Shown here piece after piece: positions 1-64,000 of a stretch of DNA of 64,000 nucleotides. The notes below the pieces were generated by a model. The model was not told the DNA's origin, did not search any database, and saw nothing but the letters and a program-made list of their open reading frames with translations. The DNA comes from Raja brachyura (taxonomy: Eukaryota). The DNA lies in the NCBI GenBank assembly GCA_963514005.1, contig OY740814.1, positions 11,656,001-11,720,000 of the forward strand. Reading direction: 5' to 3'. Position numbers and translations under genes: made by a program. Numbering within the stretch: the stretch's first letter is position 1; each line of letters begins with the position of its first letter.

Positions 1-1105
1 GCTGAATCATCAATAAAGCATTTTGGTGGCCAATATGCCTGCCTGGCAGAAAGTGAAGCTCAATAGAATCTTAGAAGAATCCACAGGAGTTAAAGCAAAA
101 AGCTAATAAAACTCATCTTAACTGACACAGCCCTCGCTCACGATTTCTGCAGAAAAACAGTGATTTCTCTAAAAGCAGAAATGCCCTTCCTTTACGACAA
201 ATAACACTCGTAAATCCACAGGATAAAACTGAACTGCAAAAGCAGACCTCCCATTTTAAAGGGAGATTAAAGTTCAAAATATATTTTATTTTTAAACACG
301 TTAACCAAAGTGTCACAACTGTAGTGGCTTAATTGAACATACTTTAATGAACCCATAGCTTAGTGAACAGTTGCAGTTATGGCAAACAGTAGTTCAAATA
401 TGATGCAATTTACAGCGGGGAGTTACCCTCAAATAACAAAGGCTCTTTAAACCAAATCTCTTGAAAACAAATCAGAAAGGTCATTTATTATTTGAATCTT
501 ATGGCATCTGCTTTGACCTCATTTCAATAACATATGCTGAAATGTTATCAGAACCTAATCCATGAGCAAATGGGTTGCACTTTAATAAAACCTCTAAATA
601 CCAGACTACAAATTACCCAAGTCCCATGGTAAGAAGTTTTTATTCAATACAAATGTGTAATTATTAAAATCATACAATTGGCCTCTTACAGATTTTAAAA
701 TGAAGATGGGGTGGGATCAGTGTAATCAATTCAATGATTGATCACACAATGCAAAGGAATAAATTAGAACCTCGATTATATTTCTCTACGACGTAACAGG
801 AAAGAAAATATTTTGATACGGCATTCAAGCCATTGCTCACAAGTTTGAAAAAGCATAATATGCCTACTGCAGCATACATCCAAATGTTAAGCCACAAATA
901 TCATAAACCCACTGAGAAGCGAAAGAGGATAAACAATGATTTCAGGTTCGTACATTTCATGAACTCCCACTTTTTCTGATCAGCCGAAGAGCATGGATCA
1001 TGGATGACTGAAAAGTCTCTTGCTCAAGAATCCAGTCCTATAGTGTGATGCAAAAATGATTTACAACAAAATTGAGATTGTGTGCAACTTTTATGGGAAC
1101 AGGTT

Positions 1106-2150
1106 CATAGAAACATAGAAAATAGGTGCAAGAGTAGCCATTCGGCCCTTCGAGCCTGCACCGCCATTCAATATGATCATGGCTGATCATCCAACTCAGT
1201 ATCCTGTACCTGCCTTCTCTCCATACCCCCTGATCCCTTTAGCTACAAGGGCCACATCTAACTCCCTCTTAAATATAGCCAATGAACTGGCCTCAACTAC
1301 CTTCTGTGGCAGAGAATTCCACAGATTCACCACTCTGTGTGAAAAATTATTTTCTCATCTCGATCCTAAAAGACCGTATACTTAAACTGTGACCCCTTGT
1401 TCTGGACTTCCCCAACATCGCGAACAATTTTCCTGCATCTGGCCTGTCCAATCCCTTAAGAATGTTGTAAGTCTCTATAAGATCCCCCCTCAATCTTCTA
1501 AATTCCAGCGAGTACAAGCCGAGTCTATCCAATCTTTCTTCATATGGAAGTCCTGCCATCCCAGGAATCAGTCTGGTGAACCTTCTCTGTACTCCCTCTG
1601 TGGCAAGAATGTCTTTCCTCAGATTAGGAGACCAAAACTGTACTCAATACTCCAGGTGTGGCCTCACCAAGACCCTGTACAACTGCAGTACAACCTCCCT
1701 GCTCTTGTACTCAAATCCTTTTGCTACGAATGCCAACATACCATTCGCTTTCTTCACAGCCTGCTGCACCTGCATGAATACTTTCAATGACTGGTGTACC
1801 ATGACATCCAGGTTTCGTTGCATCTCCCCTTTTCCTAATCAGCCACCATTCAGATAATAGTCTACCCTCCTGTTTTTGCTACCAAAGTGGATAACCTCAC
1901 ATTTATCCACATTATATTGCATCTGCCATGCATTTGCCCACTCACCCAACCTATCCAAGTCACCTTGCAGCCTAGCATCCTCCTCACAGCTAACACTGCC
2001 CCCTCAGCTTCGTGACATCCCCAAACTTGGAGATGTTGCATTCAATTCCCTCATCCAGATCATTAATATATATTGTAAATAGCTTGTAAATATATATTGA
2101 GCCTTGCGGTACCCCAGTTGCCATTGCCTGCCATTCTGAAAATGACCCAT
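1106..2150 (-). mobile_element. CR1-clade (HER1-like) LINE, 5'-truncated 3' fragment
   Basis: Minus ORF 1347-1559 GLPYEERLDRLGLYSLEFRRLRGDLIETY is the typical CR1 ORF2 C-terminus. The (TTCTATGT)n-type tail is at 1106-1122 and the 3' UTR is near-identical to the copy at 32502-32742. Confidence 0.92.
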
Positions 2151-2887
2151 TTAGTCATCTTAGCATGCAAGAGCTGCCCACAGTTCCCATGCATATGCTG
2201 CCCACAGCCTCCATGATAAAAGTTGCAGGCTTGGGAGATGCATTCAGTGTCACCCGGACAATAATTGCAGTGCATTTTAGTGGAGGAAATCCATCTGTAA
2301 GGTAGAGTTTTTGCTGCTCAAAAATACTTTTTCCTGAATGGAATTGAGCCTCAAATGTTATCGGTAATGTACTCAGCCAGGAATGTGCAGAGCATTCCAT
2401 CATGTTCCCAACTTTGTCTTACATAAGGAAAAAGTTGAGGTATTATAAATCAAGTGATTACATTTTGGATATCCAGCCTCTGCCCTGCCCTCATAGCAAC
2501 TTGTGTGAATGGTTCAGTTAAGCGTCGAGCCAACAGTGAATGCTGCATCCCTATCGCCATGAGTATTGATGGTGGGACTCAACCATGGTAAAACCACCGA
2601 ATATCAATCGATTCATGGATATTAACATCTCAGTACATCTTAACAAGATTTTAAGGATCACAAACAAACGTGAGACAGTGTGAACGAGAGGTTTCATATG
2701 AATAATATCTGTGCTGGTGCATTCCAATATCAATCCAAAACTTATTCCATGCACTAATTTATTGCCCTGTATCTACCATATTTTAACTATTTATCCCTAC
2801 TAATAAAAACTTTAAAATATATTCTCAAAATAATTAAATTATCAAGTAATTACATTCTACTTTATATTAACTTCCATATTTTCTTAC

Positions 2888-3176
2888 AACATAGATGGTC
2901 ATTCAGCCCATTAAGGACATACTGACACAGTGAACTCTCCCATACATGAAAAATATTTTTTCATGTATTCTCTCCACATTCTCATCAATTCTATCACCCT
3001 TCTATACACCAGGGGCAATATACATTGGCCAATTAACCTGCCAACTCAAATCTGTGATATGTGGTAGTAAATTGAAGCACCAGAAGAAAATCAACGTGGT
3101 TACAGGGAGCACATCAAACTGACCATACCAGAGGTCAGGGTTCAATCCTAATCACTGCGGCTGAGTCAGCAGCTTC
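2888..3176 (-). mobile_element. Degenerate HE1-like tRNA-derived SINE
   Basis: Diverged reverse-complement match to the SINE copies at 38859 and 47865 (ggcaat..tacattggccaattaacct...gaaaa). Confidence 0.55.
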
Positions 3177-5645
3177 CCGAACTTTACTATTCAATACGAA
3201 ACATAATTTTAGAATACATATTAGCTTGGAATATAACTGTGTGTAATCATGCGGTAAATTTAAGCATTTAAATCATATTGATTTGAACCAAACATTGATT
3301 AGGCAAAAGGTTTTTCTCCAAACAAGAGAACGATACACCCTAAAACGAGATCCTTATTGCATTTAGATGGGATAATTATAGTTTAGGAGTGGTAAATATT
3401 CTAATTAGATTTTCTGCAAATCTGTACCTCCATATGGCAACCCCAATATGCTAAATTCACACCACTACATCATAGCTCTTTGTATAAGCACTAGGTGATC
3501 CATCATCTTGTACTACTATGACCCCAGTGTTTACTGCATGGTAGCAATTTCACTCAAATACAAAGTCAATTATCTCCTACTTTGTAAATGTCATGGCGGT
3601 GGGTCATTATCATTTACTTAAAAACCTGAATGAAATGCAGAACAGAGCCTGGATGGCATTCAGGTGACCTGACTTAAAACTCTGCACCCTATTCCAGTGT
3701 TGCCCGTCACATAAACAAACTCAGTTAATTTCTTGCTTTTTACTCAAGCAAAAATTAAAAAACATGATGCAACAAGACTTCAGACAGAGCGAAGGAAAAG
3801 GACATCTAATAAGCACCCTCTTTAAACAGCATTTCTAGAGATATCCATTGCCCAACAGATTCCATTTTATCAACTAAAGAAAAATAGCGCAGGCAAATTA
3901 TAAAGTTATTTTATAAAGAAATTAGGGAAAACCAAAAATTGCACCAATTATTGGAGTGATGCCACTGGATCAATTGCTTATCAAATGCAATTACAATCAA
4001 GTCCCTGCTAATTAAAATATAATCTCTGCGCTTTCTCTTAAAGTCAGAACAAAAGTTAGTTATTGTAACTGAAGTAACCAACACTAAACATCTGCCCAAA
4101 CAAAAATCATATTGAAATAGATTAGTTTGTTTTTCCAATGTCCAAATAATCCCAATACTGAATGTGATGCATTTGATTTTCTAAAATCTGCAAATATTAC
4201 AAGCAGGCAAAATTTCTGGCATTTTAAAACCACGATTACTGATTACTAAACTTCAAATCGTGAACCCAATGCAAGTTTATCCCAGTTTCAGAAAGTTATT
4301 TCCCATGCTTATTGGTGCCACATTTCATAAAAAACAAAGAATATTGCAGGCTCGTTCTTGGGTCAACCACATATAATTAATTATTTGGAATTCACATAGG
4401 ACTTCAGTGCACTACAGTCCACACATGTCTCTGGCATAATTTATTATCTATTTACTCACTGTGCTAGCTCATAAAGCTAACCTTTGACCTACTGCAGGCA
4501 CATGCTATCAATTTTCTTTGGATGCCCCTCAATATCCAATCCTACTATCCTTTAATAAGCTGGAAATACTTAAAAGATCAAAGCTGTGCTTGACTGCTTC
4601 AAGAACAAAGAGCATATTCTAATGGAGTAATAACACAAAACACAAAATTACATTAACTTTCCAAGATTACTCACAAGCCCCAAGAACGCAGATCACATAA
4701 GAACAGCTGCAATTAAACATGACAGGCAACATTTTTTTTTAAACTACAACTTCCCACAATTGCAAAAGCTAGGTCGTGCTAGGCAGTCTTGCACAGGGTT
4801 TATTAAATCTATTTCAGTTCTCCACATATTTGGTAAAGAATGCTTTCAATTTATGGAAAATGTAGGCACAGTTGTGTTTAAGATAGATCTCAAACACTAA
4901 AATCAGATTTTTAAGGTTACCAACACAAGATCCTGAAATTGCTCATGACACTTTGTTTTCTTATTCACTTGATCCACAATAACAATGTTCTTGGGGGAAT
5001 AAGTCTGATTGGTCACTTCCTACTTTACACAATGCATCGTTCTGCAGAATAAGATGCAAAACTGTGTGCAAAGTCCCGAGTTTCAAAGAGAATTTCAATG
5101 ACGTGGCTGAAAATTAGATTTAACTCCCTGTAGGGTCAAGAATGCTCTTTGATTAGAAGCAGATGGAACAATATGAAAGCCAGCTCCTGGACCTCATCTT
5201 TAAACAGGAAATTCAGAGCTAACCAACTGGCTGTTTCCTAATTGTTCCCAGAGATTCATATTGTTTCTAAATGAACACATCTTTTGTGTTAAAATGTCCT
5301 TAAGCTTTCATTCATGTTAAAAATACAAGCACAGATTAAAATGACAATCACAAACTCAGAAGATTTCATATTGAAATCGTCTGTGATCACAACAGTTAAT
5401 AATGACGATTTCTGCAGATATACTTTAATGCAACTTTCATAACAGCTAAAAATCTCAATATATAAAACCACATAGAATCTTACTTTAAATAACCATCTAT
5501 TAAAAACTTAAACAAAACTAATTAGAATAATATTTGAGCAGTTATAATTTATAACTGATCATTGGTCTGCATTATTACCTATTGATTCACCGATTATGGT
5601 ATCAAATTACAACAGAAATGTTGCATAAAAGAAAGTTACACTTAC

Positions 5646-5714
5646 CGTTTTCCTATTGTAGTAATACATAAGTGAATTACTACCCATACCAGGCACTGTA
5701 TAAGCACAATACAT
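5646..5714 (-). CDS. TCF12: TCF12 HEBAlt alternative first exon, coding part (Alt domain) MYCAYTVPGMGSNSLMYYYNRKT
   Basis: ATG at 5714 in context agcaacATG (A at -3), 23 codons, then donor ACG|gtaagt in phase 0. Nearly identical to the mammalian HEBAlt Alt domain (MYCAYPVPGMGxNSLMYYYNGKT) and located after the KVPPGLPSS exon as expected. Confidence 0.96.
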
Positions 5715-6000
5715 GTTGCTCGCTAAAATCTAGCGTGGAGAGATCAGCAACTGTGCACTTCACTGTGCGACACATTCAACTACTCAATTTCAGGCAGACT
5801 AATTCCTTAATCTTTCCACACATGGATCTACTCAGAAGGAACTTATGCAAAGTAGGCTGAACCATTCAACGCAAGAGCTGGGGAGGGAAGTTGAGCTTTA
5901 TTGGCTACATTCCGTATTCAGCACTTGACGCAGTCACAGCAAACATAACCAGAGCAACGTTCAAATACAGGTGGATAGGACCAGGGAAAGTGTGATCTCC
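5715..6000 (-). promoter_or_regulatory. Putative HEBAlt 5' UTR / proximal promoter
   Basis: Immediately upstream of the HEBAlt ATG and repeat-free. CCAAT box on minus (attgg 5900-5904), GGGAGGG at 5881, E-box CAGGTG at 5968-5973. TSS cannot be determined. Confidence 0.55.
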
Positions 6001-6949
6001 AGAAAATGTAATAGGTTACTATATTTTGAAATCTTTAGTTTGTTCATTAACTTCAATTAATGCAAAAGAGACAAAAATATTGAAAGTGAAATCTAAATTT
6101 AATGCTTACTTTAGCTATAAAAAAAAATTATGGGTGGAAAGTCAGCGCACACACACACACACGATGTGAACAAAACATTTCACATGGGAGAAAAACGATT
6201 GACCACTATAAATCTATGAAGCACAGTAACAGGAAACTACTCAAATAAAGCTTTACTCTACCCTCATTATAACATGGATCCCAAGAGTGTGGCATTTAGT
6301 AATTAACAATGAGGTTCATGCTATTGTGAAAGTCTGGTTGCTTTACATTAAGACATAAAGTTGCAACAAAATCATATGTAGGCCAGCAAATGTGTTAAAA
6401 ATCTACAGATAGAAAGCAGCCTAGCTTAATTTCTGTTGCAACTCTCTCTATTTCTGGGTGGCTGGGTCAAAACAAAATTACATGGATGTTTCCTTTAACA
6501 AAAGGAGGAAAATGCACCCTCACAGGAAAAAGCAAATTCATTAACACACACGGAGTCTGCCCTATAGTTAGAAAAGCTCAGCAGCAGCTGCAGAAGGACA
6601 ATATATACGTCAGGCTAATAAAAAGCAAGACAGAATGACGTACAACTTCCTCCTGAGACTATGAGGGCCTATTTTGGTCCTGTGAGGCCAGTGGAAAAGC
6701 TTTGATTTACAATTAACAATTCTATTCACTGAATCTCCTTATGAATGTTTTGTCTTTTCTGGCAGCGTGATTATGTTAAAAAGAGCTTTCAATCTCCCAG
6801 TCCCTCTTGACGTCAGTATTCCATGAGATAACATTTTTATATCTAAATACTACATTCTGAGGTTTAAAGGAAAAAATGGCATCTTAATAGATTGGAAAGT
6901 TGTGTACTTCCGTGAAGTATTTAAATTGTCTTACTATAGTCATACTATA

Positions 6950-7400
6950 GTCACACCGGGAGCTCGCGGGTCCCTGGTGGGAGATCGCTTTTCGGAGCTC
7001 ACGCGGCGTCAACTTCTCCCGCCCGAGTTGCGGGGGTCGAAAATGACCTGGATTGGGGGCTTACATCGACCGGCGCGGCTTTAATGGCCGCGGGACATGC
7101 TGGCGCCTGCCGCGGGACATGCTGGCGCCTGCCGCGGGCTCTAACATCAAGACCCGGAGCGCGGCCTTGCATCGCCCGGCGTGGCCTGAATGGCCGCGGG
7201 ATTTATTTACCATCGCCCGCCGGGGGCTTCGACTCTGACATCGGGAGGAGAATGGGGAGTGCAGGGGAGAGATACGACTTTGCCTTCCATCACAGTGAGG
7301 AGGAGATTCACTGTGATGGATGTTTGTGTAAATTGTGTTGTGTCTTGGTTCTTTTCTTGTTTGTATAACTGCAGAAACTAAATTTTGATTGAACCTCAAC
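6950..7400 (+). mobile_element. GC-rich non-autonomous retroposon family, 5'-truncated copy A
   Basis: Highly similar to 17330-17670. Contains a 22-bp tandem duplication (ccgcgggacatgctggcgcctg x2) and the hairpin at 7286-7320. Confidence 0.8.
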
Positions 7401-8790
7401 CAGAAACAGGCCCTTCGGTCCAACTGGTTCATGCTGACCACGATGCTGATCTATGCTCATCTCATACACACACATTTGACCCAAATCCCTCTAAACTTTT
7501 CATATCCATACACAGGTCCAAATATCTTTTAAATATTGTTATTGTACCAGCCTCAATCATTTCATTTGACAGTCTGTTCCATATATGTGCCACTCTCTAT
7601 GTAAAAAAGTGTCCCTTCACGTTCCTATTAATACTTTCCCCTTTCATTTTAAATCTATGCATTATAGTCCTTCATTCTCCGAACCGAGAAAAAACTGTGC
7701 ATTGACCTTATCTATGCTCCTCGTGATTTTATAAGATCTATAAGATTCTATAAGATCACACCTTAGCCTCCTTGTCTCCAGGCAACAAAGACCTAGCCTG
7801 CCCAACCTCTCCTGAAAAGCCAGGTCCTTGAACCCTGGCAACTTCATCTTAAAACATTTTTGCACTCTCCAACTTAATGGCATCTTTCCTATAGTAGTTT
7901 GTGAAAAAATGAAGACAAAACTCCAGGTGCGGCCACACCAACATGTTTACAACTGCAACATAAAGTGCCAACTTTGTTTCTCAATGCCTTTACTGATGAA
8001 AGGCAGCGTGCCAAAAGCCTTCTTCATTGTCAACCTGCGATGCCACTTTTGGGGAACTATGTTGCTGCATTCCTAGGTCCCTCTAGTCTACAACACTTGA
8101 GGGCACTATGATTCATTGAGGAAGCCCTTCACTGATCTGACTTACCAAAATATCGCAGCTCGCACTTATTTGAATTAAACTCTGTTTACCATTCCTCAGT
8201 TCATTACCCAGATGATCAAGATCCCGCTATAATTCTCAATAACCTTTGTTGTCTGTGATACTATCTTATTTCAGTATCATCTGCAAACTTACTAACTATG
8301 TCTTGTACATGCTCATCCTAATCATTGATATAAATGACAGATATGGGCCTAACTAAAGGCACACCACGAGTCAAGGGCCTGCAGTCCGGATATCAACCTT
8401 CTTTCATCATTGTTTGCTTCCTACGGTCAAGCCAATTAAGCATCAAATTATCTAGTTTTAACTGGATCCAATGCAATCGAACCTTCCAGAGCTGCAACCA
8501 TGCAGAACATTAACAAAGCCCTTGTTGAATGAAATCCATAGAGACGGTGGCTACACTGCTGCATTTATCAACCTTCTCCATTACTTCTAAAAACCTCATA
8601 TTAGTGGAGAATTAATCAACCATGCACAAAACCATCCCTAATCAACCACTTTCCAAAGCATGCATATATTATCAGAATTATTTCCAGTAACTTTCCTGCC
8701 ACAGATCTTAGGCCTATTAGTCTATAATTCCCAGGTTTTTCTTTGCAATCAGTCCTTCTTAAATAGAGGCACACCATTAGCCACCCTCCA
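7400..8790 (-). mobile_element. Older CR1-clade LINE fragment
   Basis: Minus ORF 7662-7883 LAFQERLGRLGLCCLETRRLRCDLIESY. RT-region remnants (tcatctgcaaactt = KFADD on minus, ~8278-8290). Confidence 0.85.
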
Positions 8791-8849
8791 AACTTCTCCT
8801 TTCGCTTCCCACAGTGTCCTTACTCAGTACATATCTGATCAGGCCCATC

Positions 8850-9030
8850 TACCTTCATGTTTAAATGTTGTTATTGTACCTGCCTCAATCACTTCATTTG
8901 ACAGCCTGTTCCATATATGTGCCACCCTCTCTGCACAAAAAGTGTCCCTTCAAGTTTCCCCTTTCATCTTAAATCTATGCATTATAGTCCTTGATTCTCC
9001 AACCCTGGAGAACATCAGGCTCATCTACCT
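8850..9030 (-). mobile_element. Second CR1 3' fragment, near-duplicate of 7530-7690
   Basis: Shares ttgttattgtacc.gcctcaatca.ttcatttgacag..tgttccatatatgtgccac and tttcccctttcat.ttaaatctatgcattatagtcctt with the upstream copy. Confidence 0.75.
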
Positions 9031-10764
9031 TCATATCGGTTTGCGCATTCATCACTTCTACTGAAATATGGACCATCATCAATACATTGCCATTAACTTC
9101 CCCAAGCTCCCCAGCCTTCATGTTTGCCTTCATTGTTTCATTATGAATATAAAAACTCAACACAACTAAAAATAGCAGTATTACTTCTCAGAATATTCCA
9201 GCATATTTATTGGTTTATGCAGAAACTATTTCATTGTACAAAATCTCTTTACTCAACAACTGCATTACACACACAATTCAAATCTATCTTATTAGCATCT
9301 CAGCATGGTTAATCCTACATTCTATTTGGCAAATAATCCAGCTAGACATTACTTTGATTTCAAAACTTTATTACAGCCGACACGGGATTAACAAGGATGA
9401 TTACTTGGATGATACAAAATAAAGTGGACTGTCATCCATGACATCATACTGGCTAGGAATATAAATCAGTCATGCGCAAATGTGCGGAATAAATTACACC
9501 TTTGAAGGGAGGGATGTGATTTATAGCTCAGTCAAGCAATCATGATTTGCTATGTGATGGCAAGCTTCATAGAATGTTCACAATAAAGGTGACCAACAGC
9601 CCACAACATCCATGTCATTCACCCCAATGAAAATAAAATAAATACTAACTATGTGGAGTTTAGTTCTGTGGAATCTTTCAATGAATTGAATGAAAATGCC
9701 AAAGTAGTGTAGAAAAATGTGATTCATCCGAGATGGATTCAAAGGTGAAAATATCACATATTTCAGTTTTTTGAAAAGATAAATATCTTTATAAACATAA
9801 TCAAATATTCCGTACCCCTTTCATATGTTGAGATCATTGATCCCAAGCAATGCCATTTCTACTTCAATTTTTAGCACAATGATACCTGCATCAAATTTGA
9901 GGATAACATTATTTTGATTCATACTGACCAAAATACAGTTATCATAAAATATTCATATTTATCATTTGGTGTACTTTAAATTCTAAACTACAAGTTCGAG
10001 GTAAGAACGTAAATTATTGAAATCTATTGCGTATCATACTAAAAGTGGTACACAATATCAGGTACTAAGTGTAAACAAGAACTATGGAGTATTGGCTCAG
10101 CATTAATTTATTTCCATCAGACCCGTAGGGATTAACTCCTTGCCCCACCCCTCAATCCAGTAGATGTAATTCTATGAACCAGCCTAAAGGCAATTAAGCA
10201 CTAAGAACAATATTACAACATTATGCCTACTACTTAATTATGTAGAAATTTATGCAGCAACAAAGCTGTATTACAGATCATATACATTCTATAATGTTCT
10301 TATTTATAGAGTAGACACTTGATAAAACTGAAACGTAATTCACTACAGTTCATTTTTCTTTAACCATTGCAAAAAAGTTATTTTTTTAGAAATCCTTCCT
10401 TCTTATTTCAAATTCCTCAAATTTAGTTGATTTCAAAATTCACAGTATTAATTATCAATAATAATTAACATCACAACAATGGTAACATTCAGGGAATGAA
10501 CTGAAATAAGAAAAGAAATTGCAGCAATGAATGGTTTGTTATTCAATCCCACGTTTAAAAACAAAACTGGATAAAATGTGAAATTTGGGTGCAGTAAATG
10601 AAATCCATTTGATGCAGAGCTATCATTACAACATTCAAATGTGAGTAACTTTTAAACCTGTTGAAGCAAGGTTAAATTAATTTCCAAAATTAAGGCACAT
10701 TACTATTTTATTAAAATTAAAGAAAGCAAAAAAAAACTGAGACACACAGGCTAACCAAATATCC

Positions 10765-10781
10765 ACTGCCACCTAGTGTTG
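10765..10781 (-). promoter_or_regulatory. Putative CTCF site (reverse orientation)
   Basis: Minus strand reads aACACTAGGTGGCAGt versus consensus CCASYAGRKGGCRS, one mismatch. Confidence 0.5.
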
Positions 10782-12017
10782 CTGTATTATAAAACAATTG
10801 CATAATATTCAAGTCAGTGGGGCTAGGACAATTGCTACAATGCTGATGGATATTGAGTGACAGAGATTTGCAGCAATTCAGCTACGAAGTAATCAGATTA
10901 CCAATCTAACTTGCAACTCAATTTCACAAAAATGGTTATGTGCAGTAAGCATTAAATATGCATATTAATATCTTAAGAGAATAGTAACTCTTGTTTGAGG
11001 CTGGAATGTTTAAATTTTCCACAATACTCAGTAATGTGTTTTAATATTACTATTTTGGCTAATCAAAATCACAACTTCACAACAAAACAATGAGACCTGG
11101 CCATACTATCCACAATCAGTAGAGGGGATGGGGTTGAGGTTGAGATTGAGGGGGATGTAGGGGGCACCTGAAGATGATATGGAAGGAGTGAATTGGGAAA
11201 TGCAGTAGAGGTCGAGGGAATGGTGGAACTGTGCCCAGGAGAGGGGAAGGTGGGAGTTGGGGGGTGAGAGAGGACGATAAGATTGCACAGTCGGGGAGGG
11301 TGAAATTGCGCAGGAGATTGTGGAAGGGTAGCGGTAAGGAAGTGAAATAGAATGTGCTGGGGGTATATATGCTGCCCTACTTAACAGCCAACCTCAAAAA
11401 TTAACCCGTTCTTTGTGTATCTGTTTCCCGCCTTGCAGAGTATTTGAACCAATTTCAGTTTTAGTGTTTTAGAACACACTGGTATGCATGTTATATAGAG
11501 ATTGAAATGTGCAATTTTAATCTGACAATAATATCCAGGCTCACAGTGACATGGTTGTCCCAAAGGTTAAACAAAAACTCAATGAAATCAGCTGTTATAT
11601 GGCTTAATAATATAACACAACCCTTCAATGAGGGCATAGGACAGACTATTCCAACTATATTGTTAAAAGCCACAAATCCCTGTACGTCATCACCAGCTGA
11701 AAAGAAAACAAAAACAACCTGAATAAAGCCTAATGTTTAAATTTAATATTCAATTTGAGCAGCTCCAATAATTATGATAATATTCTTTTAAGTAGCCATA
11801 TCTTCAGAGAAATAGCTCATTACAGGCAATTCCTTGTGGAATTGATTGAGATTTTAGATTTAACAATTGACAACATGAAGATAGCAATTTTAATTATGTG
11901 TTGTGCATTAGTATATACATTAAATAAACCACTAGAGCTCGGAATTATGATGCACACAAAAATCAATAACACACCTGCGTGATGCTCAGCAGGTAGTAGG
12001 CTGGTGCAACTTCTGAT

Positions 12018-12035
12018 TTCCAGCAGATGGCACTT
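12018..12035 (+). promoter_or_regulatory. Putative CTCF site (forward orientation)
   Basis: ttCCAGCAGATGGCACtt matches the CCASYAGRKGGCRS core fully. Confidence 0.6.
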
Positions 12036-14228
12036 TCAATAAAAGATTGTGACATATTTTAATGATAATCTTAAGTAAATAATAAGAATGTAAATAATTT
12101 AAATCGAAAAAATACATGAGATGACTTTCAACCATCAATGAGATTTGCTGTTTCCCCCCCATATCAATGGAAATTGCAGAATCCTACAACAAAACAACCC
12201 AATCTGTGAAGTCCAAGCATTATCTGCCCAGATATCAACAAGAAGAGAATGGTTTCCTTGGTTATTATTGTCACATGTACCCAGGTACAGTGAAAAGGGC
12301 TATCCAATCAAATCGGATAACACTATACATAAATACAATCAAGACAAACTCAAGGAAGTTTTAAAATCTATCACCAGTTACAGAATTGTTATCCCTTATG
12401 CAGATCACTCATATACTTGAGGCACAGCAACATTATTTCAAATCACAAGGAAGCAATTCTTAAATGTATCCCTCTATATAAAACTCAGTGGAGCAGGATT
12501 ATAGTTGAATGATCTGCTGAAAATCAGAAGTCAATCTCCTTGTCATTTTCTGTCAGCGATCAAGCCAGCTCAGCTGACCCCAAGCAATATTTTTTTCCCC
12601 CATACACTACCTTGACTAAAACAGAAAGGTCATTTTTTGGTGATATATCTGCAGGACACCAATATTTAAACCTAGCTTCTTTGTGGAAGTATTTTAAACA
12701 ACTGCCATAAAGAATTACAGCTAATAATCTGAAATACAAATATTTATTTCTGTGACTAGAACAAACCTTAAGATTTCAAATTACCATTGCATAGACTTTA
12801 CCTTGGTTTTCTTTCAACTAATACACTCAGTTTAATCAGCAAACACAGAGCTATGTTCACATCTCCCTTTAAGTGCTTTGCAGTCAATTATAACACCAAA
12901 CTATAATAAATAAAATGTAAATTGCTATCTATTTTTAGTTAATGCAAATTTTCTTTGCCTAGGGAATAATGATTGGAAGCTCTGCATTTGTTCTGTTTAT
13001 CAAGTAGCTATTCAGCCTCCAGTGGGCCAAGTGCTTATGCAAGCATGCCGTTTAAGAGAGTCTGCAGCTGTACGCACGGCTTCCAGGTAGGCTGCAGGTT
13101 TTATGAACAGCTGCCCATGGCTACACTAACTACTGCAGTCCCATCTGGAATGAAGGTCATGGATATTTCCAGGTTCAAGATTTGCAGTTTAAGAAAGCAC
13201 TTGCAAAATACCTTGCAAAAAAAAAAAAATCAGGCGATGCAGAATCAAAATGTCTTCATCTATTCTGTTTGTTAAACGTCGCGCAACCAGTCCATTCAGC
13301 ATATATCAAGATATGACTCATCCAAGTGCACCTGCGTCCATGTGTTAACTGAAGTGCTGACAAATAAAAACCATATCAGCATTTGCACAACAAAGAGATG
13401 ATTCCGGCAAGACAGCATCATTTTCTCTCTTGCTCTCTCAGTATTTGGAATAACCAAGCTTTTCTTGGCACCATGGGATTTTACTTCACGCAGGATTATA
13501 AACAGTCATTTACAATTTTGTTGTTTTAAAGAATAAAGCGCATCTAATGCTACAGAAAATCCTGAAAGCATTAGATTATCAGAGGTATTAATGATTTTTT
13601 ACCAAAACCTACCAACCTTTATTCATCAAAGCATTTTATTCTCAAAGGATAAATTTCAGTGCAAAGAGGAATCAACAAAAGCGTTGCTTGAAAGCCTTTC
13701 TGATGTAAGCCTGAAGTTAGGAAAGGCTTAATGAAGCTTTAAAATCCACCAGGGCTTCACAATGAACATCTGACTTGGTGATTTATGCATATTAATAACC
13801 TCAGCCTACTCAGGCAATCTGAGTTGTACATGTCCTCGGAATCTTAATGTCTTCAGCTCCATTGGGATTATTACAAATGTAAATTTCTAAGATTCAGAGC
13901 TATTAATCTCTGTCTGTCCTCCTGTTCAGCAACATAATGACTAATTAAACATCAAAAGACCTGTATAGACAATCTTCTTTGACAGCTTCTGTCCTGGTTT
14001 CTCTCCCACGAGGGATTCAAATGACTGGGACAAGGGGTTAGATTGTACAAATAAGCCACATATCATCGTTACTAAATCCAGCAACTAGACATTTGCCATC
14101 AATAAGCATTGCAAGTTATTTCATTACTACCTTTTGTTGTCATGATCACAACATAAAATTGACAAAAAAACTCTTCATTAAAAATACAACGACAATCACA
14201 AGGGTGCATTACGAAAAACTATACTCAC

Positions 14229-14281
14229 AGATGAAGGCAAACCAGGAGGCACCTTTCTTACTTTTTGTGCTTGTGAAGGAT
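14229..14281 (-). CDS. TCF12: TCF12 coding exon (equivalent to human exon 8), (D)PSQAQKVRKVPPGLPSS
   Basis: 53 bp, acceptor tttctttccgcacag, donor TCT|gtgagt, phase 1 to 0. Matches the conserved E-protein motif KKVRKVPPGLPSS. Confidence 0.97.
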
Positions 14282-14764
14282 CTGTGCGGAAAGAAATAAT
14301 ATGCAATAATGAAAATACAAGAAGCCCTGTTTAGTGAAAATTATGTAATTTCATTCAAATTTAGTATTTGCAGCAGTTTGATTTTATACAAATCAATGTT
14401 GCTGGCAATAAGTTGTATATCGCACCTTCGAAAGATTTTCTTTAAAAAGAGGTATGGGCATAACAGGGATAAAGTTATAGAATGACCAAAATAGATTCTA
14501 ATAGTTTTCAGGACAAACAATTGTGAAAATCGCTAATGATATCATGGTGTTAAGATGGATGCAAAGCACTGCAACGAAAAGCAACTGAAAGTTTTTGGGA
14601 AAGTTTGCAGCAGTTCAGAAATGGAGCTAACATAATTTATGAGTCTGTGGCTTCGTCTGTAGGTCGATGAAAGCACATCCTCGCCTCCTTTCCCTAAATC
14701 CCCATAGTCAGAGTGGATATCACTGCCTCATGGGTCTGTGTCCCGATGGGCTAGTTGTGGGGGA

Positions 14765-14820
14765 AAAAAGGGAGAAACTCAACTGACTGGATAAAAAGGG
14801 AGAAACTCAACTGACTGGAT
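14765..14820 (+). repeat. 28-bp perfect tandem duplication
   Basis: aaaaagggagaaactcaactgactggat x2. Confidence 0.9.
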
Positions 14821-14885
14821 AAAAAAGGAGAGAAAAAGACCACAGGGGTCAAAGCAGGTCACTGGTTCTGAAAGATAAATTATAC

Positions 14886-15195
14886 TGGGCAGTGCAGTGA
14901 TACAACAAGTGGAACCACTGCCTCACAGTGCCAAAGACTCGGGTTCAATCCTATCCTCGTGTGCTTTCTCTGTGGCGTCTGTGTATTCTCTCAGTGGCTA
15001 TTTTCTCTGATTTCCTCCCACATCCTAAAGGCATGGGAGTTGACAGTTAACTGCCGACTGTAAAGTGCCCCAATGTGTAGGCATGTGGTAGAAATTGGTG
15101 GAAGTTGATGAGATTGTAGGAAAAATGAAAATGAGAAATAATTTAAATGGCTTATGGTCAGCACAAACTCAGTTGGCTGTACCTCTCTGTGTGAA
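14886..15195 (+). mobile_element. HE1-like tRNA-derived SINE (diverged)
   Basis: B-box gggttcaatcc at 14941; body gatttcctcccacatcctaaag shared with other copies. Confidence 0.75.
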
Positions 15196-16959
15196 AGTAG
15201 AATTAGAACCTTGTAAGGAAACAGCACTCTTGCAATGTTTTCGATACAAATAATGCAAGAGTCAAGAACAACTTTAAAGTGAAAGTCAATACTAGTTGCA
15301 AACGTGGGAATTGGCTTCAACCAAAAGACAGGCAGGCACATAGTTCAGGGTATTTCAGGGTGCCCATATAAGGAAGGAGATTGCAATGATCTGGAGCAGG
15401 TGAAGAGTCACTGAGATTTGGATGTTGAAAATCAAGTATGATAGTTGACGAAGATGAGGGATATATCATTAAATTATAGCAAGAGGGAATGTCAACTCAG
15501 AACTCGATGAGGTTGCCAGATACCAAAGCCAAGGCAAAAAAATACCAGTGTCTGTGAGCCTGGCCCAAGCAGTGGCCCAAGCGAAAAGAAAAAAATGCTG
15601 CAGGGTGCATAAGGAGGAACCTAAATGAAAGAAGATTCACTCACATCGTCCCAGCTTTGATTCTGGGTCTCAACCACAATGATGATATCTGATAAAGTTC
15701 AGTCATAGTTCCACATGACTGAACTACAGTGGGCAGGAGTGAGGATAGGCACATGCAATATTTTTATAAAATTGGCCAACATGTAGGGAAACATCACATT
15801 GCATTTGCAGGCATTGTGAAGGCAATTAGATACTAGAGCAGTTTGATTCAAGACAATTTCACCCCTCAAAAATGTGTAGTTTTAAAGACGTCCCTCACCC
15901 TTTCCAATTCCTAATTCTTTGACAAAGACAAAGAAGACATTTGACAGAATTCAAGTAAATAGTTTGGGATGAAGTTTCAAGAGGACAAGGAACTCTGTTT
16001 CCATGACCACCTAAAGAAATTGATTACTTTCTTCAGGAATTTATTCCAAAGCATCTTAGAAGCTTTGTCTTGGCTGTCTGACATGACACATATTAGGAGA
16101 AAATATTCAACAAAATTCATCAGCTTCAATCAATTACTTTTCTATTGCAAGTTAACGGCATTTATGCATTTAGTTCAATAGCAAAATAAATATTAAAATT
16201 AGAATATAGGTGTTCAGAATCAATATCAACACTTTCTGATCCAATTATGAATTGCAACAACCCAGCTTCATCTGGAGGTAACGATTAGCCTTATTCCTCT
16301 TTCCCCATGGCCAACACCAGGTTTGATATATATTTAAATCCCAAAACCAATTATGATTATTTAGCATTTACTTTCCGTAACTGTTTGCCAAATTGAACCC
16401 ATCCTATCAACTGCCAAGCCATGAGACATGCTCATCTACTAATTTGTCTTGTTTGAACATTCTCCAAGATGGTGGCTGAGTTTTCTGCTTATAACAGATG
16501 CTCAGTCTGCAACCCAAGAGTACCTCCAAGCTTTCAAGGTGAACGTGACAGATGAAGTAAGATGCTACAGAGATATTTTGATTTGTTTTGTGGAGCCGAC
16601 ATATCCAACCGCATCGCTCCTCTCACGAATACACTCAGCAAACTGTTCCCTTTGACCTTTTTATACTCGGCTCTCCCTTCACTTTTCTTGTTATCTATAC
16701 TAAGGGTTTGAACTGAGATGTGATTTTCCTATATTGTCCTCAACAGTACCCATTCCAATCCCAGCTGAGCTCAGAAAATCATCATGACAATTGGAGAATA
16801 ATTGTGGGGGGGAGGGGATTGGAAATGTTGGGACTTTTCACATTGTAATGTGACTGAAAAGAGGAAATATGTATCACAATGGCAAAGAAATAGAAAAGGC
16901 TCAGGAGTTGCACCTTTTCTGATACATCCATAAACTGAGTCAGATATACATATGCATTT

Positions 16960-17702
16960 TAAGATGGCGGCGCTTCGCGGCAGCGGCCTCTGTCTGTCTG
17001 TCTTTTAAAAAATGTTGTCCTGTTGAGTGTATATTTTTGTTATAGTTTATATATTGTTTTTAGCTGTGTATATGTGGGGGGGGCGGGGGAAACGTTTAAA
17101 TATCTTCCCTGTTCGGGGGACCTGACCTTTTCCCTGTCGGGTCTCCGTTGTTGTTGGGGCCTTGCACCGTGGAGCGGCCTCCAACCGGAACGACCTGGGG
17201 GCTCCAGTCGCGGAGCCTGCGGACTCACCATCGTGGAGCTGGCTGGCTTCGGAGCGTGGAGAGCTGTGATGGCGCGCGGCTGCGACCCGACTTCGGAGGC
17301 TCCAGCCGCAGGCCCGGTGGACTGTGACATCGGGTGCTCGCGGGTGCTCGCGGGTCCCTGCTTTTCAGTGGGAGACCGCTCTTCGGAGCTCCCGCAAAAG
17401 CAACTTCTCCCGCAGGGTTGAAAATGACTCGGTACGGGGCCTTACATCGCCCGGTGCGGCTTTAACGGCCGTGGGACTTGCCATTGCCCACCGAGGGCTT
17501 TAACATTGGGAGAAGAATGGAAAACAGGGGAGAGACAATGACTTTGCCTTCCATCACAGTGAGGAGGAGATTCACTGTGATAGATGTTTGTGTAAATTGT
17601 GTTAATAAGTTTTTTTTCTTCTTGTTGTATGACTGCAGAAACCAAATTTCGTTTGAACTTCATTTGAGGTTCAAATGACAATAAACGGTATTGTATTGTA
17701 TT
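16960..17702 (+). mobile_element. GC-rich non-autonomous retroposon family, near full-length copy B
   Basis: Starts aagatggcggcg, has a CpG-rich body and a 3' hairpin (catcacagtga...tcactgtgat), and ends aaatgacaataaa followed by a (gtatt)n tail. Confidence 0.82.
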
Positions 17703-18225
17703 TGCTGTATGTTTGATGACAGCCCTCCATACAACTAGAAAGCCAACATCTGACCGTGACGACATAGCTAGATTCCTGGACTGCAATCCAAATGTTATCC
17801 AGGGACCCTTACAGTGTGATACAAGATAAGCATTTCTCCAATTAATATCCAAATTAAAAAAATCCCTGCCATTTGATCAAATTAGCAATGTTTTAAAGAA
17901 AGAAGCCAGAACACTTTCCAGATGACTGTAAACCAACGTGTATAAAAGCAAAATAATTTTTTTAATCAAATAAATAAGAAAGCTGGGAAGGTGCGAGTCG
18001 AGCTTACAATTATTAAAGCCAGAAACAGGGAAAAACTGCCTTTTGATAACCTCAATAAGAGAAAATCCATGGAGATTGGATTCAATCATTAATGTTCCAA
18101 TGATTAGAACAGATTAACTGTGTTATTCCATATATCCACTCTGTATCTGTTTCTAGTTTATACTACGGGTTCTTCAAACTTTCTAAGATACTAAATGGGC
18201 TCACAGACTGACTGTAAACACAAAC

Positions 18226-18361
18226 CAAGAGCTGGTGTGTCATGAAGAGGTCTTCTGCGTGGATTTGTAGCAGTAAAAGGATAGTACACTGTTCCAGGTT
18301 TTCCTGAAGATGGTAAAGGCGCAGGGCTGGCTATTCCCACGTCTGATCGAAGATTACTGGA
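18226..18361 (-). CDS. TCF12: TCF12 coding exon (equivalent to human exon 7), [45 protein letters not shown](D)
   Basis: 136 bp, acceptor gttttgcag, donor G|gtttgt, phase 0 to 1. Homologous to human [45 protein letters not shown]. Confidence 0.97.
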
Positions 18362-20241
18362 CTGCAAAACAATGCAACAATAGTCACTTAATTCCACTCT
18401 GCTGCAAAGTTCAATATTGTCCATTCAACTCAAAACAACATTTGATCTTTAATCTGATTTATCTCAACACTTTCTCATAAACAAACTGAAAAATGAGAAC
18501 AGTTTTGAATGCATAAATTTTGGCTTCAGCTTTAAGTGTCGAAACAACTTTACACACGACCAGAAACGATTTATTGATAATACTAGTTTTCAATTTTCAC
18601 CTATTTAATAAATTGACATTAATATTAAAATTTAGCAGGCAGCAAGCAGCTTTTTTCCAATCTAAAGATGTGTGATGCAACAGTTAACAAAGGTCAATAA
18701 ATACGAGGAAGCCTGTTACATTACCAAGACCAGCTGCAGATTCTATTTACACGAGAACACGAATCAGACCTCAAGTGACAATGCATTTATTAAGATTATA
18801 CATTTAACGAGAAATTTGGACTCAACACTCCAGATTTACCTTCTGTAAAATGCTGTACATTCTTAATATTAAATACCAGGCTTTCATTTCTCATTATTTG
18901 TAAATTGACATCGATAACTTATGTTACTTTGCTTTCAAGATGTAATTTTCCACAGATAGCACCTATTAGTAACCTCGCTTTACCCTGAACATGACAGAGA
19001 ATTTGTTTTAAATATTATACTGATTTAGAGATTATATATTGAGTTATTACAATTTCATGGAAACAATACAATCCATCCAAGAGATACTGTTATATCTTTG
19101 CAAAAGTATGCTTCACATTAACTTATTCACCGACACCATGATCCATAAAAAGAACATTTGTGTTTGAATAGAACATACTCACAACAAGGCACAACATTTC
19201 ACTTTTTCAGATCATTTCCTTACTGTTTTCAACCTACTGATTACTGTTTGGAATAATCAATAGTTGAATCTTTGGCTTTGTACGATCAATAAATATTGAT
19301 TGCAACTCCTTTGGGAGGTTTAAGCATTCAGAAAGATAATCTGCTTGATGAAAAATGAGGTAGTATTTGAAACTGTCACAAATCTGCCATCTGCCCCAAA
19401 CCTGTGAAACCAGGGTCACAATTTAATATACATTTCACTCTAGAAATCAGTCCACTTCATTTCCTTCAACATCCCAGAGTCAATATTCAATGATTTCTAC
19501 ACAGTAATTTAAATACTTGTAATGGTGAGTTTTAATGCGTGATTCACAAAAACACAGACATACATCCAATAATTAGCATCCCTAAAATAAATAATATATA
19601 ATGAAACTAAAGTATACAAGCAGTTTTGGTCAAAATTAACATGAAAGAAAATATCTACTTGAAAGATATCAGGCCATGTTAGAAAACCAGTGTCATACCA
19701 ATCATACCAATAAGTTATTTTAATAAATGAAGTCTTAGAAATGTGATCAACAAAAACAGAAACTGATTATAATCCTCTCCAATGTTTTGTCCTACGCAAG
19801 ATTCTATTAAATCCTTCTTACTAACTTGCAATGTTTCAAATCTTGTCTATTGTGCTCCGTGTTAATTGCTTTATGGAACTCGGCTCAAGGCTTAAACGAA
19901 TGCAAAGAAAAATTGACAAATGTCTGATTCTACATTATTGGCAACAAAAAAACCTTTTAACTGAATGACAAAAACATCTGCAAAATCACAACGCTTCAAG
20001 GCAATCTCTGGAAATTTTAATTATCATCTTTGACGCTAAAAGGTCTTGCAGACATGGAGATAATGACGGTCATCCATCAACTGCATCCTGCCCGAGTAAT
20101 CAGGCTAATCTAGCTCACTGGAGAAACAGACAGCAACCTAGGGTACCGAGTAATAAAACATTGCAGTACAATAAACAGATGCAAAGTAAATGTTGTCGGG
20201 GTAAACATTGCTCTTGATTTACACCAGTCCATGGAAACAGT

Positions 20242-20295
20242 GGGGTGGAAGATTGCAACCTTCACGTGGACCGCCCTGTTTCGACTAATGCAATC
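20242..20295 (+). ncRNA. Predicted minimal HDV-like (double-pseudoknot) self-cleaving ribozyme
   Basis: P1 GGGGUGG/CCGCCCU with G1-U wobble, P2 GAUUGCA/UGCAAUC, P3 ACC/GGA (one mismatch), L3 UUCACGU, P1.1 C-G, J4/2 CUAA with candidate catalytic C20285. P4 is reduced to a UUUCGA linker. Confidence 0.8.
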
Positions 20296-20385
20296 AACTC
20301 GACGTGCATAAACGGAAGATCAAATAGAACAAGTTGTCCAACAACTTTAGGCTGTGCACGCCACACGAAAGAAGAAGAAGAAGAA
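20242..20385 (+). mobile_element. Short non-autonomous retroposon with (GAA)n tail and 5' HDV-like ribozyme
   Basis: Flanked by direct repeat gaaacagtg (20234-20242 and 20386-20394), with (GAA)n tail ~20367-20388. No tRNA A/B boxes. Confidence 0.85.
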
Positions 20386-20974
20386 GAAACAGTGAGCCCG
20401 ATCAAGTCCAATGCAAGTCAAGTTGCCCATCCAGTCTACAACACAAATCGCATCCCCAACTACTGCATCTGCACATCCCACAAGCAACCTTCCACTCTGC
20501 CCCTAAACTTACTAACTATTAACTTTCATCAAGGACATGTTGTTTTTCTTAATTTCGCTGTATAGGTGTTTTAGTAAATTGTACATTTTTTTTAAATGAT
20601 AATTCATAAATCCAATTAAACTTTTTAAACAACTTTGAATATCCAAGGCTTTAGAATCTGCAGTAATGCCTTTGACAGCAGTTGGCAGTCATAAATCGTC
20701 AGTATTGATCAGGTGAACCAGTGGAATTCACCACCAGAAGCCTGGTGGCCACTGCAGCCCACACTCTCATGCACAGGACTGTGGAATGGAGTGCTCCAAC
20801 TACAGCTCGTCACAAAATGGCTGCAGGATTAGCAGGACCAGGTCTACACAGTAGTCTGGACTCAAAATGACTCCTCCAGCCATTGAAAAGCAGCAAAAGA
20901 AAAATCAAGTATGGAATCTGGTTTCACATTTATTGTACTTAAACAACTCGACCATTATTCGCAGAGCTAGTTAT

Positions 20975-21320
20975 ACAGCACCAAAGCAGACCATTCAGCC
21001 CACGTCCATGCCAACCTTTTTGCCCATCTACACTTGCCCATTTGCCCACATTAAATGTATATCCTTTTATGTCTTACCTATTCAAGCTCCTGTCAAAACA
21101 TCACCTAAATGCTGAGGTTGTATGCAATTTCACCACCTTTCTATGGCTTGCCATTACAAAGTGCCCGTCTAAAATCGCTTAAATGCCGTGGTTGTACCAA
21201 GTTTCACCAGCTCCCCTGGCAGTGAGTTCCAGGTATAAATCACTCTGCAGGGGACAAAACATTCCTCTCGTTCAAACCCTCTATAAAATACCTTGCTCTT
21301 GCCTAAACTGATGCCATTCC
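20975..21320 (-). mobile_element. Degenerate CR1 3' UTR fragment with internal duplication
   Basis: Motifs accattcagccc..gtccatgcc and twice aaatgc..tggttgta..caa.tttcacca, similar to 7400-7600. Confidence 0.55.
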
Positions 21321-22652
21321 CTTTGTTAGGCTGTGCCATCACTAAACAAAGTGGGTTTTTTTTCTAAATTCAGTTAGGATGTGGGTGTCACAGGCTAGGC
21401 CGGTATTTATTTCCCATCCTGAATTGTCCTTAAGATCAATGCTGTCATCTTGAATCATATGGTGAAGATATTCCCATATGTTTGTTGGGAAAAAAATTAC
21501 AGAGACATTACAGGCGGTCATATCCTGCAGTAGCAATGTTAGATATCATTGATCAGCACATGCATGGACTACTTCATTAGCTTGTGTTCTCAATGAATGT
21601 CGACATTATTCAATCTTCAGAGAACATTCCTATATCTGACTTTAATGGAAGGTAAGTCATTAATTCACTAGCCTGAGAAGTCCCTCCAATTATGTTCCAA
21701 GATTAGAACAATCACTCTCCAACAAGGCATCAGCTTCATTTGGTGCAAAATACAATTCCACTCAATGGTGAATTTCTCCCCAATTGTCAAGAGTCAAAAG
21801 TCTTATTGCATATGCCCCGAATCAGAACAATTATTTTTTTACTCGCAACAGCGCAACATAGTACTCAGCAGATACCATAATAAACTTGAAAATTACCATC
21901 AGCTGATTTGGTTTCTCATCCGATATGTCACGTTACCTTCAAAAACGTGCTCAATTGCAAAATTTGCAATTCTATCTTTTTAGAAATACTCAGGATATAG
22001 AGTATCAAAGTCTACCTTACATACATCGAGAAAATGTAAATGACAGTCAAACTTAATGTTACTGCTCCAATAGCCCCATCCTGATCTGAGAAATGTCTTT
22101 GCAACTGGTGGAAGTAATGTGTGAAGGAAATTTCAGATTAATCATATAAAAGCCTTTTTACAACTTTCTGTATAATGAAACAAAATACACCAGTATTTGC
22201 TAGCCCTAACTGCCCAACCACCCCACCTCCCCACAACCCCGGGATCACCACCTACAGTCTCACCAAAATGTCTACTTTGCTGGCCCAAAGCAGCCTAGAC
22301 TACAATGGAATGGCCTGTGGTACACAGAAACACCATGGAAGTATTACTGCCAGTAACACATCACCCCAGCTTTGTCAGCTGTAAACCTGGAGGAATTTCT
22401 AAACTTCATTCAAATTCTCCCATAAATTCAAGAATTGTTCAAGTTGCAGAATTCTAAAAACCTCCAGGAGTCATGGGATAGGTGGGATGGGTGGAGCACC
22501 TAGTTAATTCAAAAGACAAGCAGTGTTCAAAAAAGATTCAATAAAACCTCCCTGCAGTAATCAAACTGACGCCATTGCCTAATAAAAACACATGCTGCCG
22601 ATTCACAATGGAGGCTATTTAAGAGATTTGTTTGAAAACAGACAAGGTAGTC

Positions 22653-22781
22653 TTTTTGGGTTACACAAAAAGCTGGAGAAACTCAGCGGGTGCAGCAGCA
22701 TCTAAGGAGCGAAGGAGATAGGCGACGTTTCAGGTCGAGACCCTTCTTCGATTCTCCAGCATCTGCAGTTCCTTCTTTAAC
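22653..22781. mobile_element. Penelope-pLTR-derived short element with inverted 5' segment
   Basis: TSD acaaggtagtc (22642-22652, 22782-22792). Segment 22658-22749 is the reverse complement of 30933-31024 with one mismatch, followed by a plus-oriented tail ccagcatctgcagttcctt. Confidence 0.88.
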
Positions 22782-23427
22782 ACAAGGTAGTCATTTTTAC
22801 TTGTAAAAGTGCTTTATTAAACAATGAGATAATTGAAATTCGCCAACGGATGTAGGATATTCAAATTCTATATCATTGTAATCACAGTGGGGAAGACATG
22901 AATAAATGTTTAGGTTTATCGAACCCCATTGAAATTTTTCGTTTCGGATTTATGGAAGAATCAGAAACTGAATCCTTTATGTAACTCGAGGACTACGTAT
23001 CTAAAAACCATTATAACCCCAAAATATTGCAAAACAAACTAAAAAATAACGAACTAAAAAGGAATTTGCCTTCCCTCTTGCCCCCAAATCAACTGTTCCA
23101 CAAAACTACTCTGCAAAATAACTGGTACAAGATCTGAAAAGCGATGCTTCAGAATAAATGTCTGGGTATCTTACCGACACTGGACTCCATGTCTAAATCC
23201 AATAACGCCAGGAATTCTGCATTTAACAAGCCATGAGCGAGGCTCCTAAATGACTGCAGCAAAACAATTAAATACTGATGGTTATCTGCAAATTGTCAGC
23301 TCCTGACAAGTAGGTTACCATGTAAACAGAGCTGAGAGATCAGCCAAAAGATGAAGCATTTGTAAACACTTCTCCATTTGATTTCTCAGATAGCACTACA
23401 TTAATTTACAAAAATCCAAGAGGGACA

Positions 23428-23568
23428 CAGGGAAATGCAGATGCTAGAATCATGCTTACAACACAAAGTGCTAGAATAACTCGGAGGTCTCAGCCCAAAA
23501 TGTCATATATTCATATCCTCCAGAGATGATGCCTGACCCGCTGAGTTACTCCACACTTCGTGTTCTAA
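23428..23568. mobile_element. Penelope-pLTR-derived short element (diverged, partly inverted)
   Basis: Minus part tgcagatgct...acacaaagtgctagaataactc, then plus part ctccagagatgatgcctgacccgctgagttactcca. Confidence 0.7.
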
Positions 23569-23845
23569 TTAAAACACAAAGTGCATCGGGCTTTAGTTTT
23601 ATGGCCGGAAGAGAAAAATAAACAGTTGCAGATATGTTATGTGAATGGCTGATGGCTCTAGCTGCAGTTAACAATATTTATTTTGCAGTAACTATATTCA
23701 TACAAATTTAAGTGACTACATTTTCACACATCTTTCAAACAATACTTTAATATGAATTCTGCAACACATATACAATAACATATGGTACATATTTGAGAAT
23801 GTAGCAAATAGATGCAGGTGCATTCAATTAAAAAATGCTGCACAT

Positions 23846-23996
23846 GACAGAAAATGCAGGAGTAACTCAGCGGGACAGGTAGCATCTCTGGAGAGAAAGA
23901 ATGGGTGACATTTCGACCCAAAAAGGCACCCATTCCTTCTCTCCAGAGATGCTGCTTGTCCAGCTGAGTTACTCCTGCATTTTGTGTCTATCTTCG
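23846..23996. mobile_element. Penelope-pLTR-derived element forming a 62-bp-arm inverted repeat
   Basis: Arms 23846-23907 and 23927-23988 are reverse complements with 5 mismatches. Confidence 0.85.
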
Positions 23997-24803
23997 AGGA
24001 AAGGGTTGGAGCTTCAAGGTCAAACTGTGCACCATTTGTTCATTTTGTTATCAGGCTTTCAAAGATGTTAGATTCTCTCTCATCTTATCCATGCATTCCT
24101 GCCCCACCAATGTTCACTAAGTCCAAGACTTCATGAATTCTTCCTTTTGTCATGTCCGTACAGGCATAAAGCATTCACACAGCTTGATACCTCCTATTCC
24201 ATGCTCTAAAGTTATTTAGTGGAAGGGAAGTTGCACAAGAAGCTGACTGCTGCTGGAACTCAGTGGGTCAGGTAGCGTTTGGGGAAGATTTCAATTTGAA
24301 GAAGAATCCACCATTTCCCTCCACATATATTGCCTGACCTGCCGCGTTCCTCTGGCAATTTGCTATTTGCTCAGGATTTCAGCATCTTTAAATTCTTGTC
24401 TGCAAAATAACATACAAGTCCAGTTTGCAATTAAAAGTGTATCCCGAGTGTGGAAGAGGAGGATGTACGTAGTTCTGCGATGTTCTGTGGCTTCTTCCCT
24501 ACCACCTAATTCAAAATTTTAAGATTTTTCTTGATTTTACTGGAAGTATATTTTTCATGCGTTCTCTTTATCTTCCTGTGTAGGAAGGAGCTACAGATGA
24601 TCGCTTACATCGAAGATGAAATAGTGGACCACAAGAACACTAATATATTACTGTAATTTTAAAAAAGGCATAAATTAAGTCAATTTAATATTGGCAGTGA
24701 ACAAGTAGTTGAAATAAATTCTAAGTGAAAGCACAAAGCAGCAATTAAAGAGTAATTGGTCACAGTGAGTTATTCCTAGTGATAGATAAGTGGTCGAATC
24801 AAA

Positions 24804-25519
24804 TTTAGTTTTAAGTTTAGTTTATTATTGCCATGTGTATCGATGTACAGTGAAACGCTTTTGTTTGGTGCTATCCAGAGAAAAGACTATACATGAACAC
24901 AATCAAGCCCCCAGTGCACAGGTAAAGGATGAAGGGTACAATATTAAGTGCAAGATATAAAATTAAAGTCCGATAAAGTCTGCTTAAAGATAGTTAGAAG
25001 GTCTCCAATGAGAGCGATGAGAGGTCAGGACTGGACTCTAGCCGATGAGAGGATCGTTCAGTTGCCTGATAACAGCTGGGAAGAAACTGTTCTTGAATCT
25101 GTAGATATGCATTTTCAAACTTCCAAACCCGTAATTGCAGCAAATTATGGACGCAGCCCCGACCATCACACAAACCAACCTCCCTTCCATTGACTCCATT
25201 TATACCTCACAATGCCTCTTCTACATACCTCTTTATACCTCAAACCTGCCTCCAGTTTCTTCCCAGCTGTTATCTGGCAACTGAATCATCCTACCACAAC
25301 TAGAGAACAGCTGTGATCTACTATCTACCGCATTGGAGACCCTCAGACGATCCTTGATCGGACCTTGCTGGCTTTACCTTGCACTAAGCGTTATTCCTTT
25401 ATCATGTATCTCCACTGTAAATGGCTCGATTGTAAACATTTATTGTCTTGCTGCTCACTGGATAGCACGCAACAAAAGCTTTTCACAGTACCTCAGTACA
25501 TGTGACAATAAACTAAACT
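24804..25519. mobile_element. Two oppositely oriented Rex1/L2-like LINE 3' ends (24804-25122 minus, 25130-25519 plus)
   Basis: Ends are reverse complements (agtttattattgccatgtgta..gtacagtgaaacgctttt versus aaaagcttttcacagtacc..tacatgtgacaataaact). The plus part has the ctcccttccattgactccatttatacc..tgcct remnant. Confidence 0.7.
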
Positions 25520-27057
25520 TCTGCACCACGCTGATGGGAAAGGGGTGAAAAGGGAGTGACATAGTTTATGTAATTCCTGCGTTTTTCAGCCAAGGCATGG
25601 AACAGAAGAGCATGGAGAACAAACAAGTGTTTTAAGATACTAGTTAGGCCACAGCTAGAATCCCATGTATAGTTTTGACCAACTCACCACAGAATTGTGA
25701 GCACAAGAGGATTCAGAGGAGATACACAAATATAATAATTTCACTCAAAGAACAATGGGGCTGCAGAATTATTTTAAAGCACAAAAGTGATAATCATATT
25801 TCAAAGATAAGATCTTGAAGAGATGTAACCCTCAAAATGATGAATTCTTTATTATGCTTACACCACCAATATCTCAGTCCCTAATCTAAACTGTAACATC
25901 AGCATCATTAATTTCCATTCACACCCTCCTCCCCAACATTTTCACTTCCTTACAGCATCATATTCTTCCAAACAAATCTTTGTGCTGCCACACACAATAC
26001 CTTATTTATTCATTCCCTTATCTGCCCCACTTCTCAGAATTAATTTACAGGATTTGTTTTGTCCAAAACCTCAAAATCTTTGGTTTCTTTTTAAATGTTA
26101 TTTATCTCTAAATGTTCTTCATTTTCTTTCTGAATTTCACTTTTAATTTAATTTCTTTACTTTTGATGTTCTTCCAAAACTTTTGAGTGTGTTAAGCTCT
26201 CCATCTCTGACTTATGTTTTCCTTTTTTGCCTTATCCTACACTCCAAGCACATCATCTTCCAGGGAGCTTTTTATTTGTAGAGTACCATGGATTTTTTGG
26301 TGGGATGATATTAACCCTGAACTCCTTGGATTTCTTTTTTTAAATACATTCCATTACACCAAGACCAATTTACCTTCTAGTAGCTGTTTCCAGTCCACTT
26401 TGTGACAGCTTTGCCCTAATTCATTGTTCTCCTGGCAATAAAAGATATACATAGCAACATGGAGTCCACACATCAATGCAAGTGACATTCTTCTCCTTGC
26501 CAATATGAAGGAATTCTAAAAGTGCAAGGATATCACTGCTACAACAACCCAAACACGGGTAGATATACATTTCATCCTTTTATATTTATACAGTTACAGG
26601 ATTTGATAGGACAAATAATTAACACAGAAATGGCCAGATAAAGAAAATCACTACAGTTCACCACAGTGCATATCAGAATAGGATAGCAACCATGAAGATA
26701 TGGCCCTGAACGGATTATAACTCAGGAATGTTATCGGAAATCTTGACATGCTTAATAACTACTGAATCATTTTTCAGAAATGCTGAGATGCACACTCTCA
26801 AAAATGACAGACAATATAGATAATATTGCTGACAGTCAAATTGAACATGGATAAATCACCAAGTTTCTATATGATGGTTCTCATTCTTTGTCCTAGTTTA
26901 GGCAGGATGGAAATGATACAAAATTCAAGATATCAAAATAAAATCTCACATGCAGTTGCAATCTGAATAAAGCCAAAATATTAACCGTGCATTCTTCAGA
27001 ATTTGTTTCAGATGCTTGACAAACATTGTGTCAGCACCATGAAAAGCATAAACTTAC

Positions 27058-27122
27058 TTGACATACTGGTATCACCGGATCTCTATTGTATGGTGGAAGA
27101 GAACTCCTCTCTGAAACTTTTC
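27058..27122 (-). CDS. TCF12: TCF12 coding exon (equivalent to human exon 6), (G)KVSERSSLPPYNRDPVIPVCQ
   Basis: 65 bp, acceptor ttttctttctttcaag, donor CAA|gtaagt, phase 1 to 0. Homologous to human [22 protein letters not shown]. Confidence 0.95.
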
Positions 27123-27349
27123 CTTGAAAGAAAGAAAATCCAATTTAGGACAGGAGACTATTAGCGTACAAGATCATCCTGCATTACAGATTAAAGAGAA
27201 TACATATCTTTTGGGCGCTCAAAAATAACAGAACACAGATTAATGACGTTAAATAACGTGACACTATAAAAAGATGGCATTCAGAGAAATCTAAGTGATT
27301 TCATACAACTCATACAAGTAACTAAGAAAATTAACATGCCGGTACTCTA

Positions 27350-27900
27350 AGGCAACAAGAAAAATAAATGGAATTGTGACCTTTCTTGCAAGGGTCAGAG
27401 TATGAGGGCAAGGAACTCCTCAAGGCAGAGTCCACACCATAATTATGCACACAATATTAACCGTCTTATTTTAGCAAAGATACATTGATCTTCAGGTTAA
27501 TTAATTTAAGGGTCACTGGATTTATTCCTAGGATTACAGATTTGACTTCAAGGAACAGAAAGGGTCTATACTGTTGGAGTTTAGAAGATTAAGAGGCGAT
27601 CTCAATGAACACAAGAATCTGAACAAACTTGATAACACGTGTTTACTACGGGTGGGGCAATCTCCAACTAAGGGAATTAGCTTAAGACAAAGGGTTTTTA
27701 GAAGAAAATTATCTTCTCTCAGAGGGCTGTGAATCATCGGAATTTTCTATCCCCGAGGGCTGTGGATGCTCCATTTTTAAGCTGATTCAAGATACATGGG
27801 CAATCGACGAATAGGGTTTTAAAGGGACAGGCCAGAAAATGGAATTGCAGCCAAAGAACAGAGCAGCTATTGTTTTATTGAATAAGACCGCTCACAGAAC
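27350..27900 (+). mobile_element. Degenerate CR1 LINE 3' fragment
   Basis: ggtctatactgttggagtttagaagattaagaggcgatctc (GLY-LEFRRLRGDL remnant) and gctgtgaatc..ggaatttt motif. Confidence 0.7.
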
Positions 27901-28734
27901 TGTTGTCCTCAAATTATATAAGCTATTTATATAATAATTTGACTTTATAACATTGCGAAATTAAATTTTTAATGAGTATCACTACAGACAAAAAACACCA
28001 ATGAATAACCAGATGGGTAATTTAAACTATTTTTTAGGAAATGGGGAGAAATAGTTTTTAGAAGAAACACATTTGACAAAAGGAACAATCTATTTATTTA
28101 AGATGTTAAAGTTTTTAAACCTACATCATAAAGTTCAAGAACCGTTGGAACTTGAAAGTGTAATACAGGCTGCTTCTACAAATGTGAAACGTACAATCAG
28201 TTTGTAAAAACTATAAATTCAAAGCTGCAAATAAAATCCTCAAACTTAAATCAGTTTTTGCAGGCCATAGAACCACTGGCACACTGAATAAACATGTTTA
28301 CATTTGTGCACCTTTAGGTTTTTTTAATCAATAAAAACTAACCCCATAGGACTCAATCAAACTTTATTTTTTATCGGGATTTCCCCATGTTCTGCATTAT
28401 AAATATACCATTCTCTCAGTACATTTTCCATATATGGGACAGTTTGCAATATTTTGAACATCTATTTGTGTAAACATTCATCCCAGTGATTTAAAAAAAA
28501 GGCCACAAGGACTCAAACCTGATGAGAGAGATTCAATGTATTAGCAGCAGGACAGCCACAAATAAAGATAACCACATATGCAAGATTGGAAAAGGAACCG
28601 GAAGCTGGAAATGACCAATTGCTTGGAAAGCCAGATGCCAAGCAAGGGTTGAGCTATTTTTCTTTCTTCAAGAAATAATTCTATTTTAAAGAATGAATCA
28701 TAGAAATGTGTCCTAGCCAGCAAACAAAACTGAG

Positions 28735-29425
28735 CTCAGGTAGTTTATCATACACCAGGGTGCAACAACATTCCTTGTTGACAAGAAGCTTAGAGTAAAG
28801 AGTATACATATAACAACAAATAAATGAATGCAAAACAGCAGAATTGTGTAAGATTATTGTGCAAAAACAGTCTTGTCCAAAAGAATATAAAAATACAATA
28901 ACTGAGTAACCAAATGATTTAGAATTAACAGTAAAAGCACATGGCAGAGCCCCGGGAATGGGATGTGAAAGAGGTATTTTTTTAGTTTAGTTTAGAGATA
29001 CAGCTAAGAAACAGGCCTTTCGGCCCAACGTGTATGATCCCCGCACACCAACACTATCCTACACACACTAGGGACAATTTACATACACACCAAGCCAAAT
29101 AACCTACAAACCTGTACGTCTTTGGTGTGGGAGGTAACCGAAGATCTCGGAGAAAACCCACACAGGTCATCGGTGAACTTAAAAGATTGAGTTGTTGTTG
29201 TACATGGCCATAAAGATATGGCTGCATGGGCGAAGAACAAGGGATCTAGCACACATCCCAGTGGGGTACAAGTATGCAGCATCAATGTGGAGGAAATGGC
29301 ATGACTAATTTGAACTTACTGAGGCCTAGGGTCAAAAAGTCTAGAACTGATGGCAGATGGAGAGTCCAAGGCCAAGATTCAGAGGTTTAGGGATTAGCTT
29401 ACTTGGTGTAATAGTGACGAAGAAT
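28735..29425 (-). mobile_element. Rex1/L2-like LINE remnant interrupted by an HE1-like SINE 3' part (28982-29170, minus)
   Basis: Minus ORF has PLGCVLDPLFF and FKFTDD RT motifs. The SINE has a (tttag)n tail and body matching 47990-48130 in reverse. Confidence 0.7.
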
Positions 29426-30231
29426 GAGTTGTAGTCAATGAATAGTATTCTGACATTGGTTCACCTACGATCTTGTTGTCAAGGTGATCCACAGTTGAAT
29501 ACAGTTCAAGAGAGATTGCATCCTCTACAGAACTATTATTCCTCTACTCGAATTGCAAGAGGTTCAAAACATGAAAATCTATACAAAATGGTGAAAGGAT
29601 GGAATGGAAGAAAACAGAGGGAATTATTTAAATGCAAACGAATAGCATACTTCTTTGTTTTTCTATTTCCGAGATGTATAGCTAAATAAACTCATGAATA
29701 TTTAAAAGATCTCTCACCCCTCCTTTCTCACTATAAAGATACAAGAAATACTTTTCATACAATCTCCTATGTTATATAATTTCCTGTATATCTGCACACC
29801 ATTCCTCCAAAATTCTCCACCAAAAAAACCCAGCTTAAAAGGACCGACAAAACAAATAAACAAAATGAGCCATTTGTGATTGCATTTGCCTAAAATTAGC
29901 TATTTTAACTTAAATCATGAACAATGTGATACATACCTATTAAGAACAAAAATATTCGAGGCATTCATTATGTAAGACGGCCAGGTATAAATAGAACTTA
30001 AATTCAGAATTCAAACGGAAATATTTAAGCATTTAGAATTCATATTAACGTCACTTAAACCAATGAAGCTGACTTCATAATAATTATACTGATACCGCAA
30101 TTTTCAAAACTGCTTCTCGATCATAATAGAAATTTATATTTCCTTAGATGATTCAATGAAAAATAAATGATTTATTTGGCACAATATTCTGCCTCATTTC
30201 TGAAGTGACTAAAATCAAAAGTGCCACAAGA

Positions 30232-30323
30232 CTTTAGAGATACAACGTGGCCCACCGATTCCATGCCGACCAGGGATAACCCTGCACTCTTGCACTATCC
30301 TCCACACTAGGGACAATTTACAA
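30232..30323 (-). mobile_element. HE1-like SINE 3' fragment
   Basis: tttagagataca..gtgg..cactatcctccacactagggacaatttaca matches 28995-29082. Confidence 0.65.
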
Positions 30324-30923
30324 TATTGAATGCATGCACAGAGTGTGAAGAATTACGTAGGTGAGATTTAGCAAGGAGCCATGGATATATACAGCAGAAA
30401 AGGTAAACAAACTTTCTCACAGAGAGAGAGAGAGGAAACAAATCAGGAGAGCAAATTAAATAAATTCCTTTGAATGAGACCTGCAAAGAGGTCACCTTCA
30501 TTTCCCTTAATTAAACAATGCTATTTAATTATTCAAATAGGTATAATTTTGGAATTCACCAAAGGCATGAACCAGGGTCACTTTAGCAGTTCAAGTTTGC
30601 ATCGAAGAAAGAAAAACTCATATTCAAAAGCATCATATCAGTGTAAGTGTTTCTAAAGGCTTCTCACAACCAGCTGGACCTTTGAATATGGTCATTTGTT
30701 GTTTGCATACCTCTTTGTTGGTTATGTCGAACAGTCCTTGTTCCAAACACACACTGGGACCTGATGAAGGTTCTCGACCCGAAACGTCACCTATTCCTTA
30801 TCTCCAGAAATGCTGCCTGACCGGCTGAGTTACTCCAGCATTTTGAGTTTATCCCCTCAACTCTTTCTCCACTACATTAACGACTACATTGGAGCTGCCT
30901 GCTACACCTGTCCAGAACTTATT

Positions 30924-30965
30924 GATTGGTCTGAAGAAGGGTCTCGACCCGAAACGTCGCCTATC
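30924..30965 (+). ncRNA. Predicted minimal type I hammerhead ribozyme
   Basis: CUGAAGA (30931-30937), extra A, stem II GGGU-CUCG-ACCC, GAAA, CG, UC. Predicted cut after C30958. Helix I gattggt/gcctatc. Confidence 0.78.
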
Positions 30966-31023
30966 TCCTTCGCTCCTTAGATGCTGCTGCACCCGCTGAG
31001 TTTCTCCAGCTTTTTGTGTAACC
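30928..31023 (+). mobile_element. Young 96-bp Penelope-pLTR-derived insertion
   Basis: TSD cttattgatt (30918-30927, 31024-31033). Confidence 0.9.
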
Positions 31024-32501
31024 CTTATTGATTTCATTTATCACTAACTTCCACCCTGCCCTCAAATTCACTTGGACTATCTGACAACTCTTCCCCAGTC
31101 ACAGGGCACAGACTATTGACTGATGTCTACTACAAACCCACCGACTCACACACCTCCTCTCACCCGTATCTTGCTAAGACGCCATCCCCTACCCTTAAAT
31201 TCTCCGTGTCTGCTGCATCAGCTCCCAAGATGAGGCTTTGCATTCCAGGACATCAGAGATATCCTCTTTCTTTGGTAATGTGTTCCCCCATATTGTCATA
31301 GACGGACCCCTTACCCGCATCTCCTCCGGGTTGCGTAGTTCTGCTCTCGCTTCCCGCTCTCCCCAGATGGAATAAGATTTTTGTCTCTAACCTTAGTCCC
31401 ACCATCTGCCTACGATACCATCTGTATCCACCTAATCCAAAGCCAGTCTTTAACCCGGCCCTCCTCTCTTCTTCCCCCACCCCCACCACAATCAGTCTGA
31501 AGAAGGGTCCCAACCCAAAACATCACCTATCCATGTTCTTCAGAGATGCTGCCTGACCTGTTGAGTTACTGCAGCACTTTGTGTCTTTAGCTGAAATGTC
31601 ACCTAATTTTCAGCAAAATCTTGGGTTATTGTTGGGTTTTATTTCTGTACGTAATGAGTACAAACACCAGATTAGTATTCTGAACTTTCAGGTCGGATTT
31701 CTTCAAATGGTATTTACATTCAGTATCTGCAATAGAACTGGTTTCATGAGATATGCTTCTGCAAAAGGCTATATTTTCCTGCATTTCACACGGGAACAGT
31801 TTGTTCCTACCTTTGCACTTCTACAGAGTGGCTTTTAAAGAGTGCTACATAAATCAGAAACATGGGGATGTTAAAGGAACTCTAGCCAAAAAATAAAAAT
31901 AATTTAATTTTAAATGTTGGGTAAATTGCACAAGAGTTGAGGAATGCAGGGGTCATAGACTATTGAGGGCGTTGGATTTATACAGGGACAAAGCTATGGA
32001 GAGATCTGGATAACATAAAAAAGCAGAATTTTAAAATAATTGAACAGAAAGCCAATACTGTACAAGGGAAAATGGCAAAGGACACATGGCTGGGTATCAG
32101 ATTTATCCAAATTTCCAATTTACAACAGCTGCAATCAAAAATTACTTTAAGAAAGATAAATACTGCTTTGATTGTGCAACTGAAAATCTTATTTTGTGAA
32201 GTACTTGTGTAAGCCCTCTGGTGGCAAGTAAAATATTCCATAAGGAACAATTCTGTGTTCAAGTGGTGCTTTCAGAACATTCTTCATCTGTTAAAATGTA
32301 AAAATCCCAGTGGCAGTATACAGGTTGTAACTGAATGGTCTTAAAAACAGCGATTGAGGTTCCAAATCCCACCAGTTAGGTAAAATCATTAGGCTCCGTC
32401 TGATTAATAATTTAGCTAATTAGGCAAAATGAGCACTATTGCAATATTAACAAATTACACAATAGATTTGAACCACATTGTGGTGAATTCCACAAATCCA
32501 C

Positions 32502-32742
32502 CACACACAGAGAGTGGTGAATCTGTGGAATTCTCTGCCACAGAAGGTAGTTGAGGCAAGTTCATTGGCTATATTTAAGAGTGAGTTAGATGCGGCCCTT
32601 GCGGCTAAAGGGATCAGGGGGTATGGAGAGAAGGCAAGTACAGGATACCGAGTTGGATGATCAGCCATGATCATATTGAATAGCTGTGCAGGCTCGAAGG
32701 GCCGAATGGCCTACTCCTGCACCTATTTTCTATGTTTCTATG
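32502..32742 (+). mobile_element. CR1 (HER1-like) LINE 3' end
   Basis: Reverse complement of 1106-1345 at high identity, ending ttctatgtttctatg. Confidence 0.92.
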
Positions 32743-33459
32743 AACTGTTGCAAATGGAACATTCTAGCATAATTGGCCTGCGAAGTATTCAATTCCCAGT
32801 AAGCAGATAAAACTACAATTCCACAAACTCGGTATCCAAACCTAGCAAAAAAGCAACATTCCATTGTTGATTGATTTCAGATATATATTTATTAATAATC
32901 TTTTTATTAGAAGCATATGCATATCATAATCAAAACATTTTGTTTATCAATTTAAGATAAATATAATAAATGCTTTTGTTGCAAAATGGAAGTAGTAATG
33001 ACACAAATGTTGAACCAACAGCTTAAGGAAGCAAAGTCAAAAAGGCGGAGGAAAAACACAAGGACCAAAATAATGGCTTAATTCAGATCAGCATTCGCCA
33101 GAAATTTACAAATAGATCCAAAATTTTCTTTAAAATAACACAATGCAGTCAAAATGAGAAAACGGACCTGAATTCAGTACTCATTTGAACCCCATACATC
33201 ACAAGCTGTGTTCTGTTTGACTTCATTGCTATCACCCAGAAGATTAGCATGCCATAATTGGTCTCGGGTGTTCTGGAGGATGAAAAACCAGAGGTAAGCA
33301 AGGTGGCTTGCTCTCAATTGTCAACTTTAGTCCCACTGCAGTGTTGTCCTTTAGTCCCACTGCAATCAACTATTCACCTAACTACTGGATCATACAAATG
33401 GCCAAGATTACTTAATGACCAGAGCTTTGCATCAAATATAGAGCACAGAAACAGGGTGA

Positions 33460-33501
33460 TTAGCCAAACAGCCCTTGTGTTTAGCCAAACAGCCCTTGTG
33501 T
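33460..33501 (+). repeat. 21-bp perfect tandem duplication
   Basis: ttagccaaacagcccttgtgt x2, adjoining the next insertion. Confidence 0.9.
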
Positions 33502-33507
33502 TTATGA

Positions 33508-33589
33508 GTCAGAAGAAGGGTCTCGACCCTAAACGTCACCCATTCCTTCTCTCCTGTCCTGCTGAGTTACTCCAGCTTTTTGTGTCTAT
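33508..33589 (+). mobile_element. 82-bp Penelope-pLTR-derived insertion (hammerhead core mutated)
   Basis: TSD cttgtgtttatga (33495-33507, 33590-33602); core reads gtcagaagaagggtctcgaccctaaacgtc. Confidence 0.88.
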
Positions 33590-33796
33590 CTTGTGTTTAT
33601 GATCCATTGGATAGTTTTGGTTTCTGTTGCCAAACAGTGCGATCTTCTATTTACTACTTACTATTTACTGAGCTTTCCCTGAAACGTCATTCCATGTTCT
33701 CGCAATTATGAATAACATTTCTGCTGAGCTGTTATTTGGATTTCTTATCTTCTTAGGAAAATTAGATTAAAATGTATTCTGGGGAAACTATGCAGA

Positions 33797-33896
33797 GGTC
33801 TGAAGAAGGGTGTCGACCCGAAACATCACCTACTCCTTTTCTCCAGAGATGCTGTCTGACCTGCTAAGTTACTCCAGCTTTTTATGTCTATCTTCA
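33797..33896 (+). mobile_element. Penelope-pLTR-derived short element with hammerhead core
   Basis: ggtctgaagaagggtgtcgacccgaaacatcacc...ctccagagatgctg..agttactccagc. Confidence 0.85.
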
Positions 33897-34906
33897 AATA
33901 TCTAATCACTACCCTAGTGGTAAATTGGACAAAGGTTTCTGGATGAAAGAGTCACACAATTTATCCATTCTGCAATTTAACTTTAATTCTCAAAAATATT
34001 CCAACCCTACTTCTATCTATAGCGGAGATGTTAACTGCCTTTTGCCAAAAACCACAGCTGCTGGACGAATCAATTCCATGCCAAATTACTCATTCAGCCA
34101 TGAACAATGGGAAAGCAGAGCAGGGGAAAATAACAACTACAACATACAGCATTAACAATAAACTAAAGGATCCCTGCAGAGATCAATGACAAAACAAGTT
34201 TTCAACCACAATCACTATTTCAACCTAACCTTTAGATGATCACCTATAAACTCCGCCCCTCCAAATGATTCTGATGCCAATGACAATCAATGCTCACAGT
34301 ACATGCAATTATCTTGATTTTAATTTTGAATTGCTAATATTACCTTTGCATTAGCATTTTTAACTAAACTCTGCAATAAATAGGATGAGCCAATGTGCAA
34401 AATTAGTTTGTACTTGATTGTTTTGTGAACCACATATTGCTCATTTTTTCCCTCAAATTTCAAAAACTCATGTGTTGCCAACAGCTTGATTGCACAGCCC
34501 AGCGCATAGGCAATCACAATTGATGTTTGTACTACACCTCAGGCACATCCAGTGCCCTCCATAATGTTTGGGACAAAGACCCATCATTTAATTATTTGCC
34601 TCTGTACTCTACAATTTGAGATTTGTAATAGAAAAAAAAACATGTGGTTAAAGTGCACATTGTCAGATTTTATTAAAGGCCATTTTTATACATTTTGGTT
34701 TCATCATGTAGAAATTACAGCTGTGTTTATACAGTCCCCCCATTTCAGGGCACCATAATGTTTGGGACACATGGCTTCACAGGCATTTGTAATTGCTCAG
34801 ATGTGTCTAATTGCCTCCTTAATGCAGGTACAAGAGAGCTCTCAGCACCTAGTCTTTCCTTCAGTCTTTCCATCACCGTTGGAAACTTTTATTGCTGTTT
34901 ATCAAA

Positions 34907-35916
34907 ATGAGGACCAAAGTTGTGCCAATGAAAGTTAAAGAAGCCATTATGAGAATGAGAAACAAGAATAAAACTGTTAGAGACATCAGCAAACCTTAGG
35001 CTTATCAAAATCAACTGTTTGGCACATCATTAGGAAGAAAGAGAGCACTGGTGAGCTTACTAATCGCAAAGGGACTTGCAGGCCAAGGAAGACCTCCACA
35101 GAAGATGACAGAAGAATTCTCTCTATAATTTAAAAAAATCCCCAAACACCTGTCCGACAGATCAGAAACACTCTTCAGGAGTCGGGTGTTGATTGGTCAA
35201 TGACCACTGTTCTCAGAAGACTTGATGAACAGAAATACAGAGGCTACACTGCAAGATGCAAACCACTGGTTAGCCGCAATAATAGGGTGGCCAGGTTACA
35301 GTTTGCCAAGAAGTACTTAAAAAAAGAGCAACCACAGTTCTAGAAAAAGGTCTTGTGGACAGATGAAGATTAACTTATATCAGAGTGATGGCAAGAGCAA
35401 AGTATGGAGGAGAGAGGGAACTGTCCAAGATCTAAAGCATACCACCTCATCTGTGAAACACGATGGTGGGGGTGTTGTTATGGCCTGGGCATGTTTGGCT
35501 GCTGGAGGTACTAGCTCACTTATCTTCATTGATGATACAACTGCTGATGGTAGTAGCATAATGAATTCTGAAGTGTATAGGCACATCCCATCTACTCAAG
35601 TTCAACCAAATGCCTCAAAACTCATTGGCCGGTGGTTCATTCTACAGCAAGACGATGCAAAGCAACAAAGGAGTTTTTCAAAGTTAAAAAATGGTCAATT
35701 CTTGAGTGGCCAAGTCAATCCCCTATCTGAACCCAATTGAGCATGACTTTGAAATGCTGAAGAGAAAACTGAAGGGTACTAGCCCCCGAAATAAAGCACA
35801 AGCTAAAGATGGCTACAATACATGCCTGGCAGAGCATCACCAGAGAATACACCCAGCAACAGGTGATGTCCATGAATCGCAGACTTCAAGCAGTCATTGT
35901 ACAAAATACTAAACAT
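34907..35916 (+). pseudogene. Tc1 transposase pseudogene
   Basis: MRTKVVPMKVKEAI..., paired-like HTH, RPRKT, VLWTDE, VKHDGGGVVMAWAC, ILQQD, WPSQS and LNPIE motifs, with frameshifts and stop codons. Confidence 0.93.
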
Positions 35917-36722
35917 ATTAATTCTCCGACATTTTCAACCAATAGATAATCCTCCGACTTTTTCGCCACTTCCAACGGGATCCCACCACTGGCCACATCT
36001 TCCCATCTCCTCCCCTTTCAGCTTTCCACAGAGCCCGCTCCCTCCGTAACTCCCTAGTCAATTTGTCCCTTCCCACCCAAACCACCCACTCCCCTGGTAC
36101 TTTCCCTTGCAACTGCAGGAAATGCTACACTTGTCGCTTTACCTCCCCCCTTGACTTCATGCAAGGACCCAAGCAGTCTTTCCATGTGCGGCAGAGGTTC
36201 ACTTGCACATCCTCCAACACCATTTATTGCATCCACTGCTCTAGATCGGTGAGACCAAGCATAGGCTCGGCGATCGCTTCGCCCAACACCTTCACTCGGT
36301 TCGCACTAATCAACCTGATCTCCCAGTAGCCCAGCACTTCAACTCCCCATCCCATTCCGAATTCGACCTTTCTGTCCTGGGCCTCCTCCATGGCCAGAGT
36401 GAGTCCCACCACAATTTGGACGAGCAGCACCTCATATTTAGCTTAGGCAGTTTACACCCCAGCGGTATGAACATTGTATAGTGTCAGGTAGTCCTTGCTT
36501 TCTCCCTCCTTCCCCTCCCCTTCCAAGCTCTCCCACAGCCTACTGTCTCCTCCTCTTCCTTTCATCTGCTCCCCCCCCCACCTCCACATCAGTCTGAAGA
36601 TGGATCTCGACCCAAAATTTCACCTATTCCTTCGTTCCAAAGATGCTGCCTCACCCGATGAGTTTATTCAGCATTTTTGTCTACCTTCGATTTTTCCAGC
36701 ATCTGCAGTTCTTTCTTAAACA
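35917..36722 (+). mobile_element. Penelope-like element 3' part (GIY-YIG endonuclease remnant plus pLTR) nested in the Tc1
   Basis: PGTFPCNCRKCYTC..FTCTSSNTIYCIHCSR..GETKHRLGDRFAQHL. pLTR at 36590-36722. TSD aaaatactaaa(c/t)at at 35903-35916 and 36723-36736. Confidence 0.9.
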
Positions 36723-38858
36723 AAAATACTAAATATGGCTACTTTCATTTACATGGCATTGCTGTGTGCCAAACATTACAGTGCCCTGAAAAGGGGGGGG
36801 CGGGACTACGTATAAACATTGCTATAATTTCTACATGGTGAAACCAAAATATATAAAAATGGCCTCTATTAAAATCTGACAATGTGCACTTTAACCACAT
36901 GTGATTTTTTTCTATTGCAAATCTCAAATTGTGGAGTACAGAGGCAAATAAATAAATGAGATGTCTTTGTCCCAAACATTATGGAGGGCACTGTATTGCA
37001 TGAGGCATCATACATATGAAATGCCAATCCCAACTGTTCACATAGAACAGTTAATATTGGTGTTTTCTTGCCATACTTCATCTATACAATGAGTTCCAAT
37101 GCATCTATTTGCACCCTAGGACAGTACTAGGACCCTAGGACGCTGCAAGGCTCTATTTGCATCACACTTAAAGTATTTCAATGCTACCAATGCTATCGCA
37201 AAGAGCGAGCAACAACACGAGTCATGCCGCTCGTGGGTAAAACAAAACTAGGCCTATACCATGCTTCACACTTATTCGGCAATTGTACAGAAAATGCCAT
37301 CTATTGACAAAAATAAAGCACATTTACCCGGCAGGGTATTGCTTATTTGAAAAAGGTAAGTAATCAAAAGCACAAGTTCAACAAACACAAAGTGATAAGC
37401 AAGTGGCTCCTCAGTCTTCACGAACAAATCTGCAGCAACTGAAAAGAACTTCAGGATAACCATTCACCCCTATAAGCCAATTTTAGAATTCAATTACATA
37501 TCTGTGGATCTGTATCAAAACTATTTACACAAATTGCACTATATGCCTACACATTCTTACTAGGAAAATCCATTAACATCGTCGTCAACATTTCAATTGG
37601 CACAGCATATTTGGCAAGCTGTGTTTCAATTCCAATTATACTGATGTTTCCTAGACTCATTTTCACCCTGGTCCTTTTCTTCCTTCATTTTGCCTACAAT
37701 CACCACTGGTAACCGCATTATCTTCCTCCAAAACTTTGCTGCAAAGCACCTCTGAGTGAGAAAGCACATATCTTCATTTTAATTTTTCTCTAGTAATTTG
37801 TAGCCACAGAATCATCTGGAATTTCTGCTCTTGCCCCCACATTATCACTGAGAGCTCCCAAATATTGTGGATTCTTTCCGTATGCCTGCTGTCTCCCAAC
37901 ATCTTTCCACAGTAAAGCGCACAAGTACAGTGACAACCCTCAGTCCCAACTCACTTCTTGCAACCATTCCAAACGCTCACATTTGAAATCTGTTAGATGA
38001 GCATAAATTTCCCCAGATAAATATTTGGAAGACCTGTATACATGTATTTTCCTGCCACTAATCTCAGCAATCTGTCTACAACTGTAGGAATCTGACCTCA
38101 ACCTTTCGTGACTTATTTGCAGAAACCGATTCATAACATCACCATGGCTCCCAATCCCCAACTCCATAAAGTCCAACTCAAATCTCCAATCAAAACATTA
38201 CCCCACATGAACCCCAGATTTATTTGTTTCAATGTTTGTTCTGGAATACCTCCCAACTGCTATACTGTTGGGAGTTAATCTTATCCAACATTATGCCATA
38301 CATCAACTCATAACATGCGCGCCCCCCCCCCCCCCCGCCCTCCCCCGATTTCCATGTTGCTACTGTTCACCTCAACCAATATAATTATTTCCACCCTTTC
38401 CTCACCAACCAGACTCCATCTACCCATCAACTCCTGTGCAACCTAACCCACTTAACACCTGCCAGCTCTTGTCTCACCCCACCCCCTCATCCCTTTATGC
38501 TGGCTATCTCCTCTGTAAACTAAGTCTTGATGCAGGGTGTCAATATTTCTCTCTCTCTCTCTCTCCAGATGTTGCCCGACCCAGAGCATTGTCAGCAATC
38601 ATTTTCTTTCAAATCTGCATCGTCACCTCCTTACATATCCCCAGCTCAGCTGCCAATAACCATGCTTTCTACTGCTAGACCCCACGATTTGAAATTCTCT
38701 GAATCTCTCCAGTCATCCAGCATCATGTTCTCTGGTTAGCATATGTAATGCATGGTGTAATGGGGATCAGTCCTGGACCCACAACATTTTACAAAGATAT
38801 ATAAATAACTGGAAGGCAAATGTATGTAAGATTAATATAAGAAAGGAATGTGAACAGG

Positions 38859-39146
38859 ACCGTGCGGCAATGTGGCGCAGCATTAGAGTCAGAGAACCGG
38901 ATTCGATCCTGACTATGACGCGTCTGTACAGAGCTTGTATTTGTCCCGTGACTGCGTGGATTTTCCTAGAGATATCCGGTTTCCTCCCACACTCCAGACG
39001 TACAGGTTTGTAGGTTAATTGGATTGGTAAAATTATAAATTGTTCCTAGTGTGCGTAGAATAGTGTTAATGTGCAGGTATCGCTGGCTGGTGCGGTCTCG
39101 GTGGACCAAAGGGCCTATTTCCACTTTGTACCTCTAAACTAAACTA
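38859..39146 (+). mobile_element. HE1-like tRNA-derived SINE
   Basis: A-box tggcgcagcatt, B-box ggattcgatcc, CR1-like 3' part and (ctaaa)n tail. Confidence 0.88.
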
Positions 39147-40388
39147 TAGTAGTCTTGTCTATAAAGGATGAAGCTTGGTTGTTCATCGTGAGAAAGCTGG
39201 TTATACATAAGGTCAAATGCCTCTGTAGATGATCATTGTGAGAGTAACACAGCAGAATTTACATTCAAATTATTTGAACAAAAAATATGCAACATCAGCT
39301 TGTACTTCATAAACAGATTATTTTATTGATCCAATTTAAACCATAAGAAATCATACAACTGTTTATAATAAGGTTCATAATGTCAAGACAATTAATTTTT
39401 GAATAGCAGTTAACGTTTTCACATTACGCTGTAAACAAACTTAACTCCCTATAGTGGGAGAAAAGGGAAATTCTGTTCTACAAATCTACATGCATTATCC
39501 CATATCCAAACATAATGAATTATCAAGCTAGAGGCAAAATTGTATCCACTCAGAACAATCCATTATCTGTGTCAAGTTAATGTTCCATGTTGAGCCATAT
39601 GGCATGGATGCACATTCAAAGAAAATTCCCCAAACTTGTTCTAATCAGCACTTGCAACCATCCAAAAAACTGACACAGTTTTGTGTTTTATACATTTTCT
39701 TAATATCCATGGCAAAAAAAAAAACAGGATCCAGGACAGGAAAAGTGGGAGTAATGCAAGAGGGAGCTGGGTAAAAATACAGATGGTGAACTCTGAATAC
39801 ATAGTTCCAGGGAAACCAGACTCAGTTGTAAATGGGTCAACGCAAAACAATGCCAGATTTATTTGCAGTCAAGGAATAACAGAGCAACTAGTGAAATCTG
39901 CTAATGTAAAACAACAGACAACGTTGGCCGAAAAGGATAGCAATGCAACAAACTTCATTTTCCAGTGAGTGGGTTCATGTATTTAAAAGTTGCATGCAAC
40001 ACATTACGCATATTAAATATTCCCCAAGAGGATTATACAATTATCTGATGGGAGTCTGGAGTTTCACAACCAAATCTTAAGTAGCACAAGTGAATTTCTA
40101 AGAGTTCATACCAAACTATGTTTTGCATGTATACAATTTTAATTGACAACATTAAATCAATTTACATGTAAACCCATTGCACAATCCAGATTAACCAACA
40201 TCAGACTAGAAGATTCTTGATTAATATTTTAAATTAGAAAATTGCAATTAATATCAATATCTCTAATTCAAAAAAACATTAAATCCATTATGAGCAGGTC
40301 AAAGATAGAATTAAGAACTCCCAGAAGCCTATTGTACCTGACAGTAGACCTCACATCAAGCGTATCTGGAGCCTACAACTAGAGCTGA

Positions 40389-40520
40389 NNNNNNNNNNNN
40401 NNNNNNNNNNNNNNNNNNNNNNNNNNNNNNNNNNNNNNNNNNNNNNNNNNNNNNNNNNNNNNNNNNNNNNNNNNNNNNNNNNNNNNNNNNNNNNNNNNNN
40501 NNNNNNNNNNNNNNNNNNNN
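40389..40520. other. Assembly gap
   Basis: Run of N. Confidence 1.
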
Positions 40521-41053
40521 GTTAATGAGTCCTTATTTGCATATTTATTTTTTCCCTTTGTTGAAATGTCATTGATTATTACATTCTACCATGATGAATG
40601 CTACTGCTGATGTGCTCTGATATGTAATTAGTCATTAGGTGGAATGAATAGATCAATTATGAGAAAGGTCCAGGATTAAGCAATATAAAACAAGAAATAC
40701 AGATAGAAAGCTGAATTTAAAAAAATAATAAAATCCTTAAGGGAGGTGGAAAACTTTTCAGATCAAGAGAATGCTGCGTGTATCTTCTCTCCATAAGTGC
40801 TCATTGCAAAGTAATAGAATAAGATTCAATTTGCACCATGGTAAACATGAGCATCTAAAATACAATTTTAGCAATTGCTCAGATCACAAGATTTTAGTCG
40901 TTTTAGATTTTTTTTTAAATCATTCCGATAGCAAAATTACTTTTCCCATTTTTGCAATGAAAAATGCAAGCATCATTTCAGGGAAAGAATAATGTTTGCC
41001 TTTAGAGCAGCTCACTGTTACTATCCTCCAGCCAGCACAAGCTATTCACTGAC

Positions 41054-41201
41054 NNNNNNNNNNNNNNNNNNNNNNNNNNNNNNNNNNNNNNNNNNNNNNN
41101 NNNNNNNNNNNNNNNNNNNNNNNNNNNNNNNNNNNNNNNNNNNNNNNNNNNNNNNNNNNNNNNNNNNNNNNNNNNNNNNNNNNNNNNNNNNNNNNNNNNN
41201 N
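41054..41201. other. Assembly gap
   Basis: Run of N. Confidence 1.
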
Positions 41202-42292
41202 TGGCACCCCGAGGAACTCAGAAAGGGGGAGGGTCTCATGAGTCTTACTGGTCCATGCCTGATGACTTCATAATCACACATCATTTCATTCACTGGAGGA
41301 TACAAAACATCAAACTAATAACCTTCCACTGGAAATGGTCATGTTGTGCATATTAATAAATGCACTGATGATAGTGAGGAACTTGTCTCATCCTTGTATT
41401 CACAGTGCACAAGACAAGGAACACACAGTTGCATATTATCTCAGGAAGGCTATTGCATTGATATTAACAACAATGAAAACATTAAACAAATCTGTGTCTA
41501 AAGCAGGCTGACAATGGAATAACACACATTAACAAAACATTCAAAAATCAACTATATTAATGTACTCAAAGCCACATTATATTTGTGAAACTACTGATTA
41601 AAATAAACGGTGGAAAATGAAAGATAAATGACCGGAATTGAGTTACTGATGAAGATTATTACAATATTTGTTAACATGGATGTGCGAAGATCAGACAGGC
41701 TCCAGAACATGCTGCTTACATTATGGTTCTAATATAAGTGACCACGTTTTGCCAGCAGCTGCACATAAAAGTACTAGCATTTCTCAGCTTATGTCCCCAG
41801 AAGTTTTAGGCTTTAAGCGCAGCCAATATTTTCCAGCTGAGCCCCCAGAAGAAGCAGGATTGTGCTTTTATTCTACAGCATTTCCACTGGAGAATCTAAT
41901 GGTGAAGAATCTAAAATAAAGGAAATTCACACTTTTTTTTAAAGCACAGAATGTTAAATAAAGTGTTTTCAGTTGATACTCTTTTCTCAAAAGTGTTCGT
42001 ATTCTTTTTAAAAGTTTCAGAATATCTTAGCCAAATTGACTGTATCCAATGACACCTTTTGTAGAAATCAATGGAGGTTCATGACACAGGAGGGCAGTCA
42101 GCCCATTTTGTGTACAACAATCACAAGGACTCTTCCCCAGTTAATCTATCACTTTGCAGGACTAGTATACAGATCTGCAGGTCACTGTTCGTCATTTTAA
42201 AATTATTTTTTGCTTCACCACCCTTTCAGTCACCCTCTGTTGAATTTTGTTTCCATATCCCTCCATCTGCCTTCTATCAATTACTTTAATCA

Positions 42293-42632
42293 GACCCGAT
42301 GAAAAGTCTCAACCTAAAATGTCAACTGTCCATTTCCCTTCAAAGACTGCATGACCTGCTGCGTTCTCAGAGTTCTTCCAGCTGCTCTATTTTGAAGAAG
42401 GGGCTCGACCTGAAACGTCACCAATTCCTTCTCTCCAGAGATGCTGCCTGTCCCACTGAGTTATTGCAGCATTTTGTGTATATTTTCGATGTAAACCAGC
42501 ATCTGCAGTTCCTTCCGACACAAAAGAGATTGCAGATGCAGGAGTCTGAAGAAGGGTGCCAACCTGAACCATTGTTTGTCTATTTCTCTCCACAAATACT
42601 GCCTGGCCCTTTGATTTCCTCTAGTAGTTCTT
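42293..42632 (+). mobile_element. Cluster of three Penelope-pLTR-derived short elements
   Basis: Hammerhead-like starts at ~42297 (ccgatgaaaagtctcaacctaaaatgtc), 42392 (ttgaagaaggggctcgacctgaaacgtc) and 42546 (ctgaagaagggtgccaacctgaa). Confidence 0.8.
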
Positions 42633-43344
42633 CAGTTCACGATGATTTGTATTCAATTCTGACATGTTCCAGACCACAACGGTCTTATACAAGACAGAAC
42701 ATCGATATTATCTATGAAGGGACAAATAAAATAAACTCTGTGCCTCTTCAGTCATCAGGCCCGTACAATCACACGGGTAACACAGTTGCTAGTCATGCTA
42801 ATTTTCAGTTTGACATAAAGCATAAAAAAGATGTTGAGATCTGACATCAGCACTTCCAGCAGTTTATTTTGCTCCAAATTCCAGTATCCGCAGTCCCTCA
42901 TTTCTCCATTCTGTTTCACCTAATCTTATCCTAGCACTCGACATTAAATCCCACCACACAAGGGCCATACTTTTTCCATCATCACACTGCCATTTTCTAT
43001 GATATTTGCTAGTTTTCTAGTGTGGGGTCCAACACCAAGAAGCAGTGGACTGATGAATGAGGCCACCCAAGCAATAGGCCATCCTTGCACCTCCAGCCTC
43101 TTCAAGACCATGAAGAAATAACAGAACAGACAACCCCATGAACCTGCTGCAGCATTAAACACGATCATGACTTGTGGTCTTGGTCTCTCGTCCATATTCT
43201 TGCCAGACCCCCATGACTCTTAATTCCCTCAAAGCCCTCCAAAGTAATTTAAGGATGTCTCCTCCTTGAATATACTTAATGATTCAGCATCCAGATATTG
43301 CTGGGTGGGAAATTGCACGATTCACAACCCTGAAAAGAGTTCTT

Positions 43345-44405
43345 GAATGCCTTTATTGTCATTCAGACCTTTCGGTCTGAACGAAATTTCGTGCCTGCAG
43401 TTATACATATATAAAAATAACAATACCATACAATAAACACAAAATTAACATCCTCCACAGTGAGTTCACCAAACACCTCCTCACTGTGGTGGAAGGCAAA
43501 AGTCTTAGGGTCTCCGTCTTTTCTCCCCTCCTTATTCTCCCTCTGCGCTGAGGGGATCCAGGCCGCCGCCACCGCTGACGCCGGAACACCGCCACAGGGC
43601 CCGCCGCCGGAACGTCGCTGGAGCACCGCAGCTCCCGAAAGCCAGGCCGCCGCTGGAGCACCGCAGCTCCCGAAAGCCAGGCCGCCGCTGGAGCACCGCA
43701 GCTCCCGAAACCCAGGCCGCCGCTGGAGCACCCAGCTCCCGAAACCCAGGCCGCCGCTGGAGCACCGCAGCTCAGAGGGAGCCAGGCCGCCGCTGGAGCA
43801 CCGCACTCAGAGGGAGCCAGGCCGCCGCTGGAGCACCGCAGCTCAGAGGGAGCCAGGCCGCCGCTGGAGCACCGCAGCTCCCGACACCCAAGCCGCCGCT
43901 GGAGCACCGCAGCTCCCGACACCCAGGCCGCCGCTGGAGCACCGCAGCTCCCGACACCCAGGCCGCCGCTGAAGCACCGCAGCTCCCGACACCCAGGCCG
44001 TCGCTGGAGCACCGCAGCTCAGAGGGAGCCAGGCCGCCGCTGGAGCACCGCAGCTCCCGACACCCAGGCCGCCGCTGGAGCACCGCAGCTCCCGAAGCCC
44101 AGGCCGCCGCCGGAAGCCAGGTCGCCGCTGAAGCTCTGAAGGCCGTGCCGCCGCCGCTGGAAGCTGGAAGGCCGTCACCAGGTCCTCAGCACAGACGGAG
44201 ACGGTGTCGGGGGACACGACAGGAAAAGTCGCATCCCCCCGAAGGGAGAGACTAAAACCCCGTTTCTCCCACCCTCCCCCCCCCCACACACATACACAAC
44301 CCGACAAACCAAAAATAAACACCAAAAACAGGGACGAGGACAAAAATAAAATAAAAGACAGACGGACCGCAGGTGAGCCGCAGCTGACAAGCAGCGCCAC
44401 CACTC
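43345..44405 (-). mobile_element. GC-rich non-autonomous retroposon family, copy C with expanded minisatellite
   Basis: ctttattgtcatt tail signature at 43351, hairpin ccacagtgag/ctcactgtgg, and 5' region similar to 16960-17160. Confidence 0.82.
43615..44110. repeat. GC-rich minisatellite, about 14 units of 35/36 bp
   Basis: Unit ccaggccgccgctggagcaccgcagctc followed by ccgacac, ccgaaag, ccgaaac or agagggag. Confidence 0.95.
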
Positions 44406-47400
44406 CGAAGAACTTCAATCTTAAATGATTGATCACTTTTCCTGGATCTTAGCCCTAGCTCTAGACTTTGGTTTCAGCCAACCCTGTTTGCTTTCCAAAG
44501 ATACACTTCATGTCAGGAAGCAACCTTCTCTGGACTGCGTCCAAAATAAATATATCCTTCCTTATATGTGTTCATAACTGGTCTGGTCACATCAAAGTCT
44601 TGCAGGGAAATATTGACCAATACTTAGCAATATCCTGATATTACAGGCCTGAATTGTACCCCATGCCCTTTCATATTTAGGAATCTAATCACTTCAACAT
44701 TTGTGGCAGAGAATACGCATGATGTCTTGTACGTAGAAAAGTGCAAATAGACATGGAGAACAGTATGACAATCTGATCAAAGCATTAACTTACGATACAA
44801 TGAAGTAATAATAATTTAAAGGCACAAATTTAAAATTATGGAAATTTAAGAAGGCAGGTTAGTGTGGTTCGTTTGGAGATATGACATTTGGAGGAGTGAT
44901 ACTTGGGCAGTTAAATCCACCAGGCAAAAAAGGTGGAAAGATCATGCAAATGGTAAGAATTTAAAAAATCTTCAGACCAATTAAATAATTTTGCATTTCA
45001 CGCATGACAAAGTCAACATAAAGCAAGAGGTAGAGATGTAAATGGAAGGTGCATCTACTATAGTCATTCATAAAGTGCACAAATCAATGTTCTAGGTATC
45101 TTCGTTCAAGGTAACTTTGCACAAAATAATGTTCTGGGATAAGCAGGGAAATTGCAAAAACGAGCTGTGCCCAGAGCTGAATCTGTTGTCCTGGGGCAGC
45201 ATGCATGGTCAAAAATGACATATGATTAACATTAAATTCAAGCATTTAAAAAGTATACTGTTAATTGCTAACATTAACTGCAATTGACTGATTTTATCCA
45301 AATATACAGGCATACAAATATCATGAAGTATTGCCAGAGGATATATGCTGAGGCTAACGAACCACATTTTCAATTACAAGATTTATCGAAAGGGATTTTA
45401 GGGTTGGAAGTACATGTCCAGCACTTACAACTATTTTCTTATTGTCTGTTTATATTGAACTTGCAATGATTTAACAACTATGAAAGCCTGTTCAATTAAC
45501 ACACCAGTATATAAATGAGATCAACATTCAACTAAAAAGGGAAATTGCATTCCTAGCCTCCACAGGACAGATGCATGGTCTAAGGCACACTAATAGATCA
45601 ATTTCCAAAGATTTTCTGATGAAGGTACGGTTTTGCAAATTACATTAGCCTTCATAAAAGTTCCCTCCATAGCTGTCTTTTGTGCAAGGTAGACTTTGTT
45701 ACAGAAAAAAACCTATGATGTCCCAAACGTACTACACAACCAAAGTTAATCCAAGATGCAGCCTATGTTCCAATGCAAATAAACGGAGCATCAACAGTAA
45801 CGGGTAACATTTATACATTTAATTGACCTGTTCTATAATGTGAGCATCCAATCAGATTTGGTTTTCCCAACACATACTACTAAATTAACACTTCCTGAAA
45901 ATAGCAGAACTTTTAATATTTTATTACTTCACATTTGACCTTACAATGCACAACAAATCTGCAGCTGTTGCTGCTGGCAATATTTCAAAGCGACTATTTC
46001 ATATTTTGATAACTGAGCATTTCTTCAACATTGATCTGATTATCCAGTTGTAAATATTAATTTGATTGCAATTACTACAGCCAGTGACGTAATATTCCCC
46101 CTTTATGCTCAAATTGAAATAGTAATTAGCTAATGTGTAACATTAAAATGCTATATTCCGCTAAAAAGAATGTACACATTTTGTTGGGCAAAAGCGGATC
46201 ACGACATATCCTCAAAAATGAACTGGATCCAAACAGGAAACTGCGCAAATGTACTGGATTCAAACAGGAAAAGGAAAACAACCAACTGGTATATAAAAAC
46301 AGAATTAGAGTTATTTAAAATCTTGACAAGGAAGGTTGACAATGAATTTTCATTGACATTAACTGGCACATCTTGCTGGATGTTAAGTACATGCCCTCTC
46401 AAATGAAGTTCAAATGCAGTGATTTCCCAAACATTTCGGAAGCAACCTTAAAATATACAATGTCATCTCAATTATTCTTCAATATGCCAAACTAAATATT
46501 TCACAATATTTTCAGCTTCTAACGCAAGCTAATTGTCAAAAACACTGATACTTTGTTTAAAATTCTTAAAACTTTTAACATTGCAATCAGCAATAACATT
46601 AACAAGACATTATTATACAAATAAAACTGTTGTGAAACACATGAAATGCACATTTGGAAAGACCAGATATATATTTTTATAGTTATGTTTTAATATTTTC
46701 CAAAGCCCATCAGAAAGAATAATGAAGACATGAGAAACTAATGAGTCTTAATATTCTAATAGCTAAAAAGTATTAGAATACACTCATTTTACACCATCTC
46801 TCTCAAGCCGGGTATACAAAAGAGTTTATTACTTAAAAACAAAATCAATTGAATGTTGAACATAGAAAAAAAAAACTAGGAATTCATAGACCAAACATCT
46901 GAAGTGAAAGAAACCAAGTTAATAGTTGATGTTTAAAACACATCATTTAAAAGACATTTGGACAGGTATTTAAGACAGGAAAGTGGAGGGATACAGGCCT
47001 ATTGAAGACAAATGGGATTAATGGAGATATGCATCCTTGTCAGCAGAGACAAGTACCTTTCATCGTAATTAAGTCCCACAATTACATGGGGAGGGGTTTG
47101 AGGGAGAAGGGCACAGCAATTAACGAGTGGGGAAAGAGCAGACAAGAGTGCGAGAGAAGAATAGATTAATGTGCACAAGAATAATGAAGACAGAAAGCTT
47201 ACAAGAGCAGGCAAAGCCCGGAAACCATTTATGACCTATACTACCTGACTAGTCCTAAACCTAACAGAAGAGTGACAAATCAGTGCTCCTGTCACAGCTG
47301 CTAACTGGGAAGAAAGCGACCTCTCCAGGGAATTCAAAACCAACCAGACACCTGCTGCAGTGATTGTGTGCAGGACGTGAAGTTGATGCAGAACTTTGAT

Positions 47401-47864
47401 AAGCCTCAAGGCCCAATTAGAATACTAGCCAGAAAATGCAGAGTATTTTTCTTCTTATACAGGCAATAAAAAACAATGACACAGATTTCACTGCTAATAC
47501 ACAAAAACAATGGACAATAAAAGGCACACACTGTCAATAAATGACTAGGTAATTCAATTTCCAGGAAAATCATTATGCTGCATCAAAAGAAAATGAAAAA
47601 CAGATGAATGTAATTTCTTACTGAGCAAAATGCATTGGTGCTATACTTCAGACCATTGCAACATTTTGTAATACTGCAATATTATACAGGATTAATACTG
47701 CTGAATCACCGCAGAAGCAAGACAATATTGCTTTAATCCTTTAAATGTATTTCTATACAAAACTTAGATCGATAAAATACTGAAGTCTCATAAATAAAAT
47801 GGAACTGTCCTACACTACAGAATAATTCTCGCAGCTTAAAAATAAAACACCAAAAGACTAAGAA

Positions 47865-48131
47865 CGGTCACAGTGGCGCAGCGGTAGAGCAGCAGCCTTA
47901 CAGTGAATGCAGCGCCGGAGACCCGGGTTCAATCCCGACTTCAGGTGCTTGTCTGTACGGAATTTGTACATTCTCCCTGCTAATGTTTGTAGGTTAATTG
48001 GCTTGGTAAATGTAAAAAATGTCCCAAGTGGGTGTAGGATAGTGTTAATGTGCAGGGATCGCTGGTCAGCGCGGACCTGGCAGGCCGAAGGGCCTGTTTC
48101 CACGCTGTATCTCTAAACTAAATTAAACTAA
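47865..48131 (+). mobile_element. HE1-like tRNA-derived SINE
   Basis: A-box tggcgcagcgg, B-box gggttcaatcc, tail ctaaactaaattaaactaaa. Confidence 0.9.
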
Positions 48132-48645
48132 AGCAGAGTACAAAGTTCACTTCAAGATTATTTGTGCAATCTACTTTCATTTACACTATGCCAAACCACA
48201 TTAGCATCATGGTCAACTAGGTATTTCTGCATTTTGCCAGATACCATAGCTGAGAATGCTGGTTCAATGCTCACATTTACACTCCACTTTGGTTAGGAGG
48301 ATGGCTGGTACTTTGTTCTTCAAATGTCAGTTACACTATGCTCTAGATTCCTGCCTTCAACAAAGCACAAGAAAATTTGAAGATGCACAAAGATCAAGAG
48401 ATCTACAAGATTCTTTTCCTTAAATAATGTAGAAACCACCCCACCTTTAAAAGGTATGCGGGGCTTTGAGAATATAGATGCTTCAAAAACTATTTTTCTC
48501 GTGTAACTATTTTCATTTCACGTTCATTAATCTTGATATTACCGTTATTACTGAATTAGGTAAGGAATCGAGTAACATAGATACCCAGACAAGTGTTAAC
48601 AATATGCGTTTGAAAATTACACCAAACTAATGAACTGAAATAGTA

Positions 48646-48771
48646 CAGGTTTGTTTCTACCCGAAACGTTGCCCATTTAATTCGCTCCATAGATGCTGCC
48701 TCACCCACTGAGTTTCTCCAGCATTTTTGTCTACCTTCGATTTTCGAGCATCTGCAGTTCCTTCTTAAACA
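48646..48771 (+). mobile_element. Penelope-pLTR-derived insertion, truncated within the hammerhead
   Basis: TSD aactgaaatagta (48633-48645, 48772-48784); body matches 36610-36722. Confidence 0.88.
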
Positions 48772-50810
48772 AACTGAAATAGTATTTAATTTAGGAATTG
48801 GTCTAATATAGGTAACAACAGAGTGAAGTTCATTATTTTTACATAACAGACACAAGTAGACCAGTTCCTCCAGTTGTTCATACATCAAACTCCAGCTAAT
48901 AGTTTGTTCACAATATCATCCACAATCCTGGTCAAATCCCATTTGGCTCAATTCCCTTAAACTCCAAATATTGTTGAATATTCACAATAAGCATCAAAAA
49001 ACTAGTAGTAAAAATTTGACAAATTCACAGTTAAGACATACTTATTACTCCAATCCGAGCAGCCATCCACTTTGTCCTGGAAACTTCAGTTAAAGGAAGA
49101 AGCAATTACATTTCCAAAGGGGCAACATCATCTTACATGGGTCTTTAAATTAAGATCCAGACTATCCGCTCACCATTGTAAGGGCAAAGGAATTCTCACT
49201 AGTGCTCTGGTCATCATTTATTCCATCAGCCAAGATCACAACCCTTGAGCATGAGAGCTGCATGTGAAATCTTGCATGTAAATTATCTGCCAAATTTCTT
49301 ATAACAGCAGCGACACTTCAAAAGTACTTCCTTGTCTCCATAAAAATATTGCAACAGTTTGCAGACTGTTTGCAATCCCATTCACAGGTAAGTGCACATC
49401 TGCTTTGGTTGCTATAAAGAACAGCATCAATAGAAATGTTGTGATAACCAGAGGCTGAATTGTGCAGTGTTTCAATTGCAAATACAAGCATTGCTTTGAA
49501 AAAGTAAGCTTACTGCACTCAGTTAGGTAAATGTTGATACAGAAACATAACTTCTAGAACATTAAAGCTTCACAACGATCAATACTGAGAAAGACCTTCA
49601 CAAAGGGTTGCCCTGCTGGTTTATAAGATGCCATGGTGAGAGAACTAATTTTTATCAATGAACTCAAAATCAAAGTACTTATATGATCAAATTACATTTT
49701 TATTCTTTTAAAATTGGTTCATAGTCGATAATGATTTTTATGTATGAGATTAGATGCCTAAGATTCAACGTACAAAATATATATTGTCATTCTTGAAAGG
49801 TAAAGTAATCGACGTCAGTTGCATTGAATTAGCAGGAGACTTCAACCTGCGTTAATGCTGCATCACAGGGCTGTCCTCGTGGGATTTAAAGAAGCATAAA
49901 TACTCTCTCAGCATTCACATGATTTAACAGAGACCAATTCAGCAAGACTTAAAAATCAACAGCTATGAGCAATAGATACCTTGGGATGTAGATTAGTGAT
50001 TTATGCAAAGCTAAATGTATGGTAGATTTCTGCACAGGTATTTAAAAAAAAATGCAAACTATATTTTGGTTGAATCATAGGCTGATGTGTGATCTTTTGT
50101 GGGCTGGAAAGCGCCGTCTCCTTATTTAAAAATTTAAACTTTTTTTTAAAATCGATCAGTGAAAAAAAAATAACTGCAAATGAATATTTATATTTTCAGT
50201 TTTGCTATGCATGAATGGCCAAATACAAAAAACAAAAAGAGACCACAAACACATTTGGTTACAAAGCATGACCAATATTTCCTGACTGTATACAGCTTTC
50301 ATTATCATTCAGAAGAAGCAAACTACATATTTGTGCAGTGACATTGTAGAAAACATTTGGTTCCAATCTGGGGGGAAACACATTGTTACCAGTAAATGCT
50401 GATTAGGATCGAAAAGGGGAACATTAAATATATGAGTTTTGATGATCTATACCTTGGCCTATTGATTTGCTTTCCGTACTTCAAAAGTTGTTAACTATTG
50501 GTTTCAATATTACGCTTCTTTAAACAAAAAAATAACTCCAACACTTTGCTGCATGGATGACAGAAAGGATATACAAATACAACAACAGAAGAAAGTTCAC
50601 ACTGAACCATTTATCAAAAAAAAGGATGTTAATCATTCATAAATATTCTAGAATTCCGAATTAATAAAATCTGAAGTGAAAATTTCAATTATTGATAAAT
50701 GATAACCCTTTAAGTTTGCTAACTTTTTGAACACATGAATTTACAAGACACATACGACTGCTTTTTCATCAACCAAATCATCACATTATACTGAGTGATG
50801 AGTACACTGC

Positions 50811-50827
50811 CACCAGTAGGGGGCACA
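50811..50827 (+). promoter_or_regulatory. Putative CTCF site (forward orientation)
   Basis: caCCAGTAGGGGGCACa matches the consensus core fully. Confidence 0.62.
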
Positions 50828-52299
50828 ACTTTCAACTATGTTCTGGCTCACTCCACCCTTTTCACCGATGCGTCAAAGCAGAACAACTCCATTGCATTTG
50901 CTTGCCCCGACACATCTGCACATAAAGGAAACACTTAAGGATGCACAGAGCAAGTCAGCGCAATTGACATCACTAGCTGGAGCCCAACAAGGGAACTGCT
51001 TTTTGGTAAATTAGCCTTAAAGTAAATTGTTTAAACATAATTATCTAATTAGAAAGATCTTACATAAAAATCTCCTACTTGCAATCTGTAAGAACATATA
51101 TCAGTTCAGTGACTAATTGAGTTTGTCCACACACCGCTTCACATAACTTATGCACTCTTTCCATCTATGATATATTGTCAGTGTCCTCATCCTCTTTACA
51201 AAAACACCATCTGTATAGCAGGGGACAATTGGAAAGCCCAAAACCAAACTGACACAACTATACCGCCCGAGCCATCCAGGTGCACGAATGGTTTGGCAAG
51301 CACTCAATTTCCCCTTTGTGGCAAAATACCTTCCCAACACTGGCAACTGCTTCAATAATTTAAACTTTTCCAACCCATTCTCCTGCTGTAGCAGTGACAT
51401 AATACAATATTTTTTCTAGGTGTACTGTTAAAAAAGCATCTTCTCACCTTCTCTCCTTCCCTGCAGCCGCAATCCATTCAAAATATTATATTACCTATAC
51501 CAAACGTTATCAGTCAACCAGTCCTGTGGTTCAATCTATAAAAGTCCAGAGGAACCCACGTTTCAAACTCAATGGCAGAAAATACCAGACTGACTGAGGT
51601 AATGGGAATTCCTTTAACTGGGAAGCAAACCCGAAAATCACAACTACAAAAATAGGCAATTGTTCTGACTATCAAGACTGGTGGGCCATAAAGTTAATCT
51701 CAAGATCTAATCTTGCAAGTATCAAGCTTCATTTATCAAATACCTCGCGGCTTTGTTGTGATAGCTCGGAATGAACTGCAAAGCAAATTATGTTTAATTT
51801 CTCAGAAGTGCAAAATACTCAAAATGTCTAAATTATAAAGTAGTCTGTGCTTCAACATTGCCCTAATCCTATCCAAATACAGATAAGGATCTGGAACAGA
51901 ATGGGGTTCTATTGTAATACCTAAAGGCAATCACATCCCATATACACTGAAATTAACACTGAGCACAGGTGAGAGAAATGGATGAAGGGAAATGGAATTT
52001 GGTGATGGGGCTGGGGAAAGTAAAAAGCAAGTACGGGGATGTGAGTGAGGTGGGGAGCCGAGTACATGACGAGTGTGTGGACGACGACACCTGAAATTGG
52101 GGTGAATGTGCCCATGTCAGAGTTAGATGGAACTAACTTTGGGGAGTGATGCGTCAAGGTACTCACTGTAGCATTCCAAGACCTGATCTTGTATCCACAC
52201 TATGACTGTGGTTACCACAGTTCAGTTCTGGTCAACAGTAACTTCATGATATTGATAGTGCAAGTATCAAGGATAGTAATGCCCTGAACATGTCAAAAA

Positions 52300-52742
52300 T
52301 CAAGTGTGTTTAATTATCATATGTACCGAAACAATACAATGAAATTCTTACTTGTAGCACCTTAACAGGTCAGTAAATGCAGCACTCAATATATAATATC
52401 GCAACAAATTCATAAATAAAAATACCCAATATTTGTGTAAAATAAAACAAATGCCCAAAGTCCCTATAGCAACCAAGATAGTTTGTATTATGCAATTTAG
52501 GTAGTGTTTGTAGTGTTGAATAACCTGATAGTTGTCGGGTAGCTGTCCTGAAGCAGGATGTCAGAACCTTCTTGCTGATGGCAGGAGTGAAATGAGAATG
52601 TGGCCAGTATGGTGTGGGTCTTTGATGATGCTGGCTGCCCTTATGAGGCAATGCCTCCTATTGATCCCGTCGAAGGTGGAGACATCAGTACTCATGATGG
52701 ATCAGGCCGTGTCCACCATTTTTTGTAACCTCCTTCGGTCCT
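52300..52742 (-). mobile_element. Rex1/L2-like LINE 3' fragment
   Basis: Minus remnant aagggcagccagcatcatcaaagacccacaccat..cattctcatttcactcctgccatcag (KAASIIKDP-HP...LLPS-RR type). Confidence 0.75.
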
Positions 52743-52744
52743 AG

Positions 52745-54290
52745 ATGTGATAGCATTTTTTTCTCCTGCTGGATATCAATGCCTGGTACTTGTATAGCAT
52801 AACTGTTATCTGCCATTTATCAGCCCATGCCAGAATATTGTCCAGGTCTTGTAGTACGCCATTTCATTACGTAAATTGCTTCATTTGCATACTTTACATA
52901 CTTCTGACTTTACAACTGAAGGAAGATCATGAATGAAGGAGCTGAAGATCTTTTAACCTCTGAAACAACCCCAAGAAACTCCTGCAGATGTCCTGTGGCT
53001 GAGTTGACCTCCTTGTAGGTATGTTACAATACCTACCTTTAGCAGCGCTGCAGTTCTGCCGCTCCCCGTGTGCGCGACTTTGGCGCCTTTCAGAAGGGGA
53101 CGGGTTTAAAATGCCGATTTTCTCTAGGCAGTCCAAGTCGATCCATGTCGGGCGATTTCGTCGCTAAAGAGAAATCACTCCGACATTTCATTCATAAAGG
53201 TATTTTTAAACTACGCTAGATTATTTATTAACTAGAGTAGTTTAAAAATCATCTTCTAAAGCTCTGAATGGTGACAGCGGAACGGACCTAAGGTAGGCGA
53301 TAAAAGAAGCTACACAGTTTATTTTTACATAACAACTTGGTTTTTAGGAAGGCTTTAAATCACATTTTCATGTTGCGAAAAGGGAACAAAAAAAATGTAT
53401 GAACCGGCTGTATTTTTCATACTGACTTCACCGCAAACCGCAGCATTCCAATCCACCCCATTCCACTAAAACCCACTCGCTAGTTGATTTAAATGGCCAT
53501 TAATTTACAGGCATTAAACACTAAATTCCTTCCATTTGGCCCAGAAATTCATGAAAATGAGATTTAAAAATTATGTTATATTGTGGATTATTGTGTGAAT
53601 GTTATTAGGACACTTAGGCAATTTTTAAAAAGTTTATCTTTTCTTAAGAAATGGATAGATGTTTAGATCTACTCACTGAATTTTGTAATTAGCTACAATT
53701 AGATAACTAACTAATTATATGCTTTAATTTCAGGTCATCCAAGTAAGATTGTTTCATATTTGTTTCAGAATGCTTCAATCTATAATAACTGAAAATTTCA
53801 TTGAGTTCTCTTAATTTTTAAGAAAGTTATGGGCTTTTAACTGTTCTAGATCACAGCTTTTGAGTTAAGTCAATTGAAAGGCAATGGGGAACAAGATGCT
53901 AATTTCCGAGTATGAAAATTGTCATAACTTTCTTAATACTGAAGATATGAACGTGAATTAGGTGTCAAATTAAACTTTTTATGCTTTATCTGATGGGATA
54001 AATTGCAGACTTGATTTTTAAAATCTCAAAATTTTGTAACCTTGTGGTTATCTTTCTTGTTGCTGTGTAATTCCAACAAACAGAGGGTTTTCCCCGATTC
54101 CATTTGACTCCAGTCTAGCCAAGTCAAATGTCTTGAATGTCAAAGGCACCTACTCTCTCTTCACCTCTGATGTTCAAGTCTTTTATCCATGTTTGGTCTT
54201 TGGGGCATCTGTGAACAACAGGTTGTTGTTAAGAATGCTTGACAGTACTGTTAATTATGCCTTCCATTACTTTATTGATGATCGAAAGTA
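52745..54290 (-). mobile_element. Old CR1-like remnant split by a ~1 kb insertion
   Basis: CR1-type RT-region sequence at 52745-53010 continues at 54045-54290. Confidence 0.5.
53017..54039. mobile_element. Unclassified ~1 kb insertion, possibly a non-autonomous DNA transposon
   Basis: Direct repeat ccttgt at 53011-53016 and 54040-54045, short inverted gttacaa/ttgtaac near the ends, CpG-rich left part, no ORF. Confidence 0.5.
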
Positions 54291-54469
54291 TCCAAATCCT
54301 CAAAAGACAAAATCCCTTAATTTGAGACAGTGACACCCCAACCAAGGGAAACAATGCATTTATCACATCCACTTTTTTTTAATTTATTTTTATTTTTTTA
54401 AAGGTTATACTATTAGCCCACAAATAATCAACGAGAATAAGGACATATGTAGATAAAATCACAGAAAGG

Positions 54470-54987
54470 TAATAATAATAATATCTTTTATTGTCATTAC
54501 ACATAAGTGCAACGAAATTTGGTTTGCAACTTCGAGATTTCGGTTTGCAACCCCCGAGAACAAGGTTTGTAAAAACGAACATTTGACCGGTAACATCAAC
54601 ACAGACTAAAGTGCAAGGCCAGGGGAGATAGTCCATGGGGGGGGGGGGGGGGGGGTACTCAGCAGGGCCGGTTCAGAGCCGCTATAGCTCTGGGAATGAA
54701 GCTATTCCTGAGTCTGGTGTTGCGGGCGTAGAAGGCCTTGTAACGTCTGCCGGAAGGGAGTAGTTCGAACAGTCCATTACAAGGGTGAGAGGAGTCTTTA
54801 TGGATGCTGGCGGCCTTCCTGATGCACCGTGTGTGGTAGATGCCCTCCAAGGCTGGTAGCGGTGTCCCAATAATCTGTTGCGCTCTGTGGACAACGCACT
54901 GAAGAGCTCTCCTCTCCGCCTCCGTGCAGCTGAGATACCACACAGAGATGCCATACGTTAGTATGCTCTCTGTGGTGCAGCGGTATA
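54470..54987 (-). mobile_element. Rex1/Babar/L2-like LINE 3' end, young
   Basis: Intact ORF2 C-terminus YRCTTESILTYGISVWY...LPSGRRYKAFYARNTRLRNSFIPRAIAALN, then aatgacaataaa and an (att)n tail. Confidence 0.88.
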
Positions 54988-56000
54988 AGGTATAAAAGCA
55001 ATATGGTTTCATCGGTGAGAATTTTCACTTTCGCAATATTGACTAGGATTGCTTTATTCCAAGGGAATTGGATAGGGTAGAGTTCATAAAATGCATGCCT
55101 ATGTCCAAATAATACTATTTGAATTGAAGTGGAAACAGGTGGCAAGCTTGGAAGGCAGGTTAGATAAGACATATGCGTCGTATTCTTTGAAGTAATTATC
55201 AATGAAGCAAGGCTGCTGAGCTGAGGACGCACAGACTCATGTGGAACTATAGTCTAACCACTACAAAAACACATTTGAGGCCATGAATTGCAGCTCATTA
55301 TTCGTAATTACAATTTCAGATATGAAATATGGGTGTCATTGCAATACTGGTTAAAAGACAATTACAGCTGTGCAAACAACTGATATACTGGTAAGAAAAA
55401 AAAAGTTGCCATATCAGACATATAATGAAAAACCACTTAAACAACATTGCAATCAATATAAGTTACATGTAAAGATTCCAACAGATACCCGCTGCAAAAG
55501 CAATCTGGAATTGAATAATTCAATCGGATTACTACTTAAACAGCAATGCGAGATCACCATAAAATCATGCATATTCCCTTTTTTTCAACCAGGGTTTAAC
55601 ATTAGTTATTTTAGGAATTTTGTAGATTTGAAGATTGTTATCAACAAAACTTGGACAAAGCAAATTTGATTTGACCATCAAGTTAAAATGTACGGAAATT
55701 TTACGAAAATCGCAGAATAGTAAAATCTAAGTTGTATGTTCGCAATGATCAACAATATGCTCTCCATAATATAAGCTGTTTTAAAGACCAAAATATATTT
55801 AACAGCATCTTTCATCAAGAAACCAGGAAAAGAATCATGCGATGAAAAACAGTCATTCTTGGTCCCAATTACACCATTTCAGCTAGATTGTAAGTCTCTT
55901 GCTACCGGAAATATCAGTTCAGATAAGGAATGATAAATGAACATTCTTGCTCTCAGAAGGTTAGAAATTGTGAGTCTACTTGATAAAAATGGCTACTTAC

Positions 56001-56100
56001 CCATTAGGCTTGAGTTCATGAATGGAGTTGGTGACAATCCTTCATGAGATCCTAATCGACTATCATTCAACTGTTCACTGTAAGGACTGTCTGCAAAGGA
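56001..56100 (-). CDS. TCF12: TCF12 coding exon (equivalent to human exon 5), [33 protein letters not shown](G)
   Basis: 100 bp, acceptor ctcttctttttctctag, donor G|gtaagt, phase 0 to 1. Homologous to human [35 protein letters not shown], one codon shorter. Confidence 0.97.
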
Positions 56101-57480
56101 CTAGAGAAAAAGAAGAGTGGTTATATAGTTACTCAAATCTTCCATATAATGGAAAAAAGCATTAAAACAGCAATTTTTATTATATGCTTTGAGTTATGAT
56201 GTGAGGTCATACAATCTTGTGTACTATTTCTAGAAACAACCATGAGAAAACAGCCGAAAGCATCTTAAAATATCTTTTGGTTGGTTAAAATAAAATGTTC
56301 ATAGAGTATTTGGGTGCATACAATTAAACCATACTAACTCATGTCCCTTAATCACCAATTGCAAAATTTTGCTAAGATTTCACAAAGGAAATATAAATTG
56401 TGAATGTACTTGTCTAACTCAGATTTCAATACATCTGGTATCATTCTGAATGTAAGTGAGAGCAAATACAAGTTTCAAAAGACATTTGGATAGATTTACA
56501 GATAGGAGGGGTTTAGAAGGCAAATTGCACTAGCCTAGAATACCATCTTGATCAGCATGGTCAAGGCGGACCAAACGGCCCGTTTTTGTGATGACTCCAA
56601 AGCTATCATGCCAAGTGCAGATCAAATGGATTTCCTGCTCATTCCTCAATCTTCCCAAAGCAAGCATTTCAGATCAACAATTTCTTAAAATAAATCACTA
56701 CAATGCACAGGGGCATTTCAGCATGCCAAAGTCAGAAACACCTGAGAAAAAAAGGCAATTGGGGTTTGGCCGTGTGTTAACTCAGAGCTATGAAGACAAC
56801 GGGTCACTTTTAGGTTCACACTAGGCTACGCGGTAGAAAACATGGATTTCAAACTATCCAGCTAAGCTGGCAATAATTGCTGATGCTGAACAGTGGCCTT
56901 ACTACCAGAGAGTTGAGATGAAAACATCTGCTCAAACAGCTGGATAGTGATGAGAACTGGAATAAACATAAGGAGCTCACCATGCTGTTACTTGTTCAAA
57001 AATGAGAAATTAGGCAAAAATAGGAATCCTACATGAGTCTGGATTATTTTTCCAATTAGTCTGCCTTCTCAGTTTTCTACAGTAACAGCTCATAGATAGA
57101 GGAAAAGACAAATTTATTGTTTGCACATCCCATTATAATCATTGGAATGGGGTGCACTCGAAAAGCTCAGTTTCTATGGCTCCTATTATGGATACGGTGA
57201 GCACAAAGATTGAAAATGCAAATGATTCTCAACAGAAGTTTAAAACCCAATTGTATTGATTATTTTTCAAATTTTAAGAAACAGTTTAAGAAACTTGAAT
57301 ACCTGAAAACAATTTCATGACGCCCTACAATGCTCCTTTGTAATCAGTTAGGTCATGGATACTTTCTGACACCCAAAATTTAGGTGCTGGACTCCCCAAG
57401 GAGGATCCCAGCCAGACAATTCAGCATTTACACATAGAAATTCAGCTCTCAATTCCTAGAAACATAGTTCCATTGATTTC

Positions 57481-57669
57481 CACGAAGATGGGCTGGAGTA
57501 ACTCAGCGAGACAGGCAACACCTCTGCATAGAAGGAATGGGTGACGTTTCGGATCGAGACCCTTCTTCTGACAAATTCCTTCTATCTAGGGATGTTGCCT
57601 GTCTCGCTGAGTTACTCCAGCATTGTGTGTCCATCTTTGGTGTGAACCAGCATCTGCAGTTCCTTCCTA
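57481..57669. mobile_element. Penelope-pLTR-derived insertion with inverted 5' segment
   Basis: TSD tccattgatttc (57469-57480, 57670-57681). Minus segment 57492-57572, then a plus segment. Confidence 0.88.
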
Positions 57670-60307
57670 TCCATTGATTTCAGTAAGGTTTGAAGGGTGT
57701 TGTTTACTTTATACTTACATGTTTTTACCTTGGATTTTATTAAAATATCATAATATTAATAGTTTTTAAACATTCATAATTTTTTTTAAAGTCGCAACAA
57801 TTTTGACAACTGACGGGAATTTTAGTTCAGGATTTCTCTTTTTCAAGTTCTTAGTACTTCCCACCACCAATTTCTGGAACTCTTCAGGCCGTCCATATCC
57901 AAATCTAGAAGCTTGGGCATGCGGCAGGTACAAGGGCCACTGTGGATTATAAGCCTGTGCCAACAATATCTGATCAGGCAAGAGATTGTTGTCATGAGCA
58001 AATAGCCACTCCAATCTTTTTAAAAAAGATTTAATAAATATCTTGGGGAGATTGATCTCCCAAAACAAAAAAACCTATCATAACTTGCTATTTAACCACT
58101 TTGCGCAGACTATCGGCAAATATTAGACAACTTGCTGTTCATCAGAACCATTTTTGTTTTCCCCCCATAGCTGCAGTCTTTTCTGCTCAGAAATAAATAC
58201 TGAAAATAAAAGGTCCATTTTATTAGTAAAGAGAGTGTGTTTTGTCTATCTTATGAAATGAAATGCATTCAACTTTCAATAAACTAGAATTTAGTATTAA
58301 TTGGCAGTGTCTACAGAACAGGTTACTATCACCCCTGCACAAAACAAATAAATGATAAAAAAGGCAGACTTTTCAGTATCTAATTAAGTTATTTTTTAAT
58401 AGAAGTCCAAGTGCAACTTGAAAATGAAATCTCATAGTGAGTAGACAGAAAAGTATGACCAAGTAGTAGAAATGGGCTTTGGGGGGGGGGGGGGGGGTGG
58501 AGGAGATAATTAGATCACATCACCAGAGTGGAAGCAGATGATCAGAGCATTGGAACGAGTACGCAATTTTAAGTCATCATGGGATCAAATGACACCAAGG
58601 TTCAACTTTAGTCAGTTGACAAGGAAACAATTTCTAGCTGGGACCAAAGACAATAACTTCACTGTCTCACTAAGAGATTTCTGTTCAAGATTTAGATACA
58701 GAACAAAATCTGCCAATTTTGAGACAGCATACAAATAGTGAACAGCCAGGTGTATATCAATAGACACTGACACTATGTTTGAATATTATATCTAAAAGGG
58801 CAGAGTGCAGATGAAAAATAAACAAATAATTTGTAAGGCATCTAGCACTGCAGTAGCATTATCCGCCTGGTGTGTTGATGAATTAACTTTACAATATGGA
58901 TCTTCCCCAGTTTACTGGGAGACCAGTAGGATGCATTTGCCGGCTGCAGTGGAGCTGCAGACATCTTCTGCTGTGTGAGAACATTATTCTGAGCAGTATC
59001 TGAACGGTAAAGTTAAATGCCCTGGCTTAACTACACAATGCCTTGGTTGACCAATATTTTTATTTAAGTATATTGCCAGGCAGCCGCTTTTACAACTTGC
59101 AAACACATCGGGCGACAAACTGCTCTTAGGAACTGGGAGGATCTGTACAGCTATAAATGAACCCGTCATACTGGGAATGCAGTGGCTTCTCTAAACTGCA
59201 TTCCATGCCCGTGTGCAATGCCAAAAGAGGCTTACTAATATTAAATAGCAGCTGAAATAAGATCATCTTATTTTCTAGCAAGCAGAAATGGTTAAAACTG
59301 AAAAATACTGTTACTTAAAATACCCGTGCATTTGAAATAAAACTAGGATGTCTGAATTACAAACTTACCAAAGCATATCAATCAATTTTAATTCCTGTAA
59401 TTATGCCCCACATCTGCTTTAAGAAAGATAAGCTACCTTCCTGGGAAGGTTAACAGTACATTTACAGGAGAATACAGAACCTCTTCAGCAATTCTTTTCA
59501 TATCTTTGTTGTTGACTCAAAGCCAGGATGACAACCGAATGAACATGAAGATCAAGGGCAACAAAGTAAAAATATACAGATTTACAAGACCACAGGGCAG
59601 CACAAGACTCACAAAAATAGGGTTCAAGACAACTTCTGCAGCCTAAAACCTAGAATCCTCTGAGACTATTAGATCAGCAGTCACTGAACATTCATCATTC
59701 CCTAGGCTGAAGGCAAACTTTCAAGACAGCATTAATAGGGCAAAAACAGGCTACACGATCTGTGCTACGTGCCATCAGTTCAACCAAAGGGCTCGTGACT
59801 GCTGGCTAAATAAGTCAAATCACTGCCTGCTTATGGATGCATGTCACAGCTTCTTCTGCTATTCAGTTATTTGCCTACTCCACAAGATGAGGTGTACAAG
59901 CTTTACTGATTAAAGGACACTGGACAGATGCAATTGGTAGTACACATAAAAATGCAATGTTCCCATGCTACCTTTTAAAATGTTAAGCACCTGTTATTAA
60001 TGTGTTTTATGTTTGACAAGACGCTGGAATGTTTATCAAGATGCTGGAATATTTATCTAGAGAATGGATGAACTTCAAAAAAAAAAAATCACTTCATGCC
60101 AGGGACGACTTACCAAACTACAAACGCAGGTTGTATCAAATTAGTAATGCTGCACCTTACATCAAAATTCTACAGTGAGAAAAAACTACTTCAATTGCAC
60201 AAAGTAGTCACAGTAAGGTTGCAGAAACATGATCCTAATTTTTGCTTCTGTCTCATAACTCCAATGATTTCCATGCGAGTGTGCTGTGCAGCAAAAACAT
60301 TTGGAAC

Positions 60308-60982
60308 TCAAGGTTTCAAGGTCAGTTTATTGTCACATGTACCAATTAAGGTACAGTGAAATCTGAGTTACCATACTAAGTGAAAAGCAACAAGACACAC
60401 AACCACATAAAAGTTAACATAAACATCCATCATAGTGGATTACACATTCTTCACTGTGACGGAAGGCAATAAAGTTCAATCTTCTTCCTCTTTGTTCTCC
60501 TGCGGTCAGGCCGATCAAAACCCCCGCAGCCGACGGTCAAACCCCCATCGGGGTGATCGAAATTCTCGCGCCGGGGCAATTGAAACTCTCCCGAGTCGGC
60601 CTCTTCTTGCCAGAGTCCGCAGGCTTCACGATGTCCACAGGCCCCGGGGTTGGAGCTTCGATCCCTGGCAAAGGGATCGCAAGCTCCGCGATGTTAAAGT
60701 ACCACAGACTCCCGCAGCATAGAGCACCTGCCATCTCCAAGAAAGGCTACCAACTCCACGATGTTGCGCCGCAGTGGGGATGGAGATACGATACAGGGGA
60801 AAAAAAAAAAAAAAAAAACACGTCCCCGTCGAGGTAAGAGATTGAAAAAAAGTTTCCCCACCGCCCACATAAAACAAACCGAGGAACATTAAACATACTT
60901 TTTAACACATGCTAAAAATGACAAGAAGAAAGGACAGACAGACTGTTGGCGAGGCAGCCACTGCTGGTGGCGCCACCCGGTG
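60308..60982 (-). mobile_element. GC-rich non-autonomous retroposon family, diverged copy D
   Basis: tttattgtcac tail signature, hairpin region cactgtgacggaaggcaa, and 5' end gacagacagact..gaggcagcc..ggcgccacc as in copies B and C. Confidence 0.75.
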
Positions 60983-61659
60983 AGAGTTATATCTGGCAAT
61001 TCACCATCATTGGAGTCCAACTATAAGGGCTAGAGTACTTTTCTTGGCTTCTCAAGGATTGCATTGAGGGAAACAGTCAATTGAATATTGTGTTGGTTTA
61101 GACCTCGCTCAGGATTGCAATCATCAATTTCAATGAGGATCACAGAGTAAATATCAAGGCGATAAAAGAGCCCAATTATCCTTTATTAAATTATTTATTC
61201 GATATTAAATCAGGTTCAAATTTTTTATTTTTTTTTAAACACGTAGTTTTAGGCAAAATCCAGCCTTTTCAGTTACATGTCGTCAAGAGATGATTCCTGC
61301 CCTGAAACAATTAAATCCAAATAAATCTAAACTAGTGGTAGTCATTGGACAGACTGGTTCAATCTTTGCCACAAATATAATCTGAACAAAAACTTTCTGG
61401 TAACAGCCCCATTTCAAACAGCACTACAAATCTCCACCTTTTTCAGCAAGTCATGCCACGGATCCACCTTCCTCAGGTTTTGGTTGGAAATCTAAGTTGG
61501 AGCACCAAAAACTCACTTAGTCATTGCACAGTTAAGCGGTTGCAGTGTTTACATATGATACGTTCCCCATTTTGGTTCAACACCTGATGACAAATGTAAA
61601 GACTCACCCCTTCCCACAAGGGTAACCTTTAGTTTTGCCACATGGACAAACAATCCACA

Positions 61660-61960
61660 ATATTACACCCACTTTTGATGCAATTTCTCAAATAGGCCTC
61701 AAGTTCAAAAGATCATCAGCCTTGAACATATTCAGAGCATTTACAGCCCTCTGGAGGTAGAACGAATATTTTCAGGGAGTCAAGGAATTTCTCTTCATCT
61801 TAGACCTAAACAGCCAATACCTTACCCTAAAATTATATCCCAGTCTCTGCAACACAATGAAACATCCTCTCAACATCCATCATGTCAATCTTGATAAGAA
61901 TCTTTGATGCCATGAGGTCAACCCTCATTGTTCCAATCTGAAGCATATGTCATTTCTTCC
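61660..61960 (-). mobile_element. Degenerate CR1 3' fragment
   Basis: acagccctctggaggtaga..tttctcttcatcttagacctaaa..cttaccctaaaattat, a diverged match to 1300-1500. Confidence 0.55.
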
Positions 61961-62528
61961 TCTCTCATGAAACTTATGATTGATAAAGGCAACAACTTTT
62001 GCATAGTGGATTTATACCAATTTATAATTTAAAACAATTTATGAAAACCTTCCGGTCTATGCGTAAACAAACGTAGAAGTGCTAAATGTTCCCATCCAAT
62101 TTTACATTCCTCTTCATTAGGTCTTCCATTTTCATCTATCCATGACAAATAAATCAAATAGGAAAACAAGGCTCAAAAGTGAAAATTCAATACAGTACAA
62201 AGCAGAAGAGCTGTACTGGTGAGAGCAATGCCGGTCACGATTGCGACTGTTCTGAGAGGGGAGCCAAGGGCTTTTTTCACATTCCTTAAAAAAAATGCTT
62301 CTGGCAAAAACAATGAGAGATAACATCAGAAACTAAATAAGCTTTATTAATTCTCTGCATTTAAACAAAGTTGATTGTTTCATCTCTCTGGAATTTGACA
62401 TAAGTAGTAAGAAATTAAAAGTAGATACTCAAATTACAAGTCATTTAACACATACAGCTAATCTATTTTATTTGCTACTAACGCTGAATTGCATATTATA
62501 AGAAATGCTAGCATTGAAGCAGACTTAC

Positions 62529-62602
62529 CCTCGAGGAGTCATATGGTGGGCTTGGCTGGTCAGCTGATCCCCAAGAATTAGTACCTGTTCTTTCTTCCAT
62601 TA
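62529..62602 (-). CDS. TCF12: TCF12 coding exon (equivalent to human exon 4), xMEERTGTNSWGSADQPSPPYDSSR
   Basis: 74 bp, acceptor tattttcttttgatag, donor AGG|gtaagt, phase 1 to 0. Homologous to human [25 protein letters not shown]. Confidence 0.96.
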
Positions 62603-63227
62603 CTATCAAAAGAAAATACAGCGTTAGTTAGACTGAAGATAGCGCTCAGAAAAGGCGTTTAAATCATTTGTGTTTCTTAAATTACTTTCTTGAAGACTCA
62701 AGGTAAATTTAACATAATAATAAATTCCTCAAACATCATCTAAATATCGACAAACCCAATAGCATCTTGCCAAATTAGTTCTTAGGAAATTCTAGAACTA
62801 TGTATTGTTGAACGACAAAAATGTAATTTCATTTCCACTCTTTAACTGAACGTGCTCACTGTGATAGGATTCGAGCACAAGGAAATGAGACAAATTTTCC
62901 ATTTTACACCAGTGCCAATTATTTTAAGATTCTTCAAAAGCAACATGTGCCTCAGTTCTTTTTAACCAAACATCTTGGACCTATCCTCAAAAAATACCTT
63001 TGCTTCACAAATTATTTTCAACACTGAACCACCAAATGAGGTGCCAATTAGTACAAAATTATAGGCATGTTTGTACTTGGAAATATTTTTGATACTGCCC
63101 CGACTTGTATAATGAAGATGCTCAAGCTGGTAAAGAAAACATATCCATGTGGATTAGATTCAAATCCAGATTTCGGAACTGAAAGTCCTTGATCGACCAC
63201 AGCATCTGCACAGACACAAGTGGACAC

Positions 63228-63342
63228 ACAAGAGACTAGATGCTGAGGGGAAAAAAAGTGCTGAGGGAATTCAGCGGCTCAGGCAGCATTTGTGGAGGGA
63301 AATGGCAAATGGGATGACTTTCTGGACCAGATCCTTTCACAA
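63228..63342 (-). mobile_element. Degenerate Penelope-pLTR-derived short element
   Basis: aaagtgctgagggaattcagcggctcaggcagcatttgtggagggaaatgg matches the family in reverse. Confidence 0.65.
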
Positions 63343-64000
63343 GATACCAGCACTGTGATTTTTTGCACATTGATACAAGTAATAGAGTACAATATATCTT
63401 AACAATCAACTTTAAACGGGTATAATGCAAACTAGAACTGGTCTTCAGTGAAAAACAATATTTGACCCTGGAAAAAAAATTATACAACTGTTTCTGCAAT
63501 TTTAACATGCTTTAATCTTCTTTTGTAAAGACCGTTTTATAGATCTACAGAATAGAGCTTTCCACAACTTGACTGTATCTTGTCTTCCACACCTTTCAGT
63601 GAAAATTCCATCACAGATTTCTAGATCCAACTACCGGTTTATTTTTGATTTGTTTCTACCAAATGCATATACACTTCCAATAATTAGTGGATCAGTAACA
63701 TTAACATCTCACTTCTCCAACCAACTACCATGACCAATATTAATATACTACAATGTTTTTCATTGAGAAATTGGTATAATAGTCCAAAACACAAACAATT
63801 ATATTGTACAGTAAATACAACTCGTGTAGCTTGTAGACTAGACATGGATTGAAGCTTTTGCACATCTCTACTCTTGAACCAATCATTATTTAGATAATAT
63901 ACTTTTTAATATTGTCCATGAGAGCAATCAACTTTCACATTTTCTACTTAATCTGCCCATTATCTTAAACTACATCCTCCCCTGTAGTTTTATGTCCACT

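Follow-up and report, generated by a model that had tools for sequence, protein, structure and literature searches.

A short insert in the window, by which we mean the whole 64-kb stretch of DNA analysed, belongs to an abundant retroposon family of elements about 130 bases long with (GAA)n tails, and we show here that this short element is an internal-deletion derivative of a 3.1-kb single-ORF LINE. It consists of the first ~72-79 bases of the LINE, a junction of ~20 bases, the last 37 bases of the LINE and (GAA)n. Our overall reading, to which we assign a probability of about 0.75, is that the parent is a Vingi-like LINE and that the derivative has kept a predicted minimal ribozyme head, which likely releases the element RNA from host transcripts. 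In the proposed mechanism, a host transcript would read through a copy of the element, and the ribozyme would cleave the read-through RNA exactly before G1. The freed RNA would be bound at its 3' end by the endonuclease-reverse transcriptase of the LINE, a step in which a stem of the 3' UTR with the bases that follow the ribozyme would probably assist, and target-primed reverse transcription would then insert a full-length copy.

The insert and the short-element family

The first-pass annotation of the window had described a 144-bp insert between gaaacagtg repeats. The repeat is present, but G20242 had been counted twice, and the insert is either 144 nt between 8-nt duplications or 143 nt between 9-nt duplications. 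The positions given there for P1, P2, P3, L3, J4/2 and the tail agree with the sequence base for base (Table 1). A descriptor of the HDV fold, run on both strands of the 64-kb window, gave no strict match and a single match, the insert itself, when one mismatch in P3 was allowed; the same descriptor had no match in 60 first-order Markov sequences of 64 kb. Rfam gave no match, either for the window with gathering cut-offs or for the window copy with an E-value cut-off, and none came from a tRNA search of the window or from Pfam on its 81 stop-free stretches. When the 144 nt were folded by a plain method, which cannot form pseudoknots, the result was unremarkable (z 0.42).

Table 1. Positions of the insert and its parts in the window
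Feature	Position	Strand	Basis or remark
Left target-site duplication	20234..20241	+	8 nt; G at 20242 possibly part of it; sequence
Predicted HDV/CPEB3-type ribozyme, 54 nt, essentially without P4	20242..20295	+	Descriptor match; weak Rfam CPEB3 match of an intact copy; four further LINE families
Ribozyme P1	20242-48/20271-77	+	G1.U36; sequence
Ribozyme P2	20251-57/20289-95	+	7 Watson-Crick pairs; sequence
Ribozyme P3	20258-60/20268-70	+	A.A mismatch from the P3-breaking change at 20270
Ribozyme L3	20261-67	+	Sequence
G20278 and U20279	20278, 20279	+	Checked against the sequence
J4/2	20285-88	+	Candidate catalytic C20285
5'-terminal segment of the 3.1-kb partner LINE	20242..20313	+	Element positions 1-72; 85-92% identity to LINE 5' ends running into the endonuclease ORF
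5' arm of the predicted 5'-3' stem	20303..20310	+	In the LINE, ~3 kb from its partner arm
Deletion junction, ~20 nt	20314..20333	+	Alignments; inserted letters at joints in public contigs
Segment from the LINE 3' end	20334..20370	+	Agrees with the common LINE end at 32 of 37 bases
LINE last codons, stop codon (20348-50), short 3' UTR and 3' arm of the stem (20353-60)	within 20334..20370	+	
(GAA)5 tail	20371..20385	+	Tail also found in the partner LINE and in families A, D and E
Right target-site duplication	20386..20393	+	Sequence

Other repeats are found in the same window. A GC-rich tandem array of about 15 copies of ~35-nt units lies at 43571-44141. An abundant short interspersed repeat is present in many copies (22658-23988, 30737-31621, 33500-33924, 36570-36724, 42368-42630, 48653-48808 and 57492-57675), some of which are inverted pairs 7-36 nt apart (23846-23988, 57492-57621). 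There are also two long inverted repeat pairs with 91-95% complementarity, at 1137-1341/32506-32710 and at 34547-34732/36810-36996; the latter pair, lying around about 2.1 kb, could be the ends of a DNA transposon.

The expectation that the insert would prove multicopy was borne out in the host genome (2.7 Gb, 1,647 contigs), whose repeats seem to resemble those of cartilaginous fishes. A search with the 144-nt insert produced 235 candidates; the 40 that were scored are all 95-100% identical. Exact matches to a 28-nt core motif numbered 4,556, those to the core with the LINE-type P1 base 1,069, and those to a 35-nt motif spanning the junction 5,553, with no match for the reversed-pattern controls of the three motifs. 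Within the leading 49 Mb of contig 1, 25 of 67 core matches coincide with 25 of 100 tail matches, and from this overlap we estimate ~15,000-18,000 copies, a figure that is probably low since young copies match both motifs. In 30 tail-picked loci (29 distinct), 25 copies align from G1, where the 5' ends had been predicted to lie, and 29 from position 5 or earlier. Target-site duplications, mostly of 11-13 bp, could be called in 22 of the 30, and they end at offset 0 or +1 in 15 cases and at -1 or -2 in five. The short element thus has its own amplification with target-site duplications, and it has no coding capacity.

Three subfamilies can be told apart, of which S1 is closest to the LINE and S3 includes the window copy. 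The set used to define them has 156 rows (6 copies of S1, 51 of S2, 78 of S3 and 21 unclassified, two of those counted twice), and divergence from the commonest letter of each column is 5.5% for S1, 4.6% for S2 and 3.7% for S3. Most of the 1,069 matches that have the LINE-type P1 base are short elements, through CpG decay or membership of S1; 30 such matches were read over ~200 bases each, and none continues into the LINE ORF. In each of 17 public runs from eight organisms, half or more of the sampled element words are present, and four of these runs are flagged as possible sources of this DNA. Three runs guessed to be RNA contain the element, in contigs that carry no information on ends, strand or level. 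Copies of the short element are also inserted in family C (L163:502-640), in family F (L113:763-906) and in a family E short element (L397), which is useful for relative dating.

The A-A mismatch in P3 of the window copy had been read as possible decay specific to this copy, with GGU as the normal 3' strand. As predicted, 99 of the first 100 core matches have ACC/GGU as their P3, with T at position 29. Non-T variants at this position number 194 (77 C, 16 A and 7 G among the first 100), and the A of the window occurs in ~0.7% of copies. The mismatch is thus decay, but it is not copy-specific, as it recurs independently in a few dozen copies. We also considered a GGA subfamily, since 12 of the 30 nearest copies carry GGA, but the nearest copies are selected by the query; such a subfamily was ruled out genome-wide, where the A variants (the 16 mentioned) fall on both S2 and S3 backgrounds. 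The ribozyme of the window copy is probably weakened by this mismatch.

The partner LINE

The partner, family C, was found by an endonuclease search of the genome and its follow-up, the lead being a lower-ranked match. The 30 best endonuclease matches belong to a different LINE group with no match to the element, and checks on families A, B, D and E and on family F, which is fragmentary, showed that none of them is the partner. Family C starts with the first 72 bases of the element and then runs into an endonuclease ORF, and one of its loci (L161) carries both element ends 3.1 kb apart; a long LINE sharing both ends had been predicted. The last 37 bases and (GAA)n are common to the short element and the LINE, and the tail of the short element contains the LINE stop codon and a 20-base 3' UTR. 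The junction between the two segments looks, from its letters, like a short duplication of LINE 5' sequence with a few further bases. Contigs of four public runs on L161 contain joints between the 5' and the 3' end in all four cases, and several of these joints carry the same inserted letters as the junction of the window element. Joints at 338-343 to 3302-3309 of L161 are further family C deletion junctions in public contigs, and the other joints on this locus suggest further independent deletions or more short subfamilies.

Pfam identified Exo_endo_phos_2 and RVT_1, and no RNase H, in six stop-free pieces of family C, and RNase H (PF00075) is likewise absent in the 120 homologues listed. An intact relative of 1,019 amino acids (P0001) is 69% identical to the query piece and aligns colinearly on L161 from residue 19 to 1019, at 55-69%; this alignment over 3 kb leaves no room in the ORF for RNase H. 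The motifs of the partner and its C-terminal cysteine-histidine knuckle presumably fit Vingi. With a single ORF, an endonuclease, a reverse transcriptase and no RNase H, the partner appears Vingi-like and not RTE-like, a clade label given by architecture only; of the Ingi/Vingi or RTE type of mobiliser proposed in the first-pass annotation, the former is the one that this architecture favours. Vingi is described as a compact single ORF without RNase H in the cited part of a 2026 review (PMC13708176).

It follows from its LINE origin how the element is to be classed. It had been called a SINE-like family headed by a ribozyme, and the predicted ribozyme head stands, but that head is inherited from the LINE and was not independently acquired, the element being an internal-deletion product. 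It is no tRNA-, 7SL- or 5S-headed SINE, as the head has no tRNA or Rfam match and is the 5' end of a LINE. Instead it has a LINE 5' part, a LINE 3' part with its tail, and its own amplification, and is therefore a bipartite non-autonomous LINE (SIDE). All family C copies that we read are broken, and the short-element family may thus no longer be mobile. The 30 best family C 3' ends differ by 4.5% from the commonest letters of their columns, a value biased low by the picking of these ends by similarity. A metagenome scan for relatives of P0001 gave 127 pattern matches and no relative. One family C copy holds a different retroelement (L172, minus strand, 2-2775) with a 681-aa open reverse-transcriptase-like frame.

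The 5' head as a candidate ribozyme

The 54-nt head is predicted to be a minimal ribozyme of the HDV/CPEB3 type that cleaves before G1. The double pseudoknot, with its elements in the right order as originally described, fits the intact short copies and the heads of five LINE families. The full descriptor is kept in 11 of 29 tail-picked short copies, which would correspond to several thousand intact heads genome-wide. P1.1 consists of one C-G pair and U-U; for CPEB3, NMR work gives one G-C plus U-U (PMC4836649, cited passage). Five bases separate U38 from the candidate catalytic C44, so that P4 can be at most one pair closing a four-base loop, in line with the near-absent P4 noted earlier. A mini-hairpin of G37-U38 with A43-C44 could trap the catalytic C. 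The head obeys the core rules set out in the relevant section of PMC6326823 (G1-Y, U and C-G in L3, and a J4/2 led by C), with G1-Y, U20 and G25 in L3 and C at the head of J4/2. J4/2 is CUAA in the LINE, S1 and S3, as in the Rfam HDV consensus, and CGAA in S2; the published HDV descriptor has CRRA at this place (PMC6326823, same section).

Rfam scores lie below the gathering thresholds of 35-50 set for models that include P4. An intact short copy reaches 17.8 bits against CPEB3 (E 0.019; gathering score 35), the best value for the short element, and family E reaches 24.1-27.3 bits, its head matching three HDV-type models below threshold with a best E of 1.6e-4. Among 135 classified copies, U20, C22, G25 and C44 hardly vary, a conservation inflated by the picking of many of these copies by core motifs. 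Since inserted copies decay, we take the evidence for selection from the source elements. Between the LINE and S1-S3, the majority letters differ at only three positions within the 54 nt, namely 8 (J1/2), 32 (in P1, where U-A becomes U.G) and 45 (in J4/2, at its second base), and at about 11 positions in the next 75 nt. The copies show little variation of the covariation type, and the structural evidence therefore rests on the five LINE families.

These five families share G1, a 7-bp P1, a P2 of 6-7 bp and a 3-bp P3, while the stem sequences differ, and they also share the U-Y-C...C-G-Y loop and a C-N-A-A or C-A-G-A linker. The proteins of families A, B, D and E are 29-56% identical to the reference in aligned stretches. 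The heads of these four families have long P4 regions; family B has A instead of G after P1, and family D, with an extra base and a longer J4/2, fits only a relaxed descriptor. Altogether 7 of 18 loci tried across the five families match the full descriptor.

The same observations can be read in other ways. The head may combine a ribozyme with an internal RNA polymerase II promoter, in which case copies would be self-transcribed and cleavage would only trim read-through transcripts. This has a precedent in the sister clade, where Pr77 of L1Tc/NARTc plays such a double role (PMC4035085, in the part cited), a direct counter-example to the 'promoterless' of the first-pass annotation, and bipartite LINEs are expected, in a passage of Kojima 2018 (PMC5786205), to be polymerase II transcripts with 5' regulatory sequence. 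An internal promoter would likewise give a start at G1, and the clear subfamilies fit a few strong source copies. Yet the five heads have in common a fold and not stem sequences, as though the shape of the RNA, more than any DNA motif, had been under selection, and we regard a promoter of this kind as possible but rather unlikely. Less probable still is a fold that worked in the ancestral LINE but has become a relic, or acts very slowly, in the short element; the latter would then have spread because its 3' end makes a good template and its shortness lets it be copied to the end. P1.1 is weak, P4 is absent, and the short element has swapped a U-A pair of P1 for U.G; SIDER1 heads compatible with folding were inactive in assays (PMC4035085, as far as the cited passage goes). 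Against such a loss of activity, none of the three head changes that define subfamilies breaks the fold, and copies begin at G1 without upstream flank, which requires cleavage or initiation there.

A tRNA-like polymerase III promoter, with the pseudoknot as a chance fit, has a negligible probability. The stretch around positions 37-45, which we take to be loosely B box-like, could be counted in its favour, but the head has no tRNA or Rfam match and runs into the LINE ORF, and the LINE origin of the head largely refutes this idea. Moreover, the descriptor gave no chance matches and the fold recurs in five families.

Possible end-to-end pairing, related families and known systems

The nested stems that had been noted in the 3' half of the insert hold up in part. 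The outer stem, between positions 62-69 and 112-119, has all 8 bp intact in most copies; in the window copy, C68T leaves a U.G pair. The inner hairpin owes part of its sequence to the junction, and 19 of 51 S2 copies have it disrupted. The outer stem joins an arm derived from the 5' end to one derived from the 3' end, which lie 3 kb apart in the LINE. In S2 it is lengthened by A-to-G at position 61 (48 of 51 copies) and C-to-T at position 59 (27 of 51). In a post hoc test, we compared the pairing of the bases after the ribozyme with the 3' end of the same family and of the others, for five families and as z against shuffles, using curated copies, at most 6 by 6 in a cell and 2 by 3 for family E. 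Among the five 3' ends, that of the same family gave the best duplex in 5 of 5 rows with 35/40-nt windows (mean z -1.2 to -4.1) and with 25/30-nt windows (mean z -1.4 to -4.8), and in 3 of 5 rows with 50/50-nt windows. Single copies were noisier: for 6 of 12, no more than 25 of 500 shuffles did as well. Internal LINE windows often pair equally well (0 to 188 of about 240-315 windows). The family C arm contains a palindrome, which weakens the case for family C. Taken as a moderate, post hoc signal, these duplexes are suggestive of a 5'-3' clasp in Vingi-like families. We put forward only tentatively, and with more doubt than confidence, that a Vingi-like RNA would be defined by two parts in cis, a 5' HDV-type ribozyme that can shrink to a 54-nt form without P4 and a clasp of the bases right behind the ribozyme with the last ones ahead of (GAA)n.

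Families A, B, D and E (L073:1358-4505, L366, L110, L123, L107) are further Vingi-like LINEs in this genome, each headed by a fold of the HDV type; families A, D and E end in (GAA)n. Family E has parent copies (L107, L121) with a long-P4 head whose P2 equals the consensus P2 of CPEB3, and it also has a short family of its own with 75 exact motif matches. Of these, 20 were read (L388-L407), and 18 of them are ~150-170 nt long with the ribozyme fold, both ends, the tail and duplications. On its sequence, the family E short family is a second independent derivative with a putative ribozyme head. The family A motif has 12 matches, one of which is a short two-ended copy with a target duplication (L385). 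The 3' UTR of family B, judged by eye at the 3' ends of L366 and L367, is also complementary to the 3' strand of the ribozyme P2, and the 3' end of this family could thus invade its own ribozyme.

The overall design is already known, to judge from the parts of the literature cited here, from NARTc, RIME, SIDERs, R2 SIDEs and hedgehog Vingi derivatives. Like the element described here, NARTc and RIME, which derive from L1Tc and ingi, join both ends of an Ingi-group LINE and carry at the exact 5' end an HDV-like ribozyme that is active there and predicted here. They are found in trypanosomes, their 77-nt Pr77 has a P4 and promoter activity, and their parent has RNase H (PMC4035085, in the sections used), in contrast to a large animal genome, a 54-nt head without P4 and a parent without RNase H in the present case. 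The R2 SIDEs resemble our element in that a 5' ribozyme and a 3' end form the minimal mobile unit, but they are rare, specific to a site in rDNA and tied to another endonuclease class, according to part of PMC3414825, whereas the copies here are dispersed and number thousands. The hedgehog derivatives of Vingi-1_EE are likewise internal-deletion derivatives of a Vingi LINE, and the passages of PMC5786205 that cite them do not mention 5'-3' pairing. The six ribozyme-bearing clades named there are R1, R2, R4, RTE, Ingi as well as LOA, with Vingi not among them (Kojima 2018, PMC5786205, in those passages), and Ruminski's 'Ingi' examples may include Vingi-like ones. Some animal non-autonomous SINEs use hammerhead or HDV-like ribozymes (a review, PMC6765202, in part).

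As to the head itself, the minimal P4-less HDV-like and theta ribozymes share with it the missing P4 domain and the short J4/2. Nearly 99% of the matches to the minimal form were in phages, the eukaryotes searched being human, mouse and protists, and the origin and function of these forms are called open in the portion cited (Kienbeck 2024, PMC10879173); here, a predicted P4-less form heads an animal retroposon instead. The mammalian CPEB3 ribozyme (Rfam RF00622) has the same L3, the same U20, C22, G25, G37 and U38 positions and a one-pair P1.1 (PMC4836649, partial text), along with the CGAA linker found in S2 and the 6-bp P2 sequence found in family E (24.1 bits, E 1.6e-4). CPEB3 differs in being an intronic host ribozyme with a P4 hairpin, and the matches of the short element and of family E stay below its gathering score of 35. 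That a Vingi-type head was the source of the mammalian CPEB3 ribozyme, as this likeness of the cores might suggest, seems improbable to us. Among the paper listings searched, none concerned a Vingi ribozyme, a P4-less ribozyme in an animal retroposon or 5'-3' pairing in Vingi, and the relevant parts of PMC4908430, PMC6326823 and a 2026 preprint hold nothing on these three subjects. Judged by these listings and passages, three things are new: a predicted ribozyme in Vingi-like elements, an animal retroposon whose head is a form without P4, and a possible clasp between the 5' and 3' ends. The short-element family may already be deposited in Repbase or Dfam.

A predicted P4-less form that heads an animal LINE and its abundant short element would give this form a concrete job. 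Vingi elements are under development as gene-insertion tools whose template RNA carries the native UTRs, 5' and 3' (PMC13708176, in the part cited), and a natural template of 130 bases shows what may suffice for Vingi gene insertion. If the ribozyme and the clasp are both needed, this would explain why two-ended short elements arose repeatedly, twice independently at scale in this genome. If both are real, they would offer Vingi gene writers a minimal template design of ~130 nt, and one animal genome would contain several thousand self-cutting RNAs in intact form. Where they are intronic, these thousands of intact copies could cut host pre-mRNAs.

What the first reader, a model, noticed from the sequence alone, without database searches (positions are those of the whole stretch)
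30924..30965. Minimal hammerhead ribozyme carried by an abundant short Penelope-derived element
Seen in sequence: CUGAAGA-A-GGGU(CUCG)ACCC-GAAA-CG-UC is intact here. It is recognisable at about 22720 (minus), 30761, 31497, 33510, 33800, 36594, 42297, 42392, 42546, 48660 and 57543 (minus). The same motif lies directly after the GIY-YIG remnant (36594) and the RT remnant (31497), tying it to the Penelope pLTR. Established: Penelope-like elements carry minimal type I hammerheads whose helix III is a palindromic ACGU suited to dimeric cleavage, and an extra nucleotide after A9 is tolerated. Inference: more than a dozen copies in 64 kb suggests a very large genome-wide family of retrozyme-like non-autonomous elements in this lineage.
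Basis: partly seen in the sequence, partly recalled or inferred. Interest (0 to 1): 0.75.

Follow-up and report, generated by a model that had tools for sequence, protein, structure and literature searches.

The report
Uncut Penelope hammerhead in mini inserts
This is a known kind of tiny RNA-cutting motif (a minimal hammerhead) in the terminal repeat of a Penelope retrotransposon, pasted through the genome hundreds of thousands of times as ~97-133-base inserts that were likely copied from the capped, uncut front end of the transposon's RNA rather than spreading as a self-cutting circular-RNA family.

Summary
The motif is real: the 28-nt core occurs exactly 50,608 times in the 2.7-Gb genome, and the family has about 340 copies per Mb. 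It is the minimal hammerhead of a Penelope-like pseudo-LTR, a class known since 2014. Across subfamilies the catalytic and helix II positions do not vary (0 of 21 columns, against 18 of 59 in the flank). Three corrections. (1) The 7-bp helix I at 30924 is mostly borrowed from the 10-bp target duplication; the element encodes only 2 bp. (2) The copy is a 96-97-nt solo pLTR, not a retrozyme. Tandem arrays are rare, and only 151 of 46,065 young copies begin at the cleavage site (control 86). (3) Most young copies begin 2-5 nt upstream of the core, with a 2.5-3-fold excess of an extra G, and end at two fixed sites 35 nt apart. The likely source is run-off cDNA from capped, uncleaved element RNA, primed internally as shown in vitro for the Anolis element. 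Cleavage itself is untested. New member of a known kind.

The parts
30928..31023 (+). Solo pseudo-LTR insertion (96-97 nt, short 3' end, no tail) of the young subfamily
   Evidence: 99% identical over 92 nt to the copy at 22658-22749; bounded by a target duplication
30918..30927 (+). Left copy of the 10-bp target-site duplication; supplies the outer 5' strand of the apparent helix I
   Evidence: Same 10-mer recurs at 31024-31033; uninterrupted homologous RT DNA in L087 aligns to both flanks
31024..31033 (+). Right copy of the target-site duplication (C31024 may belong to element or target)
30928..30928 (+). Extra G at the 5' junction, inferred to be a reverse-transcribed cap
   Evidence: Element reference has A here; G excess genome-wide
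30931..30958 (+). Minimal hammerhead: C3-A9 30931-30937, extra A 30938, helix II 30939-30942/30947-30950, G12-A14 30951-30953, palindromic ACGU 30954-30957, C17 30958 (predicted cut between 30958 and 30959)
   Evidence: Sequence; exact count 50,608; subfamily conservation
30929..30960 (+). Element-encoded helix I: only G30929-C30960 and U30930-G30959
   Evidence: Helix I of 2 bp in 37 of 69 descriptor hits, 4 bp or more in 2 of 69
30702..31417 (+). Older broken Penelope RT remnant that received both the 30761 and the 30928 insertions
   Evidence: tblastn and blastn with L086/L087
30759..30853 (+). Older short pLTR copy inserted in the same RT remnant (CUGAUGA core, mismatch in helix II)
31495..31588 (+). 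Degenerate pLTR 3' of the RT remnant (G12 lost)
35940..36475 (+). RT-thumb/GIY-YIG remnant, frameshifted
   Evidence: 78-80% identity to the L087 ORF, whose C-terminus hits PF01541 below its cut-off
36592..36721 (+). 3' pLTR plus ~35-nt tail of that remnant (G12 lost)
22659..22750 (-). Young copy starting at G5, preceded by an inverted tail piece
23485..23559 (+). Degenerate copy
23846..23997 (.). Head-to-head inverted pair of truncated copies
24285..24361 (+). Weak degenerate copy
   Evidence: E 0.003
33508..33592 (+). Copy with U4 and G12 changed and an internal deletion
33796..33899 (+). Copy with intact core but palindrome lost (ACAU)
42296..42626 (+). Three degenerate copies in a row (42296, 42392, 42544)
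48652..48760 (+). Copy starting inside helix II, with tail
57489..57637 (.). Head-to-head inverted pair
63253..63339 (-). Old degenerate copy

Best explanation
The motif is the minimal hammerhead at the start of the pseudo-LTR of a Penelope-like retrotransposon, and the 30928-31023 insert is a solo pLTR likely made when the element's reverse transcriptase primes inside its own RNA and runs off the capped, uncleaved 5' end. Shown: element layout pLTR - 35-nt tail - leader - ATG - RT - GIY-YIG - 3'UTR - pLTR, with a 3.93-kb unit; two fixed 3' ends; a sharp 5' boundary 2-5 nt upstream of C3; a G excess at that boundary; target duplications; subfamily-level conservation of the core and helix II. 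Inferred: (1) Pol II starts at the initiator-like CCAGTCT, mostly at the A or G, so the RNA's 5' end leaves room for only 2 bp of helix I; (2) the GIY-YIG domain nicks the target, and RT starts at one of two sites about 97 and 133 nt into the RNA, as shown in vitro for Anolis PAc; (3) when RT starts in the 5' pLTR the cDNA ends at the cap (extra G) and is joined directly, folds back (head-to-head pairs) or jumps template (partial tandems); when it starts in a 3' pLTR it gives 5'-truncated copies with 3'UTR or ORF; (4) the ribozyme is predicted to be off in free RNA and to cut only with protein help or as a dimer, and cutting is not needed for insertion.
For: Layout; RVT_1 31.8 bits (cut-off 29.6) and GIY-YIG 17.8 bits (cut-off 22.6) on the 699-aa frame of L086. 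5' boundary, exact-match survival of young copies upstream of C3: 29,497 (0), 24,671 (-2), 12,054 (-5), 8,618 (-11), 6,920 (-26), i.e. 8.6, 21.2, 5.4 and 1.5% lost per nt. In 90 random 10-kb stretches, 175 of 311 copies reach the core start: 88 have unique upstream DNA, 36 an inverted copy, 51 shared upstream DNA. Extra G: GGT 4,033 vs YGT 3,000 (1.34, expected 0.43) and GAGT 2,039 vs WAGT 2,108 (0.97, expected 0.38); an extra G marks full-length L1 insertions (PMC11702581, passage). 3' ends: 43,934 reach the short end, 14,120 continue into the tail, and a leader pattern past the tail is found 769 times. Cleavage-site starts: 151 of 46,065, against 86 at a control site 5 nt downstream. Target duplication of 7 nt or more in 9 of 15 solo copies. 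Conservation: 0 of 21 constrained columns vs 18 of 59 flank columns vary (Fisher p=0.002); the variable sites are loop II, H17 (C/U), 1.1 (A/G) and 1.2 (C/U), all compatible with the fold. Helix II has probability <=0.01 in natural contexts. Anolis PAc: internal RT starts, tail between them, protein-assisted hammerhead, cleavage not needed (PMC11167929, main text).
Against: No RNA 5'-end data: only contigs were offered, so the start site and cap are inferred from DNA junctions. The GAGT count is inflated by a multicopy composite (5 of 30 loci read), the W pattern was 7 nt shorter than the G pattern, and A/G-rich targets or microhomology can also give G (L279, L300). Only 4 of 27 classified GAGT loci had a duplication of 8 nt or more; many of these are inverted pairs. 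The boundary is spread over about 8 nt. With loop, N7, the extra A and H17 included, the conservation contrast is 3 of 28 vs 18 of 59, p=0.06, and an internal promoter in the same 30 nt could share the constraint. No intact full-length ORF was found among 150 scored of 64,900 candidates (longest open frame 699 aa).
Confidence: 0.7

Rival explanations
1. The short copies are ordinary 5'-truncated copies of the 3' pLTR. The boundary upstream of the core is an RT stall or template-switch hot spot, or a 3' splice site (pyrimidine-rich ...CAG|T, like the intron end next to helix I in D. virilis Penelope), not a transcription start.
For: The sequence upstream of the core is pyrimidine-rich and ends in CAG in several subfamilies. 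The D. virilis intron ends at helix I (PMC4209133). PLE copies are commonly 5'-truncated (PMC8557442, passages).
Against: No shared upstream exon was seen in solo copies; the extra bases are short and look locally templated. The whole 3'UTR is pyrimidine-rich. A G excess at both -3 and -4 is expected from a cap on staggered starts, not from stalling. Loss per nt falls to 1.5% just upstream.
Confidence: 0.2
2. One reading: a retrozyme-like non-autonomous family whose tandem hammerheads release unit-length linear or circular RNAs that are copied back into the genome.
For: Rare arrays fit: L232 has three hammerheads 311 nt apart inside one target duplication, and L233 has a 328-nt unit. The L232 junction recurs at a second locus. 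PLE-derived retrozymes are reported, including in one chondrichthyan (bioRxiv 10.64898/2026.07.22.740005).
Against: The 311-nt junction occurs 4 times at 2 loci, against tens of thousands of solo copies. The 30 leader-containing loci read have nearly all different junctions. Solo copies hold a single hammerhead and cannot release a unit. 0 of 175 sampled copies were classed as direct tandems within 45 nt. The dimer fold of L232 costs about 18 kcal/mol over the free fold. In the preprint, 8 of 9 tested dimers did not cleave.
Confidence: 0.08
3. In this lineage the hammerhead no longer cuts. The sequence is kept as an internal promoter or protein-binding site, and the fold is a relic. (This is independent of how the copies arose.)
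For: Helix I of 2 bp; a competing CGAC/GUCG hairpin dominates in the young subfamily; the motif fills the first 30 nt after the inferred start, where Penelope has an internal promoter (PMC2377424, passages); integrated copies are uncut.
Against: Variation avoids the stems and catalytic bases but not loop II, and every change at 17, 1.1 and 1.2 is one the fold tolerates. D. virilis Penelope also has a 2-bp helix I and cleaved weakly when helix III was extended (PMC4209133). The Anolis hammerhead cuts with its protein (PMC11167929).
Confidence: 0.3

Closest known systems
Minimal hammerheads (min-HHR) of metazoan Penelope-like elements (Cervera and De la Pena 2014, PMC4209133)
   Same: Conserved core, extra nucleotide between 9 and 10.1, G10.1-C11.1, palindromic 15.2-16.2 with no loop 3, position in the pLTR, mostly found as single motifs and some as close opposite-strand pairs.
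   Different: Helix I is 2 bp (4-5 bp in the S. mansoni families; 2 bp in D. virilis). Helix II is 4 bp. Numbers are far higher: about 73,000 copies with intact core, palindrome and helix II by extrapolation (34 in 1.26 Mb), against about 4,000 in coelacanth and 9,000 in Xenopus in that paper.
Poseidon element PAc of Anolis carolinensis (Frangieh et al. 2024, PMC11167929)
   Same: Hammerhead at the pLTR, two 3' ends that bound a 30-40-nt tail, insertion from uncleaved RNA.
   Different: In PAc the ORF starts at helix II. Here the long ORF starts about 36 nt past the tail. The passages read do not describe mass solo-pLTR insertion or a cap-derived G.
Non-LTR retrozymes (Cervera and De la Pena 2020, PMC7229834; Li et al. 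2026 preprint)
   Same: Type I hammerhead, PLE origin; rare 311- and 328-nt arrays here have this layout.
   Different: The bulk are single-hammerhead 97/133-nt inserts, not tandem 150-450-nt units, and the hammerhead is minimal, not canonical.
Solo pLTRs of Adineta vaga Penelope (Arkhipova et al. 2013, PMC3846280)
   Same: Solo pLTRs, inverted pLTRs with palindromic junctions, tail, target duplications of 8-10 bp, initiator-like sequence in the pLTR.
   Different: There, several solo pLTRs lacked duplications and were ascribed to recombination or deletion. Here 9 of 15 have their own duplication, so they are insertion products.

Membership tests
Minimal PLE hammerhead (min-HHR) | Core C3-U4-G5-A6-N7-G8-A9 and G12-A13-A14, A15.1-U16.1, H17 | tested here: met
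   30931-30958; invariant across 3-4 subfamilies
Minimal PLE hammerhead (min-HHR) | Extra nucleotide after A9 and G10.1-C11.1 closing helix II | tested here: met
   A30938; G30939-C30950
Minimal PLE hammerhead (min-HHR) | Palindromic 15.2-16.2, no helix III as monomer | tested here: met
   ACGU at 30954-30957; commonest state in the sample
Minimal PLE hammerhead (min-HHR) | Helix I of 4-5 bp (usual form; the D. virilis variant has 2 bp) | tested here: not met
   2 bp in 37 of 69 hits, 4 bp or more in 2 of 69; matches the D. virilis variant only
Minimal PLE hammerhead (min-HHR) | Located in the pLTR, sense to the ORF | tested here: met
Minimal PLE hammerhead (min-HHR) | Self-cleavage (dimer or protein-assisted) | not testable with these tools
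   No raw RNA reads offered; folding only
Penelope-like element, endonuclease-containing | One ORF with RT and C-terminal GIY-YIG | tested here: met
   L086 699-aa frame: RVT_1 above cut-off, GIY-YIG E 0.004 below cut-off; no fully intact copy seen
Penelope-like element, endonuclease-containing | Direct and inverted pLTRs, partial tandems | tested here: met
   L086 inverted plus direct; L235 3.93-kb tandem
Penelope-like element, endonuclease-containing | Optional 30-40-nt tail | tested here: met
   3' ends at about +61-66 and +94-102 from the cut site; 14,120 of 43,934 enter the tail
Penelope/Poseidon clade | RT phylogeny grouping with Poseidon | not tested
   No reference PLE proteins were on hand; the clade name is a recalled resemblance
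Non-LTR retrozyme | Tandem units of about 150-450 bp, each with a type I hammerhead | tested here: not met
   Not met for the finding or the bulk; met only by rare arrays L232 and L233
Non-LTR retrozyme | Canonical type I hammerhead with usual helix sizes and loop 1-loop 2 contact | tested here: not met
   2-bp helix I, no loop 3
Non-LTR retrozyme | Unit-length linear and circular RNAs | not testable with these tools
   Contigs only

The most novel reading that the evidence does not exclude
Internal priming by Penelope RT at the 5' pLTR yields a 'strong-stop'-like cDNA that is integrated directly. A third to two thirds of a several-hundred-thousand-copy family would then be SINE-sized by-products of the autonomous RNA's capped 5' end, needing no non-autonomous master. 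This gives a genome-scale in vivo map of the start site, both RT start sites and the non-use of cleaved RNA. Each insert may also carry the promoter, and occasional tandem pairs would be newborn retrozymes.
Probability: 0.55. Interest if true: 0.55.

Novelty: new member of a known kind. Interest (0 to 1): 0.38.

Why it matters
What PLE hammerheads do, and how PLEs make pLTRs, tails and inverted ends, is open (PMC8557442, PMC11167929). This family offers tens of thousands of near-identical junctions. They agree with the single in vitro reconstitution (two internal RT starts, uncleaved template) and add a likely start site and cap signature. It also warns that isolated min-HHR hits in such genomes can owe their helix I to flanking DNA, and that solo copies should not be counted as retrozymes. 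The motif class itself is not new.

Tried and rejected
Rfam scan: no hammerhead family at E<=1. Fold z-scores of 0.15, 0.15, 0.82 and -1.45 show no unusual stability. One search was a faulty control (its pattern admitted the reference base, 2,562 hits) and was replaced; the total for the control's own anchor was not counted. Of the first 30 of 151 cleavage-site starts, by my reading 11 join host DNA, 12 join an inverted copy, 4 are small indels in whole copies and 3 belong to one 61-nt array, so 151 overstates true starts. A spliced exon that would supply a longer helix I was looked for by eye in solo-copy junctions and the 3'UTR, and none was seen. Sequencing runs: 24 listed, all contigs; laying 8 of them showed the family in other runs but no RNA start, end or circle. 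The search for a fully intact ORF failed. The self-blast coverage map was uninformative. Earlier scan findings: none returned. Literature searches for hammerhead+shark+Penelope-like (1 review, listing only), skate+Penelope (3, listing only), solo pLTR (1) and Penelope+SINE+cartilaginous (3, listing only) found no description of this family; Repbase and Dfam could not be checked and may hold it. A paper recalled on dimeric cleavage of PLE hammerheads was not held. Supplements of Cervera 2014 and of the 2026 preprint were not seen and may list this species' motifs.

Full report
Observation. The hammerhead core lies at 30931-30958 on the + strand as described, and no shuffle of the window gives it. 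nhmmer with two natural copies finds 18 distinct related copies in the window. My descriptor (core intact, helix II of 3 bp or more, two bases between GAAA and UH) passes 2 of them, 30931 and 33800, and only 30931 keeps the ACGU palindrome. Rfam returns no hammerhead.

Abundance. The 28-mer occurs exactly 50,608 times in the 2.7-Gb genome, with 0 for the reversed control. In 126 evenly spaced 10-kb stretches (1.26 Mb), a search anchored only on the part 3' of the hammerhead finds 429 copies and 0 in reversed sequence: about 340 per Mb, roughly 0.9 million by extrapolation. Of 326 copies aligned over both halves, 86 keep the catalytic bases and 34 also keep the palindrome and helix II. The genome looks like a cartilaginous fish's; that is a recalled resemblance and was not tested.

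It belongs to a Penelope-like element. A 699-aa frame in L086 hits RVT_1 above its cut-off and GIY-YIG below it, and is flanked by an inverted and a direct copy of the repeat. Loci that continue past the repeat show pLTR, a 35-nt tail, a short leader and then an ATG that opens the long ORF; L235 holds two units 3.93 kb apart. In the window the repeat follows a GIY-YIG remnant (35940-36475) and an RT remnant (30702-31417).

The copy in question. 30928-31023 is a young solo repeat inserted in that RT remnant, between two copies of a 10-mer (30918-30927, 31024-31033); uninterrupted RT DNA in L087 aligns to both flanks. In the 97-nt insert and in longer natural contexts, helix II has a probability of 0.01 or less, because a CGAC/GUCG hairpin competes.

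Is the motif under selection? Copies were clustered by 18 flank columns; 261 of 326 with a whole 5' part were kept. Between the 3-4 large clusters only loop II position 2, position 1.1 (A/G) and position 1.2 (C/U, in one cluster of 13) change, and all keep the fold. Without clustering, a non-CpG minor allele of 10% or more occurs in 3 of 28 columns from C3 to H17 (two loop bases and H17 C/U) and in 18 of 59 flank columns (p=0.06). Restricted to the 21 catalytic, stem and palindrome columns it is 0 of 21 (p=0.002); that restriction was chosen from the known hammerhead model after seeing the table. An overlapping internal promoter could share this constraint.

Where copies end. 3' ends fall in two groups, about 61-66 and 94-102 nt past the cut site. 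Genome-wide, 43,934 young copies reach the first, 14,120 go 15 nt into the tail, and a leader pattern beyond the tail occurs 769 times. This matches the two internal RT start sites and the tail shown for Anolis PAc (PMC11167929, main text parts 1-2 of 4 read). 5' ends pile up just upstream of the core: exact matches fall from 29,497 at C3 to 24,671 at -2, 12,054 at -5, 8,618 at -11 and 6,920 at -26, a loss of 21% per base between -2 and -5 and 1.5% further up. In 90 of the random stretches, 175 of 311 copies reach the core start; 88 have unique upstream DNA, 36 an inverted copy and 51 shared DNA, some of it diverged inverted copies. Where the base before GT or AGT is not the reference, G is in 2.5-3-fold excess over genome composition: 4,033 G vs 3,000 C/T, and 2,039 G vs 2,108 A/T. 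A multicopy composite inflates the G counts (5 of 30 GAGT loci read); removing a sixth leaves about 2-fold. An extra G at the 5' junction reflects capping in full-length L1 insertions (PMC11702581, one passage). CCAGTCT fits the initiator consensus (recalled), and Penelope pLTRs hold internal promoters (PMC2377424 and PMC3846280, passages). In contrast, 151 of 46,065 young copies have two non-matching bases right before the cut site, against 86 at a site 5 nt downstream: about 0.9% after correcting for chance matches, and only 11 of the 30 read join host DNA. Nine of 15 solo copies from unselected sets have a target duplication of 7 nt or more, often with a short filler.

Mechanism. The simplest reading is that the element is transcribed from just upstream of the hammerhead; its protein nicks a target and starts cDNA at one of the two internal sites. 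Starting in the 5' pLTR gives a 97- or 133-nt cDNA that ends at the cap and is joined, folds back or jumps. Starting in a 3' pLTR gives ordinary truncated copies. The template was uncleaved, as in the Anolis system, where the hammerhead cuts only with protein and is dispensable for insertion. Start site, cap and cleavage are inferred; the runs offered were contigs only. The cut-site count shows only what was integrated: cleaved RNA could exist and be a poor template.

Retrozymes. Retrozymes are tandem units each with a hammerhead (PMC7229834, passages; bioRxiv 10.64898/2026.07.22.740005, parts 1-3 of 5 read). Such arrays exist here: L232 has three hammerheads 311 nt apart within one target duplication and L233 a 328-nt unit. 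But the 311-nt junction occurs 4 times at 2 loci, and the 30 leader-bearing loci read have mostly private junctions. I counted only this one junction, so other, larger array families are not excluded.

Comparison and verdict. Minimal hammerheads in metazoan pLTRs, their single and opposite-strand occurrence, and a 2-bp helix I in D. virilis were described in 2014 (PMC4209133, parts 1-2 of 4 read); the general PLE layout is in PMC8557442 (passages). Four searches found no description of this family; repeat databases could not be checked. The finding is a new, very abundant member of a known kind. The added value is the junction statistics, which point to direct integration of cap-terminated pLTR cDNA. 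Interest 0.38.

Noticed in passing
L275, L282, L288, L294, L295 (G000:C1:3.81, 10.78, 18.64/15.59, 21.06, 21.21 Mb region hits), around locus position 1100-2100: Five of 30 loci share the same composite: a head-to-head pLTR pair, about 270 nt of GC-rich unique DNA with its own inverted repeat, and a further inverted pLTR, with identical flanks. It is either a multicopy element that carries pLTR insertions or DNA moved by flanking pLTRs.
   Followed up: partly
L232:3570-4490 (G000:C1:162,939,570-162,940,490) and L219; L233:3030-3780: Internally deleted PLE units of 311 and 328 nt in head-to-tail arrays, each unit with a hammerhead; L232 is bounded by a target duplication of about 12 bp. Candidates for newborn retrozymes.
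   Followed up: partly
L139-L141 (G000:C2:55,272,483-55,272,700): A tandem array of a 61-nt unit that starts exactly at the predicted cleavage site and ends at the short 3' end.
   Followed up: no
window 30702-31417: Two independent pLTR insertions (30761 and 30928) lie within 170 bp in the same older Penelope RT remnant.
   Followed up: partly
L212/L234:5105-5998 and loci L202-L231: A short upstream ATG inside the pLTR opens a frame of about 41 codons that overlaps the long ORF's start (read from sequence); possible translational control.
   Followed up: no
runs X1, X5 laid on window 30880-31080: Several contigs go back 36-37 nt from 30964/30965 to 30929, i.e. two hammerheads in very close tandem.
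   Followed up: no
window 43616-44114: GC-rich 35-bp minisatellite, 14 copies, open in several frames.
   Followed up: no
window 35321-35940: Frame resembling a Tc1-type transposase remnant (recalled resemblance; no Pfam hit), interrupted by the Penelope fragment at 35940.
   Followed up: no
window 1386-1857 (+) and 54659-55253 (-): Fragments resembling CR1/L2-type LINE ORFs (recalled resemblance; no Pfam hit).
   Followed up: no
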